Of a DNA stretch of 64,000 nt, positions 1 to 64,000 are shown piece after piece (the first letter of the stretch is position 1; each line of letters begins with the position of its first letter). Source of the stretch: Octopus sinensis (taxonomy: Eukaryota); the NCBI RefSeq assembly GCF_006345805.1, contig NC_043016.1, forward strand, positions 3,906,001 to 3,970,000, read 5' to 3'. The notes under the pieces are model-generated. The model saw only the letters and a program-made list of their open reading frames with translations. It had not been told where the DNA came from and did no database searches. The translations under genes and the position numbers were made by a program.

Positions 1-772
1 CATTTATATTCAGCTGAAAATAAAAAATGCACAACGATGTATTAGGAGAATATAGGATGGCGCTCTTCAGTTTTTATGTTACGGCCAAATTGATAGTATA
101 TAACTGAAACGTATAAAAGAATAAAAGAATAATCCAATTAAAATATTTTATAGCAACACACCCGAGTCCTCCCTTGCATCAGTGATAAAGATTATGAATT
201 TAAAATATTTATATTCCAATTAAAATTCACTAGCATAACTTTATGTAAAAATTACCGTTCTATTACTAATAAATTTACTAAACTCCATTTTGCTGATTTT
301 AAAAGTTAATTAAAATACATAAATTGTATTTCATAAGAATTATAGTCACAAATGGGTTATTTGCTTAACATATGTTTATGTACAAGTAGTTTACTGTTAG
401 TGAAGATTTTCTGACTTTAGTTTATCATTTAGCAGCAGTGAAGAGATAAGCAAAATCTTTAGACTGTCCTCAGGGAATGTATATTTTATTTGAAAGACAG
501 TAGGTTTATATTTTGACAACCAATGAAAAGGATGTGCCTGGTGCTAATGTGACAGAATTTTGGCTACTACTAAAATTACTGAGTTCCTATTTTCTTAATA
601 TGTCAGAAAAAGAATATGTAAACAACAACATTAAAAAAGAAAAAAGAACATGTTTGACACTCTAGCGAAACTGTGAGGTATTAATCAGGTGCTGAGCTAT
701 GAGTTCATAGCATCTTATAGTGGAAACAGCTATAAGCTAACCAAATTCATAAGATAATCGATTATTCCTTTT

Positions 773-865
773 CCATCCATCCATCCATCCATCCATCCAT
801 CCATCCATGCATCCATCCATCCATCCATCCATCCATCCATCCATCTATCTATCTATCTATCTATC

Positions 866-922
<57 letters not shown>

Positions 923-925
923 ATT

Positions 926-967
<42 letters not shown>

Positions 968-968
968 A

Positions 969-1034
<66 letters not shown>

Positions 1035-1050
1035 TTATCTATCTATCTAT
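773..1050. repeat. Compound tetranucleotide microsatellite (CCAT)n-(CTAT)n-(CTGT)n
   Basis: Directly visible tandem 4-mers; explains ORF 807..1070. Confidence 0.97.
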
Positions 1051-1051
1051 T

Positions 1052-1760
1052 TGCTGTCAACACCCGTTAAAAGGAGGACTGGGCATGCCGTGGTTGATGA
1101 TGCGCAGACACGCGCTGAGACAGCGACATCTCTGGCTCTATGTAGACGACGGTGAACATGTGTGGTCGCCGTTTGTGAGGCGCGCTTTCCCGCAACTCGT
1201 CTCCATGACCGAACTGCAGTCGTGGATCAAAAAGAGGCCGAGGAAGGGCGAATGGCACCGCGAGTGTCGCGTTGCTCTCAAGCAACTCTGCCGTCCCGGG
1301 TCGACCTTGTGTGATTCCAACACAGCCAAAGCATTCTATAGGTGATTAGTGGAGGGGAGGTACGACGACAATCTTGGGGCGAACCTGGGCGTCGACGAGG
1401 AACACCTGACCCGCCTGTTTGAGACAACTTTCGGGCCAGGGCCCATGGACAACTTCCAGAGATCCCTGGCCTGGCAGTGCTACCGAGAAGCGCTACCCAT
1501 TCGGGATAAGCTCTACAGACACCGCTCGAGAAACACGGGGCCGGCCTGCCCGAGATGCGGTCAGAGCGACGAAACCGTTCTGCACGCACTCGCACAGTGT
1601 CCAACAATTTCCGACCTGTGGGCTTATGTCGAACAACTGCTGTCACGTGTGGGACGAGTCGGTTTATCAGCTGAGTCTATCTTCAATATTGTCACGCCTC
1701 CTTCCTTCAAACGGGAAGGAAGAGCTATTTTCATCATCCCTGTGGCTATGGCACAGGGTA
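1052..1760 (+). mobile_element. Tx1/L1-clade LINE ORF2 3' fragment (zf-RVT zinc knuckle), disrupted
   Basis: GC-rich island; ORFs 1085..1345 and 1349..1933 are in frame across TGA TAG; motif WQCYREALPIRDKL...CPRCGQSDETVLHALAQCP matches the C-terminal CCHC region of L1/Tx1 ORF2. Confidence 0.85.
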
Positions 1761-1801
1761 TTATGTATGTATGTGTGTATGTATGTGTGTACGTATGTAT
1801 G

Positions 1802-1835
<34 letters not shown>

Positions 1836-3715
1836 TGTATGTGATGTATGTATCTCTCTCTCCCCCTCTCTTTATACAAGCCCCCATATATATATATATA
1901 TATATATATACGCACATATACACATGCAGGTAAGTATAAATCCCTATATATGTCCATCACATGTCTGTGTCTAAGCTCGTGTCTAGTAACTTAGAAGCCC
2001 CATGCATTAAAATTAATACACAATAATTGCTGGGGTAGATTTGATCGACCAAACCCTTGAATACTACTACATCTTACCCCACAGTATAATGAGAGAAAGT
2101 AGGAGAAAAAAGTAACAGAAAGTGGAATAATGCTACCATCAAATCATCAAATATCAGACGATAAATCAAATAGTGAACTAAATCTAACTCAGGTGTGTAC
2201 CTATTACCAGGCTATCAAGTTCTTTCGTTAATCACTATAAACGAGAAATCTGTTACATCATAATCTTTTTTCAGTTTCATTTATTTTTGTTTTTACTTGT
2301 TGCAGTCTAGTCTTCAGGTTGCGGTGCATATCAAAACAGCGAAAATGAAGTTTAATCACAGTATATAAGCATGTAACTGGTACATGTTTTATCGACATCA
2401 GAACGTTGATATATGAAGTTAACTTTGGCAGGATTTCAATTTGTCTTACAAAAAAAAAAAAAAAAAAAAAAAAAATCCTAGTCATGTACCGAGGTTGAAT
2501 GGTTTAATTAGTTACACTCCTTATTTATAAATTTGTGGCCTTGTGCCAAGATGAGACGCGATTATTTGTTCTCAGACCTAGTTTTGTTTTTTATTGACTA
2601 GACATGCTTCCTTGCTAAGCATATTAAGACCTCCACAGTGTGAGCCTGCAATTAATTTTCAGTCAATTGAGGCATTTAAACGAATAGGTTCCGCAGGCTG
2701 CACCTCTAATATCAGCATTCATGCATATTTGGCAGCTATTTTATAGTTCAAAGAAACCACCACCCCTAATCGCCCCACTAATACTAACAAAAGCAGCAGC
2801 AGCAGCAAGAACAACAACAACAACAACAACAGTACTGCTAATGTCACTGTTACTGCTGCTGCTGCTCGTTCTGTATGTTCTCTTCATTCTCGTTCTCACT
2901 TTCTCACTTTACGTTCTCTTTTATCTTCGTGTCTTCTCTAATTCTCTCTTTCCCTCTCCGCTTCTTTCCTACCCTTTCCCATTTACTCACGACTGCCTTC
3001 TCGTTCGCTCACATTCTCTCTAAACTGTCTCTGTTTTCTCTCGACATCAGCAGAGGTGGGTTTCACTTACAAAACATAAACAATAACACAGGGAGGGCTA
3101 CTACTCAGCTGTTTCGACTGCACGAAACCTACACATACTCATATTAACCGTGCTATTTCGTAGTGCAATGATGTATCATAACAAACACAGTAACAGAAGC
3201 AACAATTTATTTCTATCCGTCTCTTAGTACGTGTGTATGAAAATATACGCATGCATGCATATGTATGTATGTATGTGGGAGAGAGATAGAATGTATATAG
3301 ATATGTGAGCATATTTATAAGAATGCATATGTATGTATGTTTGTATTTACGCTATGTGTGCTATGCCTCGATGTGTGTGTATATATTTGTGACATTGTGT
3401 ATGTGTGTGTATATATTTGTGACATTGTGTGAACCCATGTACGTATATATGTTACTACGCATGTACGTCAATATGTATGAATGCATGTATGTATGTTTAA
3501 CTAAGAATATGCTATAGTATGATAGATGTGGCAGGAGTAATAGCTTGCGTATGAATGAGTACATAGTTAAGTATATGTATTTAGGTTTATGTATATATCT
3601 GCATGCACAATAATATACGTCATATGTAAATAATTTCAACTATACGTATGCTCATGTAGCTTCTTTCCCACATGTGCAAATACTTCACATGAAATTATAT
3701 GTAAATAATATTTCA

Positions 3716-4089
3716 TCGTCATGGCATTTCGTCGGTTGCGACGACGAGGGTTCCAGTTGATCTGATCAACGGAACAGCCTTCTCATGAAATTAACGTGCA
3801 AGTGACTGAGCAATCCACAGACACGTGTACCCTTAACGTATTTCAGCGTGACACAGAGTGTGACAAGGCTGGCCCCTATGAAATACAGGTACATTAGAAA
3901 GAGGAAGAAAGAGTGAGAGAAAGTTGTGGTGAAAGAGTACAGAAGGGTTCACCACTACGCCCTGCCGGAGCCTCGTGGAACTTCAGATGTTTTCGCTCAA
4001 TAAACACTCACAACGCTGTATGGGATTCGAAGCCGCAATCCTATGACCGCGAGTCCGCTTCCCTAACCACTGGGCCATTGCGCCTGCAC
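3716..4089 (-). mobile_element. tRNA-derived SINE
   Basis: Minus-strand head with A box TGGCCCAGTGG and B-box-like GGCTTCGAATCC; a related body fragment lies at ~63040-63150. Confidence 0.8.
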
Positions 4090-4222
4090 AAATAATATAT
4101 AAATGTGTGTGTGTTGTGTGTGTATACATAAATACATACATACATACATACATACATACATACATACATACATACATACATACATACATACATACATACA
4201 TACATACATACATACATACATG

Positions 4223-4261
<39 letters not shown>

Positions 4262-4379
4262 CATACACACATACACACACACATACACACGTATAATCGA
4301 TATAGAAAATGAAAAGGCAAAACGCATTTGAGATCACTCGGAAAACATATTTAAATAGAGAATATAAACAGATGGAGTC

Positions 4380-4463
4380 TCTTACAGCTGTTTCTAGAAG
4401 AGCCAACGATGTGGACCATGATATTGAATAGATTTCAACAGTTACGTATTTCGTCATCAGAGA
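4380..4463 (-). ncRNA. Minimal type I hammerhead motif with long, degenerate stem II
   Basis: Minus: tct CTGATGA [long insert] GAAA CAGCTG TA aga; 3-bp stem I, palindromic stem III; same stem I/III as 21853-21906. Confidence 0.55.
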
Positions 4464-4522
4464 GAGAGGGAGAGAGAGATAGAGAGAGCGAGAGAGAGAC
4501 AAAGAGAGAGAGAGAGAGAAAG

Positions 4523-4589
<67 letters not shown>

Positions 4590-4724
4590 CCCCAGAAGAT
4601 ATAGAAATGAAGAATACACCCCATCGAAGATATATGTAGTTTCCAGTTTGTCGAAACATGAATGAACTTTTTTTTATATTATATTATATATATTATATAA
4701 TATATTGTGTGTGTGTGTGTGTGT

Positions 4725-4801
<77 letters not shown>

Positions 4802-4803
4802 CT

Positions 4804-4858
<55 letters not shown>

Positions 4859-5655
4859 CGTAAATGGACACACATGCACGTATATGTGTGTATAAATACA
4901 CGCTAACATATACATACACTTTGAACAGAAGAAACTTATACAGCAAACGTGCATACAATCACATTAACAACGGCAGACATACACTCGTAAAGTAGAAGCA
5001 AACTCAGCCGTGAACATACGTGTATGTCGGTCTGCAAATATATTTGTGTGTCCACGTGTCTGTTAGTTTGCTGATGCGCCAGTAGGGCTTTACCGTGTGG
5101 ATGGTCAGCAATGGGGCGAAATAACCCTCTTCGCATACGACAAAAACAAATTCCTTTTTCAGGAATCCGACGTGCTGCGGTACGTTCTCTGTTTCTTACC
5201 TTGCTACATCGGACGCCCTTAACGCAGAGCAGAGGAAGATAAACAAATACAAGAACCTAACCGATTTCTGCTGAGACCTCAGATGTTCTCGGACTCAGCA
5301 CTGCTGATTTCCTCCGCAAAATCGGGATAACTGTGGCACATCTGAGAAAGAAGCCCCGCGATGTGGGGTAGCTGTTGCGTCGAATGTCGCTAACCTTTCT
5401 CTACGACAATATTTTGTAATGAAGGTGGTTCATATGAAATGATTTCACAAGAACTACTAGAAGCTTTGAACACACACTGAAATGCACGCATAAAAACACG
5501 TGCACACAAACGTTTCGTAGAAATACTCATTTACTTTCTTTTCTCTGTTCTCTTTCACTGGTTGTCACTCTTTCTAAAGCCTTTTAAATTCATTTCAATC
5601 AGTGATATTCTTGTTTTTTTAAAGAATATTAAGCGCGCGCACACACACAAGCGCG

Positions 5656-5688
<33 letters not shown>

Positions 5689-6884
5689 CACACACACACA
5701 CACACACACGCACTTGCTACGATGCACACAACTACATATTTATTTACATGTTCCCCCTTTCGGTTTAGCCTTTTAGCGTTGAATCAATAAGGGAGCACCT
5801 ACACTGTTGCTTGACGTGCAAGAAATAGATGTTAAATCCTGTTCACTTCACAACCAGCTGATAAATGTATATTATATACACACGTCTGAGTATATGTTTA
5901 CACAAACATACACAGACGTATACATACATACGTATATAGATACGCACATAAATGCAACAATGTATATATGTATGTATATACGCATAAACATACATACATC
6001 CGTGCACACACATATACATACACATATTGGCACACAGACATTCACACACATATATGCGTACATATATAGGCATACACTCATATGTACAAATCCGTATATG
6101 TACGCATACATATGTACTAATATATTAAATGTGTATACACATACATTTATATACACGCACACAAGATATATTACTTGACTTCATCGCGCAAACGATGGCA
6201 CCATTACAAGTTGTTCGACTCTAGATGCATACCAGGGACATTTTTAAAATTTTATTTGTTAATAAAAATAAATCTTGGAGTCCGCGTTAAGCATTACTGC
6301 ATGTTGGATCTGGCCCGGAGACTGTGTTTTGGCCCTGCTCTAAACCATACTGCAAAATAGTCACTCAAATTTTCCTCTTCCCACAACTCATTCTTTTTTC
6401 CCCTACTCATTACCCTATAAAAGTCGAATTAAAATCTACAACACAAGGCTAAAACCTTTCTCACACACACAAATGAATATAAAATTTACATCTTTTTGCA
6501 ATATCTGCTTCTAAGCTTAACTAGCAACACTAGAAATCCTGATCAATAATTACAATAATAATAATTCGTATAGATCTTTGACATGTGGGTGAACGTCTAT
6601 GTTTTAATCTTTTAATGATTGTTTAATATTCCTGGATATGTCAATTTTGAAGTAATGATCTATAATCACAAAAAGATTAAAGCCTTAATCATGCACACAC
6701 ACACACACACATGTATTCAAACATGTAAGGATATGTGTGCATTCATATATGTTATAGCATATACACAGGTATGTATACATGTATACATATATAAAATTAG
6801 TATAATGTGGTATAGTTTTGTTTTTTGTCCGTTCACCACAACAGAACTGATATCCTAAGATCAAGGTGTTACGTAAAAGGCACT

Positions 6885-7135
6885 GGTGTAAGCGCTGGTG
6901 TCACGTGAAAATCACTGGTACTGCCATCACTTAAGAAAACACTGGTGCTGAAGCCACGTAAAAATCACGCAGTACACTATGTAGAGTGGTTGGTATTAGG
7001 AAGGGCATTTGGCTGTAGAAACTAAGCAAAAACAGACGAGGGAACCTGGTGCGGCCCCTGGCCTTGCCAGTTCCTGTCAAGCCGTCCAACCCAAGTTAGC
7101 ATGGAAAGCGGACGTTAAATGGTGATGGTGGTGAT
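6885..7135 (+). mobile_element. SINE/LINE 3' tail fragment (RTE-type tail) with short tandem subrepeats
   Basis: Repeated cacgtaaaa.gcactggtg units, then ...aacccaagttagcatggaaagcggacgttaaatg(gtg/atg)n tail; assignment from recalled family style. Confidence 0.55.
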
Positions 7136-8426
7136 ACTGATCCTGATGATAATGAAGGTATATATATTTATATATATATAATATATATATATATACATAT
7201 ATCAATTGTAAATGTCATCTTTACCGCTACATTCCTAACTCACTTGTTTTTGATAAGAGAGTAACAGCTTTACAATTTTTTTATCATGATTCATTTGGAG
7301 ACTGTTAACTGTCTTTGACTCATGAATCATTGTTAGTATTGTTACTTTAAGATGGGATCTTTTTGAGCAATGTTCACTGTATAAGTAGCGTGAAATATCA
7401 CATTGGTTCGTGACTGATTTTGATGACGATGATTGACATTTGATATAATTGCACAAATAAATAATCATACACATTATACACTCTTCTCTTTGTAGAAAAC
7501 TGAAGGCAAATATATTTGGTGTACTTTATGTAACCAGTCTTTTACAGCTGCAATGCATTTTGATGCATTTTCTTTTTTTTTGTTATTCCAACTTTACCTC
7601 ATGAAGTGTGGACCTAAAATTATGTTCCCTACGTATTAAAGATGAGGTCACGCTATACTCCTAGAGCGTAATGAGAAGGCATTTTTGGTTGTAGGTACGA
7701 TTTCGATTTTAGATGTTTACATAGAAGCATTTGCCTTCTTGATGTGGGGGATGTCTTTATTACGTCTAGCTTTGTGTGAATGCTAGTGTGGCAGAAATTA
7801 GAACAGATGGATAGATATAAATCTAGGTTGACAGGTAGATTGCTTGGTAAGTAGCTAGATTGGTAAGGATATGTACACACACACTCACACACGCAAACAT
7901 ATGTATATGCCTATATAGGTATACTCTCATATACACATACATATATGTATGTATATATTTGTGGAGAAGGAAAGAAAAAGAAAATGATATAACCGGGGGA
8001 TACACAATGAAATCTATTATTTATGGTTTTGTGTAAATATTAATGTGAAAGTACAAATGACAGTCAATAGTTTGTAAGACTAGCAGCCGATAAGTCGCTG
8101 GTTCGTATTTTGTTACTGACAGAGTTGTCATGAATTCAGACTGATACTTCTCAAACACTTATCATCAATAGGGCCAAGAGGAAAATATCTTAGGAGAGTA
8201 TACTGCAGTAGCATTTCACATACGTAATAGAATGAGTTGAAAAACTTCTATTAATTAAAACTATTCCCGCAATTGAGGCAAATCCTTTTCTAAAGAAGTC
8301 CTAACAATCCAAGAACAAGGGAGATAACCGCTCAGCTGCAAAAATGTACGTAGAAAGAACAATGTACCGAGAGTAACGTATCTCTGTTAAATTGACAACT
8401 TGCCAATCACTGTATTGGATAATATA

Positions 8427-8482
<56 letters not shown>

Positions 8483-9580
8483 AACTCGAATGTATGTATC
8501 TGTATAAGTTTATTAGTTAAAATCGGGATTGAAGTTTGAAGAATAAGTTCAGTGGAATAACACCATCCTCTCCATCCGCCTACCAACCTATGTTCTGTTT
8601 GTATAAAACACAAGTGAAGTAGTTGTTTTTATAATTGTTGATTTAATATAAAAATTGCAGTTTGTGTTGGAAATTTAAGGTAGATTCATTTTTAATAAGG
8701 AAGCCTGGTATTTTGTGTCAGCTTACCTTGGCGGATTATACATGCCAGAGTTTCGCGTGCATATATATATTTATAAAAATAATCTATTTACAATTCATGT
8801 CTTATAACACATTATTTTATATAAACACCGTTTTTTTTTGTAATTAACCATGTCATAATCATCTAAGCTACAGCTTTTGTGCTTGTAAAAGAATTATCGT
8901 GTTGGACAGATAATCGGCAGTTCTCATCGCACATATCACTCCACTGCTTGCTTTTGGAAATGTAAAAATTTTTAATCTGCCTAGAGATTGTGTCGAAAAA
9001 GGTTATGTATTGGACAAGATTTAAAGCACTGAGGACATTGTTAAAAGTACTGTTTTTCTTTGGCCAATGATCTTAATTCCTTCAAGTATTACTTAGGAAA
9101 GAAGGTGAGGCAAAGAAGCTGTCGCTAGCGATTCGTCTTAATCTTAATATGTGCCTGTAAACAGAATACGGAAGCTTTGAGAGGCTACTTGCCCTTCAAG
9201 GTAATCTTGGATCTGTGGCAAGTGATTACTTGATTGGGCATGAGAGCGTATATTCATATTTAGATGGATCGGTTCATTTCTTTTATCGTGTTGAGTTCTG
9301 AGTTTTTTTGTTGTTTTACCCCAACCAACTATAAATCAACGGATTTATAATTTTCCCTTGTAAAGTACCCTCATTCACTGCTCTTTTGACAAATATATAA
9401 TAGTGAATACTGTGAGTGATAGTGTAATGAACATGGAGTTACTACGCTGTGCTGCATTATTTTTATACGGGCAATACGATATACTTACGGATACGTTATA
9501 CGTTTTAGAGACGCGTAAGTCACTAAATAATAATTTCTTTATTAGTCACGCAGGGTTTAATTAACTAAATGATATATATA

Positions 9581-9631
<51 letters not shown>

Positions 9632-9792
9632 ATACGCCTTAGAGAAGGAAACGTTTATTAAATAATATGTATATTACACACACATTTATATATGTACACA
9701 TACCCCACATATATACACATCCATGTATATAACTACATGTGAATCGTTGGCGATTTATTCCTCCGTCTTCCTTTTCTATTGGACTTTCCTCT

Positions 9793-9824
9793 GTTTCTGA
9801 AGAAGCTTTGCTCGAAACGTTAAC
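9793..9824 (+). ncRNA. Minimal type I hammerhead motif (Penelope-type)
   Basis: gttt CTGAAGA agctttgctc GAAA CG TT aac; same family as 51675-51709. Confidence 0.6.
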
Positions 9825-9858
9825 CATCTTGCTTGTTTTTTTTTTGTGTTTTTTGCGT

Positions 9859-9917
<59 letters not shown>

Positions 9918-10258
9918 GATGTGTATGTATGCGTGGGTATATATGCATGTATGTGGTGTGTGCGTTGTGATGTGTGGTACCTATTTTATCGACCACAGGA
10001 AAATGAAATTGCCGTTTCGAGTTCGGTGGACACGAATTTCTAAAAGTAAGAGTCAGAGTCAAACTCAACTGAATGTCGTTCGACGCTCCGTCTACCTATT
10101 GACCGCTCCTTTTACTGTAACATGATCCATGTAAGAACTATCTAGTATGATATCAAGGATAGATAAATGATAGCGAAAACTTTCGTAAGACTTTTTCCGA
10201 TAGCAGCGAATTTGTAGTTATTTTCGTTCTCAAAGTGTCTCGTACGTTTTTCGAAGTA

Positions 10259-10588
10259 AGGTGCATGCTTCAGTGGTTAGAGCGTAGAGCTTACGACCGT
10301 GTGGTTGAGAGTTCAAATCCCGGACCGGGCCGCGTGCTGTGTTCTAGAGCAAGACACTTTATTTCACGTTGCTCCAGTTCACTCAGCTGTAGAAATGAGT
10401 TGCGACTTCACTGGTGCCAAGTCGTATCGGCCTTTGCCTTTCCCTTGGATAACATCAGTGGTGCGGAGAGGGGAGGCTGGTATGCATAGGCGACTTTTGG
10501 CCTTCCACGAACTACCTTGCCCGGACTTGTGGCTCGGAGAGTAACTTTTTCGGTGGAATCCTACGGTCATCCGTGACCGAAAAGGGTT
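10259..10588 (+). mobile_element. tRNA-derived SINE
   Basis: A-box-like CAGTGGTTAGAGC and B box GTTCAAATCC; a 5'-truncated copy is at 28341-28587. Confidence 0.85.
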
Positions 10589-10593
10589 TCCAG

Positions 10594-11172
10594 GGCAGCG
10601 AGCTGGCAGAAACGCTAGCACGCCGGACGAAATGCTGAGCGGTATTTCGTCTGCCGTTACGTTCTGAGTTCAAATTCCTCCGTGGTAGACTTTGCTTTTC
10701 ATCCTTTCAGGGTCGATAAATAAAGTACCAGTTACGCACTGGGGTCGATATAATCGACTTAATCCGCTTGTCTGTCCTTGTTTGTCCTCCCTGCGTTTAG
10801 CCCCTTGTGGGTAGTAACGAAATAGGTATTTCGTTTGTCTTTACGTTCTGAGTTCAAATTCCGCTGAGGTGGACTTTGCCTTTCATCGTTTCGGGGTCGA
10901 TAAATTAAGTACCAGTTACGCACTGGGGTCGATATGATCGACTTAATCCGTTTGTCTGTCCTTGTTTGTCTTCCCTGTGTTGAGCCCCTTGTGGGTAGTA
11001 AAGAAATAGGTATTACGTCTGTCTGCACGTTCTGAGTTCAAATTCCGCTGAGGTGGACTTTGCCTTTCATCGTTTCGGGGTCGATAAATTAAGTACCAGT
11101 TGTGTACTGGCATCGATCTAATCGACTAGCCCCTTCACCAAAAATTTCGGGCCCTGTGCTTAGAGTAGAAAA
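10594..11172 (+). mobile_element. SINE with three tandem ~180-bp internal units (Meta-like core)
   Basis: Three repeats of gttctgagttcaaattcc...gactttgcctttcatc.tttcggggtcgataaattaagtaccag; single-unit copies at 38725-38938 and 63340-63480. Confidence 0.85.
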
Positions 11173-11442
11173 ATACATTTTTCGAAGTAATATCCGTTGT
11201 AGTTTCTCTCCTTTTACTTTTTAAATACTGCGATTTCAGTTTCAGTTCTTGACTAATCTTAATTTCTACCGACTAAATCCATTGGATTGGAATGACATTC
11301 AGGACATTTTGTGTAGTTATGTTGGGATCAGGATGATAAAGTCAAGCATTCTTATCTGGGCACCGTATGACCTTGTGCAAGGTAATGTATTTTCTTAGCT
11401 TCAGTTCCTCAACCAGCCCGGTGCTGCTGCATCTCAGACACA

Positions 11443-11484
<42 letters not shown>

Positions 11485-11558
11485 CACCCACACACACCAC
11501 ATTCACACACACACATATATATAGGAATGGCATAGGCCCAGAAGTGGCTGTGTGGCAT

Positions 11559-11997
11559 AGGCGCAGGAGTGACTGCATAGTAAGTAGCTTGCTTACCAAC
11601 CACATGGTTCCTGGTTCAGTCCCACTGCGTGGCAAGTGTCTTCTGCTATAGCCTCGGGCCGACCAAAGCGTTATGAATGGATTTGGTAGACGGAAACTGA
11701 AAGAAGCCCGTCGTATATATATGTACATATATATATATATATATAGATGTGTGTGTGTGTATGTGTGTGTGTGTGTGTGTGCGTTTGTGTTTGTGTGTGT
11801 GTCTGTGTTTGTCACCCCATCATCGCTTGACAAGCAATGCTGGTGTGTTCATGTCCTCGTAACTTAACGGTCCGGCAAAAGAGACCGATAGAATAAGTAC
11901 TAGGCTTACAAAGAATAAGTCTTGGGGTCGATTTGCTCGACAAAAGGTGGTTCTCCAGCATGGCCGCATTCAAATGACTGAAACAAGTAAAAAAATA
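11559..11997 (+). mobile_element. CORE-like tRNA SINE with internal (TA)n(TG)n microsatellite
   Basis: B box GGTTCAGTCCC, ggcaagtgtcttct core, internal microsatellite, tail ...gactgaaacaagtaaaa; several copies in the window. Confidence 0.85.
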
Positions 11998-12127
11998 AAA
12001 GAATATACATTTATATTGGTTTTACGCACACACACACACACGAACACAAACCCATACACTCACAAACACAAGCACACACACATATATACATCCATATATG
12101 CGTATATTCATATATGTATATGTATGC

Positions 12128-12206
<79 letters not shown>

Positions 12207-12210
12207 ATAT

Positions 12211-12313
<103 letters not shown>

Positions 12314-12317
12314 TATA

Positions 12318-12868
12318 TGGTGGCTGCCCCTCGTTATCGAGTATGGCTATTGCACGAAGCTTAATCAATGTTGTTATGGTGCAATGCCTGTGCAAGAGAT
12401 TCTTTTTAAAGTGAGGAAAGGCTGTGCACCGAGTCAATTCCACTCACTAAGCAACAGTAGCCATAATCCGAAAATAAGACAAGTCAACATCATCGGTAAC
12501 CACTGAGCCGTAGGTTTTATGTCGGAGTTATCTCAGTTACCTGAATTACCTTCTCCTAGAAGGAAGCCCTAACAAAGGCTAGGAGTCCTTCACTCCCAAT
12601 GGTTTAATCGCGCGATCGGGTATTCAGTCCGATTATTTCTATGTCCCTGCTAAGATACAGCCTTAAGACATTTATTGGATGGCCGTTGACTCGCAAGCGT
12701 TCCTCCGCCCTTTGACGGGTTTTGTTTTTCATCCCGCAGGGTGTCCAATAAACACCCTTCTCACAAAGCGAGCTTGGTGGGGTTGCCGGTTTACTCATCG
12801 ACGACCCGACCATGTAACAGGTTGTACTGGGCTACATGTTACCAGTAGCACTCGAAAGTGACCTGACA
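12318..12868 (-). mobile_element. ~550-bp non-coding interspersed element in (TA)n, possibly RTE-derived
   Basis: GC-richer block bounded on both sides by (TA)n; the minus-strand end ...ctcgataacgaggggcagccacc resembles RTE-type 3' ends (recollection, unverified). Confidence 0.5.
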
Positions 12869-12926
12869 TATATATCATATATATATATGCATATATACAT
12901 GCATATATGTACTATTAAATCTATAC

Positions 12927-12969
<43 letters not shown>

Positions 12970-12971
<2 letters not shown>

Positions 12972-13580
12972 TACGTGGGCACAGGACGTCACGAAACGTG
13001 TACAAACAAAAAAAAAATACGAAGCACGCGAGTGCATGGAACAAGAACTATTTTTCGAACTATGAAAGACAAAAATGGAAAACAAAACAAACAATATAAA
13101 GAACAACCTCTCATCAGTTTTGGGCTGTTTTTCTAGTCTCGTATTTCGAACATTTAACAATAATATACACTTTCGATGAAACAGTTGCTCCTGCAAATTA
13201 AATAAAATTTGGGATTTTGCGGAGGGTCAAAATAGGTAACACAAACAGAACAGTGAAAACAAACAGGATGGACTGCTAAGCCTAAACGAAGTTGTGGTGG
13301 CGAACGCGTAAATCAAGCTAGTACAGGAACACGTCTTCCTTGTTCTAGCTACAATGGAGAGAAAGAAAGATATCCGATGGTTACGTGGGAGCCACGTGAG
13401 CTAGGGAGTAGCAGTGAGAGAGAGAGAGAGAGAGTGACAGAGTGACAGAGTAATAGGATAGAATAGTGTGAGAAGAGGAGGTAAAAGAATATGAGAGAGA
13501 AAAACGAAAGAGCAAAAAGATCGTATAGAGAGCGCATCCGAATTAAAATAAAACTTACTCGGAAGAAGATGCGTCGTGTT
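12970..13580 (-). mobile_element. Non-autonomous repeat carrying the permuted hammerhead (family copy 2)
   Basis: Shares flanks with 58855-59120 and 28685-28930 (caggac...gcatggaac...tcatcag...cctgc...ttaaataaaatt...gagggg). Confidence 0.65.
13107..13184 (-). ncRNA. Degenerate permuted hammerhead ribozyme
   Basis: Minus: CTGTTTC atcgaaag TGTA T A ttattg ttaaa TGTTC GAAA TACG agactag AAAAACAG c ccaaaa CTGATGA GAGG; stem I pairs only 4 of 6. Confidence 0.55.
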
Positions 13581-13723
13581 CAATCATAATAATATAATGT
13601 AATATATACGATATAATATAATATAATATAATACAATACAATATAATATAATATAATATAATATAATATAATATTATAATATATATATAATATAATATAA
13701 TATAATAAATATGATATAATATA

Positions 13724-13768
<45 letters not shown>

Positions 13769-14064
13769 GTATGTATGTATGTATATGTATAAACGCACAT
13801 TATATGGATTTAACAGTACGTTGGTGTTCATTGAAAACACTCTTTAATGGATCGATCACAAACCATGTAGTGAACTACACCGAAACAAATAAGTGTAATG
13901 TGTAAGTCCGATGCAGATGGAATCTAATAAATCGAATTGGTGATGAATGTTTCATGAGAAGTATATAAAATATAAAGAAAAACAAGTGAAATAAAATGAA
14001 TATATTCATCTTATAAATATATTCTCTCTCTCTCTATGCGTGTGTGTGTGTGTGTGTTTGCGTA

Positions 14065-14103
<39 letters not shown>

Positions 14104-17100
14104 ATACATACATACGCGCGTGCGCGTGCACACACACACAACACACATATATGCGTATATACATAAATCCCCAGCTGCAAAAAATAGCGAAACTGATACT
14201 TGATTCCAGATTATAATGCATTAAATGGATGGCCGATTAATAGTTATTGGTTAGAAGGTTACCCAATAATACGCCGTTGCAAGGTCATTTTAACTCCTAA
14301 AATAGCAGTCAAAATTTCCCGCATACCACATCTTACAGCAATAAAAAAAAAGAAACACAGCTGGTAAACATAGACATAGATACGAAAAAATAAAATGGCG
14401 AGACGGTCGCAACTGAAATATCTTTGATTATATGCCTTTACTTAGAATTAAACGGCATGTAACAACATTACGTTCACTTCGTCACTGCTGTTCACTTCGT
14501 CAGCATCGAGAACAATCCTACTCGTCAGCATTTCTACAACCACAATTACCACCAGCATCATCATAATCATTATCACTGTACTGCTGCTGCTGTTGCTGTT
14601 GATGCTGCTGCTGCTGCCCTTCTCTTCCTCCTGCTGCTCGTCATCGTTCCGTAACAACCTTAATTAGATTAAAACAAATATGACGATACGATTTGTATTA
14701 AAGAAAAACAGAAAATATTTCAGTCATAAATTTCCGAGATCTTTTTTATCGTTCATTGTCCCTATCTATAATATTTTTACCAGATACTTTTAAAGATTTA
14801 AGCAGCGATTCTGTTGACATAGATCACCACTAGTCTTACAGAATTGTAGTGATTAATATCTTTGTAATAATTGGTTAAGATATTTTACACTTGTAATTCA
14901 CAATTTTTTCTGTATATTCTGTTTTACTTTCTCGTCTTGAGGTATCTGAATTGTTTTCATGCTTAGACAAATAAGGAAACTATAGAAATAATGTGAAAAA
15001 CTTGACTAGCATAACTAAAAAAAAAATTGACACATGTGGATACAAAATCAAACGAAACTTTCTATAACATGACAGCATGAAAAATATGTAATAACAAAAT
15101 CTATGCTTTTATTTGTGAAAGATTATAAATTCTACTTATCCTACGTGTGTTCTAGTATCCATTAAAACCAATCCTACTAACAATTTGGCTAGCAGCGGCA
15201 CTACTGAAGGCATTGTCGTTATGTGGTGTATTTGGAGCCAATAAGCTTAGGAAGAGAGACGTGAGCGCAACACTAAAATCTAACGTGATGCCTATCAATG
15301 TTAAGGAGCTAACGTTAGTTTAAGTAGTGAGATTTCCTAACCTGAACTATTTATTTATAAGTAAAGAGTCGTCTAAATATGTTCCGATTCTCTGCGTTCG
15401 GGTTTCAAAGGCTGCCAAAGTCAGTTCTACATTTTTGCCCTTTTAGAGTCGAGAGATAAAGTAAGTACCAGTCCATGGTAGAGGATTAGTGGAAAGGTTA
15501 GAGCTAGATGTGATGACTTGCGTTATAAGTTCCAGCGTTTTGCGTTCTGGTGTGACGCTGGTGCGGGTGCGTGTCTGCGTCTTATAGAGAAAATTTCCAA
15601 CTGCACTTATTTGCTGGAAGGTGACTGGATCAGGTTATTTCAAGAATACAATCCTGTCATCAGAATACGTGATCATTGCCTAGTATTCTAGTCCACCCGT
15701 TCTGAAGACTTATAATAAAGTTTGCTTACATAAGCACAAGGCGAGACACTTTTTTTGGTGGTAAAGGATAATCGATTATATCAACATGATATGAGAGGAA
15801 AGATAAAAGCTAAAGATCTGAAATTCAGAATTAACTGGTTAAGAAGATGTAATTAAATATTAAAAAGCAATTAGTCTGCCGCTCTACTAATTTACTTTCA
15901 ATCAATAGAGAATTCGATACAGGCAAAGCTGGCAAAAAGCTGGAGTATTAATCTTATTGGCCAACGAGGTTGTTATTTAGCTTCAAACCAGAATTAATCG
16001 AGCAGACTTTTGATCTAAGGGGTTCCAGTCATGACCACACTCACTTCGTTTTCAGGCATGTTTTATCTAAAACCTTTTTGAAACTGGTAGAGTGTGATCT
16101 GAGGGAAAATTGAATTTCTCTATCTACTAGATTGAGCAACAGCTAAATAGCACCTTCGTTATTGTCAAACATATGCATTTAATGTGATCAGAATGTTAAC
16201 TATAAGCGAAGATCTGGCGCCCAGTCAGACAAATGGAAGAATATAGTTCTGTTCTTAAAATATTTTCAGCCGGGAAAAGAAAGAAGGTTAGTATTCCTTG
16301 AAGTTCTCTAAAGAGAAATTGTTAAACAGCAAAGTAGATATAAAACACGAAAAGAGGAACAGGAAAATCGCTTTACTTTCTCCAGTCAGACAGATACAAC
16401 TCTTTATTGTTTGATTGTTGTTGTTTTTTGTTGGTATTATATAGCCTCAGACAAGCCATGATTGAAAATAACCCAAGATCAAAGACATTACAGTCCTGAC
16501 AATTCCATATTTTTCTTACATGCACCTAGTTACGATTCTTCAGCGTAAAACGGTCAAGCGTCATTTGAAGGGAATTTGGCTGTTATTTCCAGTAGATCAA
16601 ATGACTGCGTGGAGTCATTATCAGTGGATCACTGCCCGTTCATTTTTCTGTTGTTGCTCTCCCGTTGGCTTGATGCAGCTTTCTCATTGGCTCACTGTTT
16701 TCACATTATTTAAATTTAAAGAAGACATTGGTAAGAAGGAAACAACTATTGAAATGTCTTTGTAGAATTGCAAATTTAGTGGAAAGTTTAAGACTAATTG
16801 ATGAGTAAACGTGTGTATACGTTTCGCTACGAAGGGGAAAGCAAAGTGAAGGGAAATATGTTGAAAAGATAAGAGAGGAACGCATTGGAAAACGGGTTAT
16901 TAATTGCAATCCATCAACACGTGCTGAGACCAGAGTGACCATAGAAGAAATTTCTGACCTCAGAAGATATTTTCGAGTAAATTCCATATGGTAAGAATTT
17001 GAAACATCATTCATGTATCATTTCACTTAACAAAACTTCTTCAATATCAGGAAATATACTCATACCCTCACTAATGTTTACAAATGAGGTGGTGGTGGGC

Positions 17101-17690
17101 TTTAGGTAGATATTTGACCTGCTAGAAATGGCAACCGCATTTCTCTTAAATCACATCAAAATAGAATACGTAAATCTGATAACTCGATTGTGATGTACTA
17201 CAGAGAAAGACGGGAAAGCCGTGGTGGGAATAGCTTTAATCATAGGTTTTCCTCATCAGGATTTATGTAGAACTAAACAACAACAACAACAAACTAACGA
17301 GAGCTGAGTAGATTATGTTCTTGGACAGACATCATATAGCCATTTAGGAGCAACAGAAAAGTAAGAGAGATCTAGAAAGAGAGATAGGTAGATAAAAATT
17401 GAGGAAGCAAGAAATACAAACCTAGAGAGAAAGCGATATAGAAAGAAAAAAAAAATGAGTGAAATAACTGAAGTGGTTGTACTTGATAAATCTTTTCATC
17501 GCTTTCGAATAGTAAGTGATAAGAATGATGAAACGGTAATCAGAGAGGAAAGTAAGCATTGCTTTTCATTCAGTATAGGTTTGGAGAGTGTAGAAGACGT
17601 GGAATTAATGAGGATGATAATGACGCTGGTGAGATGATTGATTCTCTAACGGCAAAGGGATATATCGCGTTGTAAAACTTTCTAAATGTT

Positions 17691-17733
<43 letters not shown>

Positions 17734-18085
17734 TTTATTGCTTTATTGTCCACAGAGGGGGAAAACAAGGACAGACAAAGGGATTAAGTCGATGATGATG
17801 ATGATGAAGATTTCTTTATTAACCACAAGGGTTTATATTAGGAAAAACATTCTGGACAGTACAGGACAAAACAAAGAATATGTGTGTGCTTGTATGTGAG
17901 TGAGTGTGTTGCTGTGAGGGTTTTTCCGTGTAAAAGAAAAAAAAAGAAAGATAGAAATCAACAATGATGATAATAAGAGGTATGAACAGGAACCTAGTAA
18001 AGTGCTAGAAAGAAAGAAATATAAAACATGGGATATTAAGTTTCAGACTGACAGAAAAATAGAAACTAGAAAGTCTGATTTAGTG

Positions 18086-18140
<55 letters not shown>

Positions 18141-18189
18141 ACAGAATAGAAGTGCCAGGCAATTGACTTTATAGTCCCAAATGATGAGG

Positions 18190-18406
18190 AAGTCAATATA
18201 AGAGGTATAGAGAAAAGTACCAGGAACCAGGCATTGCGTTGCAGGGACAATGGAAAGTGCAGGTAAAATGTATCCCTGATGTTATAGGTGTATTAGGAAC
18301 TCTACCCATAACGATTTGAGTAAATGAACAGACGAAATAGGCATGAAACCTAGTTTAGTGCGGCTCCAGAAAACAATATTAATAGCAACAACTAGGATAC
18401 TTTAAT
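18190..18406 (+). mobile_element. R4/Dong-type non-LTR retrotransposon C-terminal fragment
   Basis: Manual translation KYQEPGIALQGQWKVQVKCIPDVIGVLGTLP...VRLQKTILIATTRIL*, typical of the end of restriction-like endonuclease ORFs. Confidence 0.65.
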
Positions 18407-19662
18407 AGTAATAATGATTTTCCAGTTTCATCAGTTAATTTTCTGAATGATAAAAAAAAACAGCAACTTAAGTTACTTTTATGATATTACTACTAAAGTT
18501 AAATAGTTGTGGTTGTAGGAATTCTATCTATTATAGCTGTTATTGTTGTTCTTTTGCTGCTATTCCTCCTCCTGCTGCTGTTCGTTTTTTGTCGTAATGG
18601 TAGAAGTCGTTATTGTAGTTGGTGTTGTCAATAATTTTGCTGTTATCGAGGCTGCCGTTACCATCGTTGCCGCTGTCATAATCGTCATTGTTGTCTTTCT
18701 GCCGTCCGTATTTCAATTTTTACCACACTGAAAATATTTGTTTTGACATAAAAACTGTCTAGTAATAATAGCAGTAGCAGTACTTTCATTAACATTAATA
18801 GTTCCTGCAATAATGGTAGAAATATTTGTAGATTAAAATTTGAAGCTTTGATGTATTTAATATTGGAGACAGTGATTACGGCAGTGTTAATGTCCCCCTC
18901 CCCACAAATTTTGGGCGTTGTGCCTAGAGTAGAGAGAATATTTACCTTCTCCTTTCCGTTCTGTCGAAGTCAGTATTGCTTTTCATTCTTTCAGTGTCCC
19001 CGACACCCCAAAATGTAATTGAAACAATCAAGTACTGCCGTCTGTTTAATCGACATCAAATGAAGATATATATATAATACAAACTGAAGATACCTTTAGT
19101 TTTCTCTTCGAGATCATTGGCGCCGCGAAGAGAGAATTAATTCCTGCTTTGGGAATAACTGCTAATCCCATGCAAAGTTTCCTTGGCCTGTTTCTTGGAG
19201 AGGACACTCCAAAATAATTTCACAATGAGCACCTAATATAGACTGAAGTAAAATTTACCAAAACAAAGTCCATGATTTCACAAAATAGATGCTGGAGCAG
19301 AGGTGATATTGTTGTTTATCTTCTGCCCTAGATTAACCTTAAGTGAGAAGACACATACTAGCCCTTGACTACATATATTATTTCAGGATATCTAGAACAA
19401 CATTAATTAATGTCTGCTTACCTTTTTTTTTTTTTAAGACGAAATTTGGCTGGATATTTAAGCAAGAGGGACGACTCTATAAAAGCTTTCGTAGGTACTT
19501 GTTGATTGTTTGCTGTTTCAAGATCTCAAAATCCAGCTTTATTAGTACAAACATCAACAGTAAAACCTTACCATCTACACTTCATATTCCCTTTAGGAAA
19601 AACAATTTTTTTTACACTTTAAACTAGTACCCCACCATCCCTCACTCTCTCTCTCTCCCTCT

Positions 19663-19762
19663 NNNNNNNNNNNNNNNNNNNNNNNNNNNNNNNNNNNNNN
19701 NNNNNNNNNNNNNNNNNNNNNNNNNNNNNNNNNNNNNNNNNNNNNNNNNNNNNNNNNNNNNN
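19663..19762. other. Assembly gap (100 N)
   Basis: Run of n. Confidence 1.
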
Positions 19763-21672
19763 TGAGCTAAGAGCTCCGTTGAATAATTAAAGACACGACG
19801 AATGGTGGTGGGTAGGACAAACGAATGTCGGAAAGCATTCGAGGAATTAAAAAGAGGTTGACATCAGAGTTACCATTAACTCATTTCAACTCATACCTGA
19901 AAATAATTGACATCGGATCCCAGAGAATATGGTATAGCTGAAATACTGCACAATTTTAATGATAGTAAAATCAAAGTTATTGCACATGCATCAAGAGCTT
20001 TCCTAATAGCAGAAAAAAAAACTACAGCCAGATTGAAAAGGAGGCTTTATCATTAATCTTCACAGTATAGAGATTCCATAAATTCCTACACTGCGAACTG
20101 ATCACCGACCGTTACCTTCTATTTTCGGTTCGAAAAAGGGTATCCCCACGCATTCAGCAAACTGCTTACAGCACTGGTGGACTACCCTGTTGAACTATGA
20201 TATTCAGATGGAGTTTTGCCATCAAAGAAAATGGGATAAGCAGACGGGTTGTCTAGGCTAATTCCAAAATATAAGGAACCTTTTGAAGACACGGTGATTG
20301 CGCCGTTAAAACTAGAAATAGAACTGAGGAACATTTTGTGCAATGTAGTATGTGATTTGCTAGTAACGCTAGAAGAAATTAAATTAGCATAAAAAAAAAA
20401 GATATGTTCATAAACAAGATTTTAAAAATACTGTTGGAAAATAATACGAAAAATAATATAAATGAGCGGAATGCAGGTTCAAAGCATTATTCAGTATGTG
20501 ATGATGTATTATTATATGCACAAAGGGTGGTAATACCTGAAGCACTGCAAAACAGACTATTGAAAGGCTTCTATGTAGGACATCCGGAGATTGCCTGGAT
20601 GAAAAGCCTCATGCGAAGATACGTGTATTGGCCAAATATGTACAAATTGAGAGACGGCTAAAACAATGTAGGGGATGCGCTATGGCAGCAAACGCACCCC
20701 CAGTGCAGATATAGCCATGGCCAAAAGCGGATTCAGCATGGTCTAGACTGCATGCAGATTTCGCAGGACCAATAAATGGCTCATCGTGGTGGATAGCTAT
20801 TCCAAATGGCTCCGCATACCACCCAAGGTCAAATGGGTTAGCGGAAAGATTCACCGACACATTCAAGAGAGCCTAAAGAAAGACCAGACAGGAAGCTTTT
20901 GAAGATAGAAATATGTCAAAGTTCTTACGGTGTACAGAATAATACCGAATCCAAATACAGAGTCGGGTAGGTCACATGCAGATTTGATGTTCTGTGTTTG
21001 ACAAACTGTTGCCGAGTAGGAAACAGAAAATACAAAATGCAGGAAGTAGAACGAATTTTTTTAGCACAGGTGAAGAAGTGTATTTTAAAATATATGAAAA
21101 CGGAAAACAGGACAGGGAACAAGGTAATATAATTGGACGCCTGGGTAATGTGATGTATATGGTAAAAGGACCAAAATATGAACATAAAAGCATTTTAACC
21201 AATTAAAGAAAAGATATACCAAGAATCAAGAAAGGCCAGATGAGCCAATGGCTATATGGTATGACATGTTTGAGGTCCCAGAATCGCAAGTGAAAGCAGA
21301 ACTGACACATAGGACGAACAGGAAAAGAAAACATACAGAGATTATGGAAATTAATGCCAAGAGAAAGAGATATATCAGATTCTCACCAAGGAAACAAAAT
21401 TATGATAACAATAAAAGAATAAATAAATAAATGAAACAAAAGGTACAAAGCCAATCTCAAAAGTGGGAGGTGTTGTGTAGAAGTAGAACACTATTTGGTT
21501 GGCACAATATAAATGGACATGCGCAGAGAGTGTGGTGAGAGAGTCGGTGAGACGTGTAGAGCCGAGAGTTGCGTATTGTCGAGTGCAATTACAAGTATTG
21601 TGTATCTTGAGTAGAACGATTTGCGAGGACGTTACTATTATCCCGTTATATCGGCGAACGAGCGATACAACA
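19763..21672 (+). mobile_element. Ty3/Gypsy LTR retrotransposon 3' half (decayed RNase H and integrase), PPT and 3' LTR
   Basis: Fragments YSQIEKEAL, GHPEIAWMKSLMRRYVYWP, WSRLHADFAGP, PYHPRSNGLAERF with many stops and frameshifts; PPT aaaagtgggagg at 21459-21470. Confidence 0.9.
21471..21672 (+). repeat. Gypsy 3' LTR (~200 bp)
   Basis: Starts TGTTGT immediately after the PPT and ends ACAACA (6-bp inverted termini). Confidence 0.75.
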
Positions 21673-21852
21673 TGGATCTACGCAGGATTGCACCTTAGGA
21701 CTTATTCTCTTGCTTCTATAACTTCGGAAAGTTGAATCATGAACTTTTGTGCTTCTTTTTTCTTTCCATCTCCTTATTCTTTCCCTCCCTTCCTCTATGT
21801 CATTATCTCATTAATATATACCAGTCTCTTTTTCTCTAATTTCCCCTATTTT

Positions 21853-21906
21853 TCTCTGATGACGGATACCTCATACTCGGGGATATCCCTGGAAACAGCT
21901 GTAAGA
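21853..21906 (+). ncRNA. Minimal type I hammerhead ribozyme (Penelope-type)
   Basis: tct CTGATGA cGGATA...TATCCctg GAAA CAGCTG TA aga; GUA triplet, palindromic stem III; stem II base imperfect. Confidence 0.7.
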
Positions 21907-21981
21907 CTGTGAATTTTTTCCTATAATAATATTGTATACGACTCGAGATATTTGCCTTAATGATTGTTGTGCTCTTTAACA

Positions 21982-22056
<75 letters not shown>

Positions 22057-22193
22057 ATTTCTCCCTTATTATTTAATTATGTATATATATATATAATTAA
22101 ATAATAAGGTAGAAATTGATGTTAATCAATTAAAACAGTGGCTTAGCATACTTAAAAATCCGAAGATTAAAAATTGTGTTACATACAAAATTT

Positions 22194-22297
22194 AGAGGAA
22201 TGACCACTAAAGTGGACACCCTATATGCTAAACATAGGCATTAAATTTGACGTCTATGTTTAGCATATAGGGTGTCCACTTTAGTGGTCATTCCTCT
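22194..22297. repeat. 44-bp perfect inverted repeat, 16-bp spacer (pLTR-like inversion)
   Basis: agaggaatgaccactaaagtggacaccctatatgctaaacatag / ctatgtttagcatatagggtgtccactttagtggtcattcctct. Confidence 0.9.
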
Positions 22298-22941
22298 TAA
22301 TTTTGAATATATATATATCTTCTTTTATATATATATATATATATATCTTTTTCAATAGATCTGGGCTAAGTAATGTGCATGAGTGAATTTTGCAGAGGAA
22401 AATTGTGCAGAAGATTATCGCATATATATATGTGGATCCGAGGTTGTTATAGAAGGTTGCACAAGCATGCAGCTTAAGTGCTCTGTTTCTTATATCGTGA
22501 ACAGCTGTGAGGTAATGAATCACATTACGTAACTCCTATTCATTTGTTATTCACTAATTGGCATATATATATATATGGGTGTGTGTGTGTTTGTATAAAC
22601 GAAGATCTATGAATGTGTGTGCGTATGTGCGCGCGCGCCTCTGCGTTTGTCTGTCTCTCATCGTAACTTGATTTTACGTGACACTGCTTGGCAACTGGCG
22701 TTTATATGTTTATGTCCTCGTCATTTGCCGATTTGGTCAAATAGAGGCAGACAGAATAAGTACCAGAATGAAAAAAAAAGTAGTACAAGGCATTGGCCAA
22801 ATATGGCGGCTGTCTAGAGTCAAACAGACAAACGAATAGAAATGTTAAATAGAACATATAGGAGAGAGAGAGTGAATGAGTGTGTGTGTGTGTATGTGTG
22901 GGGGGGCGTGTGTGTGTGCGTGTGTGTGTTTGTGTGTGTGA

Positions 22942-22986
<45 letters not shown>

Positions 22987-23088
22987 TGAGTGTGCTTTTT
23001 TGTGTGTGTGAGTATGCTTTTGTGTGTGTGTGTGAGTGTGTTTTGTGCGTGTGTATTCGCACGTGAATATATAGAAATATATGTGTTC

Positions 23089-23128
<40 letters not shown>

Positions 23129-23305
23129 GAGTGACAAATTTATTTATCACACTGAAACAGATCTTCGGTATACATTACCGACATTCACACAGTCACACAT
23201 TAAGATATTGGGACCGACGTACCCATGTCCAACTGGCGAAACACATTATGTGTCAATCGCCATCTGGATGTCAAAATAAATATAATTCGAAAATATACAT
23301 TATGG

Positions 23306-25678
23306 CAGTGGTTTCCACCAACTTCTGGCCATACCCCGCCAAATCATATCTAAAGTTCTGATGTACCCTTGTGATATTTAATTTTTGTTATTCAAAATTT
23401 TACTACAATTTACTTGGAGGAAGCTTAAAAGGCTATTAACTTGGTCTCTAAACAAGCTTCCAGAGAACATGGCATTCATGAAAGAGAAAAAATAGAAAAC
23501 GGAAGGACAGTTAAATAAAGTTTCAAAAACATAATGGAGAACTGAAATGCAGAAATATAAATATTTGAATATAAAATAAGTAAACTAAGTTAGTGAGATC
23601 CTTGTGTTTCATGCCTGCTACTGAGAGATTTTATATTAGGCACCAATTTAGTCAGCTTTAGTCTCAAGTCTCCTCCTTTAGTGATATCCAGTCGATTTTT
23701 TCTTCAATAACAAATCATTTACAGCACTAAAGCCACATTCAGCTAAATATGAAGATGGAAAACGGTAGGTACAACAATTTTCTTGCAAAGTTGGTTGAGT
23801 TTGGGTATTTGGTTTCTGTCCTCACAAAAGCCATGACATCACTCTTTTATATGAATAAAGTTTTCACTGACTCATCATTTTCCATTTCCGAGAGTTTTAT
23901 TGGTACTCTATCAGATATATCCACTAGCATTGGCTGCATCACCCATGGTAGAAAATCAATTTGTTTTAAATCCATCAGAAAATCTTTCTTTCAAATCAGA
24001 GGCCAATATTTTCAGATTATCCACATTGACAAGTACACTAATATCGGTCACCTCACGTTTTTTTATCCAATAAAACTGATCGAAAATATTTTTTTGACAT
24101 ACCTCAATCCAGTTAAAACATTCAGTTTTTCAAAGATATCTCTTAAATAACTCACAAATGCTTTACCATCAACGGTTAGCAGACGATTCATTTCAGTCAC
24201 GTCTCTTAAAAAGTCACTAACGAAATCAAATAGTTCCATAAATCTTTTCAAGCAATTCCCCTTTGAGATCCACCTTACCATAGTCTGCTGCTTGAAAAGA
24301 CGCTCTCATTTCGCATTAGCTTTGATAGAATTGATACATTTCATAACTGATTTTAGTACCTCTTTGAGAACAGGGGACATATTTTAGGATACTAAGTTCT
24401 CTCTAAGAATAACACAGCGCACACAGGAAGCATTTCTGGATTCTCATCTTTCATCAATTTTAAGCAGCCTTTTTTCTTGCCCATCATAACAGGAGCACCA
24501 TCTGCAGCACAAGATGTTATGTTCTCTATCGGTATATTGTTGACATCCAAGTAATTTTTTAACTTATCTTATATATATCAGTGGTGGTGGCGGTGGTGGT
24601 GGATTCTAATGATTTGCAGAATATCATTTCTTCAACAAATTCACTTTCATCAATATATTTTACATAGGTTAGCTATACGATTTCCGCTATCTCTTAGAGT
24701 TGATTCATCCATTTGTAACGAGAATTTTCTTGATTTCAGCTTTTAACATGTTGTGTTACAATATCTTCACTCATTTCATCTATTCTTTGACTAACAGTAT
24801 TGTTACTGAGTGGCATGGCTTGAACCACTTTGTCATCTTTTTCCAGGACTGTTTTAAAAAATGCTGATATTGATAGTTTAATTAAATCCTCTCCAATAGT
24901 ATGATTGTTTTCACATTTAGCAATGAATAATGACATTTTATAACTAGCCTCAAGAGTACGACGGGCGTTAACAGATTGTGTAATAAACAGAGACATTATT
25001 GTTGTTCTTTTTGCAAACTTCTCCTTCAAAGACTTAAAGTAATTCAAATCTGAGCTTTCATACGCACTATGTTTCGTCTTCAAATGCAGCTCAAGACGAT
25101 TTGGTTTCATTGATTCGTTGGTCAAGCATTGTTGGCACAAGAGGCAGAAAGGTGACCGTTCATTGTGGATAGTGGGTATAAATCCAAATTTTAAATATTC
25201 CTCTGAATATTGACAAACTTTTTTACTTGCCTGACTCATTTGATAAATCTTTCCAAATACTTGGTTGTATTAATATGGCTCGTCAGTTATTTTTTCAAAT
25301 ATTAAATTAGGACATAAAGGGTTTATATTACAAGTAATTAGAATAAACCTGAAAAATAATTGAATAGTTAAAAATTATTTAAAGAAATATTCAAAACAAA
25401 AAAATTTGAATAAGGAATATAAATGCCAACAAAATGTATACCTCCATACTGTTTATACGCCGTATCTATTAAGACATACATATACGTGTAGAGACTCACT
25501 AGAAACCAATTCACTGTCGAATTGTCGAATTGGCCCCTTTGTTTTTGGTATAGTAAACAGAAGGGTGCTCTTTCATTGTGTACAAGAGGTATAAAAATAA
25601 CATAACCCTACGCATGTCCTCACCAAAATATTACCATGCCCCACCGGTGGAGCAAGCGTCCCATGTTGGGAATCACAA
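23306..25678 (-). mobile_element. hAT (Buster/Charlie) DNA transposon
   Basis: TIR-like ends cagtggtttccaccaac / gttgggaatcacaa; 8-bp TSD cattatgg (23298-23305) / cattatag (25679-25686) with central TA. Confidence 0.9.
23590..25239 (-). pseudogene. Disrupted Buster/SCAND3/ZBED8-like hAT transposase
   Basis: QYSEEYLKFGF...CLLCQQCLTNESMKPNRLELHLKTKH (BED finger), PLSNNTVSQRIDEMSED, VRWISKG, C-terminal GDLRLKLTKLVPNI...GSH*; stops and frameshifts. Confidence 0.9.
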
Positions 25679-25944
25679 CATTATAGGAAGGAACCGAAAA
25701 TTTCTAAGAAAGATTAAAAAATCTCTTACTGGATCACAATCAGTCAACATTGCAAATAAATAACCGGAATCATAAATATTGACAATAAAATAACTTTAAA
25801 ATTACTACATGAGATGAGTTGAACGAAATAGCGAAATAAAAGTTCTCAATTGAACTAGAAATATTCTATGTGTAAATAATTTACAATGAACTCAATAAAA
25901 GTATAAAATATCATTTAGTATTAATTGACTAAATATTTGATATA

Positions 25945-27520
25945 CAGGTGTGGCTGTGTGGTAAGAAGCTTGTTTCCCAACCAAATGGTTCTGGGTTCAG
26001 TCCCACTGCGTGGCACTCTGGACAAGTGTCTTCTACTATAGCCTCGTGCCAACCAAAGCCTTGTGAGTGAATTTGGGTGACCGAAATTGAAAGAAGCCTG
26101 TCGTATGTATATATCTCTTATTATAAAAGGCAGATTTTATCTGCCTCCCTTTGTCAGTTATAGAAATCTACAATATAGGATTTCTTCAATTACAATTTAC
26201 CTAGCATTTTTAAGAGTAGAATGCATCGGTTTTGCCAGGTCCAGTTTTTAAAATTTAAACTCCAATTAAGCAAAATTTACAGAAAACTCACATTCTGGTG
26301 TGTATGTCAAATGCTTTTCTTAGTCTGGTTTACAGCACACGCAAACGCACACACACAGTGTGCAACGAATAAAGTGAAACTAGATGTAATATTTGTTCTG
26401 TCTATCACGCTGATAGATACATGAGTAAAATGTATGGCAAGCTAACAGATAAGAGTGAGTGAAAATGTTCTTGGAAGAGAGTAAATAGCGACAGAGTGAT
26501 TTGAGGAAGACTAAACTGAAACTATGAAACAGTGTTTATGTATAAACAGACGACACTTATATAAACCCTTTCGTTACCAAACCACCCGAATTTACCTATT
26601 CATATTTAAATGAGAATATCAGAGTACATTCGTGAAAACACGTATTATACTTCGTAAACACTTCAAATACAGTTTTGTACAAAAATCGAAGTGTAATTTT
26701 AATTCCGTGAATTATGGGAGATTTTTTTCCGAAATTTGTTCCTATTGTGTTTTCAAAATTTGTAATTCTGACAAAAAATGGATACGAATTTCATTATATC
26801 AAGCAGCGAGTCAGAATTCGAAGGATTTTCTACTGAAGACCTTCATAATCTAACTATGACTGAAAAAAAAAAGCATCTTTATATAAGAGTGAAGTTGTGT
26901 GTGTCTGTCCCCTACGATTTAGATTCCTAACTACTCCCACATTTTGCGGTGCAGTTTTAACCAAAAGCGGGTATCTTATAGTCGTGATTCATATCGAGCC
27001 CTTCTGGGTATTAGCGCGCGTCTACGATGAGTCTACGATTTAAAAAAAATTTACCATCATATTTTTCCATTTTAATGCATTTTTTTTTGCTTTTATATAA
27101 GGGAAGTATCTCTAAAATATCTACGATGTGTCAACGATTTAAAAAAAATTTACCTTAATTTTTTTTCAATTTTTAATGCATTTTTTGCTATTTTTTGGCT
27201 ATAACTCTCTAAAAATGCTTATATAGTTATTTCCCTTACAACCCGAGCAACGCCGGGCGATACTGCTAGTATATATATATTTATATGTGTGTGTGTGTGT
27301 TTGTTTGTTTGTATGTATATCTTTGTGTCTGTGTTTGTCCCCTTCCACCGTTTGACAACCGGTGTTGTTGTATTTTCGTCCCGTAACCTAGCGGTTCGGC
27401 AAAATGGACCGATAAAATAAGTACCAGATTTTAAAAATTAGTACTGGGGTCGATTCATTAGAGATTCCTCAAAGTGGTACCTCAGCATGGCTGCAGTCTA
27501 ATAACTGAAACAAGTAAAAG
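25945..27520 (+). mobile_element. CORE-like SINE split by a Helitron insertion
   Basis: Head 25945-26113 and tail 27270-27520 are collinear with the intact copy at 11559-11997. Confidence 0.85.
26114..27269 (+). mobile_element. Non-autonomous Helitron (composite, second 5' end at 26876)
   Basis: A|TCtcttattataaaa 5' end; subterminal GC hairpin cccgagcaacgccggg; CTAG|T 3' end; no TSD. Confidence 0.85.
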
Positions 27521-27553
27521 ACGAAAGGAAAATCTCGACAAAACTATTTTGTA

Positions 27554-27943
27554 CTAGCAGTATCGCCCAGCGTTGCTCGGGTTTGTTTCGACCCTTTAGA
27601 ATTGAAATTTTTGAAAAGTAAAACTTTCGTATTATGTAGCTTGTTATTCTCTTTAAGTGAACATTTTTCTGGTTGAAATGCACCGAAAAATGGTGACGCA
27701 GCAGTCAAAAAATCGTTAAAAATTAGGGATTTTCATAGAAAAAAAAGCACCTTTTTGATGTAATAATTTTTGGTGTTAACATGGTCCGATTTGAATTTTT
27801 TCATCTACGGAGGGAAGAGCAAGCCTTCTTTCATACTCTCAATTTTGGTCAACTTGAGCCGCAGGGTCTCGGAGGAGATAGTGTTAGTTGAAAGCTACCA
27901 AACCTGCCATACACAGACAACTTCAGCTTTACATATTGAGAGA
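27554..27943 (-). mobile_element. Non-autonomous Helitron
   Basis: Minus: A|TCtctcaatatgtaaagctgaagttgtc ... cccgagcaacgctgggcgatactgCTAG|T. Confidence 0.85.
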
Positions 27944-28298
27944 TTTGGAAGTACATCAAATTTTTTTCAGTTTCAGTAAAACAGTTTCAGTCTCATTTAC
28001 ACAGAATTTGGATCCTTCTATACAATGTAGCTTTCTAGTATCCTTTATTCGTTTCCTTTATGCAGACTCTACTAAAATGAATTCACAAACATACATATAG
28101 CATACAAAGGTACATCTTTTCCCCTCTGATGATATTATGCTCATGTCGCATAAATGTAAATTTAATGTTTATTGAGTATTATAGGAACAGATGTAAGTAA
28201 AGATGACCAATTAGCTGTTGATAATAAACAATTATTTACTTCCCAATCTCCATTTCCTTCTTCTTTTAAATTATATAGCTACACACACACACACATAT

Positions 28299-28340
<42 letters not shown>

Positions 28341-28343
<3 letters not shown>

Positions 28344-28587
28344 CAAGGCACTTTATTTCACGTTGCTCCAGTTCACTCAGCTGTAGAAATGAGTTGCGAC
28401 GTCACTGGTGCCAAGCTGTATCGACCTTTGTCTTTCCCTTGGATAACACTGGTGGTGTGGAGAGGGGAGGCTGGTATGCATGGGCGACTGCTGGTCTTCC
28501 ATAAACAACCTTGCCCGGACTTGTGTCTAGGAGGGTAACTTTCTAGGTGCAATCCCATGGTCATTCATGACCGAAGGGGGTCTTTAA
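28341..28587 (+). mobile_element. 5'-truncated tRNA SINE (same family as 10259-10588)
   Basis: Near-identical body sequence. Confidence 0.85.
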
Positions 28588-28684
28588 CCTTTATATATAT
28601 ATTGATGAATAAAATAAAACATATGCATATATATAAACATATATGTACGTACCTACCTCTACATGTACATATACACGCATATAT

Positions 28685-28930
28685 GGACGTGACGTATCTT
28701 CGACAAGAAAACTTTCCTTCCTGCGAAAAGCAAATCAATTAAAATTCTGAGATCTTTTCGCAGAGGGGTAAAAAATAGTAACAACAGGACAGTAACGACA
28801 AGGCAAATTGTAAACAGTATAAGACAGGACAAGGAAAACAAGATAAGAAGGGCTGTTGACGCGGAACGAAAACAAGTATTGCAAACGCAGAATTTTTATG
28901 GACGACGAGCGGAGGAAAAGAGTTGTCCGT
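28685..28930 (-). mobile_element. Truncated copy 3 of the permuted-hammerhead repeat
   Basis: Shares ccttcctgcgaaa...taaaatt...gcagaggggtaaaaa with 59057-59105; retains only the strand TACG-TC-ACGTCC. Confidence 0.6.
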
Positions 28931-29099
28931 TTAATATTATATATATATATATATAGCTCCATATATATATATTATATATATATATATATATATATGGAGC
29001 TATATATATGTTATATATATATATATATATATATATATAAGAAAATAGTAAAGAGTGAAAAAACGACAGAAGGCTTAAATGTTAAAGAATATATATTTG

Positions 29100-30975
29100 C
29101 GTCAATATGTCTGGAGAATATTGGAAAAATTTTTTCCCTTCTTATAATGACATAATTTTATAATTTTAAAGAAAGACCGGTTTCGCATTTAGCTCTTCAA
29201 ATTTCTTGCGACGTAATGTTTATCTTTAATAGCGTTATCCTTGTTTTTTTGCTACGGAGAGTTCTAAATAAGGGAAGGTAGTGCGTGATTTCTTCCGGTG
29301 TAAGGGAGATAATCGCTTAAAAAATTTTTTTTTCCTTTTTCTCTTAGTGTGAATTTCTCTGTATTATTATGTTTGGATAGTTGAGTCTGGGTTTGTACTT
29401 TTCAATGAAGAATGTTTCCTTGTTTAGTCTAATTTGTGTTGATGATCCGAAAGCACATTGGTAAAATGGAAAGATTAAAAATTGTGGTTGTAGTTGCTTT
29501 GCGCGTTTCTCAATGTGCTCACTAAAAGGTATCATTCTATATTCTGGGAATGCAATCTGTTGTCGATGTAGTGTGCATCTACGTCTGAGTGATAGTCCCG
29601 TGGACCCCACGTAGTCTTGGTGGCAGCCCGAGCATTTTATGACATAAATTATGTTTTCAGAGGCACAAGTAAAGTTAGATTTGATCTTGAATTTCTGTCC
29701 CTCTTTAAAGAAGAATTCTGATCCTTCTAGTAGGTTAGGACATGTTGCACAGTTCGATCTACCACATTTTTTTACTTTTGCATCCGTAATTTCAGAAGAT
29801 AATTTTGCCTTTGTGAGAATCTTTTTAAGTGATTTAGGCTGTTTGTAGCTTTTAATGATTTGGTGTATGTTTAGAATTTCCTTTAATTTGGGGTTTTTAT
29901 GAAGTATTGGTAAATTCTGGGTGATGATGGTGAAAGCTTCTTTGTTTCTGGGGTTGTATGTAGATATGTAAGGTAGTATTTTCGGGGAAGGTGTGTTGTT
30001 GTGTTGAACTTTTCTTAAAGTTTCTATGTTGATTTCTGTTGCACGTCTGATCCCATCCTCTATGAGTGAGCTGGGTAATGTCTGTCAATTAAGGTGTTTT
30101 TGAGTTCTTGCAGTCTGAAGTTCCTGGTATTTTGTTCTGACACTATTGTGCATATTCTTCTTGCAAGGTTGAAGGGGATGTTGTTTTAGTGTGTCTTGGG
30201 TGGCATGAATTAAAGAGAAGGTATTGTTTGGCGTCTGTGGCTTTGTAGAAAAATGTCTGTTTCTATTTTAAGGTTAATTTTTTAATTAATATATCCAAGA
30301 ACGGGAGTTCCTTTTGGTTGTATTCCATTGTGAACTGTATATTTGGGTTTATGCTGTTCAATAGGTTTTTAAATTTTAAGAGTTTATCTGTGTTTTCATT
30401 CCAGAGAATAAAACAATCGTCCAAGAATCGGTTCCAGTTCTCTTTTATGTATTGAGAGAGGGGTTTTCCAAAGATTGATAAAGATTCCTGGTAAATGATT
30501 ATTTCCATGTATCCCATTGTTAAGTTCGCAATGACTGGTGCTGCCCTTGTACCCATAGCAATTCCGGATTTTTGACGGTAAAATGTATTGTCAAACATGA
30601 AGTGGTTATTGTGTAGGATGAATTCAATTGATTTAGTAATGAATTCTTTACTGATCCTTTTTGGTATTTCTTCCGGAAATTGGTCTAACCAGAACTGTAT
30701 TGCCTCCAGTCCATAATTATGAGGTATACTGGTATACAAGTTGACTACATCAAATGAAACCAGGATTGTTTCTTCCTTCCTTGGCTTTTTTGGAAGGTGG
30801 TTTAACATATCTAAGTCATCTCTGATATGGCTATCGATATGTTTAAGGAAGGGTTTCAGGAGGATGTCCATAAGTAGACTTAGTCTGTGTGTTTCACAGG
30901 ATGGGCCAGCTACAATGGGTCGTAGTTTTAGGTCCCCCGGGTTGGGTGTGTGTATATGTCTTTGGTGATTTTTTA
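29100..30975 (-). mobile_element. Penelope-like element, 5'-truncated (RT + GIY-YIG endonuclease, frameshifted)
   Basis: SFDVVNLYTSI, QKSGIAMGTRAAP, RFLDD, LPFLD in ORF 30263..30871; NIIYVIKCSGCHQDYVGST...LHRQQI GIY-YIG region ending at 29344; decayed hammerhead downstream. Confidence 0.93.
29172..29203 (-). ncRNA. Degenerate minimal hammerhead in the Penelope 3' pLTR
   Basis: Minus: TTGAAGA gc taaat gc GAAA CCGG TC ttt; C3 mutated and stem I weak. Confidence 0.45.
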
Positions 30976-31949
30976 ATGGTTCATTTATAATTTGACTTTT
31001 ATGAATTTTTGGCAGACCATAGAAAAGGCTATATACAGTTCACAAATATATAGGTGTATTTGTGTTGTATTTATATTATGTATGTATGTGTGCGTGTGTT
31101 GTGTGTGTGTGTGTGTGTTGTGTGTGTATGTTATATGTGTGTATATTATATATAAATATATGTTATATTTGTGTGTTGTGTGTGTATATTATATGTGTGT
31201 GCGTTGTGTGTGTGTGTGTTCTGTATGTGTGTGTTGTGTGTGTGTATGTTGTGTGTTTGTATATTATGTGTGTGTGTGTGTGTTGTGTGTGTGTGTGTTG
31301 TGTGTGGGTATGTGTGTAGTGTGTGTCTGTACGATGTGTGTGTGTGTGTATGTATGTATATGTAGTGTGTGTATGGCCCGCATACACGCGTAGACGCGCA
31401 CGCGCACGCGCGCACGGGCGGGCACGCATATATACACACACCATCCTACCCAAAAAAATTCTTTAAACAACACACATCTATTTTCGCCACCCTGGAACCA
31501 TTCAAAAACAGCCCACACACACACGCAGACGCTTGTATACGTGTGTGTGCACGCACACAGGGGCACGCACACTCACACCAGTCTCACCTCCATGCAGGCA
31601 CATATATACACACGCAGCACCATGTCAAATGCCATCCACACTCATGCATGCGTACACACGCACGCACACACGCACACACGCACGCGCACACACACGCACA
31701 CACGCACGCGCACACACACGCACACACAACACCATGACAACCACACACACTTGACAAACAGACGCCATCTGACCAAATACTACGGACACACAGACACATC
31801 TATTCACACACAATCAGAGAGACACACATATTCACCTCATCCTAACCCCAAAATCATTGATGCTTGAAGGAAAGCCAAAAACAGAAAAAAACGGGTACAT
31901 CTTTCTCAATTCTACATTTCTGCTAAAACCGGACAGGTCAGTAACAAGC

Positions 31950-32370
31950 TCGCCTTGAATTCATAATATTCTGTACTGACCCTGAGATGTATAATATTTT
32001 ATTTTAGTCTTTTCTGCCCATTTTTTCAAATTATTTTCATCATGCTGTTGTATTTTCTTATGTCCTTAACATGTCCTTGTTACCAAAGACTGTATATATA
32101 CATGTATGTGGTAATTTGCAACAACCAATAATTAACGCAACCAAACTTCCATAATTTATTTGTTTTATTCTTTTCTGCCCATTTTTTCAAATATTCTCAT
32201 CACACTGTTGTACTTCTTTATGTCCCTAACATGTCCCTGTTACCAAGGACTGTATATATATACTGTAATGTGGCAATTATGTAAAAAAACTTTTTTTGAA
32301 TTCATAATATTCTATGTTACTTTTGACAATCTTTTTCCAAAGAGTGAAACCGGTTAGTAAATAAACATCT
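31950..32370 (+). repeat. Duplicated ~150-bp units ending in a decayed hammerhead (pLTR-like)
   Basis: ttttctgcccattttttcaaat...tgtcc.taacatgtcc.tgttaccaa occurs twice; ttact...GAAA CCGG TT agtaa at 32317-32360 lacks an intact CUGA. Confidence 0.55.
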
Positions 32371-32466
32371 TTTAAATTGCATTTTCAAACCTTCTTTCAT
32401 ATATATATATATATAATATACATATACATATGTATATGCATTATATATATAATTATATATATATAT

Positions 32467-32524
<58 letters not shown>

Positions 32525-32559
32525 ATATATATATATAAAATATACATATACATATGTAT

Positions 32560-32649
<90 letters not shown>

Positions 32650-32654
32650 CTTTA

Positions 32655-33430
32655 ATTAGGGTTCAGCAAAGCTTTACCACATACCGAAGTTTAGAATTGC
32701 AGCCAAAGCCTTAGCTATTTTTTTCTTTAAAAAGGGACTCCCAGAGAACCAAAATACTTGAAGACCATCCGCACCGGCATAAAGAAAGTAACGAAATCAA
32801 TCAATATCTGGTCATCCATGGACGCAGTAAAGCAAATTTTTGCTGAACCCTAATTATTAAGTATTACTTAAGTTTACCGTGAAATGGTCCTTTTTTCATG
32901 CCGAATTTTCTCCCTGATAACAAACTACAGGTTTTTTCTGTAGTATTTTACTTGAAGACGCACGCGGATAGGCAGGGGAGGGTAAATGAACCTCATTCAT
33001 ATTTTGAATTCGGCGGTACTAACACTGAATATGATCTGTCTGATACCGTTAGGTGGAGAGTTAAGTGTAATTATTCCAGTACCCTCGAATTTAATATTTC
33101 AATATTTAATTATTGAGGAATGCCATGCTGATGAGGAAAATGGTTGGTAAAGTATAATTCTATATTCTTTATACGGATCTAATTCCGAAACGCGCGTCCA
33201 TGGATGACCAGATATTGTTTGATTTTCGTTACTTTCCTTTCTGCCTGTGTGGATTGTCTTCAAGTATTTTGGTTTCTCTGGAAGTCCCATTTTAAAGTAG
33301 AAGAAATAGCTAAGGTTTTGGCTGCTATTTCTAAACTTCGGTGTGTAGTAAAGCAAATCTTTGCTGAACCCTAATTATTAAGTATTACTTAAGTTTACCG
33401 TGAAATGGTCCTTTTTTCATGCCGAATTCT
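32655..33430 (+). mobile_element. Penelope-type pseudo-LTR with inverted and direct partial duplications
   Basis: 32657-32825 is the reverse complement of ~33194-33373; 32826-32908 directly repeats 33347-33428; contains a hammerhead. Confidence 0.8.
33123..33203 (+). ncRNA. Type I hammerhead ribozyme with intact core
   Basis: CCATG CTGATGA GGAA [~44 nt] TTCC GAAA CGCGCG TC CATGG: 5-bp stem I, 4-bp stem II base, palindromic stem III, GUC site at 33196-33198. Confidence 0.85.
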
Positions 33431-33556
33431 ACTTGGTGAAATTATGATTACTTCTTAATTAATTAATTTTACCCTTTGTTATTATATAAAATATACACAT
33501 ATATATATGCACATATATATATATAATATACATATATATAGATAGATATTTATATT

Positions 33557-33590
<34 letters not shown>

Positions 33591-33593
33591 GTG

Positions 33594-33630
<37 letters not shown>

Positions 33631-33640
33631 CAGCACGGAC

Positions 33641-33690
33641 TTTGTCAGTGAACAGGTCGCGGATTTTAGCGACGAAAATATTTTGACAAA
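33641..33690 (+). ncRNA. Hammerhead-shaped motif with mutated core
   Basis: TTTGTCA gtgaaca g GTCGC ggatttta GCGAC GAAA ATAT TT TGACAAA; stems perfect, but CUGAAGA is replaced by GUGAACA. Confidence 0.55.
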
Positions 33691-33779
33691 TAAACATAAA
33701 TGTTGAAGTGATACGAACGTGCTTTTTGGTGTGTTTCTTAAATGGCTTATAAACACCTTCCACGCTGCAATGTATATAT

Positions 33780-33825
<46 letters not shown>

Positions 33826-34234
33826 CTATATATATATATATATATATAGATATACAATTATACATATTATATATATAGTATATATGTCTATATATATATT
33901 CGATAAATAGTGGGTGAATGTAGCAAGGATGGTACGCATGAATGACGGACCCACTATGAGTAGGAAACCCTATAAAATTAAAAAGACAAAGGGCGCTTTG
34001 CTTCCATGTCTTTTTCCGGGATTACAGTGGATTTTTTCGTAGATGTTTCTTTCCACGGATAACCCAAGTCAGTGTTTTACTTTCTCCCTCTTTCGAGAAT
34101 TGTTAAAATGACATTTGTTATCCTTTGTGTACACGCCCCAAGACGTTTTCAGTCCCTATTGATCGGTTTTGAAAAGAAAAATTCTACATTGTATTGTCCC
34201 GTCCGTGTTCAGCCTTTCGTGGCTTAATAAAGAA

Positions 34235-34236
<2 letters not shown>

Positions 34237-34267
<31 letters not shown>

Positions 34268-34680
34268 TGTATGTATGTATGTATGTATGTATGTATGTAT
34301 GTATGTATGCATGTATGTATGTATGTATGTATGTATGTATGTATGTATGTATGTGTGTATGTGTGTATGTATGTATGGATGGATGGATGGATGGATGGAT
34401 GGATAGATGGATGTATGTATGTATGTATATATGTACGTATGTATGTATGTATGTATGTATGTATGTATGTATGTATGTATGTATGTGTGTATGTACGTAT
34501 GTATGTATGTATGTATGTATGTATGTATGTATGTATGTATGTATGGGATGGATGGATGATGGATGGATGGATAGATGGATGTATGTATGTATGTATATAT
34601 GTACGTATGTATGTATGTATGTATGTATGTTTGTTTGTTTGTATGTATGTATGTGAATGTATGTATGTATGCATGTATAT
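34237..34680. repeat. (TATG)n/(TGGA)n microsatellite
   Basis: Directly visible. Confidence 0.97.
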
Positions 34681-34811
34681 ATATATAATATAATATGACG
34701 TCTGCTTATAACGGAATATTTTAAAGAAACACTCATTATCGTTATGGGCTCCGTGTGGGCACTCATCTAAAAGTTTTTGTGCCTCTTGATGCTGACATAA
34801 GTTCCTTGTTT

Positions 34812-34890
34812 TTCCTGATGAGAAGGCGGCATAATGCACCCCTTATTCCTTCGAAATTAGGAATATGCAGCCTTCGAAACATATGTCAAT
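34812..34890 (+). ncRNA. Type I hammerhead motif with extended stem II, weak stem I
   Basis: CTGATGA GAAGGC gGCATA...TATGCa GCCTTC GAAA CATATG TC. Confidence 0.65.
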
Positions 34891-35108
34891 AAAGCAATTT
34901 TTTAATTCGCCCGTTCAAACTCCATTCTTTCATTTATTTGTTATATATATAGTATAATATATATATTTGTGTGTAACACACAAATATACAAACCTACAAA
35001 CATACATATGTACGACCATACATACCTACATACATACGCACATACAAACATACAACATACATACATGCATACATACATACATAACATACATTACATACTA
35101 CATACATA

Positions 35109-35153
<45 letters not shown>

Positions 35154-35191
35154 TATTATATAATATATATATATATATATGCACACACACA

Positions 35192-35352
35192 ACAAGGTTC
35201 TTTCAGTTTCCATCTACGAAACTCACTCACAAGGCTTTGGTCGGCCCGAGGCTATAGGAGAAGACATTTGCCCAAGGTGCCACGCAGTGGGACTGAACCC
35301 GATACTATGTGGCTGGGAAGCAAGCTTCTTACACAACAGCCATGCCTACGCC
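35192..35352 (-). mobile_element. CORE-like SINE head
   Basis: Reverse complement of the 11559 family head. Confidence 0.8.
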
Positions 35353-35769
35353 TATATATAAATATATTTATATATATATACATCCACACACAAATATACA
35401 TACATACAAACATACATATGTACGACCATACAACATACATACGTACATACATACGTACATACATACATACATACATGCACACATACATCATATATACATA
35501 CATACATACATACATACACACATACATACATACATTCATACATACATACATACACACATACACACATACATACATACATACATACATACATACATTCATA
35601 CATACATACAAGCATACATACATAATACATACATACATACATCTACATACATACATACATACATACATACATACATACATACATACACACACAAAAAAGT
35701 ATAGACATTATTTTTGAAAGATTTATAACCAGAAAGAAAATAATGCCATTCGATGCATTTAAATACTTA

Positions 35770-36090
35770 ATCTAGTGTTTCGTAGACATGCCTTTTTAAA
35801 GTTTTCAATTATTTGAACCGTTTGGACTTCGGGCAAATCAGTTGAAATATTGTCGCCTGTGGAATTTCTGCCAAGGTTACACAACGGCATATTGAACAGC
35901 TATCTTCGTCAGTGAGCCCAGGTCGACCTGAATGGAATATATTTGATTCCGTTGTTTTGCTAATGAATTGTGCAATCACTCTGTTGACTGTGTCAAGAGC
36001 ATTCTTACACTTTGTGCAATCTTACTCTGGATTGACCTGTAATACGCTCTCCTTGGATATCTGAAAAGTCTTTTGCTTCTGGTGTTCGCG
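35770..36090 (-). mobile_element. Possible Tc1/mariner transposase N-terminal (HTH) remnant
   Basis: Manual translation across a frameshift: QSKIAQSVRMLL/TVNRVIAQF...HSGRPGLTD, resembling the HTH + GRP(R) linker. Confidence 0.45.
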
Positions 36091-36330
36091 GCATGGATAG
36101 TTGTTAAAAGTAATTAATAAACTGTAATCGGAAAAGAAAAGTAATAAGACAATAACAAGTTTGAAGCACCAAATAGTCTCCGCACAAAATACACAAAATA
36201 CTGAGGCTTGTCTAGCCACTTTAGAGATGTGTGTGTGCGCGCAATATATATTGTTGTAGTTTAGGGATGGTCACATTTTGACAATTAAATATACGCACTA
36301 TATTTCGTCTTTATTTCAGCTTTATTATTA

Positions 36331-36379
<49 letters not shown>

Positions 36380-36380
<1 letters not shown>

Positions 36381-36934
36381 GGAGTGAGAGAGCAGTGCAT
36401 GCCATCAAAGTGACACTGGGGGTAAATATACGAAGCCCAATATACCCATCATGACTACCGTCTGATAAGGGTACACCAGGCACATGCATCACAACCATAT
36501 GTGCGCGACATGGTGATCTCATATCAAGATAAACAGCACATGACCTTGCAGGTGGGGCCCAGTTTGAATTTTCTTCTGGTCGAGTAACCCATCTCGCTCA
36601 AAAGGTTCCTGAATAAGGGTTGTTTAAGGATGTTGAAAAAACCACCCATGTTTCCAGAGGTGAACTATTCAAACCCCAAAGAATCCCTCTCAACACATGG
36701 CTATGATGCTCCCCCCACTACTTCTGCTCGTGATCAGAGATGCACATATCGTCAGCCACTAAGGGACATGCTCAACTGGTTAAGGTCAAACAACTGACAA
36801 GCAAACCTGTGGTATTGAGAAGAATATTTGCTGTAGCCCATCTTTTATACCAAGACAAAACAATGTACATGATAACACTTCCAATCAGTTAAGATCAGAA
36901 GCCATGAGAGCCACTGCCTGGTACTGCATCAGGG
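36380..36934 (-). mobile_element. ~555-bp non-coding element embedded in (TAA)n
   Basis: Complex GC-richer block flanked on both sides by (TTA)n; no ORF; strand inferred from the longer tract acting as 3' tail. Confidence 0.6.
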
Positions 36935-37327
36935 ATATTATTATTATTATTATTATTATTATCTTATTATTATTATATTATTATTATATTATTATCATTT
37001 ATTTATTATTTTAGGCTCTTTGTTGAAACTCTTTAGTCACACATTTTATGAACATTTTGGAAAATAAACAAAACAAGAGGAGACACGAGGAATAGAGAAT
37101 CGGTGAAGGGGTCACATGATGTGTGACGAAAGAGCTTTGACAAGAAAAAAATATTATAATAAAGCTGAAGTGAAGATCAAACATATAGTGCGTGTGTTTA
37201 ATTGGCAAAATATGACCCTCCCGAAATATAGCGATATCTGTTTCAACACACGATTCCAGAACATCAAAACAAATAAATAAACGTAATATATAATAGATAT
37301 ATGTGTGACTCTGTGTGTGTATGTGTG

Positions 37328-37410
<83 letters not shown>

Positions 37411-38724
37411 ATAATTATATATATTTTAGGCAATGTTTAACCAAACTTTTGAGCTCAACCATATATTTTTTTATTCATTTCCTACTGTTGCGTTCCTGAA
37501 TATTGGTGATCTGCTGTGTGTGATGTGTGCTTTCATTTAAGACACCACTTTTTAAAGAGTTATAGTAATGCACGATTAAAAGTTCCGCGTGTGTACGCGT
37601 GTGCGTTTGTGTGTGTGTATGTGTATATGTATGCCTGTGTGCGCGCTTGTGTGTGTGTGTGTACGCACATACATTCAGATACAAAATCACAGTGATGCTT
37701 CACAACTCAAACATAAGGAGAGTCTAAATGATAACAATATTCATAATAACGAAGGTGATTGATCTGCTGTAAAACACGCGTCTTCTATTGTTCAAAAAGT
37801 GCGATCTTTACTTCTTAGAGAATTTTAACATTTGAATGTAGCTTAGCAATTTTGAGCAAAGTTTTGAATTCATAAATTTTTGCAGTTACTTCTGAAAGAA
37901 ATGTATAGCAGTTGTATCTATTCAATACCCCAAAGGACAACATTTCAAACTGTAACTCCGATGCGCTGTTAAATACATGTTTACATGTTGTCGATTATAT
38001 CTAATATTGGACTTTTCCTTTTCACCTGATTGAACACTCGGAAACGGTTATGATTCAGAAAAACTACAATTTCTAATAAAATATATACATTCTGTTTTAT
38101 AAATTGAGTTTATTTTTGTTTGTTTGTAAACAAAAAAGTTCATCAATTCATGCGCATATATATATGTGTATTTATGCATAATATTTATGTGGGTATGTAT
38201 GCACATTTTGAATCGTCTGAACATCGGATAAAATGCTTGTGGTTCCTAGTCACAGCTCATTGCGTTTTGAATCTGAATGCCAGAAAGGTCATACTAGCCT
38301 TTTATTTTTCCGATGTCAATAGAAGAAAATACCATTCAAGTACTAGGATTGATTTTATATTCCCATAATGTACTAATGAGGCGATTTAAAATAAATTAGT
38401 AATGGAAAACTAAGAGTTTGTCCTGATATTTAAGTCTTAAATAAGCGCTCGCTGAATTGCATTTGTAATATGGTCTTATCATTGAAAGTTTATGTAGGAA
38501 ACGAAATAATTGCGCCTCTTCTGCGCTTGTTTCTACTTCCTCGGTCTATAAGTTTTATGTAATTAATCCCATATGTTAAGTATTGTTAGTTATACGTAAT
38601 TCTTGCTTGTGTTTGCAATGAAGTTTCCATTAGTCTTTACTTATACGCATTTTATAAAAAATTAATGGATTAACTGGATTGGTACGGATCGGGCAAAATA
38701 CCTTGCGATACTTAGTTACAAAAT

Positions 38725-38938
38725 GGCTGCGAGCTGACAGAATCGTTAGCACACCGGGCAAAATACTTAGGAGCATTTCGTCCGCTATTACGTTCTAAGT
38801 TCAAACTCCCCCGAGGTCAACTCTGCCTTCCATCCATTTGGGGTCGAGAAAGTAAGTACCAGTCATGAACTGGGGTCAATGCAATTGACTAGTCTCCTCC
38901 CCCAGAATTTCAGGCTTTCTACCTGTAGTAGAAAGGAT
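38725..38938 (+). mobile_element. SINE (10594 family, single unit)
   Basis: gcgagctgacagaatcgttagc...gttcaaactcc...gccttccatccatttggggtcga. Confidence 0.8.
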
Positions 38939-41265
38939 ATTTGGTTACATCTCTTTACTGCCTTACTTCAAATATCACCAGATCGAATTTGCCTTTCACT
39001 TTTCCAAAATTCTAATGTACGATATAGGAGTCGATGTAACAGACTCCCTCTCATCTAAAGAAATCAATACGTATGAAAGAATACGTATGAAAACCGAAAC
39101 ATCAAGGAATTGGTTTTATTTATTCGCACTTATACAGGGTTTAAATAAATTGCAGTAATAACAAGAAATGAAAAAAAAAGGGTAAGATATATGAATATCA
39201 AAAACTTACGATTCTTTCTTTATATTTTCTGAAACTAAAATAAAAATCATTACTTTTACAATGTTAACGGAAAGTTAGTTTCGGATAATAACAGATTCAG
39301 AAAGAATTATATGCAAACACGAAAAGATGTTGTCCTTGCTTATGCATAATGCTACACATTTCTATACCAATGGACTGATGAATGGTGATATTCATATGTA
39401 TTCTCAGTGTTTTTTTTAGCGAAATAGACTGTTGTATCTTCAGGCTAGCCATGGTCGGGCTGATCACTAAACAAGAATCCTAATTAGAATTCATTGCTTT
39501 CTACGCAAATCACTAAATTGAGCTCATAAAGTCAATGTTTTATAATTCTTATTCCTTTTACGGTACTTGAGTTTGTTGCTTGGAATAATAAGTCTGTTAT
39601 ACTATTGAAAAGTTTATTTTATGGCTATGGAAGATGTAAACTTAAAATACAGTACCAAAATATGCATAAAACAATGATAACGTTTACGACGCAAACTATA
39701 AAATACGTGTAAACATTTATTAAAATGAAATAATTATGATTGTAAGGAACTTTGAAAGAAATGCTTTGCTTCATCTTATATTTGGTCAAATTTATAAATG
39801 ATTTTAAGCTTCATCTTGAAACTGAACTGGAAAAAATTGATAAAAGCCACTGAATTTCACGGAAAAAATATTACATCATCAAATGGGCCGTTCGCGCTCC
39901 AACCAAATTGAAAAATATTTATTGCAGTTTACAAAAATAGTTTCGCAAGATTTTCATTCTCTTTAGAGCATCATATATATAATCAGTCATAACTGCATAC
40001 TTGTAATAGCATTTGTCTTTTACAAGTTGTTTCAAAAATTACTTCAATCGTATTCTCAACATTCTTTTGTTATGACTGAATAAATCCAAGAAAACCGTTT
40101 TATAATAATGGTTTTCTCCTCGAAACAGTATCTACATAACAAAATATTTCTGACTTTCTTTTGACGTATTTAATCTGGAATAGAATCAAACATGAGGCCA
40201 AGACTTTTGGTCTTGTAAGTTCTATGTAGGAAATTCTGGCAAACAGAATCAGTAGAATCCATCATTTGAATAACGGAAATAGATATGATATTCTTCCAAG
40301 TTTCTTTTCCACATTACAGAGATATTATTTCGTTACAGGATCAAAGTTTGCCAACAATTTTAATAACTCCACCAAAATTCCGAAGATTGCTTTCGGCTTT
40401 TAGTCTATGAGATTCCTTGTAGCCGTGCTAGACAAAGTTTGAGATTCTAAACATTTTATGCAATGAAGAATTATTGTATGGAAAACATGTTTGTTTGCTT
40501 AATGCAAACCCTGTACAAACCCTCAAAAGCGTCCCCTAAAGCCTCTCTTTCTTGAACGTCAGCGTGCTGTTAAAACTAAACACATTTAATCAAACATTTT
40601 GACTAATTTAAGCCTATTGCAACTATTATCTATAATATTAATATGTTAGAGTATCTGCGTATGTTACGCTCGGATTAATTAATTGAAGAGGAAAACAGAG
40701 AGGTAGAGTGTTTATCGGAGTGGGATGAAGTGAGATGCAAGAATATGAAAATAATTTTTACGTTGTGCTGTCAAATGGTAAGCTGCAGGGAGAGTCAAGA
40801 TGAGAAAGACAGAAAGTGTTTACAAGTGGGAATGGGATAGCGGAGACAGTGGGAGAAATGAAGCTGTGCAGATGTATAACGCCTACCACCACCACCACAA
40901 CCACCACCACCACAACCACCACCACACACATGTGACATACTAAGAACTGTACCTGGCAGTCAAAGTGGAGGTAGTTTCGTCAATAGGTATATTAGTTCAT
41001 GGATATAGTGACAGCAAAGTGTGTAGTTCTTTACTGAACTATTTGTTTTTTTAATTGTCGATCATTTAAAAACACTGTAGAACAATTGAGCGTCGTCCAC
41101 TGTAACGAACATTTCGCATTGCTTATTCTGCTTTCTTTGTATACAAGGTTCTAACTATGGAAGAACTTGGAAATAATTATTCGTATGACAAACGAGAGTT
41201 ATCTATCTATTTACCTACCTATCTACCGATCCATATTTATATATATTTATATATATATATATTAT

Positions 41266-41309
<44 letters not shown>

Positions 41310-41487
41310 CATATGCATATATATACACATACATACATATACACATGTATGTAAGCATGTATGTATGTATGCCTGTATGTCATTTAAGTTATATGTCAAA
41401 ATTTCTTGCCGATTGAGAGGGAACCGGTTTCTAACCTTGATCGAAGGCTCCTTCATTGGAATTTAAACATTAACTACAGGGGATTTT

Positions 41488-42700
41488 TGTATGTATGTAT
41501 GTATGTATGTATGTATGTATGTATGTATGTATGTATGTATGTATGCATGTATGTATGCATGTATGTATGTATGTATGCATGTATGTATGCATGTATGTAT
41601 GTATGTATGTATGTATGTATGTATGCATGTATGTATGAATGTATGTATGTATGCATGTATGTATGTATGTATGCATGTATGTATGTATGTATGTATGTAT
41701 GTGTGTGTGTGTGTATGTATGCATGTATGTATGCATGTATGTATGCATGTATGTATGTATGTATGTATGTATGTATGTATGTATGTATGTACGTATGTAT
41801 GTACGCATGTATGTATGCAGGTATGTATGTATGTATGTATGTATGTATGTATGCATGTATGTATGCATGTATGTATGCATGTATGTATGTATGTATGTAT
41901 GTATGTATGTATGTATGTATGTATGTATGTATGTGTGTGTATGTATGTATGTACGTATGTATGTACGCATGTATGTATGCAGGTATGTATGTATGTATGT
42001 ATGGATGCATGTATGTATGCATGTATGTATGCATGTATGGTTGTATGTATGTATGCATGTATGTGTATTTATTGTATGATGTATGTATGTATGCATGATG
42101 ATGATGTATGTATGTATGTATGCTGTATGTATGTATGTATGCATGTATGCATGCATGCATGTATGTAGTATGTATGTATGTATGTAGTATAATGTATGTA
42201 TGTATGTATGTATTATGTATGCATGTATGTATGTATGTATGCATGTATGTATGTATGTATGTATGTATGCATGTATGTATGCATGTATGTAGTATGTATG
42301 TATGTATGTATGTATGGTGTGTGGGGTGTGTGTGTGTATGTAGCATGTATGTATGTATGTATGTATGTGTGTGTGTAGGGATGTATGTACGTATGTATGT
42401 ACGCATTTATGTATGCAGGTATGTATGTAGTATGTGTATGTATGTATGCATGTATGTATGCATATGTAGCATGTAGTATGTATGATGTATGTATGTATGC
42501 ATGTATGTATGATGTATGTATGTGTGTATGTATGCATGTATGTATGTATGTATGTATGTATGTATGTATGCATGCATGCATGTATGTATGTATGTATGTA
42601 TGTATGTATGTATGTATGTATGTATGTATGTGTGTATGTATGTATGTATGTATGTATGTATGTATGTATGTATGTATGTATGTATGTATGTATGTATACG
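41488..42700. repeat. ~1.2-kb (TATG)n/(CATG) microsatellite
   Basis: Directly visible; explains the long MYVC/HTYI ORFs. Confidence 0.98.
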
Positions 42701-42774
42701 TGCAGATTTGCATGTTTTGCTTTATGTATGTCTTCTCATGCATATACTTGCGTGTCTAGTTATGCTGCTCATAT

Positions 42775-45430
42775 ATACTTAAATGATAAATTTATGGAAA
42801 GCATTACGGAATTTACAGTTCCGGTGATGGACTGGACCTGTAGTCTTCGAATCAGCTTTCCGGTTTGAGAAGTCTAATTTCTCAAGATTGGTATTTAGGC
42901 AGTGTGTTACATATCCCAGGACCCCAATAATTACAGGTATAAGCCTGAACTTGTAATCTGGATAGAGTAGCCATAGATTTCTCAATAGTTCAGGGTAGGT
43001 ATTCTCTTTTTCGCTGATCTTTAGCTTTATGTTAACACCCACGGGCAGCTGCTTTTCACAACTGTACAGTTTCTCTTCCTTATCCCAAATTACTATGTCA
43101 GGTCTATTATGTTTACATTTTATTAAGGTTTTCTCTAGGACATTCAACCAGTACTCCTTTTTATCATGAGTGACTATGGCTTTCACTATCCTATAGGTTC
43201 ATATTTCTCTGGCCTCGGTTTTATCCTTTCGATGAATCTCATTATACAGTGTCCTAGCTACAACGTCATGTTTCATTGGTAGATAATACCGTGATGACAT
43301 TTTCGGACAACTGCTTATGATGTAGGTGATATCTTCAGTGTTAATTACACAAAGTTTGCATCGATTATCATATTTTACTGCTTTTCCTGCACCTCTATTC
43401 CTTTTGTGCATCAGGTATTTGGTTGATATTTCTTGTTCTTGGATTACAAACACATATCCTTCAAAGTGGGAGATAGCAATCCGGTTGTTGGTCTATGATA
43501 CACAACTTTGATGATCAATGTTACTATCATCCCGAAGCCTACTACTTCTGCTGATATACGCTCATCCTTTCAGCTGATGATACTTTGCGGAAGAGTTGTG
43601 CGACTTCCCTGTGCATGTATTCTAGGTTATCAAACAAGGAATGTTGCTCAAGGAGCTACCTTCCAAGGCCTATGATGCTATCAGCCTCATGTATCAAACT
43701 TGGTCAAGGGATGCACTTCGACACTTGGTGGTTAAAAGATATTGCCGAAGGGATATGATGCAACATTCAAAGGCAGTCTAAACTGATGTTAAACCTCTGT
43801 TTTCGTTTTAGGTAGAGGCGGTCTACGTCACTGTTGATGTGGAAATTATGTGTGCTTATTAGTATCTTCTGTGTTTTCACATCAATGGCTCGGATTTCAT
43901 CAAGAATCCAATCAAGTAGTCCAAATATTGGTACGAGTATTGGCACTGCAAACACATTGTGGGCGACAGTTTTATTGAACGCAGAGGGTTCCGAGGTCTA
44001 TATTTTCTTTATTCAGTTGTAATATTCTTTAGTGACACGTATTTTGTTACAGGTGCCATTGTAAGTTATGTTTTCACCTACCCCAAGGCACCTGTAACAT
44101 TCTTCGTCAGATAAGGGGGAAACAGACGAATCATTGATGAAGATGTTGTTTGTCTCGTCTACAGCTTCCCCTCTTTTCACAAACGTTTAGCAACATTTAT
44201 CCTGACCAAACTCCAACCTTACATCCTTTGAGAATATTGTAGCGAGGCCAAGGCTCTTTTTCATCTCATGCATATTCTTTGCATATAGTTATCCACAAAG
44301 AAACAATGTGTAATTTTGATATTTCTGTTTCTTTGTGAACCAGTGAGATATCCTTCAAACTTCTTTAACGTGAATGACGTTACAGGGGTTTACGGAAAGT
44401 ACAAGTTACATCACAGAGAGGCTGTCCCCTTGGAATATACCTCTGCGATACTGTTCTATCAGTAATAAAATAAGTCACTTCTTGTATATAACTTCAAAAT
44501 GGTGACACACGATGGAGTCAAGTCAGCTATAGCTTTGACTATGCTTACTGAAACTTTAGCAAGTCGAAAGGCTTCTAGCATCCATAAGTGGAGGATAGCG
44601 GCAAAGGCTTTTTTGTAGTCTAGCCACATAGAAATGGGGTTCCTGCTATACTCCCGCACCTCAAACAATACAGTTTTGTTTAACAGTTGCTCGGCACATC
44701 TCCAGACTCCCTTCTTGCCAGATGTTTGTTCTGCTGTGATGATGTTACTGGTTTTACAATGGTCTTGAAGGAAAAGGTTTAAGCATGCTGTATATATCTT
44801 ATACATTACGTTCTGGCATGCAATTGGCCGAGTATTTCTTGCCATGTGGGTGGTTCTGCATTTGGAGATCAGTTTTGTCTCTGTTAGAGCTAACCAGTGT
44901 GGTATGCTACTGTTCCCATTGAGAACTTGATGGTACATGTTGATAAGATATGGTCGGTAGAAGTTTAGCTTCTTGTGCCAGTATCCAACAATCAAGTCTC
45001 TTCCAGGTGCTTTTCCATCCTGAAATTTCTGGATTACAATCACAAGGATATTACCATCAATGCTGCATTTCTTGAGTATAATGTAGGAACAATAACTTCT
45101 TCGAATTTCATCCAGTCACACAGCATCTTGGTTTAACGCCTTCTCTTCGTTCCAGATTTTCCTTCAGAAGGAATCTATTTCTTCTCGTGAAGGAGCTTCT
45201 GTGATGTTCACTGCTTCTCCTCCCATGTCTCTGTACATTGCTGCCTGGTCCCGGTTAAATTTCTTATTCATTGTTTTTCTCTCGGTTATTCTCTTCTGGT
45301 GTCTGAGTTTCTCACTGACAGCTTTTATCTCCTGTTTAAGGTTAATCAGTTTATAAGTGAGTGTCCTCTTTTTGATATCTCCAAGTTTCTATCGCCTTCT
45401 TCACGTTTTGTTGGGTAGGCGTATAATGAT
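42775..45430 (-). mobile_element. R4/Dong-type non-LTR retrotransposon (RT, CCHC, restriction-like endonuclease), decayed
   Basis: GKAPGRD, RPIACQN, WLDYKKAF, RGIFQGDSLS, CKLC...EDITYIISSC...KHD, RPDIVIWDK, PVIIGVLG in successive broken ORFs. Confidence 0.9.
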
Positions 45431-45478
45431 GCTTGTATGTATGTATGTATTTATATACGCATGTATGTATGTATGCAT

Positions 45479-45519
<41 letters not shown>

Positions 45520-45599
45520 TGTGTGTGTGTGTGTGTATCTGTATATATATAGTGAAAAGCTTCATTGGAGAGATATTTTTCCTCTCGAGGTGAGTTGTA

Positions 45600-47630
45600 G
45601 AAAAAATGAAATTAAAGAAAGAATATACACAGAATGTATATATATTTTAAACCCAGTTCCAAAAGAGCCCAAATAGCAAAGACACCTAAAGGAGAAACTA
45701 GTGCTAAGGAAAAGGAAAATAGAGATTAGATGGTTTATAAGAGCATTAAAAATATACCGGGAAATAAATTTAACCCTCAACGAAAAAACTCAAAAGACGT
45801 AATTACAATCAATATGTTCGGAGAGGAAAACCAGCCTTCTAACAATTCAAATGTCATTAGTAACACTGACACTTTACATCAACGTATTTACAACAAACTT
45901 TTTCTAGACCCAGTTCAGAGAAACAGGGACACATGGAACAAAACATACAGGAAAAACCCAAAGTAATAAACTTATCAAAGAAAACTTTCTCAACAACAAA
46001 AATCAACATATAAGTTAAAAGACTAAAATTTACCCCAACCCTACGCAGATCTAATCAGAATGAAATCAAAGAAAATATTGCGGAATTTTGCTGAAAATTG
46101 CGACTTACAACATGAGAATGAATCACTGGTCAAATACAAAAAGAATTATCTTGCACGTAAAGGTAAGACTAAAATAATCGATGGCTTTTCTGGCCATATC
46201 CTGAATTTCACGAATAATACTTTACACAAGCAAAAATCAACTCACACTATCAACTCAGCAATATCGAATGGAAAATTTTCTTTGAACAGCAAAACGATAA
46301 AGAGTTGACAATCAAAGAAGCCGACAAAAGAAGTGCTGGAGTTCTGATGGACACTAAAAACAAATAATGTCCATGCTAGAAGATGATACCTCCCATGAAA
46401 AGGCTAAAAAAGCATAAACAATAAAAAATAAGGAAAAATCTTGCTTCCTTAATTCACCGACATGGAAAGGATCTAACAAAACAATTATATCACAAAGTTT
46501 GAATGTAAACCTAATCTTTTCAATGGTTTACCTAAAATCTACAAGTGCCAGATAATTAAAGAAACCTGCAAACAATCAGCAAGCATTTATGTTAATAACC
46601 AAGCGCCACACGATTTGAAACTAAAACCCATTATAGTGGGCCGAGCGTGTGAAGGTTACTGCTTAAGCAATTGTCTCGATATCTTTCTGAAACCCTTTTT
46701 GAAATATATCAAAAGCTTCAGTAGAGATGTTCTAGATATGTTAAACCGCCTACCAAAAACAACGAATGAAGAGGCAACCTTGGTTTCTTTTGATGTTGTG
46801 AATCTGCACGCTAATATCCCACAATACTATGGAATAGAAGCAGTTAAATTATGGCTTGAAAACTATCCAGGAGAACTTCCATAGTGCGTGAATCAGGAGT
46901 TGATAATGGGAGCTTTAAAATTACTTTTTATTCGACACTAACAACTTATTTGATACTTTTGGTAAGAGTGGAATTGCAATGGGAACCTAATAGTAATATT
47001 TTTAGAATTAACTATATATCAAGTATTACTACAGAAATATGGATGCTCGTTATACCAACTGGAAAAGATATCTGGATGATTGTTTATCGTTTTGAAAGGG
47101 AATATTGATAAAGTTTTTGAATTTAAATCACTGTTCAACGGTATAAATCAAAATTTTAAATTTTTAAATGGAGTGCAGCAAAGAGCAAATCCTATTCGTT
47201 GATATATTAATAAAAAAAATATAAAATTAAAACCGATATCTTTTATATGCCCACATACACGAATCAATACCGTTTGTTTAACTCATGCAACGTGTAAGAC
47301 ATTAAAATAAATATTCCTTTTAATTTAGCGAAAAGGATTTGCACAATTGTGTCTGCTGGGACCTTCGACTTCAAGACCATAAAACCGCACCAGTTGAGAG
47401 ACACTATCCACCCTCACTAATAGATAAAGGGATTAAACGTGCGGAGAAAAAAATATATCAAAATAGTAAGGGAAACAAAAGGAAATTACACGCCCCAAAT
47501 ACTATTCTATATTTTGAAACACAACTCTAGAAACAATGAGGCACCATTATTCAAAATTTACTTATGCTCATTAAGGACTCTAAGATGAATTCTAGAAGCA
47601 CACAAATTCACAAAAAACAAAGAGATTAAA
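45600..47630 (+). mobile_element. Second Penelope-like element, heavily decayed
   Basis: LKFTPT, IKEADK, GLPKIYK, SFDVVNLHANIP, RYLDD, NIPFNLAKRICTIV; homologous to the 29100-30975 copy. Confidence 0.88.
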
Positions 47631-47777
47631 CGTCTATATTATTTCAAAACACTTATCTAAATTATTTTATACTGGCTATAAGACCCAACAAGTATTACAT
47701 ATATCCATCTATCCATACATACATGGTTTTGTGTTTGTGCATCTGTGTATGTGCGTGCGACGGACTCTTCTCCCGTA

Positions 47778-48056
47778 GATGACGTATGGATATTTAGCTT
47801 TGTGCCGAACGACCTGCACAAATGATTTGTTTTTTAAGATCAAATTTATGTGTTGTACATTATCTCATTCCCTTCATCAAATCGACGTCCTCTGAACAGA
47901 TGTATGGTGTACCACGTGTCAGGTGTGGAGGAGATTGCAGAGCAACGTGAGATGAAGTGTTTTGCTCAAGAACGCAACACACCACCGGGTCAAGGAATTG
48001 AAATCATGACCTCGCGATCGTAAGTACAACACCCTAACCACCAGGCCATGCGCCCT
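47778..48056 (-). mobile_element. tRNA-derived SINE
   Basis: Minus head ggcgcatggcctggtggttagggtg...atttcaattcc, then gttcttgagcaaaacacttcat. Confidence 0.75.
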
Positions 48057-48334
48057 TACTTTATATTTATATAAAGAAAAAAATGAAATAAAAAGAAGGA
48101 AAATGCACAGAATGCATATTTTTTAGGAGATAAAATATTTACATAGTCAACCGGGTTCGCTTTTGTTAATCATGACTAATAAATTAGTGAATGTATAAAT
48201 ATATGGATATATAGAGAGATAGGGGAGAGGGAGAGAGAGAGGAGAGGGAGAGAGAGGGGAGACAGGGAGAGAAAGGGGTAGAGAGAGAAAGAGAGGGATA
48301 CAATATATATACATACATACACATACATATATCT

Positions 48335-48630
48335 CTTTTACTCTTTTACTTGTTTGTCATTTGACTGCGACCATACTGGAGCACCGCCTTTAGTCGAGCA
48401 AATCGACTCCAGGATTTATTCTTTGTAAGCCTAGTACTTATTATATCGGCCTCTTTTGCCGAACCGCTAAGTTACGGGGATGTAAACACACTAGCATAGG
48501 TTGTCAAGCGATATTGGGGGGGACAAACACAGACACACAACACACACACCTATATCTATATGCATATATACGACAGGCTTCTTCAGTTTCCATCTACCAA
48601 ATCTACTCACAGGCTTTGGTCAGCCCAAGG
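48335..48630 (-). mobile_element. CORE-like SINE 3' two-thirds
   Basis: Reverse complement of ~11655-11997. Confidence 0.85.
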
Positions 48631-48681
48631 CGATAGTACATATATATTATTATATATTATATATATATATATATATATAAT

Positions 48682-49464
48682 TGTTATGGTTCAGACAAAG
48701 CATGAAACAATAATAAAACCCGATTTTAGATTAAATTATATATTTAGTAAAGATGAGTGGCATAAAACACCCAAATCGAAGGCTGCTGAAAGCTGTTATA
48801 ATCATTTGAGTCCCAAAAGAAAGCCGTCATAAAATATCAGAGTTCAAGCGCAGAACTATAACAAATAGTTGAATATGCATATCAGTTCTTGAAGACAGGT
48901 GGAGTTCTTTGGTTCATTGTGAAGCCTCGAAAGGCGATCAACACAAAAGGGAGGTCACTCTTACCGTTTTCCTCTTGTTTACTGTTGTTAGTAGTAACAG
49001 ACCCTTAAAGGGTAATAGAGACAGCGAAATAGAGAAGGGCAGAATGATGCCAACGTTCTGTCCGTCATCTCAGCAGCCGTTCTAGAAAAAACAGAATGAC
49101 ACTTGTCATTCTAAATGAGCTTGTGATAAACATTAGTCATCTTGCCCTGGTCATTTCGTCAAGCTCCCTTCACTAACTGACCATCTGTATTTATAACTAT
49201 CGTAACACGGCAAGAAAGAGGGACATACCGCTCTGAAAGCAATGGGAAGTGTTGTAGGTAACTTCCTTATCTCCTGTCAACTATTGTTTGCAGAGGAGGG
49301 TCAAGTGAAGAACACATAAATCGCCTTGAATCGGCCATGTATTGAATGTCTCTCCATGAGGAAGTGCTGTGGTACACGGAAAGGGAATCCTGTAGATGAC
49401 ATTCGAATCAATATGTCTGAATGGAAATCCACCTTTTTCTTCCAAACAAAACACATTCGTAACT
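48682..49464. mobile_element. Probable solo LTR inserted in (TA)n
   Basis: Begins TGTTATG and ends CGTAAC(t), imperfect inverted termini; ~780 bp non-coding, (TA)n on both sides. Confidence 0.55.
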
Positions 49465-49864
49465 ATATATATATTATATATATATCTATATATATATATT
49501 ATATATATATATATATATAGATATACTATATATATACATATATATATATATACAGAAAGAGAGAGGGGGGGGAGAGAGAATGCTAATGTAGACACAATGT
49601 CCTGAGATAACAATTTTTATGGACTTCCTAGATTAAGAGCACAATAAGTATCAGAGAGAGACGAAAATTTGTCCCTGCAGAAGCCAGCTTGAGCGCCGAA
49701 TGCATTTCGGCCTTTTGGGTTTTTCAGGAGTGCTTACTCGCAGCCAGCCGCATGCTAAAAAGTGGTTTCGTCGTTTCTGATATAGGAAAAAAGTGAATAA
49801 GACGTTTATTCGTGTTATCAATAGCTGCCCAGCTAACTAAAATCCGGTATACGCAATAGAAGCT

Positions 49865-49921
49865 GCGACTTCACGCCACTGAAAAAGTTTCATAAGGCCG
49901 AAATGTATCTGGAGTTGTCGC
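49865..49921 (+). ncRNA. Hammerhead-like motif with G8A core change
   Basis: gcgac...cca CTGAAAA agtttcataaggcc GAAA TGTA TC tgg...gtcgc; a related copy lies on the minus strand at 49696-49730. Confidence 0.45.
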
Positions 49922-49959
49922 TGGTCGTTTTTCATCTTCTTCCTCCTCTCACTCTATTT

Positions 49960-49996
<37 letters not shown>

Positions 49997-50509
49997 CTCC
50001 TCGTCCTCTCTCTCTCTCTCTCTCTCTCCCTTCCTCCTTCTCTGATATATATTGTGCTTTAACACGGCAAGACTGTATGAAATATTATCCCAGGACAAAT
50101 ATCAGCATTGTGTATGCATTAAAATGTTACATAGTTATTTTGATAGACAACTACTTCAACTTTGTCTACTTCTACTAAAAGATGTCGCCCCGCCACTCAG
50201 ATCTAATTGCAATGCTTCTCGGAGCAGAAACAATAGTAAGCTACTGAAAGTGACTACATAACTCCTGTTCTTTTGTCATTCGTAAATTCATTATTCGCTC
50301 TGCATTATTACTCATGTAAATATTAGACTAAAAAGCTCTTTTGAATAGAAAAGATCTACAGGAGTTCGAATCCCAGGGGCAGCCTTCGGATTTTACTATC
50401 CCAGAAAGATTTTCAACCCAATATTTACATGCTGTTATTTATATCTGTATGTGTGTGCTCTTCGAGATATACTATTCCAAAAATAAATTATACATACATG
50501 TGTGTTCGT

Positions 50510-50558
<49 letters not shown>

Positions 50559-51674
50559 CGTGTGTACATACATATACACGTGCACACACATACATATAGA
50601 TATTTAGTCATTTAGTCCTTTATAGGTTATTGTGTTGCGGTTATGATTCTTTGGTTTAGTTGAACATATCGACCACAATGCTTGTTTATATTTTAGCAGT
50701 TACATTTGTTGAACTGCTATTGTAGTACATAAAACAGCATCAGTTTCAAATGGCACAAATATAAACACACAGACATTCCCACATGTAGAACGATATATGA
50801 ATGTGAGTGTGTGTTTAGTTTAATGTTCCGTAACGGTAAGACCAAGAAAAAAAAACACACCATTCAGTAAGAAGTAAATATCATTTAATACACATGGAAT
50901 TTTAAAAAATTACTTATAGTTTCATGCCGTAGAGATACAATAAATTGACAGATTTATATAACATGCCATACGTCTCCACGCAATCCTTCAGGCTCGGTGC
51001 ATATCGTTAGACCTGTCTGAAAATCAGAACGCTGATGCATGAGAAAATACGATAGAAAAACAAACAAAAACAAAAGAAAGTTGATGCAAGAAATGGAACG
51101 AGAAGAAAGAAAAGAAAAGAAAAAAACCAAGAGCTTAAGCCATTCGTTTGTAGAAATCATTATTAATCTAGCTGATGTAGAATAATATAATGGAGCGAAG
51201 GCAAAGTCTATAAAATAACTATTCAATCGGTTGAGAGAGTGGTGTCCTCTAGGCTGACAAAAATAGGATTAACGGAATGCACTGAGCTTGAAGAATTGAT
51301 TGCTTGGAAACACATGGAATGTTGTATACATACATCTGCCAAAACATAGTATCTTTACAACATGAAACAACCAGTAGTTTTTTTTTAATTGTGTGTGTGT
51401 GTGTGTATAAAGTAAAGAGTCAAAGAGTTGAAAGGAAGAGTAAGTACGGTTAGGCACCTTTTTGGTGATCACTATTTTTTTCGATACTATCGTTGAAAGA
51501 GTTCTTTTTGTACTCTAATACGTTCTTAACGGAACACACCTCAACTATAAATATATATATATGTGTGTGTGTATAGTTAATTCAAACATAAAAACACAAA
51601 AAGAAAACACAAATTGAGGACGTGGAACATGTATAGCGTTATTGGACGCTCAGGAAAGGAAAGAAAGAAGGAGG

Positions 51675-51709
51675 ATTTAACGTTTCGAGCGGAGCTCTTC
51701 GTCAGAAAC
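51675..51709 (-). ncRNA. Minimal type I hammerhead ribozyme (Penelope-type)
   Basis: Minus: ttt CTGACGA a GAGC tcc GCTC GAAA CG TT aaa. Confidence 0.75.
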
Positions 51710-51849
51710 GTAGGAAAAGGAAAGATCCAAGGAAAGGAAGACGGAGGGAAAAATCGCTAACGTTACACACGCGGTCACATTTTGAATGACCGGAAGGGAA
51801 TGGGTGAAGAAAAAGTTCTTTCAAAGACAGGAGAGTGCAAGAGAAGGTT

Positions 51850-53235
51850 GTATGTGTGTGTATATGTGCGTGCACGCAAGTCTCTGTGTGTATGTATATG
51901 TGTGTGTGTGTGTGTGTGTACTGATAGCACGCATGTCTGTGTGTGTGTGTGTGTAATAATAGCACGTGTGTGTGGTTGTGGTTGGGTTTAGTATCGCTTA
52001 AGGTCATAGGAAGAATGCATAGTAGGAGTGGCTGCTTGTTGTGTCTCTACCTACCCATGTGCGTAGATGAATGGTCAGTGGAAGGTACTGGTAGCTTGAA
52101 GTATGTGTGTGTGTTTTGTTTGCAGTGTGTGTGTATATGTATGTGTGTGTTCATGTGTGTATGTGTGTATGCGTAGGGGTTGTGTGGGGGAGAATAACAG
52201 TGCTTAACTTTGTGTATGTGTACGTGTGTGCATGTATGTGCGTATGTGTGTATACATACTTGTATAATTGTGTGCGTGTATGTATGAGTGTGTGCTGTGT
52301 GTATGGGAGGCATGTGTGGGTTCATTTGGGTGTGCGTGTGTGTATGTGCGTGTAGTTGTGTGTGCGTGTGTGTATGTGTGTGCGTATGTGGGTGTATATA
52401 CGTGTATGCATGGTGTTGTGAATGTTAGGTATGTGATCATTCGCGTGCGTATGTGTGTGCATGTTTGTGTGTGTGTCTATATGTGTATGCGTATGTATAT
52501 GTGTGTATGCGTGTATGCATATATTGTGTGTGTATGTATATGTATAGGTGTGTATGTGAATTTTTGTATGCGTGTGTGCACAGGTTGTGTGTGGGGGTTT
52601 GTGGGGTTTGTGTAGAAGTAATGTACGTACCTGTGTGTATGTGCGTGTGTGTTTACGTGCGCGTGTGCGTGTATGTACGTGTGTGTTTGTGCCCATGTGT
52701 GTATAATTGTGTGCGTGTCTGTATGTGTATTGTGTGTTGGAGGTATATGTACGAACCTGTGCTAGTGTGTGTGTGTATATACGTGTATATATATGTGTGT
52801 GCGTGTATTATGTGCGTGTGAATATGTGCGTGTATGCATGTGTGTATGTGCGTGCGTCTTTTATATGTGTGTGTGAACGTGGAAATGTGAGTTGGGTTAT
52901 GTGTGCATTTTGTGTGTACGCACGTGTTCTTGAGTATGTGTGTGTATGTGGCTGTGTGTACGTTTATATGTGTGTGTGTCTAAAGGTATGTGTGTCTGTG
53001 TGCGTGTCGGGTTGTGTGGGATAGGTATCTGTACATTCCTGTGCGTGTGTATGTGTGTATGTACGTGTATATGTGTGTGTGCGCGTGGGTGTATGTGGGT
53101 GGGTGTGTATGTGTATGTATGCGTGTGTGTGTATGTGTGTGTATATGTGCATGTATTATGCTGTATGTGTGTGGTGTCTAGGAGGTATATGTGCGTTCGT
53201 GGATACGTAAGTATGTATGTAAGTGTGCGTGTGTA
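51850..53235. repeat. Degenerate GT-rich low-complexity tract
   Basis: Imperfect (TG)n with internal duplications. Confidence 0.9.
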
Positions 53236-53922
53236 TAGAAATAAAAACAATAAATTATAAACAATAAAAAAACAAAAAATTATAAAAACAATAAAATATA
53301 AAAAGGTTGAAAGGAGATAAGGAAGTTAATGCAATATAAAAGGCGCAATTACAATATATATATATGAGTGCTGGATCTCGAAATACATAATGTTACTAAC
53401 ATGTAAATATTGGGTTGAAAAATAATCTTTTTTCGATTGAGAAAGTCAAAGGCTGCCCATGAAACCCGAACCCACATCTACTGTAGACATGACAGGCGTT
53501 CTACCATTGTGCGAAAGCAATCTTTTAAATTTCTCTATCCTTTTTAGACATTTTATTCTTACCAGAAAAAATTGTTTGTTGTTGACGTCATAAGAATTTA
53601 GAAACTTTCAAGAAATATTCTTTCAAGTAAGATTTATGTCTCAGTATAAACGATGAAAAGTGGTTATTAAAAGGTTTTTTCATATTTATCGAACATCCAA
53701 TATATCTAAAATTACCAGCTTCAGTCACAGTTGTACACCTATAAATACGTTTTGGATTAAACATCGACCTAATAACGGGCAATAGAATTTAATTCTTCCG
53801 TTGCAACCGGAGCATTACTACTATTAATATTATTGATATTTCTATCATTGTTATTATTAATAACATGTTACTACTACTATAATTATTATCGGCATTATTA
53901 TTATTATTGTTATTATTTATAC

Positions 53923-53980
<58 letters not shown>

Positions 53981-53989
53981 ATATATATA

Positions 53990-54112
53990 CTTTATTTAAA
54001 GCAGCAGAAAATTCAACAAAAATGTTACTCTGAGTTTCCGTTGCCGTTCATCGGACAGTTTTTGCTACTCAGAGTAACAGGTTTTGTTGAATTTTCTGCT
54101 GCTTTAAATAAA
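53990..54112. repeat. Inverted repeat (~44-bp arms) around a hammerhead motif
   Basis: tttatttaaagcagcagaaaattcaacaaaa..tgttactctgagt / actcagagtaaca..ttttgttgaattttctgctgctttaaataaa. Confidence 0.9.
54023..54058 (-). ncRNA. Minimal hammerhead variant (CCGAUGA core)
   Basis: Minus: tgt CCGATGA a CG gcaa CG GAAA CTC a GAG TA aca. Confidence 0.6.
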
Positions 54113-54242
54113 GCATATTACTCTACCACTGGTATTTGAGTACTCTTTTTTCCACCTTGTTTCACATTTATGTGTTTACTCCGGTATATATATACATGCG
54201 TGTGTGTGTGTGTGTGTGGTGTGTGTGTGTGCGCGCGTGAAA

Positions 54243-54505
54243 TCGCGTGGTCTAGTGGTTTGGCTGTTGCACTCGTAATCGTTTGATCATGGGTTCGATT
54301 CCCTGACTGGGCGGCGCGTTGTATTCTTGAGCAAAACATTTCATTTCGTATTGCTCCCGTTCACCTCCGATCAAGCGGGAACTGTTGGGCTACTCGCCTA
54401 GCCAGCGGAGTGGCGTCATTTGAAGGCTAAAATAATGCAAAAGCGCATTGTGACCAGCGATGTATAACAACATCGGATAGTCTGGTCGGTCACGTACTCA
54501 CATGA
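54243..54505 (+). mobile_element. tRNA-derived SINE
   Basis: A box TGGTCTAGTGG, B box GGTTCGATTCC, ttcttgagcaaaac motif. Confidence 0.8.
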
Positions 54506-54929
54506 TATGTACATATATATCATGTACCACGACTACCACAGGGTGACACTGAACAGATTTCGACGGTAACTGCAGTGGATTTGCTTTTTAGTATTTGAAA
54601 TATGTCACAAACATATTTTAACTAACCTAAACTTTGCTTATGCCTAAACACTGCTTGGTGCTAATGATTCTTTATATATATCATATACATACATACATAC
54701 ATACATACATACATACATACATACATACATACATACATACATACATACATACGTACGTACAAACATACATATATGCATATATACTCACACATATATATAT
54801 ATATATATATGCATGGTACCTTGGGAAAGAGTTTTCTATTATAGCCTCGGATCGACCAAAGCCTTGTGAATGGATTTGGTAGACGAAAACTGAACGAAGC
54901 CCGTCGTATATATATATGTATATATGTAT

Positions 54930-55040
<111 letters not shown>

Positions 55041-55214
55041 ATAATATTAGGAATATATCCAAATTTACAGGGAAAAAAAATCAGATTTAGGATTAAATCC
55101 AATTTTATAGTAAAATATTATAAAATATTATTTGAGACAAAACCACTATTTTGCAAAACAAACAAGGAAAGACTTAATCAATACATAAAATTTAATAAAT
55201 AGTCAAAAAAACCG

Positions 55215-55257
55215 CCACTACAATCGTTTCTTGTCTTGATCGACAATCTTCAGGTGG
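55215..55257 (-). ncRNA. Type I hammerhead ribozyme (left arm of the inverted repeat)
   Basis: Exact reverse complement of 58508-58550. Confidence 0.8.
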
Positions 55258-58200
55258 ACTTCCAATCTAAAAAATCAAATTTTAAAATATAAAAATAATA
55301 CTTTTAAATAATTAAAGTATAAATGAAAAATATAAGTATATAATCCATATATAACCTATATATAATCCATATCGAAAATATAGACTAATTACCACGAATT
55401 CCCTAAAAAAACCATGATAAACAAAACCTCTAAAACATATAACGATAAAATCTCCTTTTGCTAAACTCTATAACAAACCTATAAAGTAAACCCCCTAACC
55501 TAACATTCACACACAAATACACACACGTAAACCACAGACTCACGACTTATACACTACCTATACTAACTTATAAACCTCAATATACACCAAAACCCACTCC
55601 CTCCCACACAGACAAATTAAACATACATCCCAAAACCTAATAACAAACCCATATACACATTCACACACAAAACACACACTCACACGCAAAACACTCACAC
55701 ACAAAAGATACATATACTCCCTCACATATACGCCTATACATACTCACTAAACTCGACATATACAACAATACTTACACACCCACAAAAAACATTATATACA
55801 TTTATGAGCTTAACTCACCTTAGCATCTCTAACAAACAACTTGCAGTAACCCAATCCCATTCTCTATGCCTACCTCACTACTACACTATTCCATTCACAT
55901 TCCAAGCAACGCTAGTCCACCACCCGGTTATTCACGTGGCAAAACGAACACCACTCAAAATTATGAATGAAACAATGTAAAAAAATAACCAACACCTAAA
56001 ATAGACAAAATACCACAAATTACCTAAAAAAACCATGATAAACCAAAACTCATAAAAGCATATAACGATAAAATCTCCCTTTGCTAAACCCTATAACAAA
56101 CTTATATAGCAATCCCCCTAACCTAAACATTCACACACAAAAACCCACACGTAAACCACAGACCCAAGACTTATACACAAACCTATACTAACTTATAAAC
56201 CTCAATATACACCAAAAACCACTCCTCCCCACACAGACAAAATAACACATACACCCAAATCCTAAATAACAACCCAAATACACATTCACACACAAACACA
56301 CACCACACAAAACACACATACAAACAACAGATACATATGCTCCCTCACATATACGCATATACATACTCACTAAAACTCGATATATACAACAATATTTACA
56401 CCCACACTCATACAGATAAATAAATTAATTATACAATTAAAAACTCACAACCAATCTCATATACATAACACTCTTATGAAAACAACAATAAATACATCGT
56501 AATTAACCAGAATATCAAAAATAACATTATGACATAAGGATAAATCAAATACTACTTACAATTCAGTTACAATTATGAAGTGAAATTAGATTTTTAGCCG
56601 TTAAAAAACCAAACAAAATTACGTTACCATGGAAATAACTAATGTAAAAAAAGAATACGCGCCATAGAAAGTAAACGTCATTCATAGTATGAATGGAGAA
56701 ATATAATAAATGGAACTAAAAACTATTTCCACGTAGCAAACCAACGCTACTTAAAAAATTTATTATGAATGGATTCTTTAAAAACTATCATGAAAAATCA
56801 ATTATATACATTTATGAGCTTTAGCTCACCCTAGCAACTCTAACAAACAACTTACAGTAACCCATACTCAATACCTACCTCATTACCACCCTAATCCATT
56901 CACAAACCCATACTCAATACCTACCTCATTACCACCCTAATCCATTCACAATTCCAATGATTTTTCATGATAGTTTTTAAAGAATCCATTCATAATAAAT
57001 TTTTTTAAGTAGCGTTGGTTTGCTACGTGGAAATAGTTTTTAGTTCCATTTATTATATTTCTCCATTCATACTATGAATGACGTTTACTTTCTATGGCGC
57101 GTATTCTTTTTTTACATTAGTTATTTCCATGGTAACGTAATTTTGTTTGGTTTTTTAACGGCTAAAAATCTAATTTCACTTCATAATTTGTAACTGAATT
57201 GTAAGTATGTATTTGATTTATCCTTATGTCATAATGTTATTTTTGATATTCTGGTTAATTACGATGTATTTATTGTTGTTTTCATAAGAGTGTTTATGTA
57301 TATGAGATTGGTTGTGAGTTTTAATTGTATAATTAATTTATTTATCTGTATGAGTGTGGGTGTAAATATTGTTGTATATATCGAGTTTTAGTGAGTATGT
57401 ATATGCGTATATGTGAGGGAGCATATGTATCTGTTGTGTATGTGTGTTTTTGTGTGTGTGTGTGTTTGTGTGTGAATGTGTATTTGGGTTTTATTTAGGA
57501 TTTGGGATGTATGTGTTAATTTGTCTGTGTGGGGAGGGAGTGGTTTTTGGTGTATATTGAGGTTTATAAGTTAGTATAGTTTGTGTATAAGTCTTGGGTC
57601 TGTGGTTTACGTGTGGGTTTTTTGTGTGAAATGTTTAGGTTAGGGGATTGCTATATAAGTTTGTTATAGGGTTTAGCAAAGGGAGATTTTATCGTTATAT
57701 GCTTTTGAGTTTTGGTTTATCATGGTTTTTTTAGGTAATTTGTGGTATTTTGTCTATTTTAGGTGTTGGTTATTTTTTACATTGTTTCATTCATAATTTT
57801 TGAGTGGTGTTCGTTTTGCCACGTGAATAACCGGGTGGTGGACTAGCGTTGCTTGGAATGTGAATGGAATAGTGTAGTAGTGAGGTAGGCATAGAGAATG
57901 GGATTGGGTTACTGCAAGTTGTTTGTTAGAGATGCTAAGGTGAGTTAAAGCTCATAAATGTATATAATGTTTTTTGTGGTGGTGTAAGTATTGTTGTATA
58001 TGTCGAGTTTAGTGAGTATGTATAGGCGTATATGTGAGGGATATATGTATCTTTGTGTGTGAGTGTTTTGCGTGTGAGTGTGTTTTTGGTGTTTGAATGT
58101 GTATATGGGTTTGTTATTTAGGTTTTGGGATGTATGTGTTAATTTGTCTGTGTGGGGAGGGAGTGGGTTTTGGTGTATATTGAGGTTTATAAGTTAGTAT

Positions 58201-58507
58201 AGGTATGTGTATAAGTCGTGAGTCTGTGGTTTACGTGTGTGTATTTGTGTGTGAATGTTTAGGTTAGGGGGTTTACTTTATAGGTTTGTTATAGAGTTTT
58301 AGCAAGGGAGATTTTATCGTTATATGTTTTTAAGAGTTTTGTTTTATCATGGTTTTTTTAGGGAATTCGTGGTAATTAGTCTATATTTCGATATGGATTA
58401 TATATAGGTTATATATGGATTATATACTTATATTTTTTCATTTATACTTTAATTATTTAAAAGTATTATTTTTATATTTTAAAATTTTGATTTTTTAGAT
58501 TGGAAGT

Positions 58508-58550
58508 CCACCTGAAGATTGTCGATCAAGACAAGAAACGATTGTAGTGG
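58508..58550 (+). ncRNA. Type I hammerhead ribozyme (right arm of the inverted repeat)
   Basis: CCAC CTGAAGA TTGTC gatcaa GACAA GAAA CGATTG TA GTGG; GUA site. Confidence 0.8.
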
Positions 58551-58641
58551 CGGTTTTTTTGACTATTTATTAAATTTTATGTATTGATTAAGTCTTTCCT
58601 TGTTTGTTTTGCAAATAGTGGTTTTGTCTCAAATAATATTT

Positions 58642-58696
<55 letters not shown>

Positions 58697-58854
58697 AGCT
58701 TAGAGAAGAAGAAGAAAACGAAACGAATCGAATCGACGCGAGGGCGCTCAGTCATACAATAGTGTAATAAATAAAATATATGCCACACATACAAACATAT
58801 ATGTACGTACCTACATCTACATGTATATATACATGCATATATAAATATATATAT

Positions 58855-59120
58855 AGTGGTGTACAGGACACCACAATAGACGTAGAACTCAACGAGAAAC
58901 GAAAAAGTAAAAATAGCATGGAACGGACCATTTTTTTAACAACGAAAAAACAGAGTACAAGACAACTACACAAGGAAAATCCCCTTCATCAGCTGTCCCT
59001 AGTTCAACTCCAGCATGTTTCGAAGGTGAGGACAGAACATGTCTCGTCGAACTAGTCCTTCCTGCGAAAGAATTAAATAAAATTCCTTTGCAGAGGGGTA
59101 AAAACAAGGAAAAAAAATGT
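58855..59120 (-). mobile_element. Non-autonomous repeat carrying the permuted hammerhead (best copy)
   Basis: Homologous flanks to 12970-13230 and 28685-28780; bounded by (TA)n. Confidence 0.65.
58981..59055 (-). ncRNA. Putative non-circularly permuted (pseudoknotted) hammerhead ribozyme
   Basis: Minus: CTAGTTCGAC gaga CATG T T CTGTCC tca CCTTC GAAA CATG ctgga GTTGAACTAG GGACAG CTGATGA AGGGG; complete core and all three stems in register. Confidence 0.7.
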
Positions 59121-60165
59121 GACAAATATATATATATATATATATATATACATACATACATCATATATATACATACAACATAATATTACATACATCCATA
59201 CATACATACATACATACATACATACATACACATACATATATATATATAATATATAATATATATATATATATAATATATATATATATTATTATACATATAT
59301 ATATATATATATCTATATATATATATATATATATATACGACGGGCTTCGTTCAGTTTTCGTCTGCCAAATAACAATATAACCTGAAAGTAGTAAAGGAAC
59401 AACCGTCCTGTGTCCCAGATAGTGGTTTTTCTCGTAGAGAAAAGATAGAACATCTGCGGGCTAGAGTAGGCAAGTGAACATTTTTATTCATATCAGATCT
59501 GTTGTAATGTTTAACAATATCCATGGTGTTTACATGAGTATCAGCAACACCAGTAACTGATATGGATGCCATATTCTACTACTGCCTTTACTCAAACTTA
59601 ACAAAAAATAATCAAAGTTGAAGTATTTCCTGGGTCTGAAGAGCTGCAGTAGTTTGGAAGAAACAAGTTTGCTGTGTTGATAATATGAACGTGCAAGGAA
59701 CGGCCGGTAGATATTTTGATGCTTTTGATCAGGAGAGACTATGAGTAGTTTGTGTACATAATCCAAAACAAGAAACGGTAGAATACATTTTTTACTTTTT
59801 ATATTTTCAATTTTTCTTTTTTCATAAGCAGTGATTATGTCTTTCAGCTGTTGAGAGAGGTTATCGTGTTGCCTTTGGAGAATGTTTTCGATGTGCCTCT
59901 ACATACAGTAAGTGCAAATTTCACGTGAGATGTCGAGTTCACATGAAAATGATGACGTCTTACTGCAGAACCTTGGGAAGGACTAAACAGAGATACCATC
60001 ACTTCAGAGTTATTACAAAGGGGAAAGCGAGGACATTTATCACTTAGGGAACACAAAAGTTCTGCAGATCAGAAACAGTGCGTCGGCTTCTATTGCGTTG
60101 CAAAAATTTTCTAACCCAAGAGATGAACGATGGATGTATTTCAACGGCGATCAGTTCAGCTAGAA

Positions 60166-60497
60166 CAATGGTTCTCATCCGGGATCCATATGGCCCCTAA
60201 AGGTCCACATTAGATTTTTGAGGGTTCACACAACAAAATACTAAATTGGGGATCAACAATACCATTTTAAAGGTCCCTGAAAATAATTTGCTTTAGTTGA
60301 ATGTATTGTTATGTTTTGCAAAAAACAGCTAGGTTCCTTTCTCTAACATTTTACATAGTTCAACCTAAACAAGTTAATGTATGAAACCATAATAACATTC
60401 TACGGAACTAGTTTTTAAGCATCAAATTGTTACGGAGGTTCACCAGAATAATAGTAATCAAAGGGGGTCTATAAATAAAAATGGTTGAGAAACCCTG
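60166..60497. mobile_element. hAT (Buster/Charlie) MITE
   Basis: TIRs caatggttctcatcc / ggttgagaaaccctg; perfect 8-bp TSD AGCTAGAA at 60158-60165 and 60498-60505. Confidence 0.9.
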
Positions 60498-61519
60498 AGC
60501 TAGAAGAATCCTATTCCAAATATTGTTTTGTTCACCAGTTTTACTTCGGCTGAATTTCTCAAATATGAGTTAATGAGGATTAGAACGGGAGAGAAGAGCT
60601 GGTTGAGCTAGTGTGATGAAAGCTACCCGGTTTAAAGAAATCGCTCTTTGTGAGCAAGGAATAGGCTGTCGCATGTTTTTAAAAACTTTGATATGTTTCT
60701 GCAGATTGAAAATTGAAGAGTAAGGCAACGATAGAAGCTCACTTTAGAGAATAATATTTGAGAGTAGTGGAAGGAACAGTGTCAAAGCCGATAACCATGT
60801 GAGTCCAAAATGACTGAGTATGTTGTTGTTTACCTCCAGGCCTTCACTTATGAAAAACTATGATCAAAAACACACATGTAGACAGACTGATAGACGGACA
60901 GAAAGCTAAATAGACAGACAGACTCATAGACCGACAGACAATCAGATAGTTAGATAGATAGATAAATGCATATATTATCCTATATAGAACTTAGTATTAG
61001 GAATGAAATGCCATATGTTAGTATACCAAAATTTCTCATGCTCGTTGAAACACTCCACTCAACCAAAAGAAAATATTCAGAAATGTCTGTGATTCTAAGT
61101 CAAACAACGCTTCTAAAAATGCAGCCGAACAGTCAAATCAATAAACATCATCTCCACAACTATAAATGCCACTTCAACAACAACAACAGCTTCAGAAAAT
61201 GAAACTACACCAAGAACATCGACAATAAGAGACAAGCCAGCAAGAGAAACAGCAAGAAAAGGGACGTAAATACCAAGAACAGGAACATCAATTACAAGCA
61301 ACAGTGAAAGAAACAGGAAGAAGTGCAACAAAATCAGAAACAACTTTTTTTTAATTTGACAGAGACTGGATTATCGAACTAATTAAGTAGAAAGTTGACG
61401 AACACCATCTTCAACAACATGCGTCAAGTTTAAGAGAAAAATTAGAATAGCATCTGTTAGATTTAGCAAAAGAATAACTGAATAGAATAACAGAGTATAG
61501 AAAATTTATTTAATCGTTA

Positions 61520-62400
61520 AGGAGAGGTCCACAGAAGGAGCATCGCAAACGGCATCGCTAACGGTAAGAATGGCTTTTGATTATTTCTACGACCTGAAAC
61601 ATTAAGCATGCATTGTCTATGTTAAGGTGCGTGCGCTGAGACAGAAGGGTATGAAAGCTGTTCGGTGGGTCTGGCTGGTGGAAACGTAGTGACAAAGCTA
61701 GAATTCAGTCTGTGGTTACGGCAGTCGCATGCTCTCCGATTCCAAGCGAATGACTGCAGTATTCAGCAGTATTTGGCCAAATTGCTTCCGTTAAGCGGCA
61801 GACTGAAAACAGAGGGCTTTGATGTCTATTTCTATAGTTTGCTGCAATTGTGGAGCAGGGAGAGTGCTTCGGAAAAGCAATTTCAGCAAACTAGGTGCCG
61901 GATATGTTGAGCCTTTCTGCGAGGCGCAGGTCGCCATGATTGGATAGTCCATTCTTCGAGCTCTATGTCGATACATCAAACTTGTTTACTCTTATCTTGG
62001 CAACAGTTTACTGCAGCTGACAACAGACTAGGTGTATTCACAATCGAGTTAGTAAAGGAATGATGTCGCTGATGAAGAAAGACGCAAGTAAAGGTGACAT
62101 AACTGAAAATAACTCTGTTCAATATAGGGTTAAAATTTTGGTAAAGCTACTTACCAAAAACTTGGGGCTGGTCGCTGGTAGTGTAGTTGAGGAAGTACAA
62201 ACTTGTGTCATCCCCGGTACAGCTTAAGTCATTCTTCACTTCATACGATACGTCCGAACGTTGCTGTGACAAATAGAGTTTTGTCTAACAGTTGTTTGCA
62301 TGCAGAATGGATCCGGCAATCGGTTAAGTCCATTGTGAAGGTTATCTAGTCGACATTTTCAACCGGGAATGACAAATAGTTTTAATTTGTCTAGTTGCTG
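61520..62400 (+). mobile_element. Decayed Tx1/L1-type RT fragment
   Basis: Manual translation GMMSLMKKDASKGD...ITLFNIGLKILVKLLTKNLGLVAGSVVEEVQTCVIPG. Confidence 0.6.
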
Positions 62401-63339
62401 CTCAGAAGTGGAAAGTTTGAAAGGCCTGAAGACAGATACATTCCTCTTGGGCCAATCCCTCATCAACTTTTACAAATTTTAAAGTTTCACATAGAAAGGA
62501 AGATGAGAATAGAGAGTGAATTGTTGAAAGGCGAGAGAGAGTGACGAACATGGACTGAATGAATATGTTTGCTCTGAGCATGCGTCTATAGACAGGAAAA
62601 TTACATTATCACCATCAATAAGATTAATACGCTAACATTTTGTTTTTGCACGTACCTGATGTGTGCGTCACACTTACTTCAAAGGAGTGGAAAAGTGAGA
62701 GAGAGGAGGACAGAGAGGAAGTAAGAGAGAGATTGAGAAAGGGAAAGAATGAGAAAGAAAGGGAGATAGTGAGAGAGAAAGAGAGAGTGAAAGAGTAAGC
62801 TGTGACGTTGTTCGTTTTGTGTTTTTAGATTTTTATCACATCGCAAGAGAAGTAGATACATAGATACATACACAAATTGTTAAGTCAAAAGCGGGAGAGA
62901 GGAGAGGGAAACAAAGGAAGTGAAAGAGGAAGAAACTGAGTGAGACAGTAGATACATAAATCCCAAGAAAAGTTCATTCATAGAAAAATACACACAGCAA
63001 TATTGGCTGTCAATTTCACTTTTCATTACTTCACAAGGATAAAATTAACTCACAAATGGCTGAGTACTCCACAGATACGCATAACATTAACGTAGTTCTC
63101 AAGGAGATTCAGCTTCAAACAAAATAAGACAAGACTGGCCCCTTTGAATTACAGCTCATTTATTATTTCGTCCTTTTGCATTTCAATTTGTAGATTAAGG
63201 TTCCTTGAATATGTACTTTGTATTTTAAGGTTAAATAGTAATTTCGTTTACGTTTGTGTAACTGAGATATTTTGGTTGGATTATATAATCATTTGTGTTT
63301 CATTACTTTCTATATTCTGTAACTGTCACAATATACTTT

Positions 63340-63480
63340 TCTAGGCCTGAATTTTTTGTTGGGGGAGGCCAGTTGATTAGATTGACCCCAATACACAACT
63401 GATACTTAAGTTATCGACGCCGAAAGGACGAAAGGCAAAGTCGATCTCGGCAGAATTTGAACTCAGAACACAAAGACAGA
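63340..63480 (-). mobile_element. SINE fragment (10594 family)
   Basis: Reverse complement of gttctgagttcaaattctgccgagatcgactttgcctttcgtcctttcgg. Confidence 0.8.
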
Positions 63481-63599
63481 CAGTCATAATATACAAGCAT
63501 GGCTACAGTACACTGTTTGCAGAGACTTACATTTTTTATGTTTTCCGTGACTTTTTCTCGGGTCCAGCTAGTCATTTTTTATTATTAATATTATTTGAT

Positions 63600-64000
63600 G
63601 AAAACTCTCAGCTTATTTTGTTAGGTAAAATGGAAAGTGTCAGCTGTTCACAGCCAGAAGACTAAGGGGATACTTGTCTACTGATCATGCTTCAAGAACC
63701 CTGCGGAGAACTCTTGCAGTTCCAAGCAATAACGATTTTTCTAAGTGTTCTACCTTTATATTGGTTTCAACCTTTTTGGGCCACATTGCTAGTTAAGTAC
63801 TGATACTTCAAAACGCGCCAATCACTTCTGGTGTCACGTCCGCTCTCATCATTGCACACAACCTGCGTATTTTTCACTTCAATTTATCGTAAATGTTCGT
63901 TGTTTCTTCTTTCTCTTTGATCATGCAAGTTCTGTTTTCTTAGTACACCAAAACAGTGTCAGGTTTCCGATTTGTGATCTGATGGTCGCACTGAATCATT
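63600..64000 (-). mobile_element. R4/Dong-type retrotransposon 3' end (runs off the window)
   Basis: Manual translation QCDHQITNRKPDTVL ... PEVIGAF ... HLEKSLLLGTARVLRRVLEA*. Confidence 0.7.

What the first reader, a model, noticed from the sequence alone, without database searches (positions are those of the whole stretch)
13107..13184. Diverged second copy keeps the A-C-B order with compensatory helix changes
Seen, minus strand: CUGUUUC aucgaaag UGUA-U-A-uuauug uuaaa UGUUC-GAAA-UACG agacuag AAAAACAG c ccaaaa-CUGAUGA-GAGG. Stem III is UGUAU/AUACG rather than CAUGU/ACAUG. The extra helix is CUGUUU/AAACAG rather than CUAGUUC/GAACUAG. CUGAUGA and CGAAA are unchanged and similarly spaced. Stem I has decayed to 4 of 6 pairs, so this copy is probably inactive. 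Inference: different sequences with preserved pairing indicate selection on the unusual fold in separate subfamilies.
Basis: partly seen in the sequence, partly recalled or inferred. Interest (0 to 1): 0.75.

Follow-up and report, generated by a model that had tools for sequence, protein, structure and literature searches.

The report
Rewired hammerhead ribozyme in animal retrotransposons
This is a worn copy of an abundant animal repeat whose end folds like a self-cutting hammerhead RNA wired in an unusual order, and it looks like the ribozyme thought to be missing from Naiad jumping genes, though cutting has not been tested.

Summary
The quoted sequence is correct and belongs to a high-copy repeat (3,192-3,593 contigs laid per run, three species labels). 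Family-majority letters restore stem I to 6 of 6 Watson-Crick pairs; against the copy at 59 kb, 12 of 31 pairs differ on both sides and none on one side. This copy is probably decayed. The strand before GAAA pairs upstream (13186-13190), while the bases after CUGAUGA pair further upstream still, with a hairpin between. That gives a gap-free four-way junction inserted between A9 and G10.1, a link that published non-circular hammerheads (types SGC, CSG) keep unbroken. The same layout occurs in 11 of 18 related metagenome copies (3 lie downstream of a Naiad-type RT end) and, read by eye, at the 3' ends of about 11 published Naiad Penelope-like consensus sequences, which were reported to lack canonical hammerheads; six nematode Naiads show plain CSG. 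Verdict: a new topological variant of the hammerhead, probably the Naiad ribozyme. Cleavage is untested, and the Naiad link for the window copies rests on architecture, not sequence.

The parts
12975..13620 (-). Repeat insertion of about 640 nt between TA-rich microsatellites; probably the 5'-truncated 3' end of a Naiad-type Penelope-like element or of a non-autonomous partner
   Evidence: Borders. Laid contigs cover 12965 to about 13600 and fade towards the 5' end. The element class is inference.
13223..13229 (-). Pa, 5' strand (UGACCCU); closes the whole motif by pairing with the bases right after CUGAUGA
   Evidence: 6 of 7 pairs in this copy (3 G-U), 7 of 7 with family letters; 5 of 5 WC in the 59 kb copy, where it is in the MFE fold
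13191..13222 (-). Pb hairpin, stacked directly between Pa and G10.1
   Evidence: 6 of 7 pairs here; 8 WC pairs at 59 kb; 10 bp arms at 28763/28730
13186..13190 (-). Stem II 10.x strand GAGCA (G10.1 = 13190), far upstream of CUGAUGA
   Evidence: 5 of 5 pairs with 13152-13148; all WC with the family letter at 13150. GAAGG/CCUUC at 59 kb: 3 of 5 pairs changed on both sides
13178..13184 (-). P0 5' strand; P0 corresponds to the stem I-stem II interaction helix of types SGC and CSG
   Evidence: 6 of 7 here, 7 of 7 with the family letter at 13178; same connectivity as in CSG-1
13164..13169 (-). Stem III 16.x strand, U16.1 (13165) and H17 (A, 13164); predicted cut between 13164 and 13163
   Evidence: Sequence; pairing; cut site by analogy with hammerheads, not observed
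13158..13163 (-). Stem I 1.x strand
   Evidence: 4 of 6 pairs here, 6 of 6 WC with family letters
13140..13152 (-). Block G: stem II 11.x strand (13152-13148), GAAA (13147-13144), stem III 15.x strand (13143-13140)
13125..13131 (-). P0 3' strand
13111..13123 (-). Stem I 2.x strand (13123-13118) and core CUGAUGA (13117-13111)
13104..13110 (-). Pa 3' strand, starting directly after A9
58981..59098 (-). Intact copy of a second subfamily: all six helices fully WC, site GUU, within a roughly 265 nt insertion between TA repeats
   Evidence: z -2.94
28690..28940 (-). Third copy: keeps the Pa 5' strand, Pb and the stem II 10.x strand (28769-28716) but lacks the rest of the ribozyme

Best explanation
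13104-13229 (minus) is a decayed genomic copy of a hammerhead-fold RNA carried near the 3' end of a high-copy, TA-targeting retroelement family in an octopus-like genome, most likely a Naiad-type Penelope-like element or a non-autonomous partner of one. The chain runs Pa, Pb hairpin, stem II (10.x), P0, stem III, UH, stem I, stem II (11.x), GAAA, stem III, P0, stem I, CUGAUGA, Pa. This is the non-circular (SGC/CSG/GCS) wiring, but opened between A9 and G10.1, where Pa and Pb form a gap-free four-way junction with stem II and the core. Shown: sequence, family abundance, pairing, recurrence of the layout. Inferred: intact family members cut after H17 by ordinary hammerhead chemistry; in tandem pseudo-LTR transcripts two cuts would release a unit-length RNA whose two ends stay paired through Pa, II, P0 and III, favouring re-ligation or end capture by the RT. 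This copy, with only two pairs of stem I next to the core, probably cuts poorly or not at all.
For: Family letters repair every helix: stem I 6/6, P0 7/7, II 5/5, III 4/4, Pa 7/7. Against 59 kb: 18 of 31 pairs the same, 12 changed on both sides, 0 on one side, 1 broken. Upstream stem II beats the downstream one: -5.4 vs -2.2 (family letters) and -4.6 vs -3.1 (59 kb), and the downstream bases are taken by Pa (-10.2, -8.5 kcal/mol). Descriptor: only these two hits in the window, 0 of 112 viral loci. Metagenomes: 18 of 120 returned loci form a related family in two assemblies, 11 of 18 match the full descriptor; on 14 aligned copies 91.3% of cells pair against 27-47% for slid controls, with both-side changes in Pa, P0 and I. 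In 3 of 18 (L154, L177, L190) an RT C-terminus lies upstream on the same strand, whose full-length relative P0150 has an N-terminal GIY-YIG, CxC and DKA, the Naiad diagnostics of PMC8557442. By eye the same layout ends Naiad_Obim, Naiad_Ovul, three Acropora Naiads and others. CSG and SGC forms cut in vitro (PMC10085705).
Against: No cleavage data. No pile-up of RNA ends at the predicted site among 326 reads (standard RNA-seq, reads from other copies, both strands alike). No Naiad ORF remnant next to any window copy, and the window copies share no evident primary sequence with Naiad_Obim. The covariance model from the metagenome family did not find either window copy among 24 hits at E<=10. Family letters are unphased, 77 variant rows were not shown, and the 13169 letter is carried by only 44-60%. 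Only 3 of 48 pairs covary within the metagenome alignment (470 of 500 shuffles reach that). Cross-family pair counts are registered by structure, so they lean towards it. Eckert et al. assume block C cannot be interrupted. A PLE hammerhead was dispensable for insertion in vitro and needed protein to cut (PMC11167929).
Confidence: 0.72

Rival explanations
1. The fold is real and selected but does not cut by itself: it is a hammerhead-derived binding or end-pairing signal for the element's RT-endonuclease, or cuts only with protein.
For: No end pile-up in RNA reads. The Anolis PLE hammerhead needed protein and was dispensable in vitro. A helix inserted at A9/G10.1 may distort the core. The 59 kb copy has a GUU site.
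Against: CUGAnGA, GAAA, UH and G10.1-C11.1 are kept in families whose helices are all different, which is what selection on catalysis predicts.
Confidence: 0.15
2. Plain type SGC: stem II is formed by the bases following CUGAUGA (with one extra base).
For: The 59 kb copy fits an SGC descriptor with one extra base; family letters allow 4 pairs, 2 of them G-U. It may exist as a minor alternative fold.
Against: Weaker than the upstream duplex and in competition with Pa. The metagenome family reads ACAG after the core, so no G10.1 is available. The upstream partner covaries between subfamilies.
Confidence: 0.07
3. Splicing or back-splicing joins the core to G10.1, and the active form is an ordinary CSG-like ribozyme.
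For: An acceptor-like ...GCAG sits directly before G10.1 in all three window copies; Penelope has an intron ending at its hammerhead (PMC4209133).
Against: No AG there in the metagenome family or Naiad_Obim; loose-end consensus from 55-69 contigs per DNA run reads GG in place of AG; the letters are explained by Pb; no such joint is listed for the RNA run (22 joint rows not shown).
Confidence: 0.03
4. On the carrier only: the window repeats are ends of the RT-then-endonuclease (Neptune-like) element rather than of a Naiad.
For: The 28 kb copy lies 400-650 nt downstream of such an ORF (31039-29344) on the same strand.
Against: A TA tract separates them, and that element has its own type I hammerhead remnant at 29200-29175. 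All other carriers I saw are Naiads.
Confidence: 0.15
5. Chance arrangement of short motifs in AT-rich DNA.
For: This copy alone folds no better than shuffles (z -0.77). No Rfam hit.
Against: Shuffle controls, repair by family letters, recurrence in unrelated families.
Confidence: 0.01

Closest known systems
Type-SGC hammerhead ribozymes (HRIMA-1 and variant; Eckert et al. 2023, PMC10085705)
   Same: Order site, GAAA, CUGAnGA; short linker from stem I to stem II; pseudoknotted stems; an interaction helix next to stem I.
   Different: In SGC the 10.x strand follows CUGAnGA within 0-1 nt; here it lies about 70 nt upstream and Pa follows the core. SGC was found only in metatranscriptomes, none in genomes of known organisms.
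Type-CSG hammerhead ribozymes (Eckert et al. 2023; two unique sequences from soil DNA)
   Same: Same cyclic connectivity, including P0 between the segment before stem I 2.x and the segment after stem II 10.x. Six nematode Naiad ends look like plain CSG by eye.
   Different: The window form is opened between A9 and G10.1 and carries two more helices there.
Minimal type I hammerheads in pseudo-LTRs of Penelope-like elements (Cervera and de la Pena 2014, PMC4209133)
   Same: Position near the 3' end of a PLE-type repeat, many dispersed truncated copies, an insertion point between positions 9 and 10.1 (one base there).
   Different: Those are circular type I with a tiny palindromic stem III and are thought to work as dimers; this has a full stem III, six helices and could act as a monomer.
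Naiad Penelope-like elements (Craig et al. 2021, PMC8557442)
   Same: TA-repeat target, 5' truncation, and the same RNA layout about 90-135 nt from the 3' end.
   Different: Reported to lack canonical hammerheads (only 'HHR_core' or 'half_core' flags). No Naiad ORF adjoins the window copies.

Membership tests
Hammerhead ribozyme | Core CUGAnGA, GAAA, UH with G10.1-C11.1 | tested here: met
   All present in the 13 kb and 59 kb copies
Hammerhead ribozyme | Stems I, II, III adjacent to the core | tested here: met
   59 kb: all WC. 13 kb: stem I 4 of 6, 6 of 6 with family letters
Hammerhead ribozyme | Covariation in the stems | tested here: met
   12 of 31 pairs changed on both sides between subfamilies; only 3 of 48 within the metagenome family
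Hammerhead ribozyme | Site-specific self-cleavage after H17 | not testable with these tools
   RNA reads gave no end pile-up and are uninformative
Hammerhead types I, II, III (Rfam models) | Circular order of the three blocks; match to a curated model | tested here: not met
   Order is non-circular; no Rfam hit at gathering score
Type SGC | Order S, G, C | tested here: met
Type SGC | Stem II 10.x strand directly after CUGAnGA (block C unbroken) | tested here: not met
   Partner is upstream; downstream bases form Pa. A weak SGC alternative remains possible at 59 kb
Type CSG | CUGAnGA block first, unbroken | tested here: not met
   CUGAUGA is last and detached from 10.x
Naiad Penelope-like element | ORF with N-terminal GIY-YIG, CxC, DKA and C-terminal RT | tested here: inconclusive
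   None beside the window copies; met by relatives of the ORF end upstream of the same motif in L154
Naiad Penelope-like element | Insertion in (TA)n, 5' truncation, high copy number | tested here: met
   these traits are shared with other PLE clades
Naiad Penelope-like element | Partial tandem forming a pseudo-LTR | not testable with these tools
   No genome held; window copies are solitary
Non-LTR retrozymes | Tandem repeats of a short unit with a type I hammerhead | tested here: not met
   Three dispersed single copies, non-circular wiring

The most novel reading that the evidence does not exclude
Naiad retroelements across ctenophores, cnidarians, arthropods, nematodes and cephalopods carry active non-circularly permuted hammerheads that descriptor searches missed: plain CSG in nematodes and, elsewhere, a form not found in my literature searches, in which the A9-G10.1 link is opened and replaced by a four-way junction. 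These would be the first such ribozymes in animal genomes, in very many copies, and they would keep the two cleavage products paired for circularisation.
Probability: 0.6. Interest if true: 0.9.

Novelty: new variant of a known kind. Interest (0 to 1): 0.82.

Why it matters
It breaks the published rule that the CUGAnGA block cannot be interrupted, and so widens the set of hammerhead wirings beyond six. It moves non-circular hammerheads from anonymous metatranscriptome contigs into animal genomes. It offers an answer to why Naiads seem to lack the ribozyme that other Penelope-like elements have, and removes part of the argument that these ribozymes are mere passengers. The CSG and four-way forms in one element clade give a natural series for how such wirings interconvert. 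It is testable with a 120-nt transcript.

Tried and rejected
Rfam at gathering score: 0 hits. No whole genome held. No RNA holder listed among indexed runs; not evidence on expression. RNA reads of run X23: 326 laid, both strands alike, 85% run on into unlike sequence, no ends at the site. Octopus-family pattern in metagenomes: 0. Generic pattern in viral contigs: 112 loci, 0 fit. Covariance model R1 missed both window copies. Naiad-like proteins found no remnant near the copies; best non-Neptune match 39044-38958, E 0.011. Splice-acceptor idea rejected (see rivals). A canonical reading downstream of CUGAUGA fails: a hairpin follows but no GAAA. Link of the 28 kb copy to the adjacent ORF judged unlikely. 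Earlier-findings look-ups by place, words and sequence were empty. Passages of PMC3088659, PMC10162972 and PMC13725137 showed no helix inserted at A9/G10.1.

Full report
Observation. The quoted letters match 13184-13107 on the minus strand. The 'first copy' is at 59055-58982. The two are homologous with their flanks (nhmmer E 8.2e-6 and 4.7e-7, high bias), and a third copy at about 28940-28690 lacks the ribozyme body. All three sit between TA-rich repeats. An S-G-C descriptor hits only these two places; shuffled windows gave 0 of 2,681 (strict) and 1 of 2,681 (relaxed). The host is probably an octopus: the best named relatives of a reverse transcriptase in the window are from Octopus bimaculoides and O. 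sinensis. This is inference; no genome is held.

Laying public runs on 12965-13620 at 80% likeness placed 3,593, 3,450 and 3,192 contigs from runs of three species labels, and 326 RNA reads; this shows many copies but gives no copy number. At the three broken stem I positions the other letter has 91/93/93% of depth (13161), 98/99/97% (13122) and 99/98/99% (13120), and 19 of 21, 65 of 71 and 70 of 71 RNA reads. Stem I becomes UUGUUG/CAACAA, 6 of 6 Watson-Crick. P0 becomes 7 of 7 (13178: 91/85/97%). At 13169 the alternative has only 44/60/49%; either letter pairs. The letters are unphased and 77 variant rows were not shown, so I cannot say that the core positions or H17 are invariant.

The correction. 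The family reads AGGG there (13110: 91-94%; 13109: 72-88%). The strand before GAAA pairs 5 of 5 with GAGCA at 13190-13186, and at 59 kb CCUUC pairs with GAAGG at the matching place; 3 of these 5 pairs differ on both sides. The bases after CUGAUGA pair with 13229-13223 (Pa), and a hairpin (Pb, 13222-13191) fills the stretch between Pa and G10.1 with no spare base. Duplex energies favour this: upstream stem II -3.0, -5.4 and -4.6 kcal/mol against +0.8, -2.2 and -3.1 for the downstream partner (this copy, family letters, 59 kb), with Pa at -4.0, -10.2 and -8.5. The unconstrained fold of the 59 kb copy contains Pa, Pb, P0 and III (z -2.94); this copy does not fold that way (z -0.77), as expected of decay. 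Over 31 registered pairs, family letters versus 59 kb give 18 the same, 12 changed on both sides, 0 on one side, 1 broken; the genomic copy gives 14, 9, 3 and 5. A descriptor for this layout scores the copies 30 and 25; 3,788 shuffles gave 4 hits, best 23, and 112 viral loci none.

Independent occurrences. Eighteen, from assemblies ERZ1740055 and Ga0126343, form one related family; 11 of 18 match the full descriptor, 3 match in part, 4 are not scored. I aligned 14 of 18, leaving out L136, L203 and L217 (cut short) and L183 (insertion). On the six-helix structure 91.3% of 663 cells pair, against 27-47% for slid partners; 17 cells show both-side changes (0 of 500 shuffles), but these come from only 3 pairs (470 of 500 shuffles reach 3). 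This family has no G after the core, so plain SGC cannot form. In L154, L177 and L190 an RT C-terminus lies upstream on the same strand; in L136 the match is downstream. Full-length relatives (P0150, 953 aa) have an N-terminal GIY-YIG (E 7e-4, below the Pfam cut-off), a CxC motif and DKA, the Naiad diagnostics. A model built from this family did not find the window copies, so the link between them is architectural.

Published Naiad sequences. Craig et al. 2021 state that Naiads lack canonical hammerheads and flag eight with half a core, the other half 'on either side' at 35-50 nt, among them Naiad_Ovul and Naiad_Esco. I read their consensus file by eye around core words: CTGATGA places 1-51 of 62, CTGACGA 1-19 of 23, CTGAGGA 1-19 of 25, CTGAAGA 1-19 of 43; words broken by line ends are missed. 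About 11 of 54 Naiads show the window's order with an upstream stem II: Naiad_Obim and Naiad_Ovul (GACACC/GGUGUC), three Acropora families (GGCUCC/GGAGCC), Beroe (2-bp stem I, Pa not in view), one hydrozoan, two near part 12 and one arthropod family near part 19 (these four assigned by file order only), and a degenerate Euprymna end. Six nematode ends are plain CSG. Some arthropod ends show other arrangements that I did not resolve, and I saw none in the bivalve passages. None of this was run through a tool.

How it probably works. Eckert et al. divide the hammerhead into three blocks and assume that CUGAnGA stays joined to both its stems. Here the chain leaves the core at A9 into Pa and returns through Pb to G10.1. 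Stem II, the core, Pa and Pb then meet in a four-way junction at the spot where PLE hammerheads carry one extra base. P0 has the connectivity of the interaction helix of CSG-1. So the form is CSG wiring opened at a new place. Cutting is predicted between 13164 and 13163 (59036/59035 in the intact copy). After a cut the two products would stay joined by Pa, II, P0 and III, which could favour re-ligation of unit-length RNA from tandem copies (inference, extending the model of PMC4209133). Against a vital role: a PLE hammerhead was dispensable for insertion in vitro and cut only with protein, and the RNA reads here show no ends at the site.

Novelty. SGC and CSG are known and cut in vitro, but none was found in a genome of a known organism. 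Their published patterns require G directly, or after one U, behind CUGAUGA, so they would miss this form. Searches found no paper placing non-circular hammerheads in Naiads or cephalopods, or a helix between A9 and G10.1; the library lacks most subscription journals. An unchecked note of this scan (e1-5861566) reports a phage hammerhead opened at the same link; it is a lead only. Papers seen: PMC10085705, main text parts 1-6 of 8, supplement parts 1 and 8 and search passages; PMC8557442, passages, section 6, supplement part 1 and search passages; PMC4209133, parts 1-2 of 4; bioRxiv 10.64898/2026.07.22.740005, abstract and passages (its supplements are closed and might bear on this); PMC11167929, PMC3088659, PMC10162972 and PMC13725137, passages only. 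Hammerhead numbering, chemistry and the label 'Neptune-like' rest partly on my own knowledge.

Verdict. Observation confirmed; interpretation partly supported. A new variant of a known kind; interest 0.82. Rough odds: fold as drawn 0.9, self-cleavage by intact copies 0.75-0.8, Naiad carrier for the window copies 0.7, this copy inactive 0.8.

Noticed in passing
window 31039-29344 (-): Broken Penelope-like ORF, RT followed by a GIY-YIG-like end with a CxxxxCxxC motif (Neptune-like; label recalled), with a type I hammerhead remnant at 29200-29175 whose C3 reads U.
   Followed up: partly
window 9797 (+) and 51705 (-): Two homologous minimal type I hammerhead-like motifs (CUGAnGA-A, hairpin, GAAACGUU), E 2e-10 to each other; typical of PLE pseudo-LTRs.
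   Followed up: partly
window 45888-47354 (+): Second degenerate Penelope-like RT.
   Followed up: no
window 22196-22295: Near-perfect hairpin with arms of about 47 bp, -85 kcal/mol; MITE-like.
   Followed up: no
window 55150-58615: Nested long inverted repeats (arms 138-233 nt, 89-100%), a complex inverted insertion.
   Followed up: no
window 1346-1760 (+), 24736-25269 (-), 44459-45115 (-), 42779-43198 (-): Fragments of other mobile elements: zf-RVT hit at 1346-1760; the others resemble transposase or RT pieces by eye only, no Pfam hit.
   Followed up: no
supplement of PMC8557442, parts 13-16: Six nematode Naiad ends look like plain type-CSG hammerheads with 4-5 bp stem II and up to 11 bp stem III; only two unique CSG sequences were published.
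   Followed up: partly
supplement of PMC8557442, parts 16-19: Several arthropod Naiad ends carry CCCCCUGAnGA with other pairings, one possibly SGC-like with long inserts; unresolved.
   Followed up: no
window 19663-19762: Assembly gap of 100 N.
   Followed up: no

What the first reader, a model, noticed from the sequence alone, without database searches (positions are those of the whole stretch)
58981..59055. Hammerhead ribozyme whose strands are in a non-circularly permuted order (pseudoknotted or trans-assembling architecture)
Seen, minus strand: CUAGUUCGAC gaga CAUG-U-U-CUGUCC uca CCUUC-GAAA-CAUG cugga GUUGAACUAG GGACAG-CUGAUGA-AGGGG. Every hammerhead element is in exact register. Strand A is III'-UH-I' (CAUGU, U, CUGUCC; predicted cut after 59036). 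Strand C is II'-GAAA-III. Strand B is I-CUGAUGA-II. Stem I is a perfect 6 bp, stem III 5 bp, and stem II 4 bp with two G-U pairs after an extra A, the same extra base seen in the canonical motif at 51675. Established: hammerhead types I, II and III are all circular permutations of the order A-B-C. Here the order is A-C-B, which is none of them. Inference: a 3-nt linker joins the distal ends of stems I and II, which lie side by side in the known fold. An extra 10-bp helix (59055-59046 with 59008-58999) extends stem III and abuts stem I with no linker. It could act as a strut in a pseudoknot, or force assembly between two transcripts or tandem copies. I do not know of a described natural class with this connectivity, and descriptors for types I-III would miss it.
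Basis: partly seen in the sequence, partly recalled or inferred. Interest (0 to 1): 0.92.

Follow-up and report, generated by a model that had tools for sequence, protein, structure and literature searches.

The report
Hammerhead ribozyme opened inside its core
An octopus jumping-gene repeat, present in thousands of copies, encodes a self-cutting hammerhead RNA wired in a way I could not find described, and the same wiring sits in the tails of Naiad retroelements that were reported to lack a normal hammerhead; cutting has not been tested.

Summary
The motif is real and not a type I-III hammerhead, but it is larger than reported and stem II was mis-assigned. It spans 59098-58981 (minus). Stem II pairs CCUUC with an upstream GAAGG (35 of 50 copies perfect; the proposed downstream GGGG, 0 of 50). 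The AGGGG after CUGAUGA closes an extra helix P6, and a hairpin P7 runs into G10.1. So the chain opens between A9 and G10.1, giving a five-way core junction with stems I and II as pseudoknots. Helices covary across about ten repeat families; 3,674 and 1,215 genomic matches keep matched stem II pairs, against 4 swapped. The S-G-C order itself is published (type SGC, Eckert 2023), but only with block C intact and not from a eukaryotic genome. The carrier is a ~780-nt non-coding Penelope-like repeat. The same fold lies behind Naiad reverse transcriptases here and in 7 of 80 Naiad-like metagenome loci, elements reported to lack canonical hammerheads. Best reading: a new, cis-cleaving hammerhead variant that processes retroelement RNA. 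No cleavage or expression evidence.

The parts
58981..59098 (-). Whole predicted ribozyme, 118 nt: P6a - P7 hairpin - II(5' strand) - P4a - III' - U^ - I' - linker - II' - GAAA - III - P4b - I - CUGAUGA - P6b
59094..59098 (-). P6 5' strand CCCCU; pairs with AGGGG 58985-58981 directly after A9; the chain ends lie in this helix
   Evidence: 29 of 48 copies 5/5 WC against 2.3% shuffled; 91.4% of cells paired, C-G to A-U change in 9 of 44
59062..59093 (-). P7 hairpin (4 bp, A.C mismatch, 8 bp, 6-nt loop), starting directly after P6a and ending directly before G10.1
   Evidence: 22 of 48 copies 4/4 at the base against 2.5% shuffled; CUGC/GCAG, CCGC/GCGG, CUAC/GUAG, CCAU/AUGG; 3 of 4 pairs change on both sides
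59057..59061 (-). Stem II 5' strand GAAGG (G10.1 = 59061)
   Evidence: genome counts 3,674 / 1,215 matched against 4 swapped
59046..59055 (-). P4 5' strand; P4 is the position-equivalent of the stem I-II interaction helix of type-SGC/CSG ribozymes
   Evidence: own 6.4, cross-family 4.7, shuffled 4.4; comparison with SS_cons
59036..59041 (-). Stem III 5' strand CAUGU (U16.1 = 59037) and U17 = 59036; predicted cut between 59036 and 59035
   Evidence: triplets GUU, GUC, GUA, AUA in family consensus
59030..59035 (-). Stem I 5' strand CUGUCC, followed by linker UCA 59029-59027
59014..59026 (-). Stem II 3' strand CCUUC (C11.1 = 59022), G12-A13-A14 (59021-59019), stem III 3' strand ACAUG (59018-59014)
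58999..59008 (-). P4 3' strand, abutting stem I
58986..58998 (-). Stem I 3' strand GGACAG and C3-U4-G5-A6-U7-G8-A9
58981..58985 (-).
58692..59126 (-). Host insertion: 5'-truncated copy (about 435 nt) of a ~780-nt non-coding repeat unit, between (TA)n tracts

Best explanation
The RNA is a hammerhead ribozyme whose backbone is opened inside the catalytic core, between A9 and G10.1. Shown by covariation: a nested scaffold (P6 closing a junction that carries hairpin P7 and the long P4-III arm), plus stems I and II as pseudoknots between the apical loop of that arm and the two single strands of the junction. Inferred: the arm folds back at its internal loop so that P4 runs beside stems II/III; P6 and P7 stack on each other and bulge out at position 9/10.1, where type I Penelope hammerheads carry one extra base; the standard core then cuts in cis after U59036. 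In wiring it is a further circular permutation of the ring that gives types SGC and CSG, with two helices inserted at the opening. Inferred role: cutting multimeric or read-through transcripts of a non-autonomous Penelope-like repeat to unit length before reverse transcription, the role proposed for hammerheads in other Penelope-like elements. The same fold serves the autonomous Naiad family of this genome and some Naiads of other organisms. Confidence in the secondary structure alone is about 0.9; the figure given is for structure plus cis cleavage.
For: All core positions and a non-G at 17 are kept in ten sequence groups while stems change. Stem II upstream: (94.3% paired, 3 of 5 pairs change on both sides). 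P6 and P7: (95.3% of 1,048 cells paired; 182 both-side changes against 56.8 in shuffles; slid controls 41-45%). The 118-nt sequence folds into P6+P7+P4+III with pair probabilities 0.90-0.99, z -2.5. A sequence-free descriptor finds the fold once in the window, in 24 of 30 close copies, 12 of 30 Naiad-tail copies, 7 of 80 Naiad-like metagenome loci (all sense strand, six distinct sequences), 0 of 30 loci of a type I-bearing element and 0 times in 4.0 million shuffled bases; P6, mostly with a P7-like hairpin, recurs in these. Both P4-to-III links occur singly in ribozymes that cut during transcription (2 nt in type CSG, down to 0 nt in type SGC). Insertion pattern of Penelope-like elements: 30 of 30 copies end in (TA)n, 4 of 30 have an adjacent inverted partial copy, 5 of 30 exceed one unit.
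Against: No cleavage data. A break with two helices at A9/G10.1 is outside what Eckert et al. saw in hammerhead alignments, so it might impair the A9.G12 pair. The families are related by descent, so counts are not independent events; alignment A1 used 60 sequences picked by eye (the window copy and 59 of 97 hits), and A3 was selected for intact stem II and left out 4 of 48 copies, three of which had poor P6. The downstream pairing also scores 93.3% paired (mostly G-U) with one both-side change, so an alternative conformer is not excluded. P4 length varies from 5 to 14 bp by a crude measure, which weakens the strut-length argument. No autonomous partner was linked to the window's family. Only 9 of 80 Naiad-like loci showed a complete non-circular hammerhead (7 core-opened, 2 CSG), though many contigs are short.
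Confidence: 0.65

Rival explanations
1. Same secondary structure, but the core assembles in trans or between tandem copies: the apical loop of one unit docks into the junction of another, so cutting needs a dimer or multimeric transcript.
For: Minimal hammerheads of metazoan Penelope-like elements cut only as dimers and weakly (PMC4209133). P4 abuts stems I and II with 0-2 nt. 24 of 51 copies carry GAA opposite AGUA in the arm, resembling a bulged-G motif (recalled) that would keep the arm fairly straight. Tandem units occur.
Against: Stem III is a full 4-6 bp helix, not the short palindrome typical of dimeric forms; 25 of 30 close copies are under one unit; type SGC and CSG ribozymes with the same short links cut during transcription, although I saw no concentration series there.
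Confidence: 0.15
2. A hammerhead-derived RNA domain that no longer cuts, or cuts only with a protein; it is kept as a recognition or folding signal for the element's reverse transcriptase.
For: The A9-G10.1 link is broken. Eight of nine predicted retrozyme elements tested by Li et al. 2026 did not cut. No RNA ends or joints were seen (uninformative).
Against: Catalytic letters, U16.1 and non-G 17 are kept across families and organisms whose helices differ completely.
Confidence: 0.12
3. One reading: an ordinary type-SGC hammerhead with stem II formed by the GGGG after an extra A; P6 and the upstream GAAGG pairing would be an inhibitory or alternative fold.
For: The downstream pairing is formally possible in most copies (93.3% of cells); published type SGC has an extra base at this place.
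Against: 0 of 50 copies reach 4 of 5 Watson-Crick pairs downstream, 0 of 30 Naiad-tail copies reach 5 of 6; predicted duplex energy 0.0 against -4.6 (upstream II) and -7.4 kcal/mol (P6); in the metagenome hits the bases after CUGANGA do not pair with II' at all.
Confidence: 0.06
4. A chance arrangement amplified by one repeat burst.
For: The 88-nt fragment alone folds no better than shuffles (z -0.01); all genomic copies share ancestry.
Against: Compensatory changes in all helices between families, 4 swapped against 3,674 matched stem II pairs, and the same fold in unrelated sequences.
Confidence: 0.02

Closest known systems
Type-SGC and type-CSG hammerhead ribozymes (Eckert, Friedrich, Weinberg, Weinberg 2023, PMC10085705)
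   Same: Same ring of blocks, a ~3-nt linker from stem I to stem II, and a helix joining the far ends of stems I and II (their 'I' helix = P4). Core with pseudoknots.
   Different: They keep I-CUGANGA-II as one strand and open the ring after the I helix (SGC) or after stem III (CSG); here both of those links are closed and the ring opens at A9/G10.1, with helices P6 and P7. They came from metatranscriptomes and metagenomes; the paper reports none from genomes of known organisms except one bacterial GCS candidate. Their descriptors need CUGAUGAG or CUGAUGAUG followed by stem II. No sequence likeness seen by eye.
Type I minimal hammerheads in pseudo-LTRs of Penelope-like elements (Cervera and de la Pena 2014, PMC4209133)
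   Same: Position near the element's 3' end, sense strand; conserved G10.1-C11.1; an insertion site between positions 9 and 10.1.
   Different: Type I order, one inserted base, short palindromic stem III, dimer-dependent. Here non-circular order, two helices at 9/10.1 and a full stem III. Type I forms exist in this genome in another element (9 of 30 loci) and at window 51705.
Naiad clade of Penelope-like elements (Craig et al. 2021, PMC8557442)
   Same: (TA)n target, 5' truncation, tandem and inverted copies; the tail of the octopus Naiad carries the same fold. The paper lists 10 'HHR_core' and 8 'HHR_half_core' entries that fit no descriptor.
   Different: The paper states that Naiads lack canonical hammerheads and gives no structure for these cores in the passages I read. 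The window's family has no ORF and no clear sequence link to the Naiad tail.
Non-LTR retrozymes (Li, Clavereau, Pollet 2026 preprint 10.64898/2026.07.22.740005; Cervera and de la Pena 2020 seen as search listing only)
   Same: Non-coding repeat unit with one hammerhead, tandem or single, thought to be moved by Penelope-like elements.
   Different: Defined by type I hammerheads; the preprint has 0 occurrences of 'octopus' or 'cephalopod'.

Membership tests
Hammerhead ribozyme | Core C3-U4-G5-A6-N7-G8-A9, G12-A13-A14, A15.1-U16.1, H17 not G | tested here: met
   Window sequence; ten family consensus rows; U-A pair 60 of 60 in A1. CUGANGA and GAAA were search terms; U16.1 and H17 were not.
Hammerhead ribozyme | Three helices I, II, III around the core with G10.1-C11.1 | tested here: met
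   G-C in 55 of 60 in the unselected-for-II alignment
Hammerhead ribozyme | A9 joined to G10.1 directly or through 1-2 nt | tested here: not met
   G10.1 lies 75 nt upstream of A9; P6 and P7 bridge the gap
Hammerhead ribozyme | Site-specific self-cleavage 3' of H17, lost in core mutants | not testable with these tools
   Only contigs were available; no ends or joints
Types I, II, III (CGS, GSC, SCG) | Circular order of the three intact blocks, no pseudoknot in the core | tested here: not met
   An all-orders parser returns S-G-C for the window copy; no Rfam hit
Type SGC (Eckert 2023) | S block, short linker, G block, then stem I and CUGANGA | tested here: met
Type SGC (Eckert 2023) | Helix joining the distal ends of stems I and II | tested here: met
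   P4 starts 0-2 nt after II and ends 0-2 nt before I in 15 of 15 cases; covariation weaker than for the core stems
Type SGC (Eckert 2023) | Block C intact: stem II strand follows CUGANGA | tested here: not met
Non-autonomous Penelope-like element | 5' truncation, partial tandems, adjacent inverted copy, microsatellite target, no ORF | tested here: met
   (30 copies); no retroelement ORF inside the unit
Non-autonomous Penelope-like element | 3' end shared with an autonomous element | tested here: inconclusive
   No blastn link to the Naiad tail; profile search weak, E 0.03-0.9 in 3 of 30 loci; neighbouring ORFs in L030 and L120 are separated by (TA)n
Naiad clade (for the ORF-linked copies of the fold) | N-terminal GIY-YIG, DKA motif, C-terminal reverse transcriptase | tested here: met
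   DKA in 4 of 30 G000 loci; homologues with GIY-YIG before RT; DKA in all 7 metagenome hits, N-terminal GIY-YIG motif in 4 of 7

The most novel reading that the evidence does not exclude
A seventh natural hammerhead wiring: the chain enters and leaves through a helix inserted between A9 and G10.1, giving an active five-way, double-pseudoknot core. Non-circular hammerheads (this form and type CSG) are the overlooked ribozymes of many Naiad retroelements and of some other retroelements in animals, so a topology known from anonymous metatranscriptome RNAs is in fact abundant in animal genomes.
Probability: 0.6. Interest if true: 0.9.

Novelty: new variant of a known kind. Interest (0 to 1): 0.84.

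Why it matters
The six block orders were taken as the full set because CUGANGA and stem II were assumed inseparable. A natural, covarying family that separates them shows that the best-studied ribozyme core may tolerate a backbone opening and two extra helices at 9/10.1, a new handle for structure work and ribozyme engineering. It gives non-circular hammerheads a genomic home in animals, with thousands of natural variants. It also makes an open point testable: Naiads were said to spread without canonical hammerheads, which was used to ask whether these ribozymes merely parasitise the elements; if Naiads carry rewired ones, self-cleavage looks like a kept part of the life cycle.

Tried and rejected
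Splice-acceptor idea: the CAG before G10.1 looked like an acceptor, but it changes to CGG, UAG or UGG together with its P7 partner, so it is a helix; no spliced joint. A helix between GGAAGG and the U-rich tail ('P5') was no better than cross-family controls (5.96 against 5.73) and was dropped. Type II parse of the window copy: no pairing S block between GAAA and CUGAUGA. Partner search: the element in L062-L091 has a type I hammerhead in 9 of 30 loci; elements in L142-L171 and L232-L261 showed no such fold joined to their tails. An antisense S-G-C parse inside a GIY-YIG ORF has overlapping strands and C10.1-G11.1 and is taken as chance. Sequencing runs: no RNA holder on record; three guessed-RNA runs and one other were laid as contigs, with no joints and no piece spanning the stretch; a depth drop across the cut site in X16 alone is not evidence. 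Viral contigs gave no Naiad relative. RNAalifold on A1 found only stem III, as expected with pseudoknots and register shifts. Literature: ten searches found no report of this wiring or of non-circular hammerheads in animal genomes. Weinberg et al. 2015 (pmid 26167874, cited in PMC13725137 for variants with additional helices or other permutations) and Hammann et al. 2012 were not held and could bear on novelty; bioRxiv supplements were not seen. Longer stretches around G000 Naiad copies were not obtained, so the N-terminal endonuclease was not seen in this genome's own copies.

Full report
Observation. A parser that allows all six block orders returns S-G-C for this copy, with stem I and stem III as described. 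The window lies in G000, 2.72 Gb; a 101-nt query gave 1,926 first-look candidates, and the 40 scored were 96-100% identical. A pattern holding only the G block followed by CUGANGAAG matches 8,608 times against 38 for the reversed pattern. I fetched 97 distinct hits from the first 100 listed; 51 of 97 have an S block that pairs with both partners, against 45 of 19,400 shuffles; the rest are, by eye, mostly 5'-truncated or decayed copies. The hits fall into about ten sequence groups (one of a single copy) with cleavage triplets GUU, GUC, GUA and AUA and different but pairing stems I and III. The host is an octopus by inference: the tail of a published octopus Naiad consensus matches 364 places, control 0. 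Sequencing runs under four organism labels hold the repeat.

The order is known, the wiring is not. Eckert et al. 2023 (PMC10085705; main text read, parts 1-6 of 8; supplement passages and part 8) described type SGC and CSG hammerheads, showed cleavage, and found none in genomes of known organisms apart from one bacterial GCS candidate. They treat I-CUGANGA-II as inseparable. Comparison with Naiad-like loci from other organisms then showed the stem II partner upstream of the S block. The same holds here: CCUUC pairs with GAAGG at 59061-59057, perfectly in 35 of 50 copies, while the downstream strand reaches 4 of 5 Watson-Crick pairs in 0 of 50. A second class has GAGCA with UGCUC. Genome-wide, GAAGG..CCUUC occurs 3,674 times, GAGCA..UGCUC 1,215 times and the swapped GAGCA..CCUUC 4 times (the other swap was not run). 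On the same 60 sequences this stem II is 94.3% paired with 3 of 5 pairs changing on both sides.

Two more helices. Co-folding the flanks showed that AGGGG after A9 pairs with CCCCU at 59098-59094 (P6) and that a hairpin (P7) runs from there to G10.1. P6 is perfect in 29 of 48 copies and the base of P7 in 22 of 48, against about 2.5% in shuffles; 2 of 50 copies were dropped for microsatellite in the leader. On 44 of these 48 (four left out, three of them poor in P6; stem II fixed by selection) 95.3% of cells pair, with 182 both-side changes against 56.8 in shuffles and 41-45% pairing in slid controls. These are cells, not independent events. The 118-nt RNA folds into P6+P7+P4+III (-37.1 kcal/mol, z -2.5), leaving the strands of I and II free to pair as pseudoknots; the shorter 88-nt piece had shown no signal. 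P4 is supported more weakly (own 6.4, cross-family 4.7, shuffled 4.4) and sits 0-2 nt from both stem I and stem II in 15 of 15 cases, with lengths of 5-14 bp. P4 is thus the helix that Eckert et al. call the I-II interaction. SGC, CSG and this form are openings of one ring; this one opens at A9/G10.1. That position takes a single extra base in Penelope type I hammerheads (PMC4209133, parts 1-2 of 4 read).

The carrier. The motif sits in a non-coding unit of about 750-830 nt (tandem spacing 778 in L030, 833 in L138). Of 30 close copies, 30 end in (TA)n, 16 start at a microsatellite, 4 have an adjacent inverted partial copy and 5 exceed one unit: the pattern described for Penelope-like elements. 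The window copy spans 59126-58692. No autonomous partner was tied to it: neighbouring ORFs are cut off by (TA)n, one element has a type I hammerhead in 9 of 30 loci, and likeness to the Naiad tail is weak.

Naiads. Craig et al. 2021 (PMC8557442; passages of main text and supplement) report no canonical hammerhead in Naiads but list 10 'HHR_core' and 8 'HHR_half_core' entries, the octopus family Naiad_Ovul among the latter. Read by eye from the printed passages, the end of Naiad_Obim and several other entries (those ending before the headers Naiad_Aacu, Naiad_Anas and Naiad-1_Movir, and two unnamed passages) show S-G-C order with an upstream stem II partner, and four passages, two of them Nbra families, show type CSG; these readings were not run through a tool. 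In G000, 6 of 30 loci with this family's reverse transcriptase show the motif 0.77-1.36 kb downstream within the 1.5-kb flank, and 4 of 30 show the DKA motif; 21 of 30 tail copies have an upstream stem II partner of at least 5 of 6 pairs, 0 of 30 a downstream one. Homologous proteins have GIY-YIG before the reverse transcriptase. Of 80 metagenome loci found with their alignment, 7 carry the core-opened fold, all on the sense strand, and 2 near-identical ones a type CSG fold; none of the 63 with at least 250 nt of 3' flank gave a type I-III parse or an antisense hit. Most loci showed nothing: only 13 of 63 had any CUGANGA in the flank held, so the fold is not shown for all Naiads.

Mechanism. 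Shown: sequence, covarying helices, repeat anatomy, link to Naiad ORFs for a sister fold. Inferred: fold-back of the P4-III arm, stacking of P6 on P7, cis cleavage after 59036, and unit-length processing of element RNA (a role proposed but not shown for other Penelope-like elements). RNA data were uninformative.

Novelty. Ten literature searches and passages of Perreault 2011, Forgia 2023, PMC13725137, PMC2777235 and parts 1-3 of 5 of the 2026 retrozyme preprint gave no description of this wiring or of non-circular hammerheads in animal genomes. Two relevant papers were not held, and the library lacks most subscription journals. Earlier notes of this scan mention a core-opened hammerhead in phages and rearranged hammerheads in Penelope-like elements of other genomes; they are unchecked leads, and I had adopted the Naiad link before reading them and found the upstream stem II afterwards. 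Verdict: a real, new variant of the hammerhead class, works like type SGC/CSG but is not a member of either; interest 0.84, held down by the lack of any cleavage test.

Noticed in passing
   Followed up: partly
window 13195-13097 (-): A second, decayed member of the same superfamily (GAGCA class) in the window.
   Followed up: partly
L041, L047, L032 around 1440-1545 of the oriented locus: The core-opened fold, with an added hairpin after stem II, lies right behind the ORF end of a non-LTR retrotransposon whose protein looks like a restriction-like-endonuclease clade (HERO-like; label recalled). The descriptor hits L041 and L047.
   Followed up: partly
L034, L055 near 1500: Another frequent family with GAAA 21 nt before CUGAUGA and an apparent S block; not recovered by the strict descriptor.
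   Followed up: no
L410, L411 (3' flank, about 900 nt after the ORF): A clean type-CSG hammerhead behind a Naiad ORF in metagenome contigs; only two CSG sequences were in the 2023 paper.
   Followed up: partly
P4-III arm of several families: GAA opposite AGUA in 24 of 51 copies, resembling a bulged-G (loop E) motif (recalled); absent from the window's family.
   Followed up: no
window 58812-58805 (-): A donor-like AG|GUACGU conserved in the tail of several families; no RNA support.
   Followed up: partly
L144 and related loci, antisense to the GIY-YIG ORF: S-G-C parse with overlapping strands in 13 of 30 loci; taken as chance.
   Followed up: yes
L075-L091: Penelope-like element with Asn-rich linker and a type I hammerhead with a very long stem II insert.
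   Followed up: no
L238, L239, L248, L253 and many listed places: A young Penelope-like family with 781-aa open frames and no CUGANGA hammerhead seen in the L239 tail; a candidate helper for non-coding (TA)n-targeted units.
   Followed up: partly
window 22198-22295: Perfect 42-bp inverted repeat (sub-threshold MIR7994 match).
   Followed up: no
window 10641-11127: 2.6 tandem copies of a 184-nt repeat unit.
   Followed up: no
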